From an uncultured Gemmatimonadales bacterium (GTDB lineage Bacteria > Gemmatimonadota > Gemmatimonadetes > Gemmatimonadales > GWC2-71-9): a stretch of 64,000 nucleotides of DNA. Under the pieces are notes generated by a model. It was given only the letters and a program-made list of their open reading frames with translations, made no database searches and had not been told where the DNA came from. The position numbers and the translations under genes are program-made. Position 1 is the first letter of the stretch. Each line of letters starts with the position of its first letter. Of the stretch, positions 1 to 64,000 are shown in pieces. The stretch is taken from the NCBI GenBank assembly GCA_963846435.1, contig CAWJVX010000001.1, positions 262,960 to 326,959 on the forward strand, read 5' to 3'.

Positions 1-231
1 TTGCGCGCGGAGCTCACCCCGCCGGGCGCCGAACTGCTGGCTGGTGGCTCGGAGCTTGGTGGTCTGCTCATTGGTAAGCCCCAGCTCCTGCTGCGCCCGC
101 ACCGCAAACCGCTCCTCGATGCGGTGGCGCAGGGAATCCCCCCGAACAGCGGCGGAATCCGGCCGTTGTGCCCCTGCCACGCTGAACGGAGCCAACGCCA
201 GGATCAGAGACCAGAAATATGCGTTTCGCAT
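1..231 (-). CDS. Exported Spy/CpxP-like (LTxxQ) protein, runs off the left edge; absent from the ORF track
   Basis: Manual translation from ATG at 231 (TGATG overlap with the upstream stop): MRNAYFWSLILALAPFSVAGAQRPDS...QQELGLTNEQTTKLR. It has a signal peptide and an LGLTxxQ motif. Confidence 0.7.
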   Translation of the reverse strand, partial: MRNAYFWSLILALAPFSVAGAQRPDSAAVRGDSLRHRIEERFAVRAQQELGLTNEQTTKLRATSQQFGARRGELRAQ

Positions 232-758
232 CAACCCTCCCAGGAGTAAAGAACTCGTTCGAGCTCATCATTATTGAGATCACCCAAGGCCGGGTCGTCG
301 CCGGTAGGCCCACTGACGATCGACTCATCCATGGTCTGTAACACCGAGTCCAGCTCGACCGGCTCCAGCGTCTCGAGCTCGGGGAGTGGGATCGAGAGCC
401 GTGCAGCTACCTCGGTGTCGACGGGTGGGGTCTTCGATGACCCACCTTCCAGGCCGCCGGTCCAGATTGCCGCTACCAGCGCCGCGGCGGCAGCGAGGCC
501 TGCAAAAGTCCATTCCCGGCGGCGTCGCCGCCCCACCGCCCGCTCAGCGGCCAGGCGCCGGAGCACCCCGGCAGCGATGGCATCCGGGTCGAGTGCCAGC
601 CCGGCTTCGACTCCCAACTGGCTCGCCAGCTGCATCAACTCCCATTCCCTCTGGCATGGCCCGCACTCATTCAGGTGACGGATCTCGTCCGGGGTCCATT
701 CGGCCCGGCCCTGAGCGATTACCGGCATACGATCGGATAGCCACTCACACTCGCTCAT
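231..758 (-). CDS. Putative zinc-finger (HxxxCxxC) transmembrane anti-sigma factor
   Basis: HLNECGPC motif, one TM helix (WTFAGLAAAAALVAAIW), coupled to the ECF sigma gene. Confidence 0.8.
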   Translation of the reverse strand: MSECEWLSDRMPVIAQGRAEWTPDEIRHLNECGPCQREWELMQLASQLGVEAGLALDPDAIAAGVLRRLAAERAVGRRRRREWTFAGLAAAAALVAAIWTGGLEGGSSKTPPVDTEVAARLSIPLPELETLEPVELDSVLQTMDESIVSGPTGDDPALGDLNNDELERVLYSWEG

Positions 759-1315
759 CGAACCAGCTCCTTCAGCCGCTTGACCGCGTGATGGTAATGG
801 ACCCGTGCCGCTCCCGGGGTGGTGCCGAGTACCGCGGCGATCTCGCCGTATTCCTTGCCCTCCTGCGCCCGCAGGAGGAAAACCTCCCGCTGAAGCCGGG
901 GCAGGCTCGCGAGCCCCTCCCGCACCCGCTCTTGGGCCTCGCCCGCGGCCAGGTCCGCCGCAGGATCGGCTCGATCGGGGAGATCACGGCCCTCGATCGA
1001 GACCACCTGGCCCTTTCGCTTGCGGACTTCATCGCGCAGCAGGTTGCTGCCGATGGTCAACAACCAGCTCCGAAACGAGGCCCCGCCACGCCAACTGTCC
1101 ACCCGGCGGAAGGCCCGAAACAGCGTCTCCTGTACCAGGTCCTCCAGATCGTCGCGGTCCGCGCCCAGGCTGTAGAGAAACCGCCCCAGCGCCGCGGTGT
1201 GCCTCCCGACCAGCTCGGCCGCAGCGCGCTGGTCCCCGGCGCGGTAGGCGGCAACCAGGGCCGGGTCGGTATCTGAGTCGGGTTTAACGAAGCCCGGCAT
1301 CGTGGCGGCGCTCAT
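755..1315 (-). CDS. ECF (sigma-70 family) RNA polymerase sigma factor
   Basis: Region 2 DLVQETLFRAF...SFRSWLLTI; region 4 LPRLQREVFLL...YGEIAAVLG. Confidence 0.92.
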   Translation of the reverse strand: MSAATMPGFVKPDSDTDPALVAAYRAGDQRAAAELVGRHTAALGRFLYSLGADRDDLEDLVQETLFRAFRRVDSWRGGASFRSWLLTIGSNLLRDEVRKRKGQVVSIEGRDLPDRADPAADLAAGEAQERVREGLASLPRLQREVFLLRAQEGKEYGEIAAVLGTTPGAARVHYHHAVKRLKELVR

Positions 1316-1387
1316 CCGGATTGTGAGACGATTATGTGGCGGATTTGTTAACTTGGCCGTCTCGATCAGGCGGCGCTATCTTAGGCG

Positions 1388-2092
1388 ATGCGACGCCCAA
1401 GTGTCATCGCCCATCGCGGCGCCTCCGGCTACGAATACGAAAACTCAAGGGCCGCCTTTCGACGGGCGATCATGCTCGATGCCGACGGCGTGGAGCTGGA
1501 CATCCACGCTACTCAAGATGGCGGGATCGTGGTCCACCATGACCCGGAGATTCCCGGGGTCGGGCCTATCGCCGAGCTCACGCTGGCCCAGGCCCGCCAG
1601 CTCCGGATCCCCAACGGCGAGGCGCTTCCGGTCCTCACCGAGATACTGGACCTGGTGGGGGATCGGGACGTGTGGGTCGAGGTGAAGGGCCTCCCACCAG
1701 AGTACGACCCCGTGCTGCTCGCCATTCTCGATCGGGGGCCGGCCCCGCAGCGTTACGCTATCCACAGCTTCGACCATCGGATCGTGCACCGGCTGGGGGA
1801 GGCGCGCCCCAGCCTCCGACGGGGGATCCTGCTGTCCGCCTATCTCCGAGACCCGGTGTCCGTCATGCGCGCGGCGGGCGCAACTACTCTGTGGCAGGAA
1901 TGGCAGCAGGTAGACCAGGACTTGGTCACCCAAGTCCACGAGGCGGGCTCTGCCGTGGTGGCGTGGACGGTGAACGAGATCGGTGACCTCGACCGCATGG
2001 TGCGGCTAGGGGTGGACGGCCTCTGTGGCAACTACCCGGACAGGATCCGGGTTGCGATCGCACCACGCCTCGACCAGGCCTCGCGGGCCTGA
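1388..2092 (+). CDS. Glycerophosphodiester phosphodiesterase
   Basis: IAHRGASG..ENS, GVELDIH.T.DG.IVVHHD, WTVN, GVDG motifs. Confidence 0.92.
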   Translation: MRRPSVIAHRGASGYEYENSRAAFRRAIMLDADGVELDIHATQDGGIVVHHDPEIPGVGPIAELTLAQARQLRIPNGEALPVLTEILDLVGDRDVWVEVKGLPPEYDPVLLAILDRGPAPQRYAIHSFDHRIVHRLGEARPSLRRGILLSAYLRDPVSVMRAAGATTLWQEWQQVDQDLVTQVHEAGSAVVAWTVNEIGDLDRMVRLGVDGLCGNYPDRIRVAIAPRLDQASRA

Positions 2093-2096
2093 AGGC

Positions 2097-2450
2097 CTAG
2101 ACCGCCCCGGGCGTCTCCGTGGTCTCGGCCGGAACCTCGGCTGCTACTGGCCTCGAACGGGTCGATCCGCTTCCCCGGCGTGACTCGGCTATCTGCTTTT
2201 CCAGGCGAGCCACCTCCGCCTGCAGGTCGTCGATACGCAACATGATCGCGTCGAACCGACGTGCATCGGTGTCCCCACCCCGTTCGCGGCGATGCACCAG
2301 CAGCCCCAGGTCCCGCGCAGCACCGTCCAGTCTGCGCCGAAGCCGCAGCAGCTCGATTTGAAGCTTTCCTTCGTCGAGGGCGGCCTGAGCCTTCTTGCCG
2401 AATGCCTCGAGCTCCTGATTCAGCCGGTCGAAGAGCGTGGATTTGGTCAT
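2097..2450 (-). CDS. Hypothetical coiled-coil protein
   Basis: 117-aa helical ORF with upstream GGAGG. Confidence 0.7.
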   Translation of the reverse strand: MTKSTLFDRLNQELEAFGKKAQAALDEGKLQIELLRLRRRLDGAARDLGLLVHRRERGGDTDARRFDAIMLRIDDLQAEVARLEKQIAESRRGSGSTRSRPVAAEVPAETTETPGAV

Positions 2451-2469
2451 TTAAAACCTCCAATTTGTA

Positions 2470-2573
2470 GGCTATGGGCTATGGGTCATGGGCTGTGGGC
2501 AAAGCCTCCGGTCCGGCATACGTCCCTAACCCCCCACCCTCCACTCTTAGCCCATAGCTCATAGCCCATTGCC
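2470..2573. repeat. Inverted heptamer tandem repeats (GCTATGG)n...(CCCATAG)n
   Basis: gctatgggctatgggtcatgggctgtggg at 2470-2499; agcccatagctcatagcccattgcc at ~2549-2573. Confidence 0.7.
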
Positions 2574-2591
2574 ATCTTTAACATAAATAGA

Positions 2592-2621
2592 AAGGGACGC
2601 GGAGTGGATTCCGCGTCCCTT
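2592..2621 (-). terminator. Rho-independent terminator of rplU-rpmA
   Basis: 12-bp perfect stem aagggacgcgga/tccgcgtccctt, followed by a T-rich tract on the minus strand. Confidence 0.8.
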
Positions 2622-2641
2622 GTCATCTCGGAGCCACCAGC

Positions 2642-2911
2642 TCAGGAGGCGGTTGCCTCGGCCGGGTAAACCGAGACCTTCTGCCGGTTCTTGTCCTTGA
2701 ACTCGAACTTGACGACCCCGTCCACCAAGGCGAAGAGGGTGTCATCGTTGGCCCGGCGGACGTTTCTGCCGGCGTGGAACTTGGTACCGCGCTGGCGGAC
2801 CAGGATGTTGCCGGCCGCGACCTTTTCCCCACCATAGCGCTTCACGCCAAGATACTGGGGATTGCTCGTCCGACCGTTACGGCTGGAGCCTACGCCCTTT
2901 TTATGTGCCAT
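2642..2911 (-). CDS. rpmA: 50S ribosomal protein L27
   Basis: [14 protein letters not shown]...LGVKRYGG...[13 protein letters not shown]. Confidence 0.98.
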
Positions 2912-2917
2912 CTATCC

Positions 2918-3232
2918 CTACCCGAGCTTGACGTCGGTAATGCGGACTTCGGTGAACTTCTGCCGGTGTCCGGTCTTCCGGCGATAATTCTTCCGCCGCT
3001 TGAACTTGAAGACGTAGATCTTCTTCTCCTTGCCATCGCCGACCACTTCGGCCATGACCTTGGCACCCTTGATCAGGGGCGCGCCGGCCTTGATGGTCTC
3101 GCCGTCGGAGGAGAGGAGCACCTCATCGAAGGTGACCTTGGAGCCCGGCTCCGCACTCATCAGCGGAAGCCTGAGGGTCTTCCCCTTTTCGGCTTTGAAC
3201 TGCTTGCCCAACGCCCTGAAAATGGCGTACAT
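2918..3232 (-). CDS. rplU: 50S ribosomal protein L21
   Basis: MYAIFRALGKQFK...FKFKRRKNYRRKTGHRQ; start set at ATG 3232. Confidence 0.97.
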   Translation of the reverse strand: MYAIFRALGKQFKAEKGKTLRLPLMSAEPGSKVTFDEVLLSSDGETIKAGAPLIKGAKVMAEVVGDGKEKKIYVFKFKRRKNYRRKTGHRQKFTEVRITDVKLG

Positions 3233-3273
3233 GAAAAACCCATCGACAAAAGGTGGTCCAGCGATAGCCGGTA

Positions 3274-3302
3274 AACTTAGGCAGGCACGAGGCTTGTGAC
3301 AA
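3274..3302 (-). promoter_or_regulatory. Putative sigma70 promoter of rplU-rpmA
   Basis: Minus strand TTGTCA-N17-TAAGTT. Confidence 0.45.
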
Positions 3303-3305
3303 GGG

Positions 3306-3463
3306 GCTGGTAAGCGGGTAGGATGGTAAGCGGGTAAGCCGGTCGGGGTCAGCACTCGCGCGTCACAAGACGTCGCCCGGGACGATCCTTCGCTTCGCTC
3401 AGGATGACAGCGTGATTCGGCTGCCCCGCTGTCCCGCCTACCCGCTTACCCGCTTCCCCGCCT
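3306..3463. repeat. REP-like element: (GCGGGTAA)n, palindromic arm, (TTACCCGC)n
   Basis: Octamers at ~3306-3342, arm gatccttcgcttcgctcaggatgaca at 3384-3409, inverse octamers at ~3422-3463. Confidence 0.75.
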
Positions 3464-3465
3464 CT

Positions 3466-5163
3466 TTACGCGACCGCGTAAAGATCAGTTACGTCCCGCC
3501 CGGCCGGCCGGCTCATGAGCCGGAACTCGTCCAGCCGCATCATCGGGTCATCCCGGAGCTCGATGTCCACCCCGGTCAGCTTGGTCAGCGTCTGGAGCAG
3601 CCTGGGCTCCTCCTCGAGCAGGTAGAGGGCGACCTCGGGATGCAGGCGGACGGTGAGCTGGCGCTCCCGCCGTTCATGGCCGGCGCGCTTGAGGGCGCGC
3701 TCCAGCCGGCGGGCCACCACCTCCGGAGTGAAGACCCGCCCGCTGGCGGCACACGTGGGGCAATCGGTGGTCATCGAATGCCAGAGGGACGGGCGCACTC
3801 GCTGCCGGGTCATCTCCACCAGGCCGAGCTCCGACACGGCCAGGGCTTTGGTGCGCGCCCGATCGCGACCGAGATGGGTCCTGAGCTCCTGGAGGACCTT
3901 GTCCCGGTTGGACCTCGTCTCCATGTCGATGAAGTCGCACACGATGATCCCGCCGATGTCGCGAAGGCGGATCTGCCGGGCGATCTCCTTGGCTGCCTCG
4001 ATGTTGGTGCGCAGGATCGTCTTCTCGGGGTCCTTCTTCCCGGTGTAGCGGCCGGTATTGACGTCAATGCTGATCAGCGCCTCGGTCGGCTGGATCACCA
4101 GCGACCCGCCGGTCGGAAGCTCGACCCGGGCCTTGAAGAGATCGCGGATCTCCGACTCGATGTCGAACTTGTCGAAGAGCGGGGTGGGCTCGTTGTAGAG
4201 ATGAACCCGGCTCATGAGGTCGGGATCGATCTGCTGGAGGTACTGCTCGATCTCGTTGTACAGCTCCTTCATGTCCACGTGCAGGGCATCGACCTTGGCG
4301 CTGAACAGGTCCCGGATGATCCCCCGGGTCAGACTGGTCTCCCGCTGGAGCAGTGCCGGCGCTCGGCGGACGAAGCTCTTTTTCCGATTGATCTTCTTCC
4401 ACAATGCCAGGAGGGAGTCGATCTCCCGGCGGAAGTGATCCTCCGTCACCCCTTCGGCCACCGTCCGCACGATCACGCCGCCGGAGTCCTTGGGGAGCAG
4501 CTTGGTGACCATCTCCCGCAACTTCGCCCGCTGCTCCCGACTCTCGATCTTCCGGCTCACCCCCACTTTCGAGGCATACGGCATGTAGACCAGGAATCGC
4601 CCCGGCAGGGAGATCTGCGCCGTGACCCGGCAGCCCTTGGAGCCGATCGGTTCCTTGGTGACCTGGACCGGTAGGCTCTGGCCCTTCTTGAGGATGTCCT
4701 GGATGTTGGGGAGGGCCCGGCGGGGAGAGATCTCGCGCTGCCGCACCTCGTTGGAGGATTTCTCGCTCGCGGCGCCGTTGCCTCGACGGCCCCGGCGGCG
4801 ATCCCGGCTCCGCCAGCCACCCTTCCGCTCGGGAGCGGAACCCTCGGCGGGGGCTCTGCGCTCGACTCGGGCGGGTCGGCCGCGGCCTCTCTCTTCCGTC
4901 GAGGCTTCCTCTTCCTCGGGCTCCTCGTCCTCATCCGGCTCGAGGAGGTCGGAGGCGTGCAGAAATGCGCTTTTCTCCTGACCGATGTCGACGAAGGCGG
5001 CCTGGATGCCGGGAAGAACCGCCTCCACCCGGCCGAGGTAGATGTCACCCACCGTGCGGCGATGGTCGGGGCGGTCCACCAGCAGCTCAACCAGCCTATC
5101 GTCTTCCAGGATGGCCACGCGGGTTTCCCGCTGGCTCCCGTTAATCAGGATCTCACGCTTCAA
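3466..5163 (-). CDS. Ribonuclease E/G family (Rne/Rng)
   Basis: GDIYLGRVEAVLPGIQAAFVDIG, IDVNTG, QIRLRDIGGIIVCDFIDM, CPTC; likely TTG start at 5163. Confidence 0.95.
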   Translation of the reverse strand: MKREILINGSQRETRVAILEDDRLVELLVDRPDHRRTVGDIYLGRVEAVLPGIQAAFVDIGQEKSAFLHASDLLEPDEDEEPEEEEASTEERGRGRPARVERRAPAEGSAPERKGGWRSRDRRRGRRGNGAASEKSSNEVRQREISPRRALPNIQDILKKGQSLPVQVTKEPIGSKGCRVTAQISLPGRFLVYMPYASKVGVSRKIESREQRAKLREMVTKLLPKDSGGVIVRTVAEGVTEDHFRREIDSLLALWKKINRKKSFVRRAPALLQRETSLTRGIIRDLFSAKVDALHVDMKELYNEIEQYLQQIDPDLMSRVHLYNEPTPLFDKFDIESEIRDLFKARVELPTGGSLVIQPTEALISIDVNTGRYTGKKDPEKTILRTNIEAAKEIARQIRLRDIGGIIVCDFIDMETRSNRDKVLQELRTHLGRDRARTKALAVSELGLVEMTRQRVRPSLWHSMTTDCPTCAASGRVFTPEVVARRLERALKRAGHERRERQLTVRLHPEVALYLLEEEPRLLQTLTKLTGVDIELRDDPMMRLDEFRLMSRPAGRDVTDLYAVA

Positions 5164-5212
5164 GTATGACCTCGTGGAGATCACCGAAGCGCTGGCTCCG
5201 ATGATTCACTCA

Positions 5213-5325
5213 CCCCAGAGAAAACGCGCTCCCCGGCTGGCCTGCCCACGCCGAATGAGGAGCATGCCGCGGGAAAGCGCGTCGCTGCTGGGGCTAATTA
5301 TATGTAGCGGGCGATCTTAGAGCAA
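5213..5325 (-). promoter_or_regulatory. Putative sigma70 promoter and structured 5' leader of the RNase E/G gene
   Basis: TTGCTC (5325-5320)-N17-TATAAT (5302-5297), then a long imperfect stem at 5213-5293. Confidence 0.55.
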
Positions 5326-5335
5326 TGACGGGGGG

Positions 5336-5478
5336 GCTATTGGCTATGGCTAGGGTCATGGCAAGCTGGCCTGAATGGGCCAGCCGAATGGGTCAAATGT
5401 CACTATTGCGACGATCTCGGGATCGCTAGCGCGGTGGTCTGGCATCTGCACATAGACCCTAGACCCTTGACCCTAGAC
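5336..5478. repeat. Inverted heptamer repeats (CTAGGGT/GCTATGG type)
   Basis: gctattggctatggctagggtcatgg and catagaccctagacccttgaccctagac. Confidence 0.55.
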
Positions 5479-5482
5479 AGAC

Positions 5483-6700
5483 TTAATCCACTGTCTCGCC
5501 GAGGATATGCCTCGCAATCACGATCCGCTGGATCTCGCTGGTACCCTCGCCGATCTCGCAGACCTTGGCATCGCGCATCATGCGCTCAACCGGGTAATCG
5601 GTGGTGTAGCCGTAGCCCCCAAAGATCTGAACCGCCTTGGTGGTGGCGCGCATGGCGAGCTCGGAGCAGTAGAGCTTGGCCATCGCCGCTTCTTTCTTGA
5701 ACGGCCTTCCGTTCTGCTTCAGCCAGGCGGCGTGGTACAGAAGGTGAGTGCCCGCCTCGATCTCCATCGCCATATCGGCCAGCTGGAAGCTCACGCCTTG
5801 GAAGCTCCCGATGGGCCGGCCGAACTGCTTTCTCACACCGGCGTAGCGCAGCGCCTCCTCGTAGGCACCTTCGGCAATGCCGAGCGACAGCGCGGCGATC
5901 CCGATCCGTCCCGCATCCAGGGTCTTGAGGAAGTTGATGAAGCCGTAGCCCGGCTTACCGAGCAGGTTTTCCTTGGGGACGACAGCGTCCTCGAACATCA
6001 GCTCCCGGGTGTCGCTGGCGCGCCAGCCCATCTTGTCTTCCTTTTTTCCCGCCCGAACTCCTTTGGTCTTAGGCAGATCGGCCACATGGCCCGTGCCCAG
6101 CTTGCGGCACAGATCGAGATCCACGGTGTCCTTGGTGACGATGAAGCTGGTGATGCCCTTGTTGTCTTTGCCCGGCGTGGTGCGCGCGGTGATGACGAAG
6201 ATCTCACCCACGCCGGCGTGGGTGATGAAGATCTTGGAGCCGTTGATCAGGTAGTGATCGCCCTTGTCCACGGCGGTCGTGGCCGTTCCCCCGGCGTCGC
6301 TGCCGGCGCCAGGCTCGGTCAGCCCGAATCCACCCAGCACCCGTCCGGAAGCCAGCAGCGGAACGTAGCGGCGCTTCTGCTCCTCGGTGCCGAATTCGAC
6401 AATGGGTGACGTGCCCAGGTTGGTGTGGGCACTGATGGTCAGGGCGTGACTGGCGTCCACCTTGGCCATCTCGTGGATGGTGATGTAATACGAGAGCTGG
6501 TCCATCCCGGCACCGCCCAGCTCCTCGCTCCAGGGCACCCCTAGGAGCCCCAGCTCACCCATGGCCTTGATGTTATCCCAGGGAAAGGTGGAGGTGCGGT
6601 CGAGCTCCCGAGCCACGGGCGCGACATGGGTGGCGGAGAAGTCCCGGACCATCTCGCGGACCTGGAGGTGCTGTTCGGTGAAGTAGAGAGAGTCGTCCAT
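5483..6700 (-). CDS. Acyl-CoA dehydrogenase (short/branched chain)
   Basis: [44 protein letters not shown]. Confidence 0.95.
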
Positions 6701-6752
6701 GATGAGCACCAAGCTAACCTGTCAGAGGGACCTGTTCCAAGACCGGTGCCGT

Positions 6753-6953
6753 CTAGGGACAACTGACTTCGAAGTCGTACCCCCCAACGTTAGCCCGCGT
6801 TCCCCCGTGCGCGTTTGCCGTCATCTGACCATGGCAGGTGATGGCTCGCTGAGCCTCGAGGGGAGTCACACCGATGCCACTCCGGAGAAGCGAGGCAAGT
6901 AGACACCCAGCGATGATGGTAAGGATGAGTTTGGTGTAGAGATCGATCTGCAT
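6753..6953 (-). CDS. Small exported/membrane-anchored hypothetical protein (66 aa)
   Basis: GGAGG RBS, hydrophobic N-terminus (IDLYTKLILTIIAGCLL), two Cys in the mature part. Confidence 0.6.
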   Translation of the reverse strand: MQIDLYTKLILTIIAGCLLASLLRSGIGVTPLEAQRAITCHGQMTANAHGGTRANVGGYDFEVSCP

Positions 6954-7017
6954 GACCGGTCCTCCCAGAAAGTCTGAGTTGCTTCCCTGACGCCCGTCTG
7001 GAGGAACTTACCACAGG

Positions 7018-8862
7018 TTAGAGCTCCGACCGCTCGGGTACCGGAGGGATGGGGTGAGTGATGAGACCCAGGAGATCCTCTCCGAACTTGGCCAGCGTGC
7101 GTGGACCCACGCCCCGGATCCTCGCGAGATCCAGTCGGCTCTGCGGCTGCGCGCCCGCGATAGCGCGCAAGACACTGTCCGGGATGACGGCATACGCCGG
7201 CACTCCCATCGCCCCGGCCACGCTTGCACGCCACTGCTTCAGGGAAGCAAACACCAAATTCTCCTCTGCCTCCGGTGCGGCCGGGCAGCGGCTACCGAGT
7301 GCACTCAGGATGGTGCGCCCGAGTCTTTCCGCCAGCGCAGGGCCGACGCCTGGCACGTCGGCCAGAGCCGCGGCGTCCGCCGGTGGGTGTCTTGCCAGGC
7401 GAAGCAGGACATCCGGCTCCAGGGGACAGCCTCCCCACACCGTCCTCCGCTCTGCCAGGGCGCGACACAGTCGGGCCAGCCGGACCGAGACGTCGGGGGC
7501 CGCTGGGGATCGAACCGGCCGCGACCCACATCGATCGCACCCGGCGCATCGGTCCAGCGACTCGCCGAAGTATCCGACCAGGCGAGCACGACGGCAGCGG
7601 GCCTCTCGGGCGTATTGTTCCACCGCCTGGATCCGCGCCTCTGCGCGCCGGCGGCGCTCACGGACTGGCCGCCAGTCCACCGGACCACGTTCTGGGTGTA
7701 GCTCGTGACGCAGTCGCTCGGCTGACTCGAGGACATTGCGCGGCACTCCTACCCTTCCCTCGGGGTGCCGCCAGATGCGCTCCAGGAGGCGAGCCCGGGG
7801 GAAGGTGACCTCCAACTGGCGGCGATGGAGCTCGGTATCCGCTGGACGCCAGAGGAGGAGGCAGCGGGCGAACTCACCATCCCGGCCGGCCCGACCGGCC
7901 TCCTGGTAATAGGCCTCCGGGGTCGGTGGCGGCGTCCAATGCACCACCAGCCGTACACTCGGCTTGTCGATGCCCATCCCGAAGGCGCAGGTGGCCACGA
8001 TCACGTCGATCCGGTCGCGGAGGAACCCATCCAGCGTAGCGGCGCGGGTCCCTTTGGTGAGCCCGGCATGGTACGGGGCCGCCCGGTGCCCCGCGTGGCA
8101 CAGCGCACGGGCGACCGCCTCAGTGCTGCCGCGGGTGGGGGCGTAGACGATGGCCATGGCGTCGTCGCCCCGAAGCAGCGCCAGCAGCGCTCTCAGACGC
8201 TCGCGCTCGCTCCCGACCTGAACCGCTCCGAACCAGAGGTTGGGCCGGTCGAACGAGCCCAGGTGGAGCGCAAACCCTGGGCGGAGCCTCAGGGCTCGCA
8301 CGATCTCGTCCCGGACACCGGCGGTGGCGCTCCCAGTGAGAGCCACGGCCTGAGGTTGGCCCAACCGGTAGCGAGCACCGGCCAGCTTACGGTAGCTGGG
8401 CCGAAAGTCATGGCCCCACTCGGCGATACAGTGGGCTTCGTCCACCACGAGCAGGCTGGGCCGGATGCCCTGGCGCCGAAGCTCCAGGCTCAAGCGCTCG
8501 AGGCGCTCGGGCGAGACGTACAGCAGGCGTAAGGAGCCGTCGGCGATGCCTTGGAGCACCGCCTCCTGTTCGGCGGTTCCGAGACTGCTGTTGAGACATG
8601 CGGCCGGCAGACCGCGGGCGCGGGCGGCCTCGACCTGGTCCTGCATCAGTGAGATCAGAGGCGAGACCACGACACTCAGCCCACCCAGCACGAGGGCCGG
8701 AATCTGGAAACAGATCGACTTGCCGCCGCCGGTTGGCAGGATCGCCAGCGTGTCCTGTCCAGCGAGGATTGACTGAATGACTGGGGTCTGACCCGGCCGG
8801 AAATCGGCATAGCCGAAGTGGTGTTGCAGGAGGCGCCTGGCCTCGGACATGCGGTCGGTCAT
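7018..8862 (-). CDS. recQ: RecQ family ATP-dependent DNA helicase with HRDC domains
   Basis: PTGGGKSICFQIPA, VDEAHC.AEWGHDFRP, AFGMGIDK, QEAGRAGRDG, Zn-binding Cys cluster, two HRDC-like segments. Confidence 0.93.
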   Translation of the reverse strand: MTDRMSEARRLLQHHFGYADFRPGQTPVIQSILAGQDTLAILPTGGGKSICFQIPALVLGGLSVVVSPLISLMQDQVEAARARGLPAACLNSSLGTAEQEAVLQGIADGSLRLLYVSPERLERLSLELRRQGIRPSLLVVDEAHCIAEWGHDFRPSYRKLAGARYRLGQPQAVALTGSATAGVRDEIVRALRLRPGFALHLGSFDRPNLWFGAVQVGSERERLRALLALLRGDDAMAIVYAPTRGSTEAVARALCHAGHRAAPYHAGLTKGTRAATLDGFLRDRIDVIVATCAFGMGIDKPSVRLVVHWTPPPTPEAYYQEAGRAGRDGEFARCLLLWRPADTELHRRQLEVTFPRARLLERIWRHPEGRVGVPRNVLESAERLRHELHPERGPVDWRPVRERRRRAEARIQAVEQYAREARCRRARLVGYFGESLDRCAGCDRCGSRPVRSPAAPDVSVRLARLCRALAERRTVWGGCPLEPDVLLRLARHPPADAAALADVPGVGPALAERLGRTILSALGSRCPAAPEAEENLVFASLKQWRASVAGAMGVPAYAVIPDSVLRAIAGAQPQSRLDLARIRGVGPRTLAKFGEDLLGLITHPIPPVPERSEL

Positions 8863-9052
8863 GCCCGTAGGATGTTGCGAAGCGCCGCCAGGTATGAACC
8901 GGAAGCCCGCGGGGAGGTGCTACGGGGAAGGCAGGCGGCCGCTGGTGAGGCGGCCAGGCCCTCTGCCCGAGCTCTAGGATGACTCGAGGGCTGCTTGACT
9001 TACCACTGCTAGGGTCAGCGCTACGACGCTACCTTCACCGGGAGGATTCGCA

Positions 9053-10028
9053 ATGCCTTTCATCACCGCATCAGGCTCGATTGCCGCTACTCGCCTTCTG
9101 TGTGCTTCTGGGCTGCGACGGTAGATCGACGCAGACCGGACCCTCAGAGTCGCCCACCACGGTGACCCTCGAGGATCAGGATAGTCAAGGCCCACAAAAC
9201 TCAGAGGATTGCGTTCTCCAGCAACCGCGATGGGAACTTCGAAATCTACAGCATGAATGTCGATGGGACTGACGTAGCCAGGCTGACGAACCTCGCCTCA
9301 AGGGATGGGGATCCTGACTGGTCGCCGGACGGCAGGAAGCTGGCGTTTACGTGCGGCTTCGATATTTGCGTCATGAACGCCGATCGGTAGCAATACCCTT
9401 GACGTGACTAATTCGGCGCTCCAAGAGAACTGGCCCGCATGGTCCCCTGACGGGCGCAAGATCGCCTTCGCAGGCGCCATGTTTCGTAGTGGCGAGCTGA
9501 GCATATATGTGATGAACGCCGACGGCACTGACCCAGTGAGGATCACGAGCGGGGGGTTTGATCTATCGCCGGTATGGTCTCCGAAGGGCAATGAGATCGC
9601 GTTTGTTCGTGTGGTGTCTTCAGGCGGCAGCGATCCAGGAGTCGCTGACATCTACACAGTCAAGCCCGATGGCTGCCCACCTTAGGAACATCACCAACAG
9701 CACCTCGACCTCGGAAAATTGCTGCCCCAGCTGGTCCCCCTCTCGCAGGATTGCGGTGGCGGGCGAGGTACCCAATCAGCAGTTTCAGAATAGCGAGATC
9801 TATGTCATGAAGGACGACGGGAGTCACCGTGTCAATCTCACTAATCATCCCGCGTACGATTTCGAGCCATCCTGGTCCCCGAACGGCAGCAAGATCGCCT
9901 TTACGAGCGGTCGGGTACTAGAGCCGTACAACTACGACGTTCTTGTCATGAGTGCGAAAGGAAGGGATGTGAGAAACCTTACTGCGAATAGTCTGGCCGA
10001 CGACTACCAGCCAGACTGGTCACCGTAA
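9053..10028 (+). pseudogene. TolB-like PD40 beta-propeller lipoprotein, several frameshifts
   Basis: Repeated WSPDGRKIAF / IYVMNADG motifs spread over three frames; LLGC lipobox; RBS near 9040. Confidence 0.75.
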
Positions 10029-10054
10029 CGACGACCCGATCCCACAGTAAACCG

Positions 10055-10204
10055 GGCAGGCGGTAGAGGGTAGGCGGGAAGGTTCCTCATCCCGAGCGAG
10101 TGATAGCGAACGAGGGACCTACTCCACTTGTTCCAGATGCTTGCGGAGTAGGTCCCTCGCTACGCTTTCCCGATCCCCTCGCTTGTTGGCTCGGGGCAGG
10201 CTCT
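10055..10204. repeat. REP-like palindromic element with type-B sub-element
   Basis: 15-bp perfect IR cgagggacctactcc (10111-10125)/ggagtaggtccctcg (10145-10159); cccctcgcttgttggctcggggcaggctct at 10175-10204. Confidence 0.75.
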
Positions 10205-10209
10205 TCCCG

Positions 10210-10788
10210 CTAGTTCCCGCCGAACCTTACGCCTAGAGTGATCGGAATGAACTGCGCATCCGTTCCATCGCTGAAGACGTTGTGGAAGCGCCCTTCAACG
10301 AACAGGCCCACGGCACCGGCCTTGATGTCGAATCCGGCTCCGCCGTTCAGGCCGAAATCGGTGCCGGTGTTGCCGGTGTTGCCGACTCCCGGCCCGGCGA
10401 CATCGTCGCCGCTGACTTGCTTGAAGTTATAGATGCCGACTCCGCCGATCAGATACGGGCGGAAGGTGCTCTCTTCGGAGGTCTTGAACTTGTAGATCAG
10501 GTTTGCCGTTCCCTGGAGGATCTGGCTGGTACGGTCGCCAGGGATGATGTCTTCATTCTTGAGCCGCTGGTACATGCCGTCGATCTGAATCCCCAAGGGA
10601 AATGAGCTCGGGGCAAACGACACGGCGACCAGACCGTGAAATCCTGTCTTGGTGAAGTCGCTAAAGTCGCTTAGCGGCACCGTAGCTCCGCCACCCAGCG
10701 AAAACTCGGCACCTTGTGCGTGAGCAACGGGTGCACTGAGCAGCATTCCAACCGCGAGTGCTACAGCACCCTTTACTAGCCCCCTCAT
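10210..10788 (-). CDS. Outer membrane beta-barrel protein (8-stranded OmpA/OmpW-like fold)
   Basis: Signal peptide ending AHA-Q, amphipathic strands, RPYLIGGVG, terminal strand PITLGVRF. Confidence 0.85.
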   Translation of the reverse strand: MRGLVKGAVALAVGMLLSAPVAHAQGAEFSLGGGATVPLSDFSDFTKTGFHGLVAVSFAPSSFPLGIQIDGMYQRLKNEDIIPGDRTSQILQGTANLIYKFKTSEESTFRPYLIGGVGIYNFKQVSGDDVAGPGVGNTGNTGTDFGLNGGAGFDIKAGAVGLFVEGRFHNVFSDGTDAQFIPITLGVRFGGN

Positions 10789-11054
10789 ATCATCCTCCTT
10801 AGTGGCAAGGTATCAGCTCCAACGGGGTTGTTCAGAGGGGAAGGTAAGTGCTGCCTGTTGAGGTACCAGTGAGCCGGGTCACAATGTTCGTCACGGCATG
10901 GAATTCCCATTTCCCCGCTTGCGCAGGATCAACCGAAGAATCAGCGAACCCAGGAGCACCACGATTGCGCCCCAGGCCAGTCGCGGCTCGCCGAGGGCCA
11001 CCCCGAGCGCGGCCAGCACGAACCCGCAGATAGCCAGCCCCAGCCGCAGTTGAT

Positions 11055-11820
11055 TCACGGTCGGAGAAACCGGACCAGGGCATCCCGAAAGTCGGGCGTG
11101 CTTCTCGCCACGGCGTTGACCCGGGCACCCAGCTCGATCCCCTCGGCCAGGCTCTTCCCATCCAGCTCATAGAAGAGCCGCTTGGTGAGCGCCAGCGCCG
11201 AGGCGCTCGACGCCGCCAGACGGGCCGCCAGGGCGTTGCCCTCCCGCTCCAGCTCGGCATCCGGCACCACCCGGCTGACCAGGCCCGCCGCCATGGCCTC
11301 CTCAGCGGGCAGAACCCGGCCGGTGAGGATCAGGTCCAGCGCGAGCTTCTCACCCGTGAGCCGACGGAGCAGGGTGGTGACCATGGCGGGAACAAAGCCC
11401 CGTTGGATTTCGGGATAGCCGACCTGGGCGCTCTTCGCTGCCATCAGGAGGTCGCAGGCCGTGGCCAGACCGGCGCCGCCGGCCAACGCCCGTCCCTGTA
11501 CCAGCGCAATCACCGGCTGGGGCAGCGCTCGCAGCTTCTCGAACAGCAGGCCCAGGCGAAGGGCGGATGCGGCGTTCTCGTCCTCGGACTTATCGGCCGA
11601 GGCGAGCAGCTCGTCCAGATCGGCTCCGGCACAGAAGTCCTTCCCCGCCCCGCGAATCAGTACCACCCGCGCGCCGCTCTCGAGATCGGCCCGGTGGAGT
11701 GCCTCATGCAACAACTCGATCATCTCGGAGCTGAGCGCGTTGCGCTTGGCGGGGCGATTCAGCGTGATGCCGAAAACGCCGTTCTCGAGCGACGGTGAGG
11801 ACGGAGGACTCGGGCGTCAT
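11055..11820 (-). CDS. Enoyl-CoA hydratase/isomerase (methylglutaconyl-CoA hydratase-like); frameshift near 11790
   Basis: ITLNRPAKRNALS, FCAGADL, ALAGGAGL, PEIQRG. Confidence 0.88.
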
Positions 11821-12226
11821 TTCGAGCCGCGCGGTTCAACCGGCGGGCCAGCGCCGCGGGAACCGGGATTTCCATCCGGAGCAGCGCGGTGGAGTAGACC
11901 TTTCCCTGGGCATCGGTCTTGAGGGAGATGGTTCCACCGCCGTCGAGCGCGCCGTGCAGCAGAAAGTTCAGCGCATTGAGGTTGGGCAGCTCGAACCGCT
12001 CGACCCCGGTCACCATTCCCTTGAAGTGCCGGGCGACTCGCGCCACGGTCACCTCCCGCTGCAGCAGAGGGTAGTACTCCGGCTCCAGCGCAATCAGCCC
12101 TACGTTGGCAGTGTCGCCCTTGTCGCCGGAGCGGGCGTGCGCGAGGTACCGCAGTTGGACGGATGGACGGGCGGACGGGCGGACAGTCTTGGACTTGGAT
12201 TGCCGCTTTTTGCTATTGGATGACAT
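11759..12226 (-). CDS. AtuA-related small ferredoxin-fold protein (3' end uncertain, probably ~11817)
   Basis: AHARSGDKGD.ANVG, RFELPNLNALNF, LDGGG..SLKTDAQGK. Confidence 0.85.
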   Translation of the reverse strand: MSSNSKKRQSKSKTVRPSARPSVQLRYLAHARSGDKGDTANVGLIALEPEYYPLLQREVTVARVARHFKGMVTGVERFELPNLNALNFLLHGALDGGGTISLKTDAQGKVYSTALLRMEIPVPAALARRLNRAARNDARVLRPHRRSRTAFSASR

Positions 12227-12280
12227 CCCAATCCTCTCTGGACCGCCACGGAAGGGGTCGCCCGGTGGTTCTGCTCCGGC

Positions 12281-12377
12281 ACAAAAGAACGCAGTGCCTC
12301 CGCAGAACCAACCGGTCTCGAGTCGAAGCATAACCAAAGCGGTGCGGAGACCTCGCCGAAGGACTGCGTTCTTTTGT
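12281..12377. repeat. Intra-operon long inverted repeat
   Basis: 15-bp perfect IR acaaaagaacgcagt/actgcgttcttttgt with inner ctccgca/tgcggag. Confidence 0.7.
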
Positions 12378-12416
12378 CCGAAGGCGAGGCTCGCACCGCG
12401 CCCCCCAGCATCGAAG

Positions 12417-13841
12417 CTAGGCTGAAAGAATCTCTACCTTGACGCCCGGCTCCACTTGCTTGCGATCGATGAGGGCCGGCCAATAGGCTACGACCTCCTC
12501 GACGGCGGGCCGCCCGCCGGCGAAGCCGGTGACACTGGGTGGGCCGGTCAAAACCAGCGGCGCGATCTCGCGGGTGAACCGCTCGACCGGAGCGCGATCC
12601 TTGGCCCGCACGCCGACTCGAAGCTGGATCTCGGGAGCGTCCGGGTCGGGGGGACCACTCAGCGCACCGTGCGTGGCATTGGCGCCCACGAACTCGGTCA
12701 GGATCTGCTCGAACTCGAGGCCCAGGTCCTTCAGCCGCTCGCGGAGAATGCGGTCGGCGGCGCGCGCCTTGTCGTAGGCCTCAGGCCAGGAATACACCAG
12801 AGTCCCGACTGCCTTGTAGCCGTAGAAGTAGGCGACGGAGACCTTGAGCAGCGGAGTCCGCGGGCCGCCCCGGATTCCGCTGACCCGAACCCGGTCGCGC
12901 CCCGCCTGCTTCAGCTGAATGCTGGTGAAGTCGGCGACGCCGTCGGGCGTGATGTAGGCATGAGGATCGCCCATCTCGTAGACCAACTGCTCGCTGACCG
13001 AGGCGACCGATACCACACCACCGGTCCCTGGATGCTTGGTGACCACGAAGCTGCCATCGGGAGAGGCCTCGACGATGGGGAAGCCAGGATCACCCAATCC
13101 CTTCACCGCCCGCCAGTCCTTCAGGAGGTTGCCGCCGGAGCATTGCGCGCCGCACTCGATGATGTGTCCCGCCACCGTGCCTGCGGCCACCTTGTCCCAA
13201 TCCTCGGTGGGCCAGCCGAACTCGTGGAAGATCGGTCCCAGCGTGAGCCCGGTATCCGTCACCCGCCCGGTGATCACCACATCGGCACCCCCGCGCAATG
13301 CCTCCACGATGGGGCCCATCCCGAGATACGCGTTGGCCGAGAGGACCCGGTCCCGGATGTCGGCGAGCGGGCGTCCGGTCTCCATATTGTTGAGCGGATG
13401 GCCCGCGGCGATCAGCTCATCCAGCCGGCCGAGCAGGTCGTCACCCGTCACCAGCCCCACCTTGAGCCTCCCCGACAACCCCAGGCGACGAGCCACCTCC
13501 AGCACCGCCTCGGCGCAGCCGCGCGGGTTCACCCCGCCCGCGTTCGAGGTGACCTTGATGTTCTTCTCGACGATGTCCGGCAGGATCCGCTCCATCAGCG
13601 GAACGAAATCGCGCGCGTAGCCGGCCTTGGGGTCGCGTGATTTCTGCTTCTGCATGATGGACATGGTCACCTCGGCCAGGTAGTCCATCATCAAATAGTC
13701 TATCGGCCCGCCCCGGACCTGGCGCACCGGCGCCTCGAGCCAGTCCCCCCAGAACCCCTGCCCGGCGGCAACCCGGACCACGCGTGGTGGCCACTCGCGA
13801 CTGGTGACCGGCGACTGGGGACTGGTGACTGCTTTAGTCAT
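12417..13841 (-). CDS. Acyclic terpene utilization AtuA family protein (DUF1446)
   Basis: [49 protein letters not shown]. Confidence 0.9.
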
Positions 13842-16741
13842 CGCCCGGGCACTGGCTCTGGAAGCGAAAGGCCACTTTCCCGGGTCCAGGTGTGCTCCGC
13901 CGCCCGGGCCACCAGGATCCCGAGCGGAAAGAATCCGTCTCCCAGCGGCCAGGGGCTCTCGGGCACCGGAAAAACCACCGAGGCGTTCCTGGATGGTGCG
14001 ACGGTGACCGTCGCTTCGCTCACCTGCCGGGGCTGGAGCGTGACGGCCGAGTCGGCGTAGAGCCGGATTGCGGCTCGAAGCATCCACTGCTGGTCATCAT
14101 TCGGATCGGCAAAGCCGGGAAAGAGTCCCAGCTCCACCGGCATGTCGCCGTGGCCCTCAGGCAGCGCCGCCTGTAGCCGTCCCACGGCGTAGTTCAACGG
14201 TCCCTTGGCAATCTGTCTGCCGACCGAGTCGAACAGGGTGACGCCGAAGTCGGTGAACTTCCCCCACTGCGCCCGGTCCATGGTGATATCCACCAGCACC
14301 GACTTGGCCCACGCCGGAGCCACGAAGGGAATCCGCTTTGTCGCCGAGCCGCGGGCGAGTACGGTTTCCACCCGCTCGCCACCCCCGAGCAGCACCGCCA
14401 CCTCCGCCTGCACCGGTGCAGCAGTGGCATTGGACAGGGTGGCCACGGCCTCGTTGTCATTCCGGGTCAGGTGCAGCCGGAGAGGAGACTGGGTTACCTG
14501 CACGCCGACGTTGATTGCCTGAGGCGTGGGCGCAACCGCCACCACCTCGTAGGTTCCCCTGACCGCGTCGCGCCCGTCCACCTGATAAACCGCCGCTCCA
14601 CTCCCGCCGCCGATCGGACGCACGGCCTCGTCCCGGTAGGGCATGCCGTTCGGTTCATGCAGGAAGGCGAGCCCCTTCTCTGCCGGGCCTCTGCTGGAGA
14701 CCCGCACTTGGAATGGGCGGGCGCTGTCGGCCCGGAAGAAGGTGCCCACCGATCCGCCGGATTCCAGCTTCACCCCGGATCTGAGCTCACTCGCCCCGGC
14801 TGTCGCTGGTACCGGTACGACAATCGTGTTGACCAACCGGAACGCGGGACCCGCAAGCGTGTCGGCTCCCCACCCTGTGATCGTGCCCACGTAGGCGCCG
14901 GGCGGTTTCAGAGCGGCGAGATCGTATCGGACCTGCACCGTACCCCTGGCGCCGGTGAGGGTCACCCTGGCGGGCGACGTCAGCCACGGTGAATCGCTGC
15001 GCAGGGTGTAGACCGCCGAAGGAGCCGAAGCGGGTCTCAGCAGCTCGAATTGCCGGACTGCCTGAGGGCGGGCACCGGCACCGATCTCCTGGTAGGCGGC
15101 ATTTACGCCCGGACTTCCGGCGACCCGCACCATGATGTCCGGAATCACCCGATTGCCTTGCAGCCAGCGATAGGCGGCCTCGATGTCGGGCAATCCGGTG
15201 CCCTCGTCCACGAAGGTTTCCCCCGCCAGCGGCCTGGCGGTCACCATCAGCGCCTGCTTGATCGCCCTGGCATCGATGGAACGCTTCTCCTGCACCGCCG
15301 CCGAGACGAGCAGCGCGCAGAGCCCGGCCGCATGGGGCCCTGCCATGCTGGTGCCCTGCGCGATCTCCTGTCCCGTGTTCCACCGGGGCACCGCGGAATA
15401 GGCCACTCCGGGAGTGACGATCTCCGGCTTGGCCAGCTCGGCGCCTCTGGAGCTGAAATAGGCCAGCTGGTCCTCGGGACGCGCGCCGCTGCGATCGGGC
15501 AGCAGAAAGGTCCCCGGCACGGTGGCCCCCACGCCGATGGCGCGTCGCGCCGAGCCGGGGAATCCGACGGTCGAGAGACCCGGCCCATCATTGCCGACGC
15601 TGATGGTGAACACCAGCTCGGGATGGGCCGCGAGCACCGAATCGATCAGGGCGTCGATGCGGGCCTGACCCTCGATCTCGTTGCCCACACCGAAGCTCAG
15701 ATTCAAGATCAGCGGAAGCCGGCGCGCCTGCCGCGAACCGGATGGCGTAGTCCATCGCGCGCATCATGCTGCCGGTGGTGGTGATGCTCCCCTGAGCGCT
15801 GTTGGCGATCTTGAGGCCGAGCAGTTGTGCGCCGGGTGCAACCCCGTCGAACCCGCCCACGCCGTAGAGATCGTTGCCCGCGGCAATGCCGGCGACATGC
15901 GACCCGTGGCCGTAGCTGTCGAAGACGAGATCGAGCTCGGGCTCCGTCCCTCTCGCCGAAAAATTGGCGGCCACGGTGAGCAACGGCTTGCGTCCCCGCG
16001 CGGCCCAGGCGAAGGTCTCCCGAGCCTGGAGGTAGTCGTGCACCGGGCGCTCTCCAGCAAGGGAGCGATCGCCGTCGGTATCCGCAAAGACCACCCACCC
16101 ATCGCTGGCGCGGGTGACCACCAGGATCAGGCTGTCTCCCACCGTCCCGTTGCCATTCAGATCGGAGGCCGGCGGCAGGCCCAGTGGCAGCTCGCTGATC
16201 AGGCCGGCGTAGTACGGACCCTGGGTGTTGAGCGCCGTCACCCGGCCGAATCCGCCCAGCTTCCGTCCGGCAAACTCCACCGAGTCGCCCACCGGTGTGA
16301 TGCGCCGCAAGGGCACCGCGCCCTCATCCGAGAAATCCCGCAGGTCGAGCAGCTTGGGGGTGTCGGTCGAAGTCCGGCTCAGTCCCGGGATCCCCGGATC
16401 GATACCGGTATCGAGGATGCCGATGAGCACGCCGCGGCCGTCGAATGTCGGGTGGCTCCGCAGGAAGTCGTTGACCCCGGTGCTGGCGAGCGGCATCCAG
16501 CCATGCGCGTAGGCGGCCTCGGGCGGAACCACCGGCTGAAGGGTGTCGTACGGATCGCCGGCACCGAGGCCGTGGGTGGCACCGGCCATCCTTGGGCGGC
16601 AGCCGGCCCGGATCGATGTTCGGCTTGGGCAGCGGCAGCTCGGGCTCGGACCGTTTGGGCTCCGGTGGCTTGGGCTCCGGCTGTTTGGGCGCACGCGAGC
16701 GCGAACGCCAGCGCAGCGAGGGTCATACGCAGCGAGGGCAT
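13838..16741 (-). CDS. S8 subtilase, tripeptidyl-peptidase II-like, probable lipoprotein; frameshifts near 15725 and 16560-16690
   Basis: [18 protein letters not shown] (Asp), [11 protein letters not shown] (His), [19 protein letters not shown] (Ser); N-terminal ALAFALAC. Confidence 0.85.
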
Positions 16742-16748
16742 GCTGCTC

Positions 16749-16981
16749 CTTGTGTAGTGTCGCCAAAGTATCGTGCCATAGTCGACGATGGGGCCGGCAG
16801 CGGCACTGGGATGAGCCCGACGGCTGAGCGCAAGGGGTGTGGCGGGGGGAAGTCGGCGCTCGAAGCCGAAGGGGCTCGCCCAGAACGCTGCCGCCCCGCG
16901 CAGGCGCCACGCCCCCGGACAGGAGTGCGCCAGGTCCTCGCAAGGTCAACTAGTGAAGGAGATTTGGCGACACTACACTAG
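16749..16981. mobile_element. MITE-like element with 16-bp perfect terminal inverted repeats (18/19 when extended)
   Basis: gtgtagtgtcgccaaa (16752-16767) / tttggcgacactacac (16963-16978); no credible internal ORF. Confidence 0.65.
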
Positions 16982-18609
16982 CGGGTGATCGCCGCATCGA
17001 GCGGCGGGAGAACGAACGGGCCGAGGTGCGGGCCGGCGTAGTTGGCGGCGATTCTCAGGGTGAAGGCGAGCTGGTCCCGGGTCTCCTCCGGGGTGAGGAT
17101 GGCGTCCACGAAGCCGCGCGCCCCGGCGAACTTGGCATCCAGCTGCTGCTCGTAATCCGCCCGCATCGAGCTCATCGACGATTTGGCCTCCTTCGATGGC
17201 TCCCGTCCCTCTTGCCGCGCCTTCTCGATCTCGGCCCCGTGCACCGCCATCACCGCCGATTCGCCTTCCATCACCCCCATGCGGCCGGTGGGCCAGGAGA
17301 GGATGAAGTCGGGATCGAAGCCCTGCCCGGCCATGGCGTAGTAACCCGCGCCCGAGGCGTGGTTCACGGTGAGGACGATCTTGGGCACGACGGCGGTGGC
17401 CATGGCCTCCACGAACCTGGCTCCGGCGCGGATGATCCCCGACTGCTCCGCCTCGGGGCCGACCATGAACCCGCTCACGTCCTGAATGAAGAGAATGGGT
17501 AGCCGCTCCCGGTTGGCCGTCTCGATGAAGTAGGCCACCTTCTCCGCGCTGCCGGTGTAGACGATGCCGCCGAAGCGGGGACGCTCGCCCTGCTGTCCCT
17601 TGATCACGCCGCGCTGGTTGGCAATCACCGCGACGGGCCGTCCCTCGATATGGGCGTGGCCGCACAGCATCTCCCGAGCTACATCGGGCTGAAATTCGTC
17701 GAGCGCGCCGCCATCCAGGATGCAGGCGAGCACCTGCCGCATGTCGTAGGAGAGCCGGTGATCCGCCGGAAGGATGTCGTAGAGGTCGGATGGCGGACGG
17801 GCGGGCGGGCGGACGGGTTGGAGCCGATGGCTCAGCCCCGAGGTCAGGGGCAGCCGCCCGATGTACTCTCGAATGCGGGCCAGACACTCCGAGTCGTTGG
17901 CGGCCCGGTAGTGGGCCACGGCACTCAGCTCGGTGTGGGTCCGGGCTCCGCCCAGGGTCTCGGAATCGATGGTCTGACCGGTGGCACCCTTCACCAGGTT
18001 CGGTCCACCCAATCCCATGAAGCTGGTTCCCTCGACCATGAAGATCACGTCGGAGAGGGCCGGCAGGTACGCACCCCCCGCGATGCAGCTGCCCATGACC
18101 GCGCTGATCTGGGGGACGTGCAGATACCGGCGCATGATCGAGTTGTAGTAGAAGATCCGGGCCGCGCCGTACTGTCCGGGGAACACCCCGCCCTGATAGG
18201 GCAGGTTCACCCCCGCGCTGTCTACCAGATACACGATCGGAATCCGCTGCCGCATGGCGACTTCCTGGGCCCGGAGGATCTTGCGAATCGTCTCGGGCCA
18301 CCAGGAGCCGGCCTTCACCGTGGCGTCGTTGGCGACCACCACCACCTCGCGGCCCTCGACCACGCCCAGGCCGGTGATGACGCCGGCCCCGGGTGCCTGC
18401 CCCTCGTACTGGTCGTAGGCCACCAGCAGCCCGAGCTCGAGCCAGGGCGTGCCCGGGTCGAGCAGCCCCTGCACCCGCTCCCGGGGAGACAGCTTCCCCT
18501 GCTCGTGCATCTTGGCGACGCGGGCCGGCCCGCCACCCTGCTGCAGTTTCGCGGCGAGCTGTTGGTATTCCTCGGTGAGAGCTCTGAGGCGGCTACCGGC
18601 TGGGCTCAT
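16978..18609 (-). CDS. Acyl-CoA carboxylase carboxyltransferase subunit (MCC/geranyl-CoA carboxylase beta-like)
   Basis: [48 protein letters not shown]. Confidence 0.93.
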
Positions 18610-19026
18610 GACTCGAGATGAGACTTGGCCCACGTTTGGATGTATTCGATGAGGTCGGTGGTAGGGGTGCCGGGTCCAAACAGCTTGCCGATGCCCAGCT
18701 GCTGAAGCGCGGCCATGTCCTCCGGCGGAATGATCCCCCCGCCGGTGACGAGGGTTTCGGGCCGGCCCATCTCCTGGAGCAGCTGCCGAACCCGGGGAAA
18801 GAGGGTCATGTGGGCGCCGGAAAGAATCGAAAGGCCGACGACGTCCACGTCCTCCTGCACCGCGGCGGTGGCAATCATCTCCGGTGTCTGGTGCAGGCCG
18901 GTGTACACCACCTCCATACCGGCGTCGCGCAGCGCGGCCGCCACCACCTTGGCCCCACGGTCGTGGCCGTCGAGGCCGGGCTTGGCCACCAGCACCCGGA
19001 TGGGCCGGACCTGGGTCCGCGGCCAC
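18606..19026 (-). CDS. Cobalamin-binding small subunit of acyl-CoA mutase (IcmB/MutS-type); start approximate
   Basis: [17 protein letters not shown] (DxHxxG), [20 protein letters not shown]. Confidence 0.93.
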
Positions 19027-19034
19027 GTTAGCGA

Positions 19035-19144
19035 CTGGCGTCCTGAGCGTAGCAAGGATCTCTCCGTGGTCAGGCCGAGCGAGAGTCTTCGCTTCGCGCA
19101 GAAGGATCTCTTGGTGCCCAGGATCCGGCGCTCAGAATGACAAT
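19035..19144. repeat. REP-like palindromic element
   Basis: gtcctgagcgtagcaaggatct ... cttcgcttcgcgcag ... cgctcagaatgaca. Confidence 0.65.
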
Positions 19145-19149
19145 CGCTT

Positions 19150-19904
19150 TCACTGCCGTTCTCCGGGCAAGAGGGCGTCCACCAGCTCGGCTATCGATCC
19201 GGCGGTGCGGCATGGTCGTCCGGGACCGGGACTCGCGGGGGCCAGAAGCACGGCCTCGATTCCAGCCGCCCGGGCGCCGAGCACGTCCACCTCGTAGAGG
19301 TCACCCACATAGAGCGCTTCCTCGGGGCCGACGCCCAGCGCGTCGAGCGCCGCCTGGAAGATCGCGGGATCGGGCTTCTCGACCCCCACCAGACTCGAAT
19401 CGATGACCACGTCGAAATAATCGCGTAGACCGGAAACGGCCAGGGCCTGCTCGACCCGCCCGTCGCTGTTCGACACGATACCGAGACGAAGCCCGGCGGC
19501 CCGGAGCCGGCTCAGCGACTCGTGAGTGCGCTCGTGGATCGAGCACCAGAGATGCCGCTCGAGATGCAACCGCTGGAGGCAGTCGCGCACCTCCGGCATC
19601 CGATCCGGCGGCACGCCGCTGGCCCGAAAGAGCGCTTCCAGGTATATGGCCGCGCGCTCCCCATCCCCTGAGCCCCCTGCCCGTTCCATGGCCTGAGCCG
19701 CCTCGGCCTCATGGGCCGCCAGCCCCGCGCCGGTCAGCGGCAGCCCCAGGGCCGCTCCCACCGCCTGGGCCATTCTGCCGTAATCCAGGAACAGCAGGGT
19801 ATTGCCGGCGTCGAACAGAACCGCGCGAAGCCCCTTCCCCGAGCCAGCAAGCGAGGGGAGGGGCTCCGAGCGGAGCGAGGGGACGGAGTCCGGCAGGTAC
19901 TCAA
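19150..19904 (-). CDS. HAD-superfamily hydrolase (IA); start approximate
   Basis: [36 protein letters not shown]. Confidence 0.88.
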
Positions 19905-21046
19905 CGAAAGCGCAGCAGCGCGGCCAGGCTCTCGATCGAATCCCGAGCCTCGGGCTCGTAGACCACATTGACATCCACTCCCTGCCGCAACGCTTCCTCG
20001 ATGGCGTCGTCCACGATGTCGAGCACCGGCACGGGAGCTCCCTCACCGCCGCATTCCCGCTCGGTCAGCGCCAGGCGCCCGGAGTCGCCGCAGCGAAAGC
20101 CTGCCTCGCTGGCATCGGCGTGCACCAGCAGCGAGCGCACCTGCCCGCGCGACAGTGCCTTCAAGGTCGGGCTCAAGCCGTTGATGCCCCATCCGGTGCC
20201 CACGCCTTCGAGCATCTCATGCACCAATTCCCGCTCCGAGGCTCGCTCATAGGCTTCCCGCACCGCGAGCGTGGCGGAGTGAACCGACGCCGAGGTGGCG
20301 TCCTTCGGATTGAGCCGGACGGTCCCGATCAATCGCTCGGCGAGATAGGAGTGGAGGAAGGGCTCCACCGCCCCGGCGTCCGCACCGGTACCCGCCAGCA
20401 CGATGCCGTGGGCCGGGCGCCGCCGGTCCATGGCGAAGAGCTCCCGGGCGATCGCCTCGAAGTGCCGCTGCTTCTCCTGGCGGATGCGATTGTTGTAGGT
20501 GTGCTCCCCCCAGCCGCTACTCCCGTCGTTGTCGGAGTGGAACCGCTTGCCCCGGGTGGCTTCCGAGTGCAGACCCGACAGCTCGCGGGAATCGTGGGCC
20601 GTCACCTCGAAGAACCGGGCCCGGCTGCGATCCAGCACCACGGTGATCAGGCGGCCAAACTCGTCTTCCACCGACGCGAGCTCGCGCACCTGGGCGCTGC
20701 CATCTATAGAAAGGCGGGAGCGATGCACCACCGGCAGGGCCACGACCTCGAACAGGCCGATCCCCTCACAGGCGAAGACGGCCAGGCCCTGCGTGTGCGG
20801 CAGGCTCGCCGGGTTGCGGACGAACTGGTGTACCCGGTCGAGATCTCGACCCACTTCCTCGGCGATGCGGCGCTCGAGACCCAGCCGCGGCAGGGCCTGG
20901 ACCGCCGCTTTCATCCGGTTCTTGACCTTGATCAGGTATTTGCCCCGGGACCGGTCGCGCGGCTCGAGCTTCAGATAGAAGGACACCACCCGGTGGTTTC
21001 CAGGCTGAACCCGGGTGAGCCGATCCAGGAGCTCGGCCGACGGCAA
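19901..21046 (-). CDS. Bacterial aeRF1/pelota-like (baeRF) protein
   Basis: VVSFYL N-domain, GLAVFAC, VVLDRSRARFF RNase-H-like core, IVLAG, C-terminal L7Ae-like domain (LSRGQVRSLL; CGDSG..ECG; DAIEEALRQG; LAALLRF). Confidence 0.8.
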   Translation of the reverse strand: MPSAELLDRLTRVQPGNHRVVSFYLKLEPRDRSRGKYLIKVKNRMKAAVQALPRLGLERRIAEEVGRDLDRVHQFVRNPASLPHTQGLAVFACEGIGLFEVVALPVVHRSRLSIDGSAQVRELASVEDEFGRLITVVLDRSRARFFEVTAHDSRELSGLHSEATRGKRFHSDNDGSSGWGEHTYNNRIRQEKQRHFEAIARELFAMDRRRPAHGIVLAGTGADAGAVEPFLHSYLAERLIGTVRLNPKDATSASVHSATLAVREAYERASERELVHEMLEGVGTGWGINGLSPTLKALSRGQVRSLLVHADASEAGFRCGDSGRLALTERECGGEGAPVPVLDIVDDAIEEALRQGVDVNVVYEPEARDSIESLAALLRFR

Positions 21047-21087
21047 TTGGACCGCCGCTGCCGGGCGGGAGCCATTCTGTCCATTCG

Positions 21088-21214
21088 GTCTCGCTTGCTG
21101 GCTCGGGGCGAACTCTGCCTGCGCCTCCGGTGCCCCTCGCTTGTTGCTCGGGGCAGGCTCTTCGGTCCAGACTCTTTCCGCCCTGTCCGTCCTCTCCGCC
21201 CTCTCCGTCCTTCC
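21088..21214. repeat. Two type-B REP-like units plus a nonamer tract
   Basis: tcgcttgctggctcggggcgaactct and cccctcgcttgttgctcggggcaggctct; (tccgccctc)-like repeats. Confidence 0.65.
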
Positions 21215-22920
<1,706 letters not shown>

Positions 22921-22924
<4 letters not shown>

Positions 22925-24048
22925 ATGCGCGCGCCCTGTTTCAGGCCGTCGAGAACTTCCGCCGCCACGTCGTAGGGACTCATCCGACCCGCCACCACCT
23001 GGTCCAGCCGCTCCCCGATGAGCTGCTCGGCGCGGGTCTCCTCCCAGATCCACTTCTGGGTCGCCCGGTCAACCACCTCGCGGGTCCGGTCGGAGAGCCG
23101 CCGCCGGCGCCGCAGTTCCAGCTCGCCTGAGGCGGTCAGGTGTTCGTGATGTCTATCGAGTGCAGCGACGAGATCGGGGATTCCATCGCCCTTCGCTGCA
23201 GTCGTAAGGAGTACAGGCTGTTCCCATGGGCTGTTGGAGGAATTGTCACCCTGAGGGCCTTGGTTGTCACGCCGAGAGCTTGGGTTGTCACCCTGAGGGC
23301 CTGCAAGGCCCGAGGGGGCCGAAACCTCTCGTGTCCTCGATCTCTTCGGGGGCACCTTCACACCCTTGATCCCGTGGTGAGCCGTCATGTGCCGGAACGC
23401 GTTGCCTCTCCGAATCCCCAACGTGACCTCTATCTCCCGGCGCAGGTTCTCGGCGCCCTGCCTATCGGCCTTATTCACGATGAAGATGTCGCCGATCTCC
23501 ATGATCCCGGACTTGAGCGTCTGGATCCCGTCGCCCGACTCAGGCACCAGCACCAGCACCGTCGAGTCCGCCATCCGGGCCACGTCCAGCTCGGACTGAC
23601 CCACGCCCACCGTCTCGACCAGGATCCGGTCGAACCCAGCGGCATCGAGCAGGTCGCACACTTCGCGGGTGGTGGTGGCGAGCCCGCCGAGCGAGCTGCG
23701 GGTGGCCATGGAGCGGATGTAGACGCCCTGGTCCAGGGCGACGGATTCCATGCGGATGCGGTCGCCCAGGAGGGCGCCGCCGGTGAAGGGGCTGGTGGGA
23801 TCGACGGCAATGACGGCGACTTTGAGCCCGGCGGAGCGGTAGGCGGAGACCAGGCGCTCGACCAGGGTGGACTTCCCTGCCCCGGGCGGGCCGGTGATCC
23901 CGATGCGGCGGGCTTTGCCGAGGGACCGGTGGACCTCGGCCAGGAGCTTTTCGAAACCGGGTCGGCCGTTCTCGACCACCGAAATCGCCCGGGCCAGCGC
24001 CGCGGTCTTGCCGGCAACCAGCTCGGAGATCAGGAGATCGAGGTCCAT
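22921..24048 (-). CDS. meaB: Mutase-associated GTPase MeaB/ArgK
   Basis: [44 protein letters not shown]. Confidence 0.93.
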
Positions 24049-24539
24049 GGGTGAAAGGTCGCCAGAGCCGGAGGGTCAGGCAAGCGGGAACGTCACAATG
24101 GCTTGTGGTGCAGGCTCATGCATCGCTTCCTCACCGAGCCGGTCCTCGAGTCGAGGGCTCGACGCGAGTCGTAGGTTTACGCATTTTCAGAGAGATCGTC
24201 ATGCATTAAAACCTCGCTGCAGCACAGCAAGGCATGTGTTGTCGCCGCGTCGCTCAACTGAAATCAGGCGCCACCTGACCCATGTCAGCAGAACGGACTG
24301 AGTCCACCAGTTGGTGTCTTTGGAGATGAGACGCGTGGTTACAGACAAACAGATTCGGGTGGTAGTGCGCTGAGTCGGTGGGAGTTGCCGGGGTCTGTCG
24401 GGCTAGCTCGGCCCTGGTTCGAAACAACGCGCAACGCATTTCCTATCGGCTCACCGCACTGCCTCACTCAGGTTCTCATGGTTCGCCCTAAGGACTGTCT
24501 TTCACACTTACTCCGTGAGTCCAAGGGGGGAGGCCGTCG

Positions 24540-24650
24540 CCGCTACCCGCGGGATTGCTTCGGCGGTTACCCACCTCGCAATGACTCCCATTCCTTCCCC
24601 ACCCTACCGCCCTACCGCCGCCGCTACCGCCGCTTTATCTACCGCCTTCC
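24540..24650. repeat. REP-like arm plus (CTACCGCC)-type repeats
   Basis: gattgcttcggcggttacccacctcgcaatgac followed by ctaccgccctaccgccgccgctaccgcc. Confidence 0.6.
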
Positions 24651-26615
24651 TCTCTCACCCGGATGGGCAGGGTCACCATCGTCTTGCCGACCCACCGAAG
24701 CCGTTTTTCCACCGCGAGCGCGGTCTCGTTGTGCAGCAAACGGTGATACCACCTCTCCCGCTGAAAGATCATCTTCCCCGCGAAGAACACGACTTTCGGA
24801 AACTCGCGAGCAACTTCCAGGCATAGCTTCTCGGCTTCGGCCACCGCCTCCGTCCCGATGGCCATTCGGCCCACCGCGGGTACCCCTAGACCCGCGGCGA
24901 GCGAGACGTAGTGGGCCAGCATCTCCTCGGTCCGCCGGCGCAAGTCCTCCACCGCATGCTCCCCCTTGAACTCTCCCGAATCGATCACCCCCACCGTCAC
25001 GAACACCAGGCCCTTGAAATGGCCGGGGAAGGATCGAAAGACGTTCAGCACGGTGTGGATCCCTACTCCGCCGTAGGAGCCCACCAGCACGGCAGCGGCA
25101 GGTTTCTGGGGATCGACCTGCCCGAGCGCCCCGGTCGGCCGGGTTGGCGTCGTACGGGGAAGGTCGCCGAGCTCACGATACAGCCGGTCGAGCTGGGTGT
25201 TTACCGTGCGATAGTGCCGCCGGATGACAAAGCAGAGACCGATGACGGCTATGGTGATGACAATGGTGACCCAGCCGCCCTCCGCGAACTTTTCGTAGGT
25301 CGTCGTAACGAGAATCGTGGCGCAAAGCACGAAGCCGGCGGCAAAGAGCGCCAGGCGCCGGCGCCACTCGCGGTCGCGTCCGGCGGTGCTGGTGCCAGAA
25401 GCGCAGCATGGCCAGCATGGAGAGCGAGAAGGTCAGGAAGACGTTGATGCTGTACATCACCACCAGGTGACCCACATTGCCCACTGGTGTAGACCAGCGC
25501 CGCCAGCGCGGCCGCGCCCATCAGGAGGATCCCGTTCTGGGTGGTGAGACGCTCGGAAAGCGCGGCGAACCGGTGAGGCACCCAGGAGTCGACCGCCATG
25601 TTGGCCAATACCCGGGGGCCGTCGATGAACCCCGCCTGCGCCGCCACCACGAGCAGCGCCGCCTCCGAGAAGAGCGTGACCACAACGAAGGTCTCACCGA
25701 AGGGAAGTCCTCCAGCCAGGCTCTCGGTCAGCACGGCGTTCATGGTCTTCCCCGGGACCGGCGCGACCTGCCACAGCAGGTAGCAGAGCAGGAGGCCAGA
25801 CGCGGTGAAGGCGAGCGATGTGCCCATGTACACCATGGTGCGCTTGCCGGTCTCGACCTTGGGTTCCCGCATGATCGGCAGGCCGTTGGACACCGCCTCG
25901 ATGCCGGTATAGGTGCCGCCGCCGAGTGAGTAGGCCCGGAGGAAGAGCAGCAGCAGGCCACCGATGCCCAGCGTGGCGGCACCATCCGCGAAGCCCTCCC
26001 GGACGGCGCGCGCGGTCGCGGGCAGCTCCGGCAGGTGCCCCAGGATGCCGCCGCCGATGAGCACAGCGTGGGTCACCAGGAAGAGGAGAAACACCGGCAG
26101 CAGGGCGATCACCGACTCACGGACGCCCCGGATGTTCAGGGTCGTGAGGCCCAGGATCAAGCCGAGCTCGACCGGCTGCTTCCACCCGTGCCACTCCAGC
26201 GGCAGGAAGCTGAACAGCGCGTCACCCGCGGCCGCGATCGAGATGGTGATGGTGAGGACGTAGTCCACCAGCAGCGCGGAGCCGGAGACGACCCCGGTAC
26301 TGGGCCCAAGCAGGTTGCTTGCCACGACGTATCCGCCGCCGCCGCTGGGGAACTCCTCGATGATGCGGCGGTAGGCGGCCGAGATGAGCAGCACGGTGAT
26401 GGCCATGAGCGCCGCCAGCGCCACCGCCAGGTAGGTGTGCTGTCCGAGCGCCTTGAACGCCTCCTCGGGGCCGTAGGCGGAGGAGGACAGCCCGTCGGCT
26501 CCCAGGCCGACCCATGCCAGGAAAGGGATGAGCGACAGCCGGTGAAAGAGCCGGCGGTCCCGCAGGTCGCGCGGGGCCACCGACGATCAGGCGGCGCAGT
26601 CGAGGACTCGAGCAT
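24635..26615 (-). CDS. APC-superfamily permease, KimA/YdaO(KUP)-like K+ transporter; frameshifts near 25380, 25480 and 26580
   Basis: DGLSSSAYGPEE, FPSGGGGY, LLVDYVLTITIS, TGIEAVSNG, KFAEGGW, C-terminal RLLHNETA. Confidence 0.8.
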
Positions 26616-26708
26616 GACGAGAAGTCTGTCGCCCGGAGAACGTCCTGTCAGCCCGGCGCCGGCAATCTTGATGGAATCTTGATGGCGGGACACCGTAGAT
26701 TTGCTGGC

Positions 26709-28262
26709 ATGATGCGCCTTCTGGAGGGTACGACGGATCAGCGAGTATGCCTGGTCTGTTTGCATCATTCTCGCCACCACCGTCGTGGGGCTGCTACTCC
26801 GCCGGGATCTGCAGATCATCGACGTGGCGATGCTGTTCCTGCTCGCGGTGGTTGTGGTGGGCTATCGCTATCGGCGGGGGCCTGCTCTCCTCGCATCGCT
26901 GCTCAGCATCGCCGCCTTCGATCTCCTCTTTGTCCCGCCGTACTACGCCTTCCACGTCCAGGACCCTGCCTACTACCTCACCTTCGGCGTGATGCTCGCG
27001 GTGGCGTTGAGCATGGGCCAGCTCACCGCCCGTATTCGGGAACAGGTGCAGGATGCCAGTGAGCGCGAAACCCGTGCCCGGGCGCTGTACGCGTTGAGCC
27101 GCGACCTGTCCGCGAGTGAAAGCCTCCAGGACCAGCTTGGCATCGCGACCCGGCACCTCGCCGAAGCGGGACACGGCGAGGCCCAGGTGTTCCTCGACGG
27201 AGTCGATGGTGCCCGGGCGGAGGAATGGCCGGCCGAAGGACTCTTCGAGAGCCTCGACGTCAGAGTGGCAGCGACCTGGGCATTCCGGAACGGCGAGAGC
27301 GCCGGCGCGGGGCACCCGTCACTGCGCCGAAGCCGAAGCCCTGGTGGTGCCGCTGAAGAGCTCCCACCGGACTCTCGGCGTGGTCACCATCCACCCCACG
27401 TCGCACGACGACCTTCTGCCGGAGCCGGAGCGGGAGACGGTGGAGGCGCTCGCCGGGCAAGCGGCGGCGGCGTTCGAGCGTGCCATCCTTTCTCAGGCCC
27501 AGGAACACACCCGCGTGGAGGTCGAGTCCGAGCGGCTTCGCACCGCGCTGCTGAGCTCGCTGTCTCACGATCTCCGCACGCCGCTCGGCAGCATCGAGGG
27601 TGCCGCCAGCAGCCTGCTTCAGGAGTCCGGCGGGCTGTCACGCCGAAGCCCAACGGGAGATGGCGGAAACCATTCTCGAGGAATCCCGCCGGATGACACG
27701 GCTGGTCACCAATCTCCTGGACATGGTGCGGGTGGAGAGCCGATGCCCTGGCAGTGCACAAGCAGTGGCAGCCGCTGGAGGAGGCGCTCGGGGTTGCCCT
27801 CTTGCGACTGGAGGAGCGCCTGGCCGGGCATGCCGTCACCACTGAGCTGAGACCGGATCTCCCGCTGGTGCCGATCGACGAGCTGCTCATCGAGCAGGTC
27901 TTCATCAACCTCCTGGAGAATGCGGCGAAATACACGCCCCGGGGAACCCCCATCAGAGTATCCGCGTGGGCCGAGCGCCGATGCCGTAACGGTCGAGGTT
28001 GCTCGACCGTGGGCCAGGGATACCACCGGGTGACGAGGAGAGCGTATTCCGGAAGTTCCATCGAACGGCGCGGACGGATGATGCCGGCCCCGCGGGCGGT
28101 TCCGGCCTGGGCCTGACGATCTGCCGTGGCATCATCGCCGCCCACGGTGGCCGGATCTGGCTGGAAGCCGGCCAGGGCGCCGGAGCCTGCTTCCGCTTCA
28201 CCCTTCCGCTCGAGGGTCCGCCTGTGCCCACGCTGCCGGCTGAGGCAGCGGCAGAGCGCTGA
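26709..28262 (+). CDS. kdpD: KdpD-like sensor histidine kinase (DUF4118-GAF-HisKA-HATPase), several frameshifts, start approximate
   Basis: AMLFLLAVV...FDLLFVPPYYAF, ERLRTALLSSLSHDLRTPL, NLLENAAKYTP, DRGPGI, GSGLGL. Confidence 0.8.
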
Positions 28263-28265
28263 CCG

Positions 28266-28965
<700 letters not shown>

Positions 28966-28967
28966 GT

Positions 28968-29245
28968 GTGGCGGGCAGGCGGGCAGGCGGTAGATGAAGC
29001 GGCGGTAGGCGGGTGGACGGGCAAGCGAGTCATCCCGAGCGTAGCGAGAGCCTGCCCCGAGCAATCAAGGCGAGGGGGATCGGCCCGGCAAACGTCGGCC
29101 CATGGAGCCTTTCTTGCCGACGTAAACCCACCCGATTTCTCGCTACGCTCGAAATGACACCCTTGCGCCCGGCCGCCTGGTCGCCCGGTCGCCCGGTCGC
29201 CCTTACCGCCGTACCGCCTTACCGCCCGTCCGCCCGTCCGCCGCC
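28968..29245. repeat. Compound REP-like element (octamer tracts, paired arms, nested type-B unit)
   Basis: gtcatcccgagcgtagcgag (29029-29048) ... gatttctcgctacgctcgaaatgaca (~29134-29159), flanked by gcgggcag and ggtcgccc/taccgcc repeats. Confidence 0.8.
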
Positions 29246-30214
29246 CGCAGGAGCGCTGCGAGTGCGAACGGTCGCGCGGCGTAGGCCCGCTTCCAGTCAG
29301 GGCGGGTCTCCTCCAGGAGGAGGGCGATGGCCGCGCCGAGCGGATAGAAGGCGACCCGCCGTTGGCGGCCCAACGCCAGTTGGTCCAGCTCCCGTCGCAG
29401 ACTTCGGCGCGCTCCTTCGGCGGCTCCGCTGTATGGCTGGTAGTCCGATACGCTCCGGAATGCAGTCGCGGACTCCCCGACTCGGCGCCTTCCCGGGCGA
29501 CCGCGTACTCGATGAAGCGCGCCACACCTTCCTGCCACAGCTGGAACTCGAAGTACCGATAGTCCGCGGGGGACAAACGGCTGCGCAACGTGTCTCGAGC
29601 AGCCACGACAGCTTTCACCGCTCTGGGCGTCGGGGTGGCATCAAGGGCCCGGCCGAGCGCGCTGGCCAGACGGCGGACGGCCTGCTGCACCGGGCCGGAG
29701 TCGTAGGGGAAGGCGTAGTCCAGCATCCATTGCCCGGTCGAGTCGCCATGGGCCAGGTCGAGCCGCGCCACGCCCGCGTAATAGCCGGGCTCCGAGTACT
29801 GCCATTGGTGGAAGTGCTCGTGGAGCAGGGTCAGTACCCAGGCGGTTGACGATTTGCCGGTCAGCTCGGCGGATCCGACGACGAGGTGGGGATCCCACTC
29901 ACGGCCGGGAAAGTGGCGAGCAGGGTTGGGAGGAACTGCCGCGGACGGGTCCAGACCTCCTGCTTCATGAGGCTGTCGTAGCCCTGCCGGGCAAAGTCCG
30001 CACTCGGCCGGGAATGGCCGACGAGAAATTCGATCGAGTCGGTGACGAGCAGCACCCCGAACGGCGTGCGTCCCCAGCCGGGCCAGACGTCCTCGCACAC
30101 TTCGTCCGCGAGCCGGAAAGCCTCGGCCAGACGCACCCGATCGAGGCGGGGCAGTTGAGGAGGCGCGGCTGTTCCGAGGAGCCAGAGAATCGAACAACAG
30201 ACTGAGCGCCGCAT
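29203..30214 (-). CDS. Secreted gluzincin-type metallopeptidase-like protein; frameshifts near 29880 and 29475
   Basis: Signal peptide; LLHEHFHQWQ plus downstream QEGVARFIE. Confidence 0.65.
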
Positions 30215-30383
30215 CGAGCTTCTCCAGGGTCGCGTTGGTGGGACGGATGTTCGAAGCGTTCGAAGCGTCGCACCGCGCGGCAGGCGCCACCAGGGTTCCT
30301 GCTTCCGCCTCTCGCTCGAGATGACCTAGATTAAGGCGGTCAGGTGGTAAGGCGGGATGGTAAACCTTAAGGGACTCACAGTC

Positions 30384-30857
30384 ATGCGCCAGATACTCGC
30401 CGTAGCAGTACTGCTCGTCACCTGGCTCGCTCTTCCACGCCGCGCCGCGGCTCAATCGCCGTCCCTCACATTGGCAGCCGCAACCCGGATCGCCGACGCT
30501 GCCCAGGCCGAGGCGACCCGCAACCAGTGGAATGTGGTGATCGCCATACTGGACGGCGGTGGTCATCTGCTGCATCTCCGGCGCATGGACGGCGCCCAGC
30601 TCGGCAGCGTTGTCGTCGCCCAGGACAAGGGCAAGTCGGCCGTGCTGTTCCGCCGCCCCACGAAAGCGTTTGCCGATGCCGTGGCGTCCGGTCGCATCGG
30701 CGTGCTCCGCCTGGCCGGCGCGATGCCAATCGAGGGCGGTGTTCCACTCCTCGTGGGAGATCAAGTAGTTGGCGCCATCGGGGTCAGCGGCGTGACCTCG
30801 GAGCAGGACGGCCAAATCGCGCAGGCGGGGGCAAAAGCCTTGTCGGCTGGGCGATGA
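30384..30857 (+). CDS. GlcG/HbpS family heme-binding protein with signal peptide
   Basis: IAILDGGGHL..L.RMDGA..GS...AQDKGKSA..F.RPTK, IEGGVPL, GAIGVSG. Confidence 0.9.
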   Translation: MRQILAVAVLLVTWLALPRRAAAQSPSLTLAAATRIADAAQAEATRNQWNVVIAILDGGGHLLHLRRMDGAQLGSVVVAQDKGKSAVLFRRPTKAFADAVASGRIGVLRLAGAMPIEGGVPLLVGDQVVGAIGVSGVTSEQDGQIAQAGAKALSAGR

Positions 30858-30897
30858 GGCGTCCGTTCGAGATCGCGATTGTGACGTCTCATTAAGC

Positions 30898-30988
30898 GAT
30901 CCCTCGCTACGCTCGGGATGACTCGCTTGTCCGTCCGACCGTCCGACCGTCCGACTGTCCGCCCGACCGCCCGTCCGCCGGTCCGCCC
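30898..30988. repeat. REP-like right arm plus (CCGTCCGA)n
   Basis: gatccctcgctacgctcgggatgactcgcttgtccgtccgaccgtccgaccgtccga. Confidence 0.8.
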
Positions 30989-32041
30989 GTGCTGATCACC
31001 GACCACAGACTTCATAACCAGCGGATCACTCGCCCCGGTCCGGCCGGCGCGGCGAAGATGGTCGCCTGGCTGGGAGCGGTGCAGGCCCAGGAATACGGAC
31101 CGGCCAAGTGGGCGCTCGGCCTCCGCCTGCCGCCGAGGGCCACCGACGCGGCACTGAACCGGGCACTCGACCAGGGAAGAATTCTCCGCACCCACCTCCT
31201 CCGTCCCACCTGGCACTTCGTCACTCCGGGCGACATCCGCTGGATGCTGGAGCTCACCGCGCCCCACGTGCATCGCACCATGTCGTCCTACGACCGGCTG
31301 CTGGGTCTCGATGCCGGGTTGATGACTCGCGCAACCGGTGTCATCGAGCGCGCACTGGGCGATCGTGGGTATCTGACCCGCCGGGAGCTCGGCGCCCACC
31401 TCGAGCGTGCGGGGCTACCCGGCAGGTCCAGGGAACTGGCGCACATCGCGATGCACGCCGAGCTCGAGGGCGTCATCTGCAGCGGCCCCCGCCGGGGTAA
31501 GCAGTTCACCTACGCGCTTCTCGCCGATCGGGCCCCGGCCGCTCCGCGCCTGTCCCGCGATGAGGCTCTGGCCGAGCTGGCTCGCCGCTACTTCACCAGC
31601 CACGGCCCCGCCACCATCCGTGACTTCATCTGGTGGTCCGGACTCAGGACGGCCGATGCCAAACGAGGTCTGGAGATGAACCGGGCCCGGTCTCACGACA
31701 TGGACGGTCTAAAGTACTGGTCCCTCGGCCGCACAGCCGCTCGTCCCCCAGGCCGGAAGACCGGCGTGCATCTGTTGCCGATATACGACGAGTACCTGGT
31801 CTCGTACCGGGACCATCAGGCGGTGCCGCGTCCGGCCTACGTGCTGGGCGGCTTTCAGCATGCGCTCGTGATCGCCGGGCAGGTGGCGGGCACGTGGAGA
31901 ACGGTTCCCGGTCCAAAGAAGGTCATGGTGAACGTGACAACCCTGAGGCGGCTCACCCCGGCCGAGCGGCGTGGGCTGACCCAGGCCGCGGCACGCTACG
32001 GGCGCTTTCTCGGGGCTCCGCTGTCGCTGTCGGTCACCTGA
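30989..32041 (+). CDS. AlkZ/YcaQ (HTH_42) winged-helix DNA glycosylase family
   Basis: GAVQAQE (QxQ), LRTHLLRPTWHFV, YFTSHGPAT..DF.WWSGL, HLLPIYDEYL. Confidence 0.85.
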   Translation: MLITDHRLHNQRITRPGPAGAAKMVAWLGAVQAQEYGPAKWALGLRLPPRATDAALNRALDQGRILRTHLLRPTWHFVTPGDIRWMLELTAPHVHRTMSSYDRLLGLDAGLMTRATGVIERALGDRGYLTRRELGAHLERAGLPGRSRELAHIAMHAELEGVICSGPRRGKQFTYALLADRAPAAPRLSRDEALAELARRYFTSHGPATIRDFIWWSGLRTADAKRGLEMNRARSHDMDGLKYWSLGRTAARPPGRKTGVHLLPIYDEYLVSYRDHQAVPRPAYVLGGFQHALVIAGQVAGTWRTVPGPKKVMVNVTTLRRLTPAERRGLTQAAARYGRFLGAPLSLSVT

Positions 32042-32213
32042 CGCTTGATTGGGTGTTTGTGGCGGCAAGACCGGTCACCGGTAGGCCACCCGGTATTGCA
32101 TCGTGCGCCGCGGCTGTCGAATTTGCGGGCCTCTGGTTCGACGAACTGAGACCAGGAGATTGTTGCCAATGGCGCAACTTCACATGCAACCAGCGGACAC
32201 GCTGTACTGACCC

Positions 32214-33176
<963 letters not shown>

Positions 33177-33180
<4 letters not shown>

Positions 33181-34010
33181 CCACCGACGTCCTCCTCCCA
33201 CGGGCGAGCGGACCCACCAGCTGCTCGCGACGCGGGCCCGGCCCCGGCCCGCGTCGGCCGCTGTCCGCCGTGCTGACCCTCGCCTGGCGCGCGATGCTCA
33301 AGATCAAGCACGTGCCGTTCCAGCTCTTCGACGTGACCGTGATGCCGATCATGTTCACGCTGCTGTTCACCTACATGTTCGGCGGCGCGCTCGCGGGCTC
33401 GCCGCGGCGAGTACATCCAGTACCTGCTGCCCGGGATCCTGGTGCAGACCGTCATCTTCATCACGGTGTACACCGGCATGGGCCTCAACACCGACATCCA
33501 CGAAGGGCCTGTTCGACCGCTTCCGCTCGCTGCCGATGTGGCAGCCGGCGCCCCTCCTCGGCGCGCTGGCGGGCGACCTCTTCCGCTACTCGGTCGCGTC
33601 GACGCTGATCCTGGTCGTCGGCTTCATCCTCGGCTTCCGGCCCCAGGGCGGCGCGGTGGGCGTGCTGCTGGCCGTCGCGCTGGTGCTGGTGTTCGCCTTC
33701 GCCCTGTCCTGGCTCTGGATCATCGTCGGGATGCTGGTCCGGACGCCCGAGTCGGTCATGACGACGAGCTTCATCTTCCTCATGCCGCTCACGTTCGCCA
33801 GCAACATCTTCGTGGAGCTCAGAGACCATGCCGGGCTGGCTGCAGGCGGTCGTCGGCCACAACCCGGTGACCCACCTGGCCAACGCGTCGCGCGGGCTCA
33901 TGCACGGCAGCCGGTGGGGACTGACGTCGCCTGGGTGCTGGTCGGCCTCGGCGGTCATCGTGCTGGTGGCCGCGCCGATCGCGATGCGGATGTACCGGAA
34001 GGAGCGTTGA
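33177..34010 (+). CDS. DrrB-type ABC-2 permease, several frameshifts
   Basis: [40 protein letters not shown]...NPVTH. Confidence 0.85.
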
Positions 34011-34189
34011 GGGGGACGGAGGGAACTGCCCCGCTGCCCCGCTACCCCGCTGTCCGCCTGTACACCCGCAGCCCGAGCCTGGGGCTCGACGCAAAAGACC
34101 CGCCCGCCCATCTTCTGGGTGTTGCTGGGTGGAACTTTCTGGGCGTGGCGGCAGTAAGGTGGGCGCGTCCCAGACTCGAGAGGATCTCC

Positions 34190-34528
34190 ATGACCTTCAA
34201 GCCCGCACTCTGGCAGCCGATCGCGGTGGTGTTGAGTGGCATCAACCTGGTTGCAGTCGGATTCGCGGCTGGATCGGCCGAGCCGTGGCATGCCGCGGTT
34301 CACGCGGCGCTCGGGCTGGCGTTCGGGCTATGGGCTCAGCGCCTGCGGCCCGGCCCCGTCGGAAGCGAGAGCCAGGTCCGGCTCGAGGTGTTCGACGCCC
34401 TCGAAGCGCTCGAGGCCGACGTCAGCACCATGCGGCGCGAGCTGAGCGAGACGCAGGAGCGCCTGGACTTCGCCGAGCGGCTGCTGGCGCAGGGATCCGA
34501 GTCGCGCCGAGTGGGTCCGGAGCGCTAG
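34190..34528 (+). CDS. Hypothetical membrane protein with C-terminal coiled coil (ERLDFAERLL)
   Basis: RBS gagagga, two TM segments, QERLDFAERLL motif. Confidence 0.75.
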   Translation: MTFKPALWQPIAVVLSGINLVAVGFAAGSAEPWHAAVHAALGLAFGLWAQRLRPGPVGSESQVRLEVFDALEALEADVSTMRRELSETQERLDFAERLLAQGSESRRVGPER

Positions 34529-34663
34529 GGGCCGGGGCAACCCGACATAGCAAGCCGAACCGTGCTGCCTGGCAAGCGCCGTGTTGGCTTGTGGGGGAGC
34601 GCAAACAAGCGGGATAGCAACTCCTCCACGCCTCTATTATTTGGTACCCCAACGAGAGAGCTC

Positions 34664-35096
34664 ATGCGCGACTGGCGCAGAGCTACAAGGCGCACGCCGA
34701 TTCCTACCTCCGTACGATTTCTTCATCGCGCCGGTTCTCGTCATCAATGTCATCGTTGAGCTCGCTCGACTTTACGAGTACGAGACGCTGTATCATGCCT
34801 GGGCGGTGACGGTGGCGATCGCACTCCTCGGACTGGGATTGATGGCCTGAGCGATGGCGCTGACCGCTCAGACGCGGGTGATCAGGCTCGAGGAACGCCT
34901 ACGGCTTCAGAAACTGATGCGCGTCGAAGAGCATGCCACCATCGGAACGCTCAGGCCATCGCAACTGGTAGGGCTCCGCTTCGCTTCGGATGAGGAGGCG
35001 CGGAGCTCGCTCGACGCTGCGCCGCCGGTGATCTCAAATCGTCAGGCGATTCGAGAAACAGGTGAGAATTGGAGAGCGGATCGCTTGAGAGTGTAG
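34664..35096 (+). pseudogene. DUF6526-like membrane protein, disrupted
   Basis: QSYKAH, VIRLEERLR, QLVGLRFASDEE; in-frame TGA at 34848-34850 plus indels. Confidence 0.65.
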
Positions 35097-35158
35097 CGGC
35101 CTACCTCGTACGGAACTCTTCCGGGATGAGATGGAAGATTCAGGTATTCCGGAGGCGG

Positions 35159-37436
35159 ATGCGACGCCCTGTTAAGCCTGCGTGAAGCTGGCACCGACAT
35201 CGGCCGATAGCGGCTGCTCGAGCGCGTGGGCGCGGGCGGGATGGGAGAAGTTTGGAAGGCATACGACGCCAACTTGGATCGTGTGGTCGCCATCAAGCTC
35301 CTCATGCAGGCCAACTTTCGCGATCCCACGTCGCGTGCCCGTTTTCAGCGGGAAGCCCATGTCCTCTCGCGGCTCTCCCATCCCGGCGTCGCCACGATCT
35401 TTGACTTCGACGTGCAGGACGACGTGGACTTCCTCGTCATGGAGTTCGTACCCGGGGGCACACTCGAGGCGCGCATCGCGCATGGCCCACTCCCGGTTGA
35501 GGACTTGCTCCGCTTTGGTGCGGCCATTGCAGACGCGCTCCACGAGGCCCATCAGCGTGGCATCCTTCACCGCGACCTCAAGCCCGGCAATGTAGTTCTC
35601 AGCGACGGCGGTCTCCCCAAGATCCTGGACTTCGGCATTGCCGGCCTGATGGGTGGGGATGCAGGTGCGGAGCAGCTGACCATAACCGGCCTGATCCTGG
35701 GATCCCTGCCCTACATGGCCCCCGAGCAGTTGATGGGGGAAGCGGACGACGCACGCACCGACATCTATGCCCTGGGAGTGATGCTGTTCGAGATGGCCAC
35801 TGCCCGGCGGCCCTTCGTCAAGACCCGCCGCGAAGCCCTGATGTTCGAGATCTTCAGCAATGCCGCGCCGCCGTTGCGCTCCTTTCGCTCCGACGCACCT
35901 GACGCGCTCGACCAGCTGGTGGCGGCCTGTCTGAGCAAGGACCCGCAACACCGCCCCGGATCCGCTGCCCTGGTTGGTTCGGCATTACGAGCCATCGCCA
36001 ATGGCACGCCAACCGGCATCGTAACCATTGCCGCCGGCGAGGTCATCCGGGCGATTGCCGTGCTGCCGTTGCGTAACGGCTCCAACGACCCTGCCCAGGA
36101 ATACTTCGGCGACGGTATGACGGAGGCCATCATCTCCGACCTGGCGTTGATCCGCGAGCTCCGCGTGATCTCGCGCACTTCCGCGATGCAGTACAAAGCG
36201 AGCACCAAGTCGCTCCCCGAGATTGCCCGCGAGCTGAATGTCGACGCGGTGCTGGAAGGTTCGGCGCTGCTGGTCGGCACCCGCGTGCGCCTCAGCGTTC
36301 AGCTGGTCGCCGCCCGAACGGACCTCACGATCTGGTCGGCCCGCTATGATCGCGAGCTCCGGGATGTCCTCGACCTGCAGAGTGAACTGGCTGCGACCGT
36401 GGCTCGGGAGATTTCCGTCCAGCTGACCCCCAGCGAGATGATGCAGCTCGCCAGGCGCGGTGCCGTCAATCCGGAAGCTCACCTCGAATACCTAAAGAGT
36501 CGGCACGCGTCCATGGCCGCCTCCCGCGAGGGGGTGGAGCTGGGCCTGCGCCACGCCCGCCGAGCGCTGGAGCTCGATTCCGTCCATGCCCCGGCTTGGG
36601 CGGCGCTGGCGGACGCCCTGATGATCGGAACGGTCCGAGGATCGTTGGTGCCGGCCGAGGCGCTCCCCGAGGCGAGTGCCGCGGCACACCGTGCCCTGGA
36701 GCTCGACCCCCTGCTGGGGGAGGCTCACGCCACGCTCGGCACGATCCGGTGTTTCAGCGGGGATCTCATCGGCGGGATCCGGTCGCTCGAGCGGGCGATC
36801 GAGCTGAGGTCGAGCAGCGGGATGGTCTACATCGTGCTCGGTCGGGCGCTCTACGCATTCGAGCGGCATGAGGAGGCCCTTGCCGCGGCGAACACCGGCG
36901 TACGGCTCGACCCGATGTCGGCCCTGGCTCGGACGGCGCTGGGGGACGCCTACTATTTTGCCCGTGAGCACGAGAAATCGATTTTCCACTTCCGGATGGC
37001 TATCGAGCTCGACCGCCAATTCGACGGCGCGCACACCGGTCTCGCGCGTGCCTACGAGGCACTGGGCCGCTTCGACGAGGCACGCGCGGCCTACGGAGAG
37101 GGACAACGGGTAGGGGGCGGCGTCGCCGGCCCGTCGTTCGGTCTCGCCCATCTAGCGGCCTCGGCTGGGAACGAGGCTGAGGCAAGGCGAATCCTTGCTG
37201 AGCTGACCGCGGCACGGGCTTCGCGCGTGATCTCGGCATGGGGCATCGCTGGGGTGCATGCCCAGCTGGGCGACATCGATGAGGCGTTCCAGTGGCTGGA
37301 GACGGCGATCACGGAGCGCGCGTCGGGAATGATTCTACTCCGGGTTCATCCGCGGTTTGACCCGATCCGTCGCGATCCGCGCTACTGGCCTCTGGTCGAG
37401 AGAGTAGGACTCGGGGGAACTGAACAGAGCCGTTAG
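35159..37436 (+). CDS. Ser/Thr protein kinase with TolB-N-like and TPR domains; N-terminus interrupted (intact ORF from 35226)
   Basis: GAGGMGEV, VAIK, HRDLKPGN, DFG, YMAPE; IAVLPL.N...QEYF.DGMTE; TPRs; in-frame TAG at 35208. Confidence 0.88.
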
Positions 37437-37469
37437 ACCGAGCTGCAACCGCCCGCTACGGATCTCACC

Positions 37470-37868
37470 ATGGGTACCTACCGAGGTCGTCGAGTCTTCC
37501 GCTCCGGACCTGTCGCGACAGCCATCTCGGTGTTCGTAGCCATGCTCTTTGCGACCGGTGCCGCGATGACCTACCGCGAGCGGGGATGGACCTGGGTCTC
37601 GATTGCACTTGCGTGCATGACCGTGCTCGGTGTGGCCGGCATCGTTGAGACTGTTTTGTATCGCGTCCAACTCACGGACGAGGCGCTGCTCGTTACCGAC
37701 CTACGGGGTCGGCGGGCCTACCCGGTGACCAACATCGCGGGGGTGGAGGAGGCCAAAGGCCTGCCGACGACGCTCATACTGTCGGACGGACGCTGGGTGA
37801 AGCTGCCCTCGGTGGGCAGTAGCCTGGGAAACTCCATCCGCGCGTGGCTCAGGCATTCAGCCCGTTAG
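37470..37868 (+). CDS. Hypothetical membrane protein (2 TM plus PH-like domain)
   Basis: 132-aa ORF with two hydrophobic segments. Confidence 0.65.
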   Translation: MGTYRGRRVFRSGPVATAISVFVAMLFATGAAMTYRERGWTWVSIALACMTVLGVAGIVETVLYRVQLTDEALLVTDLRGRRAYPVTNIAGVEEAKGLPTTLILSDGRWVKLPSVGSSLGNSIRAWLRHSAR

Positions 37869-37876
37869 GTGGCACC

Positions 37877-38292
37877 ATGGCCTTCTGGTCGCGTCGCAAA
37901 CCGGCTAGCAATCCCGCAGAGACGTCCCAGCGCCTCCGCGCGCAGGCCCTCACCCGGACTGCGCGAGACATCGGGGTGGCGCCCAGCAGCGCCCACCCGA
38001 CCGTCTTCGGCATTCTCATGGAAACCGGATACCCGGAGGCCGTCGCCACCCTGGTCGTGTTTGCGGAGGGCAGTACCAGCGTGTACTTCAGCGGTGGTGG
38101 CGGCGTCATCGGCGCGGGGGAGCATGAGTCGGTGCGTGCTACCCACGGCCCCTTCTTCGCCGAGGCCGAGTCACAGCTAAGCCTGCCGAAGAGGATCTCG
38201 GCGAGATGAGGCACCCGCTGTCCGAGCTGTTCCACGCCGGTCATGCGGTGATCAGTGCGGTCCGCGAAGCCAGCGGCGAAGAAGATGTCTAA
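37877..38292 (+). pseudogene. Hypothetical protein, internally deleted/frameshifted
   Basis: MAFWSRR...METGYPEAVATL...STSVYFSGGGGVIGAG; the plausible C-terminus HPLSELFHAGHAVISAVRE lies in another frame. Confidence 0.55.
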
Positions 38293-38330
38293 CCAGTCCG
38301 GCAGGCAGCAGCGTCAGCAATAGGAGGAAC

Positions 38331-39182
38331 ATGATGAAGGAGCATCGTATCACCGGCGGCGGAGGCATACGGCTCCACCTGGTCGAGACCGGTAACCCGA
38401 AGGGCCGTCCGATCATCTTTATCCACGGCGCTTCCCAGTGCTGGCTCACCTGGAGTCGCCAGCTGAGCTCGGACCTCGCCGACAGCTACCGGCTCGTGGC
38501 CATGGATATGCGGGGGCATGGTCTCTCCGATAAACCTCGCGAGGGCTACGGCGACTCGCATCTGTGGGCTGATGACGTCAACGCAGTAATAACGACCCTG
38601 GATCTCGATCATCCCATCCTGAGTGGCTGGTCGTATGGGCCACTCGTCATCCTCGACTACATCCGGCACTATGGTGAGGACGGCATCGGCGGTATCAACC
38701 TCGTCGGTGCCGTTACCAAGTTGGGCACTGATGAGGCGATGTCCGTGCTCACCCCCGAGTTTCTTGCTCTCGTGCCAGGTTTCTTTGCTGCCGATGTGCA
38801 GGAGAGCGTAGGCAGTCTCGAGTCGCTCCTGCGCCTGTGCTTCTCGGCCGAGCTCCCAGCCCAGGACCTGTACCAGATGCTGGGGTTCAGTGTGTCCGTT
38901 CCACCCTATGTCCGTCAGGGGCTGTTCTCTCGATCATTCGACAATGACGATCTTCTACCGAAGATCCGTAAGCCCGTCCTGATCACCCATGGTGCCGATG
39001 ATGCGGTTGTGAGGCCCGCTGCCGTCGCTCAGCATAAGGCCGGCATGGCTCACGCCGAAGTTCATCTGATGGCCGGCGTGGGACACGCGTGCTTCTGGGA
39101 TGATGCGGGAGCCTTTAACCGGCGCCTGCGAGCCTTCGTGGAAGCCGCTAAAACCATGAGAGCCACCGTGAGTCACGCCTAG
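38331..39182 (+). CDS. Alpha/beta hydrolase (non-heme haloperoxidase-like)
   Basis: IHG, DMRGHG.S, GWSYG nucleophile elbow, HGADD, GH. Confidence 0.9.
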   Translation: MMKEHRITGGGGIRLHLVETGNPKGRPIIFIHGASQCWLTWSRQLSSDLADSYRLVAMDMRGHGLSDKPREGYGDSHLWADDVNAVITTLDLDHPILSGWSYGPLVILDYIRHYGEDGIGGINLVGAVTKLGTDEAMSVLTPEFLALVPGFFAADVQESVGSLESLLRLCFSAELPAQDLYQMLGFSVSVPPYVRQGLFSRSFDNDDLLPKIRKPVLITHGADDAVVRPAAVAQHKAGMAHAEVHLMAGVGHACFWDDAGAFNRRLRAFVEAAKTMRATVSHA

Positions 39183-39190
39183 GGGTGTGA

Positions 39191-39520
39191 ATGGGGGTGC
39201 TCCGGTCGAAGCTCGGTTGGGCCTTCGTCGTGCTCTACGTGGTTGGGTTCATCACGGTGTATTATCGCGTCCGCCCCCATCAGGGGACGTTCGTCTACGA
39301 TCTCGGTCTCGACCTCCTGGCCCTACCCTACATTCTGGTGGTGGGACGGCTGCTCTTGCAGCAGCCGACCTTCGCGCTCCATGCCCACGAGCCCTGGGGA
39401 CTGGTGCCGGCAGTCGTCTTCTGCAGCGGGTTGCTCTTGCTCGCGGGGGCCGGACTGGAGCGCGCGGGGCGAGCTGTTTCGCGGAGGGTGCGGTCGCGCC
39501 GCGCGGGCTCAAAGCCGTAG
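39191..39520 (+). CDS. Hypothetical membrane protein
   Basis: 109 aa, three hydrophobic segments. Confidence 0.55.
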   Translation: MGVLRSKLGWAFVVLYVVGFITVYYRVRPHQGTFVYDLGLDLLALPYILVVGRLLLQQPTFALHAHEPWGLVPAVVFCSGLLLLAGAGLERAGRAVSRRVRSRRAGSKP

Positions 39521-39561
39521 CGGACCGACGCGCCATCCCTCGCCCGATACCCGGAGATCCG

Positions 39562-39789
39562 ATGGACCTCACCATCCCGTACACCTTCTATCCTTCGGCC
39601 CTGCCCGCCTGGATTTCGTGGACCCTCTTCTTGCTGGCGACCGTGGGCGCTACGACGATCGGCGTCGCGAGAGGCTGGAAGCGAGGTTGGATCGCGGGGC
39701 TGGGCGCCGGGACAGCCAGCCTGGTGGCCCTTCTGGCCGCGACCATGCTCGCGTCGATGGTCATTACGTTCTTCGTGCACGACATCTGA
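39562..39789 (+). CDS. Small hypothetical membrane protein
   Basis: ggaga RBS; MDLTIPYTFYP... with two TM helices. Confidence 0.6.
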   Translation: MDLTIPYTFYPSALPAWISWTLFLLATVGATTIGVARGWKRGWIAGLGAGTASLVALLAATMLASMVITFFVHDI

Positions 39790-39799
39790 CGAACCATGG

Positions 39800-39895
39800 A
39801 TTCGAGTTGCGGAGCGGCTGGGGCCTGGTGCCAGCGTGGTCACTCTGATGGCCGACTCCGGCCTCAAGTACTTAAGCACCGATGTGTACCGGAGC
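39800..39895 (+). pseudogene. C-terminal fragment of a PLP-dependent cysteine synthase-family protein
   Basis: VAERLGPGASVVTLMADSGLKYLSTDVY with no N-terminal part. Confidence 0.6.
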
Positions 39896-39949
39896 AGATC
39901 GGAACGGGCAGCCGAGCGCCGTCTAACTCGAGCAGAATGGTGAGGCCCT

Positions 39950-40649
39950 ATGCGTCCGCGGCATCGAGAGGAGCATCGCACCGAGCGGATCGGTTGGCTT
40001 CGAGCCGCGGTACTCGGCGCCAATGATGGGATCGTCTCTACGGCGAGTCTGGTGCTGGGCGTGGCGGCGGCCGAGGCGAGTCGATCGGCCGTCCTCGTCG
40101 CCGGGAGTCGCGGGGCTCGTGGCCGGCGCCATGTCCATGGCGGCCGGCGAGTACGTGTCGGTCAGCTCCCAGGCCGACACCGAGCGGGCCGATCTGGAGC
40201 GGGAGCGGGGAGAGCTTGCCGCCGGCGGGCCGGCGGAACAGGAGGAGCTGGCCGCGATCTATACCGAGCGCGGATTGACGCCCGCGCTGGCCCAGCAGGT
40301 GGCCCAGGAGCTTATGGCCCACGACGCCCTTGCCGCGCACGCCCGGGACGAATTGGGTATCACCGCGGCCCTCAGCGCCCGGCCGGTTCAGGCGGCCCTC
40401 ACCTCGGCCCTCACGTTTGCCGTCGGGGCGGCACTCCCCTTAATCATCGTGCTCCTTGTCCCCGGCTCCAGGCTGGTGCCGGCGGTGGCCGGGGCCTCGC
40501 TCCTCTGCTTGGGAGGGCTGGGAGCACTGGCGGCACAGGTGGGCGGTGCGCGCCCGCTGGTCGGTGCGGTGCGGGTGGTATTTTGGGGGGCCCTCGCCAT
40601 GGGTCTCACCGCCGCCATCGGTGCCCTGTTCGGGACGACCGTCGCCTGA
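39950..40649 (+). CDS. VIT1/CCC1 family Fe/Mn transporter, frameshift near 40105
   Basis: WLRAAVLGANDGIVS, AGAMSMAAGEYVSVSSQ, AHARDELGI. Confidence 0.9.
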
Positions 40650-40734
40650 GAGTCGCCGCTCTGGCCCCACCTCGACAGAGCGTGTACCGTTGTACCACCG
40701 CCCGGAAACGATCCGCTTCTCCCGGAGGTTTCCC

Positions 40735-41262
40735 ATGACTCACCTCAACGAGATTGACACCTTCCGCAACGTCTGGCACTCCGAGGCGCAGCGCACCATC
40801 CAAGTTCTCGAAGCACTCCCAGCCGACCAGTACGACTTCCGTCCCGACCCCAAGGGTCGCTCGATCGGAGAGCTGGCATGGCACCTCAGCGAAATCGACG
40901 CGTGCTTGAGCTTCGGAATCGCCGAGGGGAGGTTCAGCTTCGAGGACGAGCCGCCCGATCTCAAGCGGCCTCGCGAGATCAGGCTGTTGGCTCCAGGGTA
41001 TGGCCGGGTACACGAGCAAGCCATGGCGCGGCTCGAGAGCCTGGCGAACGACCGGCTCGATGACTCGGTGACATTCTTTGATGGCCGGCAGCTGACGATT
41101 CGTGACGTGCTCTGGGGCGAGCTGCTCCATCACCTGATCCATCATCGCGGGCAGCTGGTGTTGATGTGCCGGATGGCCGGCGGAATCCCGCCGGGCCTCT
41201 ATGGCCCGAATCGGGAGGGGATGCAGGCCATGCGCGCCCAAATGGAGGCCGCGAAGGCCTAA
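40735..41262 (+). CDS. DinB family protein
   Basis: RSIGELAWHL, HLIHHRGQL, PPGLYGP. Confidence 0.9.
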   Translation: MTHLNEIDTFRNVWHSEAQRTIQVLEALPADQYDFRPDPKGRSIGELAWHLSEIDACLSFGIAEGRFSFEDEPPDLKRPREIRLLAPGYGRVHEQAMARLESLANDRLDDSVTFFDGRQLTIRDVLWGELLHHLIHHRGQLVLMCRMAGGIPPGLYGPNREGMQAMRAQMEAAKA

Positions 41263-41339
41263 GTCGGGTTGGCCGCTTTCCAGGGCACGCTTCGCAGGGA
41301 TGCCCTCAGGCGTTTATACCCTCTTCCTGGTGAGCCACT

Positions 41340-41664
41340 ATGACAAGCTGGGAGACCTCGTACTGGCGGGTGTTCAACATTCTGGTGAGAGTATTGGGTC
41401 TGGTGGCTCTCGTGTCCGGGATCGCGTTCACCGTGCTGGGTGCGGCGCGGATTCTCGAGCAGGGTCTCCTGCTCGACGCAGGGGCACCGGGATTGGTGAT
41501 TCTGCTCGTCGGTCTACTCGCCGGCGCGCTGGGTGCCGCGATCCTGCGGGTACCCGCCTATCGCCCGGACCTGGGTGATGTAGTCCTGGCGATTCGATCC
41601 GTTCGGTGCCAGGACGCGGCAATCGGCGTCGGCCAGACGTTCGTGGTGGACTGGCGAGCGCTGA
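41340..41664 (+). CDS. Hypothetical membrane protein, probable frameshift near 41581
   Basis: Two TM helices, YRPDLGD, shifted tail RRSWWTGER*. Confidence 0.55.
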
Positions 41665-41767
41665 TCGGAGCGGCAGACGCCCCGCCGCCGGGGCAGACGC
41701 ACTTACTCCAGAAGCCTCGGACGGCGGGACGCATAGGTAGCCACTAGCCGAAAATGTCAGGCTCCGC

Positions 41768-42286
41768 TCAGCGGTGACTTACGACGCCCTCTCCGGCATA
41801 CGCCCGCTCCAGCTCGGCGATGTCGAGCTTCTTCATCTGCAGCATCGCCTCCATGACCCGCCCCGACTTCTCCGGATCCGGATCCTTCATCATCTCGACC
41901 AGCACGGTCGGCACCACCTGCCAGGACAGGCCGAACTTGTCCTTGAGCCAGCCGCACTGCTGGGCGTCCTTGTCCCCACCCACGGTGAGCTTGTTCCAGT
42001 AGTGATCCAGCTCCTCCTGCGTCCGGCACATGATCTGGAAGGAGATGGCCTCGTTGAACTTGAACACGGGGCCGCCGTTGAGCGCGGTGAACGGCTGCCC
42101 GTTGAGCTCGAAGTCGACCGTCATCACCGATCCGGGAGGCCTTTTGTGCACCTCACGTCCGGCTTCGCCATACCTCGAGATAGCGCCGATTTTCGAGTTC
42201 TTGAAGATGCCCGCGTAATACCGTGCCGCCTCTTCGGCCTGGCTGTCGAACCACAAGCAAGGGACGATGGGTTGTGCGGCAGCCAT
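41768..42286 (-). CDS. VOC/PhnB (3-demethylubiquinone-9 3-methyltransferase-like) family protein
   Basis: PCLWFD.QAEEAA, ALNGGP.FKFNEAIS, CGWLKDKFGLSWQVVP. Confidence 0.92.
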   Translation of the reverse strand: MAAAQPIVPCLWFDSQAEEAARYYAGIFKNSKIGAISRYGEAGREVHKRPPGSVMTVDFELNGQPFTALNGGPVFKFNEAISFQIMCRTQEELDHYWNKLTVGGDKDAQQCGWLKDKFGLSWQVVPTVLVEMMKDPDPEKSGRVMEAMLQMKKLDIAELERAYAGEGVVSHR

Positions 42287-42504
42287 GATTTGCCTCCTGA
42301 TCGATTGAAGCCACGGAAATGAAACGGCTTGCCGTCGGAACGACGTCTGACCTATGACGTCACGAACGCGACGGTTGCCACAGCGGACGCCGTATTTGGG
42401 GTTAGGGTGCATCCGCCGTCAGCGGCGGGCTGTGATGTAGAACACTGAACTGAATCATGATCACAGCGCGGGTTGCAGGCATGCGTTGCAGATCGATACT
42501 GAAT

Positions 42505-42596
42505 AACACGAAAGCCCGAAAGAACGAAAACACGAAAACAACAATGCTAATGAGGCCACCTTTCGTGCTTTCGGCCGTTTTTCGTGCTTTCGTGAT
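42505..42596. repeat. Inverted (CACGAAA)n...(TTTCGTG)n repeats
   Basis: aacacgaaagcccgaaagaacgaaaacacgaaa and tttcgtgctttcggccgtttttcgtgctttcgtg. Confidence 0.7.
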
Positions 42597-42742
42597 TGCT
42601 TTTGCTTGTGCTGTGGCGGCATGTGGACCTACACCCATCCGATCGCTCGCGGAGCCTGCCCTTCGCCGGAGGAGAGCGGGTACTGAAGACCCCCTCCTCG
42701 GCCCGGTTGGAGTCCTCCCATGACTCCTAGCGCCGTACCGCC

Positions 42743-43357
42743 CTACCTCTCTTCCTCCTTTCCGTCCGCCTGTCCATCCGTCCGCCTGTCCGCCTCGTCG
42801 AGATGCAGCTCGTGCTTGGCGGTCTTGTCGATGAGAAACACCACCACCACCCCCACGATCGCGGCGCCCAGCAGCCACAGCTCGACCCGCTTGACGTGCC
42901 CCAGGAGCACCGTGGCGCTGCCGCTCAGGAGGTAGCCCAGGCTGGTGAACACCAGCGAGCCGAGCACGCAGCCGATCGAGTCGATGAGGAGGAACCGGCG
43001 AAAGGACAGGCCGTGCAGCCCCCAGAAGATCATGCTGGCGCTCTTGGTTCCGTAGACGAAGCGGGCGGCCAGCAGCTGCCAGGGCCCCATCTGCGCCGCC
43101 AGCCGCTCGATCGTGGGCCCCACCCGGCGATAGAATCTGCTCTCCCGGAATCGCGGCCCGCGAAACCGCCCCAGGCAGTACCAGGCGCAGTCACCCACCA
43201 GACTCCCGAGCGCGCCGGCTGCCACCGCCAGCGGAAAGGCGAAAATACCGAGATGGGCGACTACCCCCGCGAGAAGGAGGGTGAAGTCGCCCTCGAAGGC
43301 AGATCCGACCAGCACCGCAAACAGGCCGTACCGGATGAGGAGGTCCTGCAGGTGCAT
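42743..43357 (-). CDS. DedA family membrane protein
   Basis: FEGD..LLLAG, GSLVGD..WY.LGR, AARFVYG. Confidence 0.88.
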   Translation of the reverse strand: MHLQDLLIRYGLFAVLVGSAFEGDFTLLLAGVVAHLGIFAFPLAVAAGALGSLVGDCAWYCLGRFRGPRFRESRFYRRVGPTIERLAAQMGPWQLLAARFVYGTKSASMIFWGLHGLSFRRFLLIDSIGCVLGSLVFTSLGYLLSGSATVLLGHVKRVELWLLGAAIVGVVVVFLIDKTAKHELHLDEADRRTDGQADGKEEER

Positions 43358-45046
43358 CTACGCGGAGAGCCGTGACGACGTGGGGTCCGGAGGGATGCCG
43401 ACATGCAACTTGGCCGCCGCGAGCGCCTCATCGATATCGCCGAACAGGTTCTCCTCTCCAATCTCCTCCAGCAGCCCGGACCGCTCGAGAGCCACGAGCG
43501 GCTGCGCGTGCACGTCTGAAAAGAGGACCACCGTCCGGTCCTTGCGGGTACGTCGCACCAGATCCCGGAGCGCGTGCATCGCCGTGGAGTCGATCGCAGG
43601 CACGTGGCGCATGCGGATGATCAGGACCTTGGGCTTCTTCGAGACCTCGCTCAGCGTGTCCTTGAACTTCTCCGCAGCCCCGAAGAAGAACGGTCCGTTG
43701 ATCTCATAGACCTCGACGCCCGGGGGGATGTTCCGGCGATAGATGGCACCCGAATGATCCGGACTAGGGCCGGTGTCCTGGAGCTCCCGGGAGACCAGCG
43801 TCACGTTGGTTACCTCGGCCATCCGCTTCATGAAGAGGAACGAAGCCAGCACCATCCCCACCCCGATTCCCACGGTCAGATCGACCAGTAAGGTGAGCAG
43901 GAAAGTCACCAGCATCACAATGGCGTCGCTCTTGGGCGCGCTCAGCTCGCTCCTGAAGACCCGCCATTCCGCCATCCGGTACGCCACCCAGAGCACGATG
44001 GCCGCGAGCGTGGCCAGGGGAATCAAGGCCGCCCAGTGGCCCAGAAAGAGGGTAATGACCAGCAGGGTGAGGGCGTGGACTATACCCGCGACGGGGGTCC
44101 GTCCGCCGCTCTTGACGTTGGTGGCAGTGCGCGCAATCGCACCGGTGGCGGGCATGCCGCCGAAGAGAGGTGAGACCACGTTGGCCACTCCCTGCGCCAC
44201 CAGCTCCATGTTGGAGCGATGGCGCCCTCCGGTCATCCCGTCTGCCACCACCGCCGAGAGCAGCGACTCGATGGCGCCGAGCGCCGCAATGGCCATTGCG
44301 GGACCTACCAGCGCACGGATATCCGCCAGGGAAGTCGAGGGCAGCGTGATTTGGGGGAACCCCACATGGATCTCGCCGAAACGGGAGCCGATGGTCTCGA
44401 CCGGCAGATCCAGCAGCTGGGCGACTACAGTCATCACGATCAGGGCGACGAAGGGGCCCGGAATCTTGCGGCCGACCCTAGGCCAGAGCCCCATAATGAT
44501 GAGGGTGCCGGCGGAGAGTGCCACGGCGTAGGGGTTGATGGAGCTGATATTCCGGGCGTACACCAGAAGCCGTTCGATCACCTCCGGTGGAGCGGATTGC
44601 AAGCGCAACCCCAGCACGTCTCGCAGCTGCTGGACCGTAAGGATCGCCGCGATAGCGCTGGTGAAACCGGTGACGACCGGGAAGGGAATGAATTTGATGG
44701 CGCCCCCGACCCGGGCCAGGCCCAACCCGATCAGGAAGATCCCAGCCATGATTGTGGCCACCATCAGCCCGTCGACGCCGTACTTCTGCACGATCCCATA
44801 GACGATCACGACGAAAGCGCCGGTCGGGCCACCGATCTGCACCCTTGAGCCGCCGAGCGCGGAGATGATGAACCCCGCAATGACCGCGGTGTACAGGCCG
44901 CGGTCGGGGGTTACTCCGCTGGCGATGGCGAAGGCGATGGCCAATGGAAGCGCCACGATGCCCACAATCACGCCGGCGGTCAGGTCCGCGACGAACTGTT
45001 CGCGGTTATAGGTCTTGAGTGTGGTTACGAGCTTCGGGACGAGCAG
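43358..45046 (-). CDS. SulP family anion transporter with STAS domain (start approximate)
   Basis: PKL.TTLK, DLTAGVIVGIVALPLAIAFAIASG, GGPTGAF, ESLLSA, ATGAIART, GPFFFG. Confidence 0.93.
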   Translation of the reverse strand: MLVPKLVTTLKTYNREQFVADLTAGVIVGIVALPLAIAFAIASGVTPDRGLYTAVIAGFIISALGGSRVQIGGPTGAFVVIVYGIVQKYGVDGLMVATIMAGIFLIGLGLARVGGAIKFIPFPVVTGFTSAIAAILTVQQLRDVLGLRLQSAPPEVIERLLVYARNISSINPYAVALSAGTLIIMGLWPRVGRKIPGPFVALIVMTVVAQLLDLPVETIGSRFGEIHVGFPQITLPSTSLADIRALVGPAMAIAALGAIESLLSAVVADGMTGGRHRSNMELVAQGVANVVSPLFGGMPATGAIARTATNVKSGGRTPVAGIVHALTLLVITLFLGHWAALIPLATLAAIVLWVAYRMAEWRVFRSELSAPKSDAIVMLVTFLLTLLVDLTVGIGVGMVLASFLFMKRMAEVTNVTLVSRELQDTGPSPDHSGAIYRRNIPPGVEVYEINGPFFFGAAEKFKDTLSEVSKKPKVLIIRMRHVPAIDSTAMHALRDLVRRTRKDRTVVLFSDVHAQPLVALERSGLLEEIGEENLFGDIDEALAAAKLHVGIPPDPTSSRLSA

Positions 45047-45107
45047 ACGTGACTCCTGGAGATGAGCATTCTACGTAGTGCGAGGAGATTGTTTACGGGA
45101 GCCACAA

Positions 45108-46469
45108 TCACAACAGTAGCGCTCCGGCGAGGCCCAGCAGCAGCAGAAAGCCGCAGACGTCGGTGAATGTCGTGACGAAGATCGAGGAGGCCACCGCCGG
45201 GTCGATGCCCGTCCGCTCGAGGATGAGGGGAATGAACGCCCCGGCGAATCCGGCGACCATCAGGTTGCCCATCATAGCCAGGAAGACGACCAGGCCCAGG
45301 CGCGCTCCCTCCCCCATGAGCGCTGCCACGCTGCCGACGGCGATTCCCATGACCAGGCCGTTGGTCATGCCCACCAGAATTTCCTTGCCCACCACCCGGG
45401 TGAACACATCTACCGGGATCAGCCCTAGCGCCAGGCGCCGAACCGTGACCGCGAGCGCCTGGGTGCCGGCGTTGCCACCCATGCCCGCGATGATGGGCAT
45501 CCAGATCGCCAGCGCCAGTGTCTGCTGGATGGTGTGCTGAAAGAGGTAGACCACGCCGCCGGCCAGGAATGCGGTGAGCAGGTTCAGCGATAACCAGGGC
45601 AGCCGGCTCCGGACCGCGTCTCTCCAGCCCGCAGCCAGATCCTCGTCGGGCGAGACGCCGCCGAATTTTAGCAGGTCCTCGGTGGTCTCCGCTTCGACCA
45701 CGTCGATGACGTCATCGAAGGTTACCCGCCCCAGGAGCCGCCCCTGGTCGTCCACCACCGGCACGCTGGGCAGGTTATAGCGCGCCATCAACCGCGCCAC
45801 CTCTTCCTGGTCCAGGTCCGGCGTAACCGAGATGTCGGCGTCGGCCATGAAGGCGCGGACCGGACGATCCGGCCGGCTGATCACCAGATCCTTGAAGGGC
45901 AGGACCCCGACCAGCCTGCCCTCCGAATCCACCACGAACACCTGATAGAAGTCCTCCACCTCCTCTGCCTGACGCCGAATCTCTTCCAGCGCGTGCTCCG
46001 CGGTGGCCGTGTCGGGCACGGACACCACGTGGGTGGTCATCCGGCCGCCGGCGGTCTCCTCGTGATAGCGCAGGAGCCGGTCTACCTCGGCCCGGTCGTG
46101 GACGCCCGAGAGAATCTGTTCCTGCTGACTCTGATCGAGCTCGCCCAGGATGTCGGCGGCGTCATCGTCGTCGAGCTCCCCGACGATCTCTGCCGCCCGT
46201 CCGGGGTCGAGCGCGGCCAGTGTCTCCGATGCATGGGCCTCCTCCGGCATCTCGGCCAGCGCCTGGCTGGAGAGCTCGGCGGGTAGCGCCTGTACCGCCG
46301 CCAGCCGCTCCTTGTCGTCCAGGGCGGAGAGCACCTCGGCCAGGTCCACCGCCTCGATGTCGTGCGCCCGGCGGACGAAGAGCGCCATCTCCCCCTTCCG
46401 CACCAGGTCAACCATCCGATGGAGCAGCTTCTTCATGACCTGCCCGGAGGGCTGGAGCAGCCTCTTCAT
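45108..46469 (-). CDS. mgtE: Magnesium transporter MgtE
   Basis: ETAGGRMT, CBS pair, RLPWL, GMGGNAGTQ, DPAVAS.IFVTTFTD. Confidence 0.95.
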   Translation of the reverse strand: MKRLLQPSGQVMKKLLHRMVDLVRKGEMALFVRRAHDIEAVDLAEVLSALDDKERLAAVQALPAELSSQALAEMPEEAHASETLAALDPGRAAEIVGELDDDDAADILGELDQSQQEQILSGVHDRAEVDRLLRYHEETAGGRMTTHVVSVPDTATAEHALEEIRRQAEEVEDFYQVFVVDSEGRLVGVLPFKDLVISRPDRPVRAFMADADISVTPDLDQEEVARLMARYNLPSVPVVDDQGRLLGRVTFDDVIDVVEAETTEDLLKFGGVSPDEDLAAGWRDAVRSRLPWLSLNLLTAFLAGGVVYLFQHTIQQTLALAIWMPIIAGMGGNAGTQALAVTVRRLALGLIPVDVFTRVVGKEILVGMTNGLVMGIAVGSVAALMGEGARLGLVVFLAMMGNLMVAGFAGAFIPLILERTGIDPAVASSIFVTTFTDVCGFLLLLGLAGALLL

Positions 46470-47659
46470 GAGGTGCCCGGAAGGAGAGGAACCGCGGGGG
46501 CGGGGGCGGGGCGGATCAGGAGGCGCTCGACCCTGGTGGGCGAGGCCTGAATGACGTCGAACTCCAGGCCGCGCACCACGAACCGCTCCCCGGCGCTGGG
46601 GATCCGGCCGGCCCACTCGGCCAGCAGGCCCCCAATGGTGGTGGCTCGTCCGGAGGGCAGCAGCACTCCGAATCGTTCCTGGATCGCTTCGTGCGAGGCA
46701 TTGCCATCGGTTTCGAAGACGCCGGTGGCGGCACCGGGAATGGGGTGTACCTCCTCGTCATGCTCGTCGAAGATCTCGCCTACCAGCTCCTCCAGCAGAT
46801 CCTCCAGCGTCGCAATGCCGAGCGTGCCCCCGAATTCGTCGAGCACCACCGCCAGGTGGCGTCGCTCTCGTTGCATGTCGAGCAGGAGATCACCGCAGTT
46901 TCGGCTGGCGGGGGTCACCGCTACCGGCCGTATCGGAAGCGGATCTCCCGGCTGGAGCTTGAAGAGATCGAAGGCGTGCAGCATGCCGACGATGTCGTCC
47001 AGCGTGTTCCGGATTATCGGGATCCGGCTGTAGCCACTGCCGGCAAACACGAGGCGGATTTCCGTCAGCGGCGCATTCTCCTGGATGGCCACGATGTCGG
47101 TGCGGGGGGTCATCACCTCACGCACCGGTCGGGTGCTGAAGGCCATGACCCCGCCGACCATCATCAGCTCCTGGTCATCCGCCACCCCGACCGCCGCTCC
47201 CTCCCGCCAGATGGACCGCAGATCGGTCGGCCGAGTGGCGGTCCGGGCCGGAAGCACGAGGCCCAGCACCCGCGACCATGGTCGCAGGATGGGAATGACC
47301 CGGTCCGCCACCGTCTCGGCCCGCGGCTGCGTCAGCCAGCGCGGAACCAGATAGGCCGCGAACAACACCAGCGGCACGGCGAGCAGCGCGACTCCAACGA
47401 CCAGGCGAGGCGCACCGGAACCGGCCACCAGACCTGGTATCGACGCCCCCAACAGCAGGACGCCCAGCGAAGTGGTAGCCGACGCCGCGGTGAGGTAGTA
47501 GTCGATCTGGGCCAGTCCGCTCAGCGAGGGCGATGCACCCCGCAGCCGCCGCCCCACCGCGCGGGTGAGCTCCGCGCGGCTCACGGTAATGAGTGCCGCG
47601 CCGGCGGTGGCGCCGAAGGCGGTGAGCGCGATCCCTAAAAGGATCGCCAGCCAGGTCAT
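46466..47659 (-). CDS. CNNM/CBS/CorC (hemolysin-family) protein
   Basis: VREVMTPRTD, GYSRIP, VLDEFGGTLG.ATLEDLLEELVGEIFDE, TIGG. Confidence 0.9.
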   Translation of the reverse strand: MTWLAILLGIALTAFGATAGAALITVSRAELTRAVGRRLRGASPSLSGLAQIDYYLTAASATTSLGVLLLGASIPGLVAGSGAPRLVVGVALLAVPLVLFAAYLVPRWLTQPRAETVADRVIPILRPWSRVLGLVLPARTATRPTDLRSIWREGAAVGVADDQELMMVGGVMAFSTRPVREVMTPRTDIVAIQENAPLTEIRLVFAGSGYSRIPIIRNTLDDIVGMLHAFDLFKLQPGDPLPIRPVAVTPASRNCGDLLLDMQRERRHLAVVLDEFGGTLGIATLEDLLEELVGEIFDEHDEEVHPIPGAATGVFETDGNASHEAIQERFGVLLPSGRATTIGGLLAEWAGRIPSAGERFVVRGLEFDVIQASPTRVERLLIRPAPAPAVPLLPGTS

Positions 47660-48849
47660 CGGCTGGCCTTTTCCGAGGCGACCGTTGCCTCGATCCGCGG
47701 GCGGTGAACCGCGATGCGTTTGACCCGGCGGCGAACCACGTGCTCGACCACGAGCCGGAAACCTTTGACGTTGATCGATTCGCCCACTCGGGGCACTCGG
47801 CCGAACTCCGCCAGCACCAGACCACCGACGGTGCTCACGTCGTCGCGGTCGAAGCTGTGGCCGAGTGTGGATTCGAGCTCGGTGAGGGCCACTCCGCCCT
47901 CGACCCGCCACTGGTCCTCGCTCATCACCTGGATCGGCGCCACTTCGTCGGTGTCGTACTCGTCCTGGATCTCACCGACGATCTGCTCCAGAATGTCCTC
48001 CAGCGTGACGATGCCGGCCGTACCACCGAATTCGTCCACCACCACCGCCAGGTGGCTGGGTCCACGCTGGAAGTCGCGCACCTGGCGGTCGAGCGTCTTG
48101 GCCTCGGGTACGAAAGCCGCAGGCCGGATGAGTGCCCGCCAGGGCCTGGTATCCTCCGGGCCCAAGGTGAGGATGTCCTTGGCATACACGACTCCAACCA
48201 CTTCGTCGGGGTGCCCGTCGTAGACCAGCAGCCTGGCGTGCTCGGAGTTCTGCAGGGTCCTGACCACCTCCTCGCGCTCGGAGGCGGAATCCACCGCGAT
48301 GATATCGATTCGCGGAGTCATCACCTCCGCCACCGTGGTATCGGCGAGCGCGAAGACGCCGAGCAGCATGTCCCGCTGCGCCGCGCCGGCCTGCCGGGTT
48401 GTCCGCACCGGGGCGCGGTCCCGCGCGCGTGCGTCGGCCCACCCCGCCAGCCGCAATAGCGGTTGGAAAGGAACCAGCGTCGCCACCGCCGCCCGGCGCG
48501 CGGGCAGGGTGAGCTCGGGCGCCACCGCCGCCAGCAACCGCGGGACCAGGTCGCCCAGAACCCAGACGAGCAGCACCGCGAGGAAGAGCCGCATCAGTCC
48601 GGCCGCGGGGGACCAGGCCCACCACGCCACCGCGACGCCTGCCGCGGCGCCGGCCAGCACCAGGAGCGCCAGGTGGGCGACGTGCAGGTTGCGTGATAGA
48701 GTGCCCGTGCCGGCGGAGGAGCCGATCTGGCCGCTGAGGGAGCGCGGTAGATCGGCGTCCGCCTCGGCCGCGAGCGCCAACCAGGCAGCCCAGAGCGTCA
48801 ACGCCGCGGCCACCAGCGGCGCGATGAAGAAATGGAAGAAGGGAATCAC
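47656..48849 (-). CDS. CNNM/CBS/CorC (hemolysin-family) protein
   Basis: EVMTPRID, VVDEFGGTAG.VTLEDILEQIVGEIQDEYD, TVGG. Confidence 0.9.
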   Translation of the reverse strand: MIPFFHFFIAPLVAAALTLWAAWLALAAEADADLPRSLSGQIGSSAGTGTLSRNLHVAHLALLVLAGAAAGVAVAWWAWSPAAGLMRLFLAVLLVWVLGDLVPRLLAAVAPELTLPARRAAVATLVPFQPLLRLAGWADARARDRAPVRTTRQAGAAQRDMLLGVFALADTTVAEVMTPRIDIIAVDSASEREEVVRTLQNSEHARLLVYDGHPDEVVGVVYAKDILTLGPEDTRPWRALIRPAAFVPEAKTLDRQVRDFQRGPSHLAVVVDEFGGTAGIVTLEDILEQIVGEIQDEYDTDEVAPIQVMSEDQWRVEGGVALTELESTLGHSFDRDDVSTVGGLVLAEFGRVPRVGESINVKGFRLVVEHVVRRRVKRIAVHRPRIEATVASEKASR

Positions 48850-49301
48850 GCGAGCGCCTCGACGTAGCGCTCTTGCCGCCGCCACATGGCGGAGCGGGTG
48901 CGGTCCGGGCCATCCGGATGCTCCCGCCCCATCGCATGCAGGGTGCCGTGCACCACCAGCCGAATCAGCTCTTCCCTCACCGGAATGCCCCGAGCCCGCG
49001 CTTCGCGGCGCGCCACCCAGGGACAGATGTAGACGTCGCCGATTACCGACCCGCTGGAGCCACCCAACGCGAAGGTGAGCACATCCGTCGGCCGGTCGTG
49101 TCCCTTGTGGGTGGCATTGAGCCGTCGCATCGAGTCGCGGCCGAGAAAGGTGACCGAGACCAGCCCCTTGCGGCGCTCGGCCTCGAGAACGGACTCAACC
49201 ACGCGCCGAACCAGCGCGCGCGACAGCGGGAGACGGCGGCCGCTCACCACGACCTCACTCCCGCTCGGCGGACTGGAATTCCGGTGCGACGTTGCCGCCA
49301 C
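48846..49301 (-). CDS. ybeY: rRNA maturation RNase YbeY (true start may be ~49250)
   Basis: PTDVLTF, IGDVYIC, LVVHGTLHAMGREH. Confidence 0.92.
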   Translation of the reverse strand: MAATSHRNSSPPSGSEVVVSGRRLPLSRALVRRVVESVLEAERRKGLVSVTFLGRDSMRRLNATHKGHDRPTDVLTFALGGSSGSVIGDVYICPWVARREARARGIPVREELIRLVVHGTLHAMGREHPDGPDRTRSAMWRRQERYVEALA

Positions 49302-51468
49302 TGGGACGGGGGTAGCCGATGCGCTTGTGGTAGGTGCCCGACATCACCCGCGCGAACTCACGCTTGATGCGGTCGAGGTCCCGCAGGGTAAGCGGTGCGT
49401 CGTCGAGCTGTCCCGAGCCCAGCTTCTGCTGCACCAGGTGTTCGATGGCGCTGCGCACCGCTTCAGGCGTGGGGTTGGGCAGAACCCTGACAGCCGCCTC
49501 CGCCGAATCCGCCAGCATGGCCACCGCCGTCTCGGCCGACTGCGGCCGGGGCCCCGGGTAGCGGTAGTCCGCCGGATCGACCCGTCCATCGGGGTCGCTG
49601 CCTCGTGCCCTGCTGAGAAAGTAGGTTATGTAGGTCGTGCCATGGTGTTCTGGAATAAAGGCTTTCACCACCTGGGGGAGGTGGGCGGCCTCCGCCAGCG
49701 CAAGGCCGTCCGCCACATGGCTCTGAATGATCTTGGCCGAGTCCTGCGGCCGCATCAGGTCGTGCGGATTGGGGCCACCCCCCTGATTCTCGACGAAGTG
49801 GCTCGGGCTGGCGAGCTTCCCGATGTCGTGGTAGTAGCAGCCGACCCGAGCCAGCAGCCCGTTCGCCCCGATGATGTTGCAGGCGGACTCGCACAGGTTT
49901 GCCATGGCCAGACTGTGAGCCCAGGTGCCGGGAGCTTCCAGCGCGAGCCGGCGGAGGAGCGGGCGGCCCAGGTCCGAGAGCTCCAGCAGGGTGAGATCGG
50001 TGGTGATGCGGGTAGCCGACTCGGCCGCCGGCATCGCCATCATCGCCAGGGCGGCACTGGCCAGCGCCATCACCAGTCCGAGCAGACTGCTACCGAGGAT
50101 CGTGCGGGTCGACCAGCCCTGGCTCAGGCCGATAGAGATCGTGGCCAGAATGCTCGCCACCGCCAGCACGCCGATCGTCACGTAGAGATGCCGCCGCCGC
50201 CGTACCACCCGGATGCCCACCGCCCCGGCCACCCCACCCACCAGGCCGAAGAACAGCATATGGCTTTCCCGCAGCGCCCACTGCCCATCGAGGAGAATCG
50301 CCAGGGTGACGGCGGCGAATACCCCGATCCGGCCGTTGTACAGCATGGTCACCAGGATGGCCGCGAACGGAATCGGTACCAGCTCCGGCCGCCCGGGAAA
50401 GAGACTGGCCAGGCCCGCGGTGAGCAGGATGACCATGGCGAACAGTGCCGCGAAAAACGCCATCTCCCGGAGCTGGGCGTAGCTGTCCCGCTTGTAAAAC
50501 ACGATGAGCAGCCAGAACGCGCTGAGCACGATGGCATTGTACAGCAGCGCTCCAGCCGCGCTCCGGAGTGCAAGACCGCCGGTACCTCGCCGGCGATGTT
50601 CCTCCCGCAGGGAGATCAGCTTGGCCCGCGCCTCATCGGTGACGGGCTCGCCCGCCCGAAGAATGCGCTCGCCGGTGCGGACCGAGTATTTGACCGGATC
50701 TACGCTGCCGCGCAGTTGCTCTCGCCGCGCGGTGGTGATGAACGGGTCGAGTACGATGGTGGGATGATAGAACGCACCGACCAGGCGCCGGAGCGTGCGC
50801 TGGCCGGCGGGGGTGGGAAGGTTGGTTCCCGCCGCCTCGGCTTGCTCCATGAGATCGGCAAACGTCAGAATCGAGTCCCGGGGGACGATGCGCTCGGTTT
50901 CCCCTCTCCGGAGGGAGATGTCATTGCTGGTCTCGCTTCGTATTGCACCCGCATCGGCCACCCCGCGTTGGAGTCCCTCAGCCAGGAAGTGGGTGGCCAC
51001 CTCCTGGAGCTGGCGTCGGTTGGTGGAGTCCCCCAGATAACGGGTCTCCTCGGGCCCGAGCCGCACCCGCGACCCTATGGCCGCCTTGACCGCGTCCGGC
51101 CCCCCTGATTCGCTGGCCCGCTCCAGCTCGGCGAAGAACCCCCGGGCTCGAGCCAGCGAGGAGTCGTAGGCGGTCGGGCTGAACCGGTAGACCGGCTGGG
51201 CGGTCAGCGCGCGAGACTGCCCCTCCCGGGCGATCTCCTCGGGGGATTTCCGGACCTCGAACGCGAACGGCGCCACCACGGCGCGCTTCGAGATCTCGCC
51301 CACCGCGGGTACCGGCGCACCGATGCCGATCGGTGGGGGGAAAGCCAGATACGTGAGCAGTGCGACGGCGAACAGCGGTGCCCAGCGCACCAGGTGATAC
51401 CGGATCCGCTCCCCTGGCGAGGCCCAGATCCAGCTTTCCCAGAATGGCATGCTCGGCCGCTGAGGCAT
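49255..51468 (-). CDS. 7TM-HD phosphohydrolase (PgpH-like)
   Basis: Extracellular domain plus 7 TM; APGTWAHS, YYHDIGK, F.ENQ, EHHGT, MLADS.EAA. Confidence 0.9.
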   Translation of the reverse strand: MPQRPSMPFWESWIWASPGERIRYHLVRWAPLFAVALLTYLAFPPPIGIGAPVPAVGEISKRAVVAPFAFEVRKSPEEIAREGQSRALTAQPVYRFSPTAYDSSLARARGFFAELERASESGGPDAVKAAIGSRVRLGPEETRYLGDSTNRRQLQEVATHFLAEGLQRGVADAGAIRSETSNDISLRRGETERIVPRDSILTFADLMEQAEAAGTNLPTPAGQRTLRRLVGAFYHPTIVLDPFITTARREQLRGSVDPVKYSVRTGERILRAGEPVTDEARAKLISLREEHRRRGTGGLALRSAAGALLYNAIVLSAFWLLIVFYKRDSYAQLREMAFFAALFAMVILLTAGLASLFPGRPELVPIPFAAILVTMLYNGRIGVFAAVTLAILLDGQWALRESHMLFFGLVGGVAGAVGIRVVRRRRHLYVTIGVLAVASILATISIGLSQGWSTRTILGSSLLGLVMALASAALAMMAMPAAESATRITTDLTLLELSDLGRPLLRRLALEAPGTWAHSLAMANLCESACNIIGANGLLARVGCYYHDIGKLASPSHFVENQGGGPNPHDLMRPQDSAKIIQSHVADGLALAEAAHLPQVVKAFIPEHHGTTYITYFLSRARGSDPDGRVDPADYRYPGPRPQSAETAVAMLADSAEAAVRVLPNPTPEAVRSAIEHLVQQKLGSGQLDDAPLTLRDLDRIKREFARVMSGTYHKRIGYPRPSGGNVAPEFQSAERE

Positions 51469-52421
51469 CAGCCGTTCTGATCCTCCGCGTATGCCCGGAT
51501 GATCTCGCGTACCAGCCGATGCCGGACGACATCGGACTCGTGCAGATAGCAGAAGGAGATTCCCTCGATCCCGGGAAGCAGGCGCTCGATCTGGATCAGA
51601 CCCGAGTCCTCGCGCTGAGGCAGGTCGATCTGGGTCTTGTCACCGGTCACGACTGTCCTGCTGTTCACCCCGAGGCGGGTGAGAAACATCTTCATCTGCG
51701 CGCCGGTGGCGTTCTGCGCTTCATCGAGAATGATGAATGCATCCGCCAGGGTGCGGCCCCGCATATAGGCCAGGGGAGCGATCTCGATGGTGCGCGTCTC
51801 CAGCGCGCGCTGCACCCGGTCGTGCGGCATCATGTCTTCCAACGCGTCGTACAGCGGCCGCAGGTAGGGATCGACCTTGGCCTGGAGGTCTCCCGGCAGG
51901 AATCCCAGAGATTCTCCGGCCTCGACCGCGGGCCGGGCGAGGATAATGCGCTTGACCCGTTTGCGGGCCAGCGCCTCCACCGCCTTGGCGACTGCCAGAT
52001 AGGTCTTGCCGGTTCCCGCGGGGCCGATGCCCACTACGATGTCGTGCCCGCTGATGGCCTGAAGGTATTCGCGCTGGCCCTGGGTCTTGGGAACGATCGC
52101 GCGGCGCAATCCGGGCAGGACGATCTTGCCGTCGGAGGTCTGCGGCGGAAGCTCGCTGTTGGGTCCTTCGGCAGCCAACCTGTAGACGTCGTCCGGCGTG
52201 ACCGTCTCCCCCATGCGGGCCAGATCGAGGAGTCCCTGCACCACCGGGCCGGCTCGCTCCACCTGCTCGGTAGATCCGGAGAGCGTTACCGCCTCACCCC
52301 GAAACGAAACCCGCACACCCAGGGTGCGCTGGAGCTCAAGGAGGTTGCTGTCGTTTACGCCCGCAAAGAGCAGCGGATCGGCGCCCTCGGCGGACATGCG
52401 GGTCTGGATGTCGTCGGTCAT
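51468..52421 (-). CDS. phoH: PhoH family ATPase
   Basis: [42 protein letters not shown]. Confidence 0.95.
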
Positions 52422-52428
52422 GTTTGAA

Positions 52429-52490
52429 GGTAAGAGTTGGGAGGTGAGAGGTAAGGGGTTCTTACCTCACACCCTACTTCTTACTCTCAC
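52429..52490. repeat. Inverted heptamer repeats (GGTAAGA)/(TCTTACC)
   Basis: ggtaagagttgggaggtgagaggtaag / cttacctcacaccctacttcttactctcac. Confidence 0.55.
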
Positions 52491-54252
52491 TGAGTGCCTC
52501 CAAATGAAGGGCCCGGAGATCGGCCGGGTCGACCGGCGTTGGCGCGCCTTCGAAGAGCGCCCGCGCGGCAGTGGTCTTGGGAAAGGCGATGACGTCTCGC
52601 AGCGAGCTTGCGCCCGCCAGGAACATCGCGATGCGATCAAAACCGAGCGCAAATCCGCCATGCGGCGGAGCCCCGGCGGCCAGCCCATCGAGCAGGAACC
52701 CGAACCGGCGGCGAACGTCCCCCTCGGGAATGCCGAGCAGGGAGAATATCTGGCGCTGGACGGCTGGATCGGTAATTCGGATCGATCCGCTGCCGAGCTC
52801 ATTTCCGTTGTACACGGCGTCATAGTGGAGCGCCCTGCAGCTCCCCGGATCCCGCTCCAGCTTGTCCAAGTCGTCTGGATGGGGTGCCGTGAAAGGATGG
52901 TGCGCCGGCACATGCTTTCCGGTCTCGGGATCCACCTCGAACAGGGGGAAGTCGACGATCCAGCTGAAGGAGTGATCGGTCCGGGGCTTTAGCCCGGGCA
53001 GCCGAATCAACGCAGTGCGCACGGCGTGCAGTGCCGGAGAGGTGACCGCGTCAGGGCCAACCAGGGCAACCAGGAGATCGCCCTCGCCGCCGCCCAGCGC
53101 GTCGAGCAGAGACTGCCCGACCGCCTTTACCCCCTGGCCCTCCCATCCGGCGCCCGTGCGCCGGGCCCAGATCAGGCCGCCGGCACGCGCTTCCTTGGCC
53201 TGAGCCGCGAGTGCATCCAGATCCTTGCGGCTGAGAGCCGCCCCGCCGGGGACGACGATGCCTCGAACCCGGGAGCCTGCCGCTCGCGCGCCGGTGACGA
53301 ACGCCGCCGCATCCTGACCCACCAGGGGGGAGAGGTCCCGAATCTCCAGATCATAGCGCAGATCGGGCTTGTCGCTTCCGTATCGCTCCAGCGCATCCCG
53401 GTAGACCATACGCGGAAAGGGACGTGCCACCTGAACGCCGGCCTCCCCCCAGAGCTCGACCAGCACCTGCTCCACCACCTGCATCACGTCCTCGGCTGAT
53501 ACGAACGACGCCTCGAGATCGATCTGGGTGAACTCCGGCTGCCGGTCTGCCCGGAGGTCTTCATCCCGAAAGCACCGGGCGATCTGGAAGTAGCGGTCGT
53601 AGCCGGCCACCATCAGCAGCTGCTTGTAGATCTGCGGTGACTGCGGGAGGGCATAGAACTCAAGAGGATGCACCCTGCTGGGCACCAGATAGTCTCTGGC
53701 ACCCTCGGGGGTGGGCTTGGTGAGGATCGGAGTCTCGATCTCGAGGAACTCGAGCTCGGTAAGGGTCCGCCGCGCGCGTTGCAGGAGACGGTGGCGCAGC
53801 TGCATGTTGGCCTGGAGCTCCGGCCTCCGCAGATCCAGCACCCGGTGCTTGAGCCGGAGCTCTTCCGCGGGAAGCTCCTCCTTTTCCTTCCGGGCTACCG
53901 GAATCGCCGGGGTCTGGGCCGGGCCCACAACCTCCAGGCCAGTCACGTGCACCTCCACCTCGCGAGAGGAGAGAGTCGGATCACGCGCGGGGTCCGGGCG
54001 CGCCTCGACCCTGCCACTGACGAGCACGACGGTCTCGGCTCCGAGGGCGGCCGCCCGCTCCATGACGTCGGGCGGCGTCCAGGCAGGATTACATGAAAGC
54101 TGCACCAGCCCCGCACGGTCGCGGAGGTCGATGAAGACCAGTCCGCCGAGATCCCGCCGCCGGTGGACCCAGCCCCCGAGCCGGACGGTTTGTCCGACCT
54201 CCGCGCGGGTCAGTGCTCCAGCGCGGTGGGTTCGGAATGCGGTGGCGCTCAT
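52474..54252 (-). CDS. aspS: Aspartate--tRNA ligase
   Basis: [58 protein letters not shown]. Confidence 0.97.
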
Positions 54253-54259
54253 GCGACAC

Positions 54260-54715
54260 TCACCGAGCCTCGGCGTCGAGCAGGACGTTATAGAACTCAT
54301 TGGGCGTGGCCGCCGCGACCAACCGCTGGCGAATGTGCTCGTGTCTCACCAGCTTGGCGATCCGTCCGAGGATCTTCACATGCTGTCCGGCCGAGGCCTG
54401 GGGGCCGACGATCAGAAAAAAAAGTCGCACCGGCTCCCCGTCGATCGAGTCGAACGGCACCGGGGATGGGCTCACCCCGCAGACCAGGCTCAACTCGGGT
54501 ACACCGGCTGCCCGGGCGTGAGGGATGGCGACCCCGAAGCCGATCCCGGTACTTCCACCTGCCTCGCGCTCCTGGACAGCTCCCAACACCGCGGCGTAGT
54601 CACATCCCCAACGATCCGTCAGATGCCGAGTGAGCTCGGCAATGACGCCGCTCTTATCCCGAGCCGCCACAGGCATGACCACCTGATCGGGGGTGAGCAA
54701 CTCGGTCAGGAGCAC
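54260..54715 (-). CDS. PTS IIA domain protein (PtsN/EIIA-Ntr-like)
   Basis: ERE.GGSTGIG.GVAIPHAR, FDSIDGEPV. Confidence 0.9.
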   Translation of the reverse strand: MLLTELLTPDQVVMPVAARDKSGVIAELTRHLTDRWGCDYAAVLGAVQEREAGGSTGIGFGVAIPHARAAGVPELSLVCGVSPSPVPFDSIDGEPVRLFFLIVGPQASAGQHVKILGRIAKLVRHEHIRQRLVAAATPNEFYNVLLDAEAR

Positions 54716-54869
54716 GGGGTCGGCCGGGATAGCATACGCACAAACCTATACCGCGGGAGGGAGCGAGGCAATGCATTACTAGAGTTGATGTTAGCTTATT
54801 TTCTCGAGCTTGGCGACGAACCGGCTTGATCCCTCGGTGTCCGTCGTGCCGCTGTGGTATTTTTCCAGC

Positions 54870-55953
54870 ATGACCAGCTCACTTCCCGTCGCCCACACCG
54901 CTCGCAATCTGCTCGACCTGACCCCGCGAAGCCGCCCGGAAAGCCCTGGTGGACTGGGTGGCCGAGCGCGGCTTGCCGTCGTACCGGGCGGGGCAGATGC
55001 TTCGCCGTCTGTGGCAGGCCCCACTGGAGAGGTGGGAACAGGCCACCGATCTTCCGGGCCCACTGCGTGCCGAGCTGGACCACGCCTTTCCCCTGCCCCG
55101 TCTGGTGCCCGACACCGTCCAGCAGTCCGCCGATGGAACCCGCAAATATCTTTGGCGCCTGGAGGACGGGGAGGCCATCGAGTCGGTGCTGATTCCGTCC
55201 GGCAGCCGGCGAACGCTGTGCATCTCGTCGCAGGCCGGGTGTGCCCTCAAGTGCTCGTTCTGCGCCACCGGCCGGATGGGCTTCCGGCGCAACCTGACCC
55301 CGTTCGAGATCGCGGGACAGGTGCGGGAGATCCTGCTGAACAATCCCGACGAGAAGCCGACCAATATCGTCTTTATGGGAATGGGTGAGCCGCTGCTCAA
55401 CTGGCCCGCGGTGGACGCCGCCCTCAGCATCCTCAATCATCCGGATGGCTTCGGCATCGGCGCCCGGCACATCACCGTGTCGACCGTGGGCATTCTGCCG
55501 GGGATGGCGGCGTTCGCCAAGCGGCCGGAGCAATTTCGATTGGCGATCTCCCTGCACGCCCCGACCTCGGCCCAGCGTCTCACCATGATGCCGATCGAGA
55601 AGAAGTACGAGCTCGACTCGGTCCTGAAGGCGGCGGAGGCCTTTCGCAAGCGGGTGACGTTCGAGTACGTGATGATCGGAGGGTTCAATGACAGCGACGC
55701 CGATGCCGCTCAGCTGGGGAAGCTAGCCCGCAGGCTCGGCGCACTGGTGAATATCCTGCCGCTCCATCCGGGCGGCGCGCCCGATCTGACGCCCACCACA
55801 GTGACCCGCATCCGCGCCTTCAGCGACCGACTGCGCAACCAGGGCGTAGAAGCCGTCGTGCGCCGGAGCCGAGGGCTGGACATCAACGCCGCGTGCGGGC
55901 AGCTCAGGGTGGAGGTAGAGAAGAAGCGGGCGGGTAGGCGGGTAAGCGGGTAA
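54870..55953 (+). CDS. rlmN: 23S rRNA/tRNA m2A methyltransferase RlmN; probable frameshift near 54925
   Basis: CISSQAGCALKCSFCATG, FMGMGEP, ISLHA, DINAACGQL. Confidence 0.93.
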
Positions 55954-55996
55954 GCGGGTAAGCGGGAATTGTCACCCTGAGCGAAGCGAGGGGGCC
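55925..55996. repeat. (GCGGGTAA)n plus REP-like left arm
   Basis: gcgggtaggcgggtaagcgggtaagcgggtaagcgggaa, then ttgtcaccctgagcgaagcgagggggcc. Confidence 0.8.
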
Positions 55997-56024
55997 ATAG
56001 CGTGACGTCGCTACAATCCGTTCA

Positions 56025-56498
56025 TTGGTCCCATCGGTCGCTCCGGTCGTGAGCGCTCAGGCGGGTATCCTGCGTCTGGTCCTCTGGCTCGCGCTGCTTG
56101 TTGTTGGTCCACTGTGGGCTCAGGACAGCCTGCAGCCCAAGAGGTCCGTGAAACCGTTCGCCGTTCCCGAGGTCTTGGCGCCGGAACCACCGGCAGCACG
56201 TCCCACACCTCCTCCTGTCGACCCGGCCGCGCTCGCCTCATCCACAATCGCTGCACTGATCGAACTAGAGGATGGTGTCGGCCCCGACGACTGGATGCGC
56301 ACCCACCCTGGCGAAGTCGAGCAGCTTTACAAGCCCGAGCTGGGGCTGATCGATGCCGCGCCATGGTGCCTTCGTTTCTCGCGTCGTTGGGCGATTCCAC
56401 ACGGGCGGATCATCAGCCGCCATGCCTTCTTCTTCCTACCCGAGACATCGGGGATCTTGAAACCTGCCGGTCTATTCGAGATCGTGGTGACCATGTAA
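56025..56498 (+). CDS. Hypothetical exported protein, possibly truncated
   Basis: Signal-like LVLWLALLVVGPLWA-Q, Pro-rich linker; lies between REP arms. Confidence 0.45.
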   Translation: MVPSVAPVVSAQAGILRLVLWLALLVVGPLWAQDSLQPKRSVKPFAVPEVLAPEPPAARPTPPPVDPAALASSTIAALIELEDGVGPDDWMRTHPGEVEQLYKPELGLIDAAPWCLRFSRRWAIPHGRIISRHAFFFLPETSGILKPAGLFEIVVTM

Positions 56499-56506
56499 AC
56501 CCGGCC

Positions 56507-56637
56507 GATTCCTCGCTGCGCTCGGAATGACACAGTGTGCCGGCTCGTCGTGCCCCACCGACCTACTTACCCGCTTACCCGCCTCTCCGCGAGCGACACC
56601 CACTTACCCGCTTACCCACTTACCCGCCTACCCGCTT
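56507..56637. repeat. REP-like right arm plus (TTACCCGC)n
   Basis: gattcctcgctgcgctcggaatgaca, then cttacccgcttacccacttacccgcctacccgc. Confidence 0.8.
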
Positions 56638-59424
56638 CTACCCCGTCGCCCCAAACCCCGCAGCAATACAGTTGATCGATAGCAGCAGCGCCGAGAGCTG
56701 CTCTTCCTGCGTCTTGTCTCCACCCGACTCGCGGAAGCGGCGGAGCAGCTCGATCTGCTGCCGGCTGACCTGATTGATGGTGGGCAGCCGGCGAGCCAGC
56801 CGGCGGCGAAACCGGGGATAGCGCTCGGCCAGCTCCTTGCCGCCACTGATCCGCAGCACCGCTTCAACCGTGCGATGGTACTCCTCTTCGACCAAACCCA
56901 GAATGTTGGCCCGCACTCCGGGATCGGGCACCAGCTCGGCGTACTCCCGCGCTATTCCGAGATCGACGTAGGACAGGGTCTTCTCGACCTCGTCCACGAT
57001 CAGCCGGAACAGCCGCGACTCGGCAAACATCCGGTCCAGCAGGGTCGCTCCTCGCTGACCCCGCACCTGGAGGAACGTGAGGATACCGCTGCCGACCCCG
57101 TACCAGCCGGGGATGAAATGACGATTCTGCGACCAGGCGAACACCCAGGGTATCGCCCGCAGATCGCTGAGGGAGCGGGCGCCAAACCGGCGGGCCGGCC
57201 GGGATCCCATGTTGAGCAGCGAAATCTCCTCCAACGGGCTGGCAGCCTGGTAGTACGCAAACAGATCCGGGTGGTCCACCAGCCCGCGGTAGGAGGCCTG
57301 CGCCGCGCCGGAAAGAGCCTCCATGGCTTCGTCGAACTCCGCAGTGGGCAGCAGCGCCTTCTCCCGCTCCGACTTGAGGGAGTGCTCCACGACGCTGGCG
57401 GCCAGCAGCTCGATCTGATACTGCGCCGTACCGCGGTTGGCATACTTGAATGACACCACCTCGCCCTGCTCGGTGATCCGCATCCTGCCATTGATCGAGC
57501 CAGCCGGCTGAGCGGCGATGGCGCGACCCGTCGGCGCGCCTCCCCGGCTCACCGAGCCGCCGCGGCCATGGAAGAACGCGATCGGCACTCCGCTCTCCCG
57601 GCCCAACCGGGTCAGCTTGATCTGCGCCTTGCTGAGCTCCCAGTTCGAAGTGAGGAAGCCGCCGTCCTTGTTGGAGTCGGAGTAGCCGATCATCACTTCC
57701 TGCACCCCACCCTGCGACCGGACGCTCCGGCGCACCAGCGGCACGGCGAGCAGCTCCTTCATGATGGCGGGTGCCCGCTGCAGATCCTCGATCGTCTCGA
57801 ACAGCGGCACGATCGGAAGGGTCGAGCTCTCGACCCCGGCGGTGTCGCCGAAGAGGCCGGCCGTCTTGGCAAGGAGGTAGGCGCCGAGCACGTCGGCCAC
57901 GCTCCGAGTCATGCTGAGCACGAACGTGCCGAAGGCCTCGCGATCGATCTCCTCCCGCAGCTGCCCGATCAGCTGAAACATCCCGAGGGTTTCGGCCGAG
58001 TCGGGTGGCAGCGCGAGAGGCTGGGCACCAGGAGACAGCGGTCGTGCCAGCTCCGCGGCAATCCATTGCCGCCACTCATCGGAGTCCTGTTCCGGTGGCT
58101 GACCGCCTGTCCGTCCGTCCCCCTGTCCGCCCGCCCGCCAGAGGTCGGCCAGAGCTGCATTGAGCTTGGTGGTGTTCTCCCGGGCGTCGAGCCGTACGGT
58201 GGAGAACCGGAAGGACTCGACCTCACGCCGAACCGGGCGCACCAGAGTGGATGCCAGCGACGTGCTGCCACCAAACTCGAGGGCTTCCTCGATCAGCCGG
58301 AGATCGGCGATCAGGGCCTCGGCCGAGGCATACCCGGCCGCGTCGAACGAGGTTTGGCCCCGCTCGGACGCCGCGATCATGACATCGAGCCGCCGCCCCA
58401 TGCAGGCGAGATACTGGCGAAAGATTTCCCCTGGATTGCGGGCCGCGATCTCGTCCCCTTCTCCGGTCGCCTCCAGCTCGCGAGCGAGTGCTTCGCGGAA
58501 GTTCTCCGGCACCGCCATGGCGCGCTCGGTGATGCTGAGGGCCCGAACCAGCTCGGAGAGCCGCCGCCGATAGCGCCTGAGCCCGGTGAGACGGTTCTCC
58601 AGAATGGTGCTGCGGGTGACGTCGTTGGTGACGAACGGGTTCCCGTCTCGGTCGCCGCCGACCCAGGAGCCGAACTGGAAAAACGGAGGGATCGTGAACT
58701 GCTCGCCGGGGTAGGCGTGCGCCAGCGCCCGCTCGAGTTTATCCAGCAGGTCGGGTATGGCCTCGAACAGGGTTTCGTTGAAGAAGTGCAGCCCCCAGAA
58801 CACTTCCTGGGGAACCGTGGGTTTGGCGAGACGGAGCTCGCCGGTGGTCCACAGGAGCTCGATCTCGTTGCGCAGACCATCAACCAGGGCCTGTCGCTCC
58901 CGGGGCGTCCAGCGGGGGGACTCGAGGTCAACCAGCCGGCGGTAGATCCGGCGGTGCTTCTCCAGGACAGTGACCCGCCGGGCTTCCGTAGGATGGGCAG
59001 TAATGACGGGGCGAATCCGCAGGACGTCCAACAGCTCCCGGATCTCCAGCGGCTTCGAGCCACTGGCGGCGGCGCTGGACACGACCTGGGCAAAGGTGCC
59101 GCGCAGCTGGTCGTAGCCGCGCTCGATCTCGACCTGGCGGCGACGGCGCATGGCCGCGTTCTGCTCCGCGATGCTGAGCAGCTGAAACCAGATCCCCTGT
59201 ACCTGGAGCGTCCGGGCCAGGAGCTCGGGATCGAGACTGGACGGCTGGCGTTCTCCCCGGAGCACCGACTCGACCTCGGGCTGGCGCTCACGCACCAGGT
59301 CGAGGAGGAGCGTGGACAGGAGCTCCACGACTTCCTGGGCGTAAGCCGCGGCACTTGCCGCCGCCGGATCGGCCGACTCCGGCAGCAAGTCGGTGGAGAA
59401 GGGCTCGAGTGCGGTGTGGGTCAC
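56638..59424 (-). CDS. ppc: Phosphoenolpyruvate carboxylase (serine-cycle type)
   Basis: TAHPTE, WVGGDRDGNP, VMIGYSDSNKDGG, FHGRGGSVSRGG, RAIPWVFAWSQ. Confidence 0.96.
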   Translation of the reverse strand: MTHTALEPFSTDLLPESADPAAASAAAYAQEVVELLSTLLLDLVRERQPEVESVLRGERQPSSLDPELLARTLQVQGIWFQLLSIAEQNAAMRRRRQVEIERGYDQLRGTFAQVVSSAAASGSKPLEIRELLDVLRIRPVITAHPTEARRVTVLEKHRRIYRRLVDLESPRWTPRERQALVDGLRNEIELLWTTGELRLAKPTVPQEVFWGLHFFNETLFEAIPDLLDKLERALAHAYPGEQFTIPPFFQFGSWVGGDRDGNPFVTNDVTRSTILENRLTGLRRYRRRLSELVRALSITERAMAVPENFREALARELEATGEGDEIAARNPGEIFRQYLACMGRRLDVMIAASERGQTSFDAAGYASAEALIADLRLIEEALEFGGSTSLASTLVRPVRREVESFRFSTVRLDARENTTKLNAALADLWRAGGQGDGRTGGQPPEQDSDEWRQWIAAELARPLSPGAQPLALPPDSAETLGMFQLIGQLREEIDREAFGTFVLSMTRSVADVLGAYLLAKTAGLFGDTAGVESSTLPIVPLFETIEDLQRAPAIMKELLAVPLVRRSVRSQGGVQEVMIGYSDSNKDGGFLTSNWELSKAQIKLTRLGRESGVPIAFFHGRGGSVSRGGAPTGRAIAAQPAGSINGRMRITEQGEVVSFKYANRGTAQYQIELLAASVVEHSLKSEREKALLPTAEFDEAMEALSGAAQASYRGLVDHPDLFAYYQAASPLEEISLLNMGSRPARRFGARSLSDLRAIPWVFAWSQNRHFIPGWYGVGSGILTFLQVRGQRGATLLDRMFAESRLFRLIVDEVEKTLSYVDLGIAREYAELVPDPGVRANILGLVEEEYHRTVEAVLRISGGKELAERYPRFRRRLARRLPTINQVSRQQIELLRRFRESGGDKTQEEQLSALLLSINCIAAGFGATG

Positions 59425-60395
59425 ACTACGCGGTCGCGGAGGGGTGCGCCGCTAAAGAAGAGGCGCAGGTTCTCGAGGGCTCGCATCCCCATGGCAATGC
59501 GGGTCTCCTGGGTGGCGCTGCCGAGATGGGGGAGCAGCACCACGTTCTCCATGGCGAGGAGCGCCGGGGAGACCTGGGGCTCTTTCTCGTACACGTCGAG
59601 CCCGGCCCCGGCGATGGTCCCACTCGCCAGCGCTTCAACCAGTGCCGCTTCATCCACCACATCCCCCCGCGCGGTGTTGATCAACAGCGCACCGGGCCGC
59701 ATGCGCGCCAGCCGCTCGCGGTTCATCAGGTGACGGGTCTCGGGAGTCGCCGGACAGTGGAGCGAAACGAAATCCGCCTCCTCGAGAACCTGCTCCAGGC
59801 TGGCTCTCGGCTCGGCTCCGAGGGACGCCGCTTCGGCCGGGGTGGGTGGGTATGGGTCGTGGAAGATCACCCGCATGCCGAAGCCGTGGTGGGCGCGCCG
59901 GGCAACCGCCCGGGCGATTCGGCCCATTCCCACCAGGCCCAGCACCTTTCCGCTCACCTGCGTCCCCAGCATATGGGTGGGACGCCAGCCGGTCCAGGCA
60001 CCGGCCCGCACATGGCGCTCCCCTTCCCCGGTGCGGCGGCTGGCCATCAGCAGCAAGGTGATGGCGATGTCCGCGGTGGCTTCGGTCAGAACGTCGGGGG
60101 TGTTCGACACCGCGAGTCCATGGGCCTTGGCGGCCTCGGTATCGATGTTATTGAAGCCGACTCCGAAGTTCGCCAGCAGCCGGGCCCGGTGAGGTTCGAC
60201 GCTGAGCACGTCGGCGGTGAGGCGGTCGGTCACCGTGCAGAGCAGCGCGTCGGCGGTGCGGAGCGCTTCCTGCAGACCGTCGGGACCCAGTGGCCGGTCG
60301 TCACGATTGAGCCGGGCATCGAACTCCCGGCTCACCTCCCTCTCGACCGGCTCGGGAAGGCGGCGGGTCACGACCACGGTTGGGCGCTTGCTCAC
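59421..60395 (-). CDS. D-glycerate dehydrogenase / hydroxypyruvate (glyoxylate) reductase
   Basis: GVGFNNID, NTPDVLTEATAD, G.GRI, NTARG.VVDE, LDVYEKEP, PHLGSAT. Confidence 0.9.
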   Translation of the reverse strand: MSKRPTVVVTRRLPEPVEREVSREFDARLNRDDRPLGPDGLQEALRTADALLCTVTDRLTADVLSVEPHRARLLANFGVGFNNIDTEAAKAHGLAVSNTPDVLTEATADIAITLLLMASRRTGEGERHVRAGAWTGWRPTHMLGTQVSGKVLGLVGMGRIARAVARRAHHGFGMRVIFHDPYPPTPAEAASLGAEPRASLEQVLEEADFVSLHCPATPETRHLMNRERLARMRPGALLINTARGDVVDEAALVEALASGTIAGAGLDVYEKEPQVSPALLAMENVVLLPHLGSATQETRIAMGMRALENLRLFFSGAPLRDRVV

Positions 60396-61306
60396 TTCAC
60401 GGCGACGGTCTTACGCGACGGCTTTTTCGCGAGCGCTCCGGCGACGGTAGAGCCCAGCTCCGCCGGACTGGGGGCGACCATCAGTCCAGCCGAGCGCATG
60501 ATCTCGGCCTTCTCCGCCGCAGTGTCGCCGAAGGCCGAGATGATGGCGCCGGCATGGCCCATCCGGCGCCCCTTGGGAGCGGTCAAGCCCGCGACGTAGC
60601 CGATGACCGGCTTGGTCATGTTGTCCTTGACGAAGAGCGCCGCTTCGGCCTCCTGCGGCCCGCCGATCTCGCCGATCATCATGACGGCTTCGGTCTCCGG
60701 ATCCTCTTCGAACAGCTTGAGCATGTCCACGAAGGAGCTGCCGTTGATGGGATCGCCGCCGATGCCGACACTGGTGGTCTGCCCGATGCCGAGCGCGTTC
60801 ATCTGTGCCGCGGCCTCGTAGCCCAGGGTACCGGACCGGCTGACCACGCCTACGTTCCCCCGGGAATAGATGTGCCCCGGCATGATCCCGAGCATGGCCT
60901 TGCCCGCGCTGATGATGCCCGCACAGTTGGGGCCGATCAACGTGGTTCGCCGCTCCCGGGGAAAACGGAAGAGATAGCGCTTCACCATCATCATATCCTG
61001 GGCGGGAATACCGTCGGTGATGGTGCAAACCAGCCGGATCCCGGCGTTGGCCGCCTCCATGATCGAGTCGGCGCAGAACGCGGCCGGTACGAAGACGATG
61101 CTGGCCTCGGCCCCGACCTCACGCACGGCTTCCTTCACCGTGTTGAAGACCGGCCGGTCGAGATGGCGGCTCCCACCCTTCCCCGGCGTCACCCCACCGA
61201 CGACGTTGGTGCCGTACTTCATCATCTCCCCGGCATGGAACGTCGCCTTCTCACCGGTGAAGCCCTGGACGATGACCCGGGTTCGTTCGTCGATCAGGAT
61301 ACTCAT
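60392..61306 (-). CDS. mtkB: Malate--CoA ligase (malate thiokinase) alpha subunit
   Basis: SucD-like ([22 protein letters not shown]) with [11 protein letters not shown]; operonic with mtkA and mcl. Confidence 0.85.
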
Positions 61307-62505
61307 GGAGCACCGTTCCCGTGGGCGGTGGACTGGGCGCGCGCACCTTTCAGTGCGGCAACGACGCGATCGGCGGCTTCAGACAGCGTTTCGGCGGTAA
61401 TGATCGGCAATCCGCTCTCCCGTACGATGCGCCGCCCTTCTTCCACGTTGGTTCCGGCCAGGCGGACGACCAGGGGTACCCGCATCTGGATGTCGCGCGC
61501 GGCCTGCACCACACCCTGGGCCACCCAGTCGCAGCGGTTGATCCCGGCAAAGATGTTCACCAGGATCGCGCCGACCTTCGCATCGGAGAGCACCAGGCGG
61601 AAGGCGGCCGCGACCCGCTCCGGTGACGCACCGCCACCTACATCGAGGAAATTGGCCGGTTGGCCTCCGGCGTGTTTGATCATGTCCATGGTGGCCATCG
61701 CGAGCCCGGCCCCGTTGATGATGCAGCCGATGTCGCCGTCCAGCCCGACATAATTGAGCCCGTGCTCCGCCGCCTGTGCCTCCCGCGGATCCTCCTCGGC
61801 GTAGTCGCGCAGCTCACTGACATTGGGGCGGCGGAACATGGCGTTGTCATCGAAGGTCATCTTGCAGTCGAGCGCCAGGACCTGCCCGTCCTTGGCGACC
61901 ACCAGCGGATTGATCTCGACCATGGTCGCGTCCAGGTCGCGGAAGGCGCGATAGGCGCCGAGCAGGGTGGTCACCGCGCGGCTCACCTGGGCCGGGGCGA
62001 GTCCCAGACCGTAGGCGATCTCCCGGGCCTGGAACGCACTCATGCCGATGGCCGGCTCCACCGATTCCCGGAGAATGGAGTCGGGCGCGGTCTTGGCGAT
62101 CTCTTCGATTTCCATCCCGCCCTGCGGGTGGGCCACGATCATGATCCGCTCGGTCTTCCGGTCCAGCACCAGACCCAGGTAGAGCTCCCGCTCGATCGGA
62201 ACGGCCGCCTCGACATAGAGCCGGTGGACCACCCGTCCCTCCGGACCGGTCTGATGCGTTACCAGGCGCTTGCCCAGCAGAGTCTTGGCCGCCTGGCGGA
62301 CCTCATCCTCATTGGAGCACAGCTTGATGCCGCCGGCCTTGCCGCGGGCGCCGGAGTGGATCTGCGCCTTCACCGCCCAGCGCGCCCCGCCGATTTCGGA
62401 GGCCCGGTAGACGGCCTGCTCCGGGCTGTAGGCCACGCCGCCGCGGGGAATGGCGACGCCGAATCCGGCGAGGAGCTCCTTGGCCTGATATTCGTGGATG
62501 TCCAT
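61303..62505 (-). CDS. mtkA: Malate--CoA ligase (malate thiokinase) beta subunit
   Basis: [15 protein letters not shown]...AYSPEQAVY...[21 protein letters not shown]; [13 protein letters not shown]. Confidence 0.88.
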
Positions 62506-62540
62506 AGTCGATCCGGAAGCGGAGGTCAGAGTTGGAAATA

Positions 62541-62643
62541 GTCGCCAGTCGTCAGTCGCCGGTCATCAGTCGCCAGCCACCAGGCGCGAGGTTACGTCAG
62601 GAAACTGCCGCCGGCGACTTGCGACTTGCGACCGGCGACTTGC
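62541..62643. repeat. Inverted heptamer repeats (AGTCGCC)/(GCGACTT), overlapping the mcl 3' end
   Basis: gtcgccagtcgtcagtcgccggtcatcagtcgcc / ggcgacttgcgacttgcgaccggcgacttgc. Confidence 0.65.
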
Positions 62644-63574
62644 TCCCAATTGCTTCCGCCGTATCCACCACATTCTGCGCCATCCGCGCGGACGCCGCGT
62701 CGATCATGCGGCCGTCCAGCTGGGCGGCGCCGCGGCCCTCTCGAGCCGCCTGGTCCAGCGCCTCCAGGATGCGCCTGGCCCGCTCGACTTCCTTGGGCGG
62801 GGGCGTGAACACCTCATTGGCGAGCGCGATCTGCGAGGGATGAATCGCCCACTTCCCCTCGATGCCGAGGGCCGCACCCCGGCGGGCGGCGGCATTGTAC
62901 CCCTCCGGGTCCTTGAAATCACCGAACGGCCCGTCGATGGCACGGAGACCATACGCCCGGCAGGCCACGACCATCCGCGAGAGCGCCGCGTGCCACTGGT
63001 CTCCCGGGTAGTCGGGATTGAGCCCGCCGATGTTGACGGTGCGGGCCCGGCAGCTCGCGGCATAATCGGCCACGCCGAAGTGCATGGCCTCGAGCCGGCG
63101 GCTCGACTGCGCGATCGCCTCGACATTGGCCATGCCAAGGGCCGTCTCGATCAGCACGTCGATACCGATGCGGTGCGGAATGCCTTTGGCTTCCTCGATC
63201 TGGGTGAGCAGGGCGTCCACCAGATACACGTCGGCGGGAACACCTACCTTGGGGATGAGCACGCTGTCCAACCGGTGCCCCGCCTGCTCGACCACGTCCA
63301 CCACATCGCGATACATGTAGTGGGTGTCGATGCCATTGATCCGGACCGAGATCGTCTTGCCCCGCTCGCGCCAGTCATCCTGGAGCAGGCTGGCGATCAC
63401 GTTGAGCCGGGCCTGCTCCTTGTCGCCGGGAGCCACCGCGTCCTCGAGATCGAGGAAGATGTAGTCCGCTTCCCCCTCGAGGGCCTTCCGAAACATGGCC
63501 GGTTGGGAACCAGGGACGGCCAGCTCGCTGCGCTGCAGCCGCGCACGGGCCGGCTCATAGCGGGTATGGCTCAT
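62597..63574 (-). CDS. mcl: L-malyl-CoA/beta-methylmalyl-CoA lyase
   Basis: RLQRSELAVPGS, FLDLEDAVAP.DKEQAR, VRINGIDTHYMYRD, IDGPFGDF, GKWAIHPSQI. Confidence 0.9.
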   Translation of the reverse strand: MSHTRYEPARARLQRSELAVPGSQPAMFRKALEGEADYIFLDLEDAVAPGDKEQARLNVIASLLQDDWRERGKTISVRINGIDTHYMYRDVVDVVEQAGHRLDSVLIPKVGVPADVYLVDALLTQIEEAKGIPHRIGIDVLIETALGMANVEAIAQSSRRLEAMHFGVADYAASCRARTVNIGGLNPDYPGDQWHAALSRMVVACRAYGLRAIDGPFGDFKDPEGYNAAARRGAALGIEGKWAIHPSQIALANEVFTPPPKEVERARRILEALDQAAREGRGAAQLDGRMIDAASARMAQNVVDTAEAIGSKSPVASRKSPAAVS

Positions 63575-64000
63575 CGGCCCGCGCCGGCCGTGGCCTTGGC
63601 CTTGGAGGACGCCGGTGCCGGTTGGGCGTCCGGTGCCCGCGCCGGGAGCTCACGCTTCGATAGCGGGGCGGCCGTGCTGCGCCAGTATTCTTCAGCGGCT
63701 GCGACACCACTGCCCGGGGTGACCTTGATGCCGACATCCCGCATGGCCATTTCGGCCCCTGCGATGGCACCCATCAGCATCAGCTCGTTCAGGTCGCCCA
63801 GATGTCCGATGCGGAACAGCTTCCCGGCCATGCGGGCCAGCCCTGCGCCCAGCGCGAGGTTATAGCGCCGATACGCCACGTCGATCACCTCGGCTCCATT
63901 GAATCCGGCGGGAACCATGATGGCGCTTACGGTGTCGGAGTGCCACTTCGGCGCCCGGGCACACAGCTCCAGGCCCCAGGCCTTCACCGCCTGCCGGGTG
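63571..64000 (-). CDS. sgaA: Serine--glyoxylate aminotransferase, 3' part (runs off the right edge)
   Basis: AWGL.LCA....W.SDTVSAI, YNLALGAGL, FRIGHLGDLNELML.GAIAGAEM, PGSGVAAA. Confidence 0.88.
   Translation of the reverse strand, partial: TRQAVKAWGLELCARAPKWHSDTVSAIMVPAGFNGAEVIDVAYRRYNLALGAGLARMAGKLFRIGHLGDLNELMLMGAIAGAEMAMRDVGIKVTPGSGVAAAEEYWRSTAAPLSKRELPARAPDAQPAPASSKAKATAGAGR

Follow-up and report, generated by a model that had tools for sequence, protein, structure and literature searches.

Organization of the gene cluster

The window, which is the whole stretch of 64,000 nucleotides analysed, was found to carry at its end a cluster of six genes in the order sga-mcl-mtkA-mtkB-hpr-ppc. 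The ORF coordinates place all of them on the minus strand, as the preliminary description had stated, and the four stop/start overlaps it had named were read from the sequence as genuine, each of 4 nt: ATGA at sga/mcl and mtkA/mtkB, and GTGA at mtkB/hpr and hpr/ppc. In profile searches the family matches of the operon were far above chance level. All six ORFs align to their models from end to end and therefore the operon itself is without frameshift. The spacer between mcl and mtkA (62506..62596, minus strand) is 91 nt long and contains two copies of a short direct repeat, GGCGACTGAYGACY, which is unique in the genome.

A G-rich octamer tandem repeat, (GGGTARGC)x3, is located 5 nt past the stop codon of ppc (56609..56633, minus strand). 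Sites of this type were observed 37 times genome-wide in a regex scan, with 27 of the 37 lying directly downstream of a same-strand gene, and the region of the repeat and the ppc end showed no canonical intrinsic terminator. The repeat is a candidate 3'-end element that may mark the end of the operon.

The glycerate kinase gene had been placed outside the window, which is correct, but it is the adjacent gene just beyond it. This gene, gck, encodes a glycerate 2-kinase with DUF4147 and MOFRL domains (C1:328045-329388, window-equivalent 65086-66429, plus strand); it adjoins sga and is transcribed divergently from the operon. The flanking order MCP-panB-yqeK-like-gck / operon / rlmN-orf-aspS was also observed in three independently assembled Gemmatimonadales MAG contigs (L019, L020 and L021), which argues against a chimeric contig. 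Records titled as Gemmatimonadales or Gemmatimonadaceae MAGs supply the nearest loci, with MtkA identities of up to 96%, in agreement with the Gemmatimonadota origin proposed earlier.

Enzymes encoded by the cluster

The gene mtkA (61303-62505, minus strand; 400 aa) encodes the beta subunit of malate--CoA ligase (malate thiokinase) and scores 710.9 bits on NF010647, above the cut-off of 604, while mtkB (60392-61306, minus strand; 304 aa) encodes the alpha subunit and matches SucD-type models with 437.8 and 406.9 bits. True sucCD genes are found elsewhere on the contig (C1:88564-90543). With the subunits encoded there, the window MtkA shares 42% identity (SucC, beta) and MtkB 52% (SucD, alpha), but MtkB shares 66-80% with the MtkB adjoining MtkA in 75 other loci. 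In a tree with 78 MtkA rows, drawn from 77 of 80 fetched loci plus the window itself, a very long branch divides these rows from the SucC of this genome. The phylogenetic comparison advised in the preliminary description thus identifies MtkAB and not SucCD, on the basis of the equivalog score, the separate sucCD and the long branch.

The malyl-CoA lyase gene mcl (62597-63574, minus strand; 325 aa) belongs to the HpcH/CitE family (PF03328 and PF15617), and its best solved relatives are the malyl-CoA/beta-methylmalyl-CoA lyase 5ugr (416.5 bits) and the malyl-CoA lyase 4l9y (316.9 bits). The last gene of the operon, ppc (56638-59424, minus strand; 928 aa), encodes a phosphoenolpyruvate carboxylase with 801.4 bits on PF00311 and 763.3 bits on NF000584, the latter below the cut-off of 815; related operons have a ppc at this position with 54-93% identity.

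The gene sga encodes a class-V aminotransferase, serine--glyoxylate aminotransferase, and crosses the window end, so that its 3' part (63571..64000, minus strand) lies within the window. The full ORF (G000:C1:326530-327792; 420 aa) reaches window-equivalent position 64833, and among solved structures its best match is 6pk1, a serine--glyoxylate aminotransferase (498.9 bits). Its score on the BhcA equivalog model is 629.3 bits, just short of the cut-off of 650, which could mark the enzyme as BhcA and place the cluster in a beta-hydroxyaspartate-type route of glyoxylate assimilation. We consider this highly improbable, as Sga of methylotroph serine-cycle operons score 550.8-615.5 bits on the same model, making a near-cut-off score normal for Sga. 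Furthermore, the best BhcB scores in this genome and five genus relatives were 229.7-240.8 bits, so that none reached the cut-off of 550, and sga is accompanied by hpr, gck, mtkAB and mcl rather than by bhcBCD.

The reductase gene hpr (59421-60395, minus strand; 324 aa; PF02826 and PF00389) encodes a D-2-hydroxyacid dehydrogenase of the glyoxylate/hydroxypyruvate reductase (GyaR) type. Its best model match is the glyoxylate reductase NF009714, at 309.6 bits below the cut-off of 455, and its best solved relatives are three archaeal glyoxylate reductases (5aov, 6bii and 2dbq; 246-263 bits) and the D-glycerate dehydrogenase 1gdh (224.7 bits). The latter comes from Hyphomicrobium methylovorum, a serine-pathway methylotroph in which it acts as hydroxypyruvate reductase. 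All four share the 2-hydroxyacid dehydrogenase subfamily of the operon Hpr (224.7-262.6 bits) at moderate identity, and Hpr may prefer either hydroxypyruvate or glyoxylate. The HprA of a Methylorubrum locus is only 31% identical, and together with the NF009714 match this bears out the earlier view of a GyaR-like rather than a classic HprA reductase. The operon hpr is presumed to encode a hydroxypyruvate reductase.

C1 oxidation and folate-linked genes

A search of the genome for C1-oxidation and H4F-linked genes, as had been advised, was successful. Two XoxF-type PQQ dehydrogenases of the methanol/ethanol family were found over the cut-off of 480 (686.8 and 643.2 bits). One of the two contains a WDYDG motif, the signature of the lanthanide type, and has xoxJ-like and cytochrome c genes behind it. 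Adjoining it are H4MPT biosynthesis genes and then mch, fhcD, fhcA, fhcB, an Mpt_N dehydrogenase gene and fae, and the formaldehyde-oxidation island is complete for H4MPT (fae, an mtdA/B-like gene, mch and fhcDAB). In addition, pqqC, fhs, folD and glyA were all found in the genome.

Several of these genes are broken in this assembly. The signal peptide of xoxF is in a different frame, fhs is present as six frame-shifted pieces, and pqqC is interrupted by a TGA within the gene. Malate synthase and sucD are split, and contig C3 carries a third PQQ dehydrogenase that is in two parts. Real breaks would mean a dead C1 route; the module, although its operon is intact, would then be a decaying remnant in a strain where xoxF and fhs are true pseudogenes and the methanol pathway is no longer running, as the damage to xoxF, fhs, pqqC and the C3 dehydrogenase might suggest. 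We regard such decay as quite unlikely, because core genes such as sucD are broken too and the breaks are concentrated on contig C10, where the coding fraction is 0.587 compared with 0.79-0.85 on the large contigs. Moreover, of 12 same-genus genomes at least 90% complete, 10 have fhs as a single unbroken gene of full length; it is frame-split only in another 3-contig assembly, and in one other genome contig ends cut it. Breaks in few-contig assemblies, with fhs intact in most relatives, fit consensus indel errors and not selection-free decay. The frameshifts in several C1 genes are therefore probably consensus errors.

Role of the cluster

In a comparison of 151 genomes from the same family, MtkA was found in 37 and mch in 40, with both present in 35, MtkA only in 2, mch only in 5 and neither in 109; these genomes are kin, and the counts overstate their independence. 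A PQQ dehydrogenase over the cut-off is present in 35 of the 37 MtkA-positive genomes. Given the observed gene identities, their clustering and this co-occurrence with C1 genes, the cluster is likely to be the assimilatory core of an (icl+) serine cycle for methanol-derived C1 carbon in a Gemmatimonadales bacterium. C1 assimilation had been suggested in the preliminary description and is supported here: MtkAB are not SucCD, C1 and H4F genes are present in the genome and the contig is not chimeric, and thus none of the circumstances listed there as speaking against this role holds.

If the genes are expressed and flux runs in the assimilatory direction on the predicted substrates, a periplasmic lanthanide-type PQQ methanol dehydrogenase would yield formaldehyde, which would be oxidized to formate on H4MPT by Fae, the MtdA/B-like enzyme, Mch and FhcABCD. 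Fhs and FolD would convert formate to methylene-H4F, and GlyA would combine this with glycine to form serine. Sga would then convert serine and glyoxylate to hydroxypyruvate and glycine, the GyaR-type Hpr would reduce hydroxypyruvate to glycerate, and Gck would form 2-phosphoglycerate, leading to PEP. Ppc would carboxylate PEP to oxaloacetate, leading to malate, from which MtkAB would form malyl-CoA for cleavage by Mcl to glyoxylate and acetyl-CoA.

An alternative is that the cluster serves C2/glyoxylate metabolism (glycolate, glyoxylate, glycine or serine turnover) and not C1 assimilation. Sga, Hpr and Gck would here funnel glyoxylate or serine carbon to 2-phosphoglycerate, and Mtk with Mcl would interconvert malate with glyoxylate and acetyl-CoA. 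Such a role would suit the glyoxylate-reductase type of Hpr, the malate synthase A in the genome and the similar clusters from genera with no known methylotrophy, such as those at the Ruegeria, Paraburkholderia and Mesorhizobium loci; these clusters also count against the serine cycle. Furthermore, PQQ dehydrogenases occur in 81 of the 151 family genomes but the operon in only 37, so XoxF alone is no sign of assimilation. However, a C2 role does not predict that MtkA tracks the H4MPT pathway almost one to one, no RuBisCO was found in the genome to make phosphoglycolate, and ppc within the operon suits a carboxylating serine cycle. We therefore consider the C2 role unlikely.

Glyoxylate regeneration

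Methylorubrum extorquens regenerates glyoxylate via the ethylmalonyl-CoA pathway, for which ccr is the key gene. In contrast, ccr was not found in this genome, nor in any of the 151 family genomes. For the serine cycle proposed above, acetyl-CoA would therefore most likely return to glyoxylate by isocitrate cleavage. The earlier suggestion to look for icl or ccr was answered only in part, since isocitrate lyase was found only as a divergent, putative ICL-like protein (C1:517604-518743; 170.6 bits on the ICL equivalog against a cut-off of 562). It aligns over its full length to solved isocitrate lyases and keeps the SGW, EAGFGGP, CGH, ARTD and NxSPS stretches, with RTCGH in place of the KKCGH of the solved enzymes. 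Glyoxylate regeneration in this genome would rest on this protein as the isocitrate-cleaving step. Of the 37 MtkA-positive genomes, 21 have the ICL-like protein, 11 a canonical ICL, none both and 5 neither, and these 5 count against the proposed cycle; the two forms were not found together in any of the 151 family genomes.

Comparison with known systems

The lineage had been described as poorly characterised for C1 assimilation, which does not stand: Gemmatimonadetes methylotrophy via a malate-route serine pathway was published in 2016 from proteogenomics of soil MAGs (Butterfield et al. 2016, PMC5103831). Serine-pathway methylotrophy of soil Gemmatimonadetes MAGs is also given in PMC10875860, and 13C-methanol RNA-SIP labelled Gemmatimonadetes (PMC9258066). 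These accounts describe, in the same phylum and as here, an XoxF-type dehydrogenase beside H4MPT biosynthesis genes, H4MPT oxidation, an H4F route to serine and a serine pathway that is 'malate-intermediated' and includes ppc. The passages compared are silent on the gene order of the operon, on a reductase of the GyaR type, on the missing ccr and on the two alternative ICL forms, although the supplements may hold some of this. The intact cluster is thus a good example of a known trait in soil-type Gemmatimonadales rather than a discovery.

The same order, sga-mcl-mtkA-mtkB-hpr[-ppc], was observed in another phylum, in Aminobacter aganoensis, Mesorhizobium sp. Root157, Hyphomicrobium MAGs and uncultured Gammaproteobacteria, where the GyaR-type hpr is 55-66% and mcl 70-76% identical to that of the window. 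In the Aminobacter locus gck lies downstream of hpr, whereas in the window locus it is divergent and upstream. The clusters of Methylobacterium/Methylorubrum, Methyloversatilis and Methylocystis encode the same enzymes (MtkA 69-76%, MtkB 72-80%, Sga 59-72% and Mcl 62-68% identical) but in the order sga-hprA ... mtkA-mtkB-ppc-mcl; their hprA belongs to another 2-hydroxyacid dehydrogenase subfamily, 29-36% identical to the window Hpr, and they form a separate clade in the MtkA tree (SH-aLRT 99). In a concatenated Sga+Mcl+MtkA+MtkB tree, the six Gemmatimonadota rows form their own clade (SH-aLRT 99), nested in no proteobacterial group, and the Aminobacter, Mesorhizobium, Hyphomicrobium and gammaproteobacterial loci are its sister clade.

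Operon layout and encoded enzymes

All six ORFs of the sga-mcl-mtkA-mtkB-hpr-ppc operon lie on the minus strand, which bears out the six co-oriented serine-cycle genes of the preliminary description, and the four stop/start overlaps it had claimed were read as ATGA, ATGA, GTGA and GTGA. Models aligned end to end with every one of the six ORFs. Positions without a prefix are those of the window, which corresponds to C1:262960-326959, and C1, C3, C9 and C10 are contigs of the source genome, G000. The ppc gene (56638-59424) matches PF00311 with 801 bits, mtkB (60392-61306) is matched by SucD-type alpha-subunit models and mtkA (61303-62505) by the NCBIfam malate--CoA ligase beta equivalog NF010647. 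The nearest solved structures to the product of mcl (62597-63574) are the malyl-CoA lyases 5ugr, the best match, and 4l9y. Together, ppc, mtkAB and mcl are clustered in one locus, as in an assimilatory serine cycle of the methylotroph type, and the reading of the whole as a serine-cycle operon was judged to be both real and correctly interpreted. The mcl and mtkA genes are separated by a gap of 91 nt (62506-62596), and we noticed in this spacer a short direct repeat, GGCGACTGAYGACY, which is present twice and is absent from the rest of the genome.

The sga gene runs from 63571 past the end of the window and is complete at C1:326530-327792 (420 aa, minus strand). Its best solved relative is the serine--glyoxylate aminotransferase 6pk1 (498.9 bits), and it is 57-73% identical to sga of proteobacterial serine-cycle clusters; its product is predicted to be a serine--glyoxylate aminotransferase. 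The beta-hydroxyaspartate cycle was considered as another route for this aminotransferase and was rejected, since Sga scores 629.3 bits on the BhcA equivalog, under the cut-off of 650, as bona fide operon Sgas likewise do, and the best BhcB match in G000 (229.7 bits) is under its cut-off of 550.

The hpr gene (59421-60395, minus strand) encodes a GyaR-type D-2-hydroxyacid dehydrogenase and occupies the hpr position of operons with the same gene order. Family matches and solved relatives agree with the earlier suggestion that the reductase is GyaR-like, and the enzyme is predicted to be of the glyoxylate/hydroxypyruvate reductase (GyaR) type rather than the HprA type, and may prefer either hydroxypyruvate or glyoxylate. 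Past the window end, a divergent gene (gck, C1:328045-329388, 447 aa) is located 252 nt upstream of sga and encodes DUF4147 and MOFRL domains. It matches equivalogs for the glycerate 2-kinase of archaea weakly (171 bits), is found divergent and adjoining sga in six of the nine Gemmatimonadota loci, and is a predicted glycerate 2-kinase.

Malate--CoA ligase and succinyl-CoA synthetase

The preliminary description had allowed that MtkAB might group with true SucCD. MtkA was observed to score 710.5-710.9 bits on the malate--CoA ligase beta equivalog (cut-off 604), whereas the SucC of G000 itself reaches 381.7 bits there. A separate sucCD is located at C1:88564-90543, and its products share 42% identity with MtkA and 52% with MtkB. 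When 78 MtkA rows and this SucC are placed in one tree, SucC is joined by a very long branch; 77 of the 80 fetched loci entered the tree, the other three having a stop inside the matched stretch. MtkA thus stands apart from SucC, and the separate sucCD, the scores on the Mtk model and the tree together rule out MtkAB as the SucCD of the cell. We therefore assign MtkA, as a prediction, to the malate--CoA ligase beta subunits, a paralogue distinct from SucC.

C1 oxidation and H4F-linked genes in the source genome

Two PQQ methanol/ethanol-family dehydrogenases over the cut-off were found in G000. The first, an xoxF-like gene at C9:153821-155494, matches TIGR03075 with 685 bits and carries the motif WDYDG. 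We take this 'DYD' motif, with an extra Asp two residues past the catalytic Asp, to be the lanthanide-type signature, and on the profile match, this motif and the neighbouring genes the product is predicted to be a lanthanide-type (XoxF) methanol dehydrogenase. Downstream of it are a MoxJ-like gene, whose product passes TIGR03871, and a gene for a c-type cytochrome, with a PQQ-associated beta-propeller gene nearby. The second dehydrogenase (C9:12765-14672, 643 bits) shares 53% identity with the first, with WDFDA in place of WDYDG.

The xoxF-like gene forms part of a methylotrophy island (C9:150258-181637) made up of the beta-propeller, cytochrome c, xoxJ-like, xoxF-like and H4MPT genes. Within 30 kb of the xoxF-like gene we observed H4MPT biosynthesis genes (beta-RFAP synthase, pabAB-like and DHPS-like), mch, fhcD, fhcA, fhcB, an Mpt_N dehydrogenase and fae. 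G000 likewise has pqqC, fhs, folD (231 bits) and glyA (557 bits). The set considered for methylene-H4F and serine supply (fhs, folD or mtdA/fch, and glyA) is therefore represented, with fhs frame-broken in the assembly. The C1-oxidation and H4F-linked genes that had been proposed as a search beyond the window were thus located, namely the xoxF-like gene, pqqC, the H4MPT genes, fhs, folD and glyA. A CBB-based or photorespiratory role for the operon was rejected, as the RuBisCO large subunit was not found in G000. No match to pmoA (PF02461) was observed in 31 genomes of the genus, a result with no positive control as the control genomes were also without a match.

Distribution and co-occurrence

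In a sample of 151 genomes of the GTDB family of the window, MtkA-level matches were found in 37 (19 of 78 genera) and mch, a marker of the H4MPT pathway, in 40 (20 of 78 genera). Both occur in 35 genomes, MtkA only in two, mch only in five and neither in 109. Since these genomes are related to one another, the co-occurrence counts serve as description with no independence test, and Fisher tests on them are not read as probabilities. Of the five genomes with mch only, three are at most 80% complete, and four fall in genera where other sampled genomes have MtkA. A PQQ dehydrogenase over the cut-off is more widespread, with 81 of the 151 genomes, and a reading of the table places it in 35 of the 37 MtkA-bearing genomes and in 46 without MtkA. 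Since the operon is found in 37 genomes, against 81 for the dehydrogenase, and overlaps with mch in 35, it is tied to the formaldehyde-handling module and not to XoxF alone. The mtk operon together with the H4MPT genes therefore flags likely true methanol assimilators in this family far better than XoxF does.

Within the genus, MtkA over the cut-off was observed in 21 of 24 other genomes, and the remaining three are 58-76% complete. Across the phylum it was found in 76 of 401 genomes; excluding G000, these include 66 of 166 in the family of the window and, in another family of the same order, 8 of 93. A third family gave one match below the cut-off among 13 genomes, and none was found in 128 genomes across nine other families of the phylum. 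Four unpublished genomes are included in these tallies: G003 in the genus tally as MtkA-bearing and in a canonical-ICL tally, G180 as positive for MtkA, mch, canonical ICL and PQQ dehydrogenase among the 151, G114 as positive for canonical ICL, and G221 as MtkA-bearing in the phylum tally. Leaving them out shifts each count by one and leaves the conclusions the same.

Relation to known operons

The 80 loci fetched with MtkA fall mainly into two gene orders. The order seen here, with a GyaR-type hpr, was found in all nine loci that are Gemmatimonadota by title, within the reach of their contigs, and the same order is observed in Aminobacter, Mesorhizobium, Hyphomicrobium and uncultured gammaproteobacterial loci. 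By contrast, Methylobacterium/Methylorubrum, Methylocystis, Methyloversatilis, Paraburkholderia and others have the order sga-hprA ... mtkA-mtkB-ppc-mcl, and loci of this second order form a supported clade of MtkA.

For a concatenated tree of four proteins (33 rows, 1408 columns, quick search) we used the 32 of the 80 loci in which all four genes cover at least 85% of the query length with no stop. In it, the six rows from Gemmatimonadota group as a single clade (SH-aLRT 99), which is sister to proteobacterial operons of the same order when the tree is rooted, by our choice of outgroup, on the Methylobacterium-type operons. Because this root was chosen and the backbone of the MtkA tree is unresolved, any transfer between the phyla may have run in either direction.

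Glyoxylate regeneration

The term icl+, the layout of the M. extorquens cluster and the ethylmalonyl-CoA (EMC) pathway serve as general background to this section. The best match to ccr (TIGR01751) in G000 has 116 bits, where the cut-off is 378.6, and none of the 151 family genomes has a match at E <= 1e-80. The EMC route is therefore unlikely, and it was rejected as the means of regenerating glyoxylate.

Canonical isocitrate lyase (ICL) was found neither in G000 nor in the sampled genus. Outside the window, G000 encodes a divergent protein of the ICL family (C1:517604-518743, 379 aa) which reaches 170.6 bits against the ICL equivalog cut-off of 562 and roughly 130 bits against solved ICLs, and which is closer to true isocitrate lyases than to methylisocitrate lyases. 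In place of the KKCGH of the aligned solved ICLs it carries RTCGH, and it keeps the other ICL motifs; its conserved stretches are presumably the catalytic or substrate-binding motifs of ICL. Hundreds of close relatives were found in metagenomes, automatically named isocitrate lyase or ICL/PEP-mutase family protein.

The ICL-like protein occurs in 28 of the 151 family genomes and canonical ICL in 66, and the two were never observed together. Among the 37 genomes with MtkA, 21 have the ICL-like protein, 11 have canonical ICL and five have neither. Genomes with the mtk operon are enriched in the ICL-like protein: 21 of 37 have it, compared with seven of 114 without the operon. Malate synthase A is present in G000. 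On the simplest reading, the ICL-like protein and canonical ICL would be functional alternatives, and these bacteria would run an icl+ serine cycle.

It is quite possible, though we lean slightly to the doubtful side, that Gemmatimonadales run the icl+ cycle without the EMC pathway, that in more than half of the genomes with the operon the cycle is closed by this deeply divergent and hitherto uncharacterised ICL clade (about 379 aa, RTCGH), which has displaced canonical AceA, and that the operon is an old, Gemmatimonadota-specific one, sister to the proteobacterial type and not a recent import. We consider the question of glyoxylate regeneration to be the most original thread of this finding.

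Contig integrity and gene breaks

A chimeric contig, a possibility raised in the preliminary description, was rejected. GC content varies little along the window, and three Gemmatimonadales MAG contigs, each assembled independently, show the same order of flanking genes on either side of the operon. The proposed assignment to Gemmatimonadota is likewise upheld, as the nearest MtkA loci are those of Gemmatimonadales or Gemmatimonadaceae MAGs by title, with 75-96% identity.

Beyond the operon, several genes are broken in the assembly. A single frameshift lies close to the 5' end/signal peptide of the xoxF-like gene (C9:~155.4 kb), and fhs on C10 (21.4-23.1 kb) is split into six frame-broken pieces. 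Also frame-broken are sucD (C1:~89.1 kb), malate synthase (aceB, C9:~337.5 kb) and a third PQQ dehydrogenase (C3:72.9-74.4 kb), and pqqC has an internal TGA (C3:811-812 kb). The coding fraction of C10 is only 0.587 by crude gene calls. In 10 of 12 high-completeness relatives of the genus, fhs is a single intact gene. The breaks look like residual indel or consensus errors of a few-contig assembly, and we regard it as very improbable that they represent real decay of these genes.

Prior work and implications

Methanol is a major plant-derived volatile, and the Gemmatimonadota are abundant, almost uncultured soil bacteria. The complete locus described here offers a clean and contiguous genetic template for their assimilatory route. 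Serine-pathway methylotrophy in Gemmatimonadetes is already published: PMC5103831 describes an XoxF-type dehydrogenase, H4MPT, H4F and a malate-route serine pathway with proteomic support. Follow-up work on Gemmatimonadetes methylotrophy appears in PMC10875860 and PMC11264602, and 13C-methanol RNA-SIP labelled Gemmatimonadetes according to PMC9258066, where the evidence is at class level only.

A 2026 bioRxiv preprint (10.64898/2026.02.02.703227) deems a proposed methanotroph of the Gemmatimonadota to have an incomplete serine cycle, and the existence of complete serine-cycle operons in Gemmatimonadota bears on this dispute. Our literature search returned no paper that pairs Gemmatimonadota methylotrophy with malyl-CoA, or Gemmatimonadota with malate thiokinase; for the serine pathway of this group in combination with isocitrate lyase it gave the 2016 paper PMC5103831 and two papers on Binatota. 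The arrangement of the operon, the lack of ccr and the alternation of the two ICL forms therefore seem undescribed in the literature searched, exclusive of supplements.

Intergenic sequence and G-rich repeats

A search of sequencing runs returned no RNA run with the stretch and no run above 0.09 of the sampled words. Promoter and terminator scans of two regions, the divergent sga/gck region and that downstream of ppc, returned nothing. The 684 nt between the convergent rlmN and ppc genes (55954-56637) contain no ORF that passes a GC3-based gene filter, and G-rich repeats were noticed at both edges of this gap.

These repeats are two of 37 sites in G000 at which a G-rich octamer is tandemly repeated as (GGGTARGC)n, n being at least 3. 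The two are located in the window, at 56609-56633 on the minus strand, 5 nt after ppc, and at 55932-55956 on the plus strand, at the end of rlmN; the other 35 sites are elsewhere in the genome. Of the 37, 27 immediately follow a gene of their own strand, mostly no more than about 30 nt past the stop and often as convergent pairs. With its 8-nt period the repeat puts TAA or TAG into each of the three frames, and its G3N5 spacing resembles that of a G-quadruplex. The repeat may be a 3'-end or terminator-like element.
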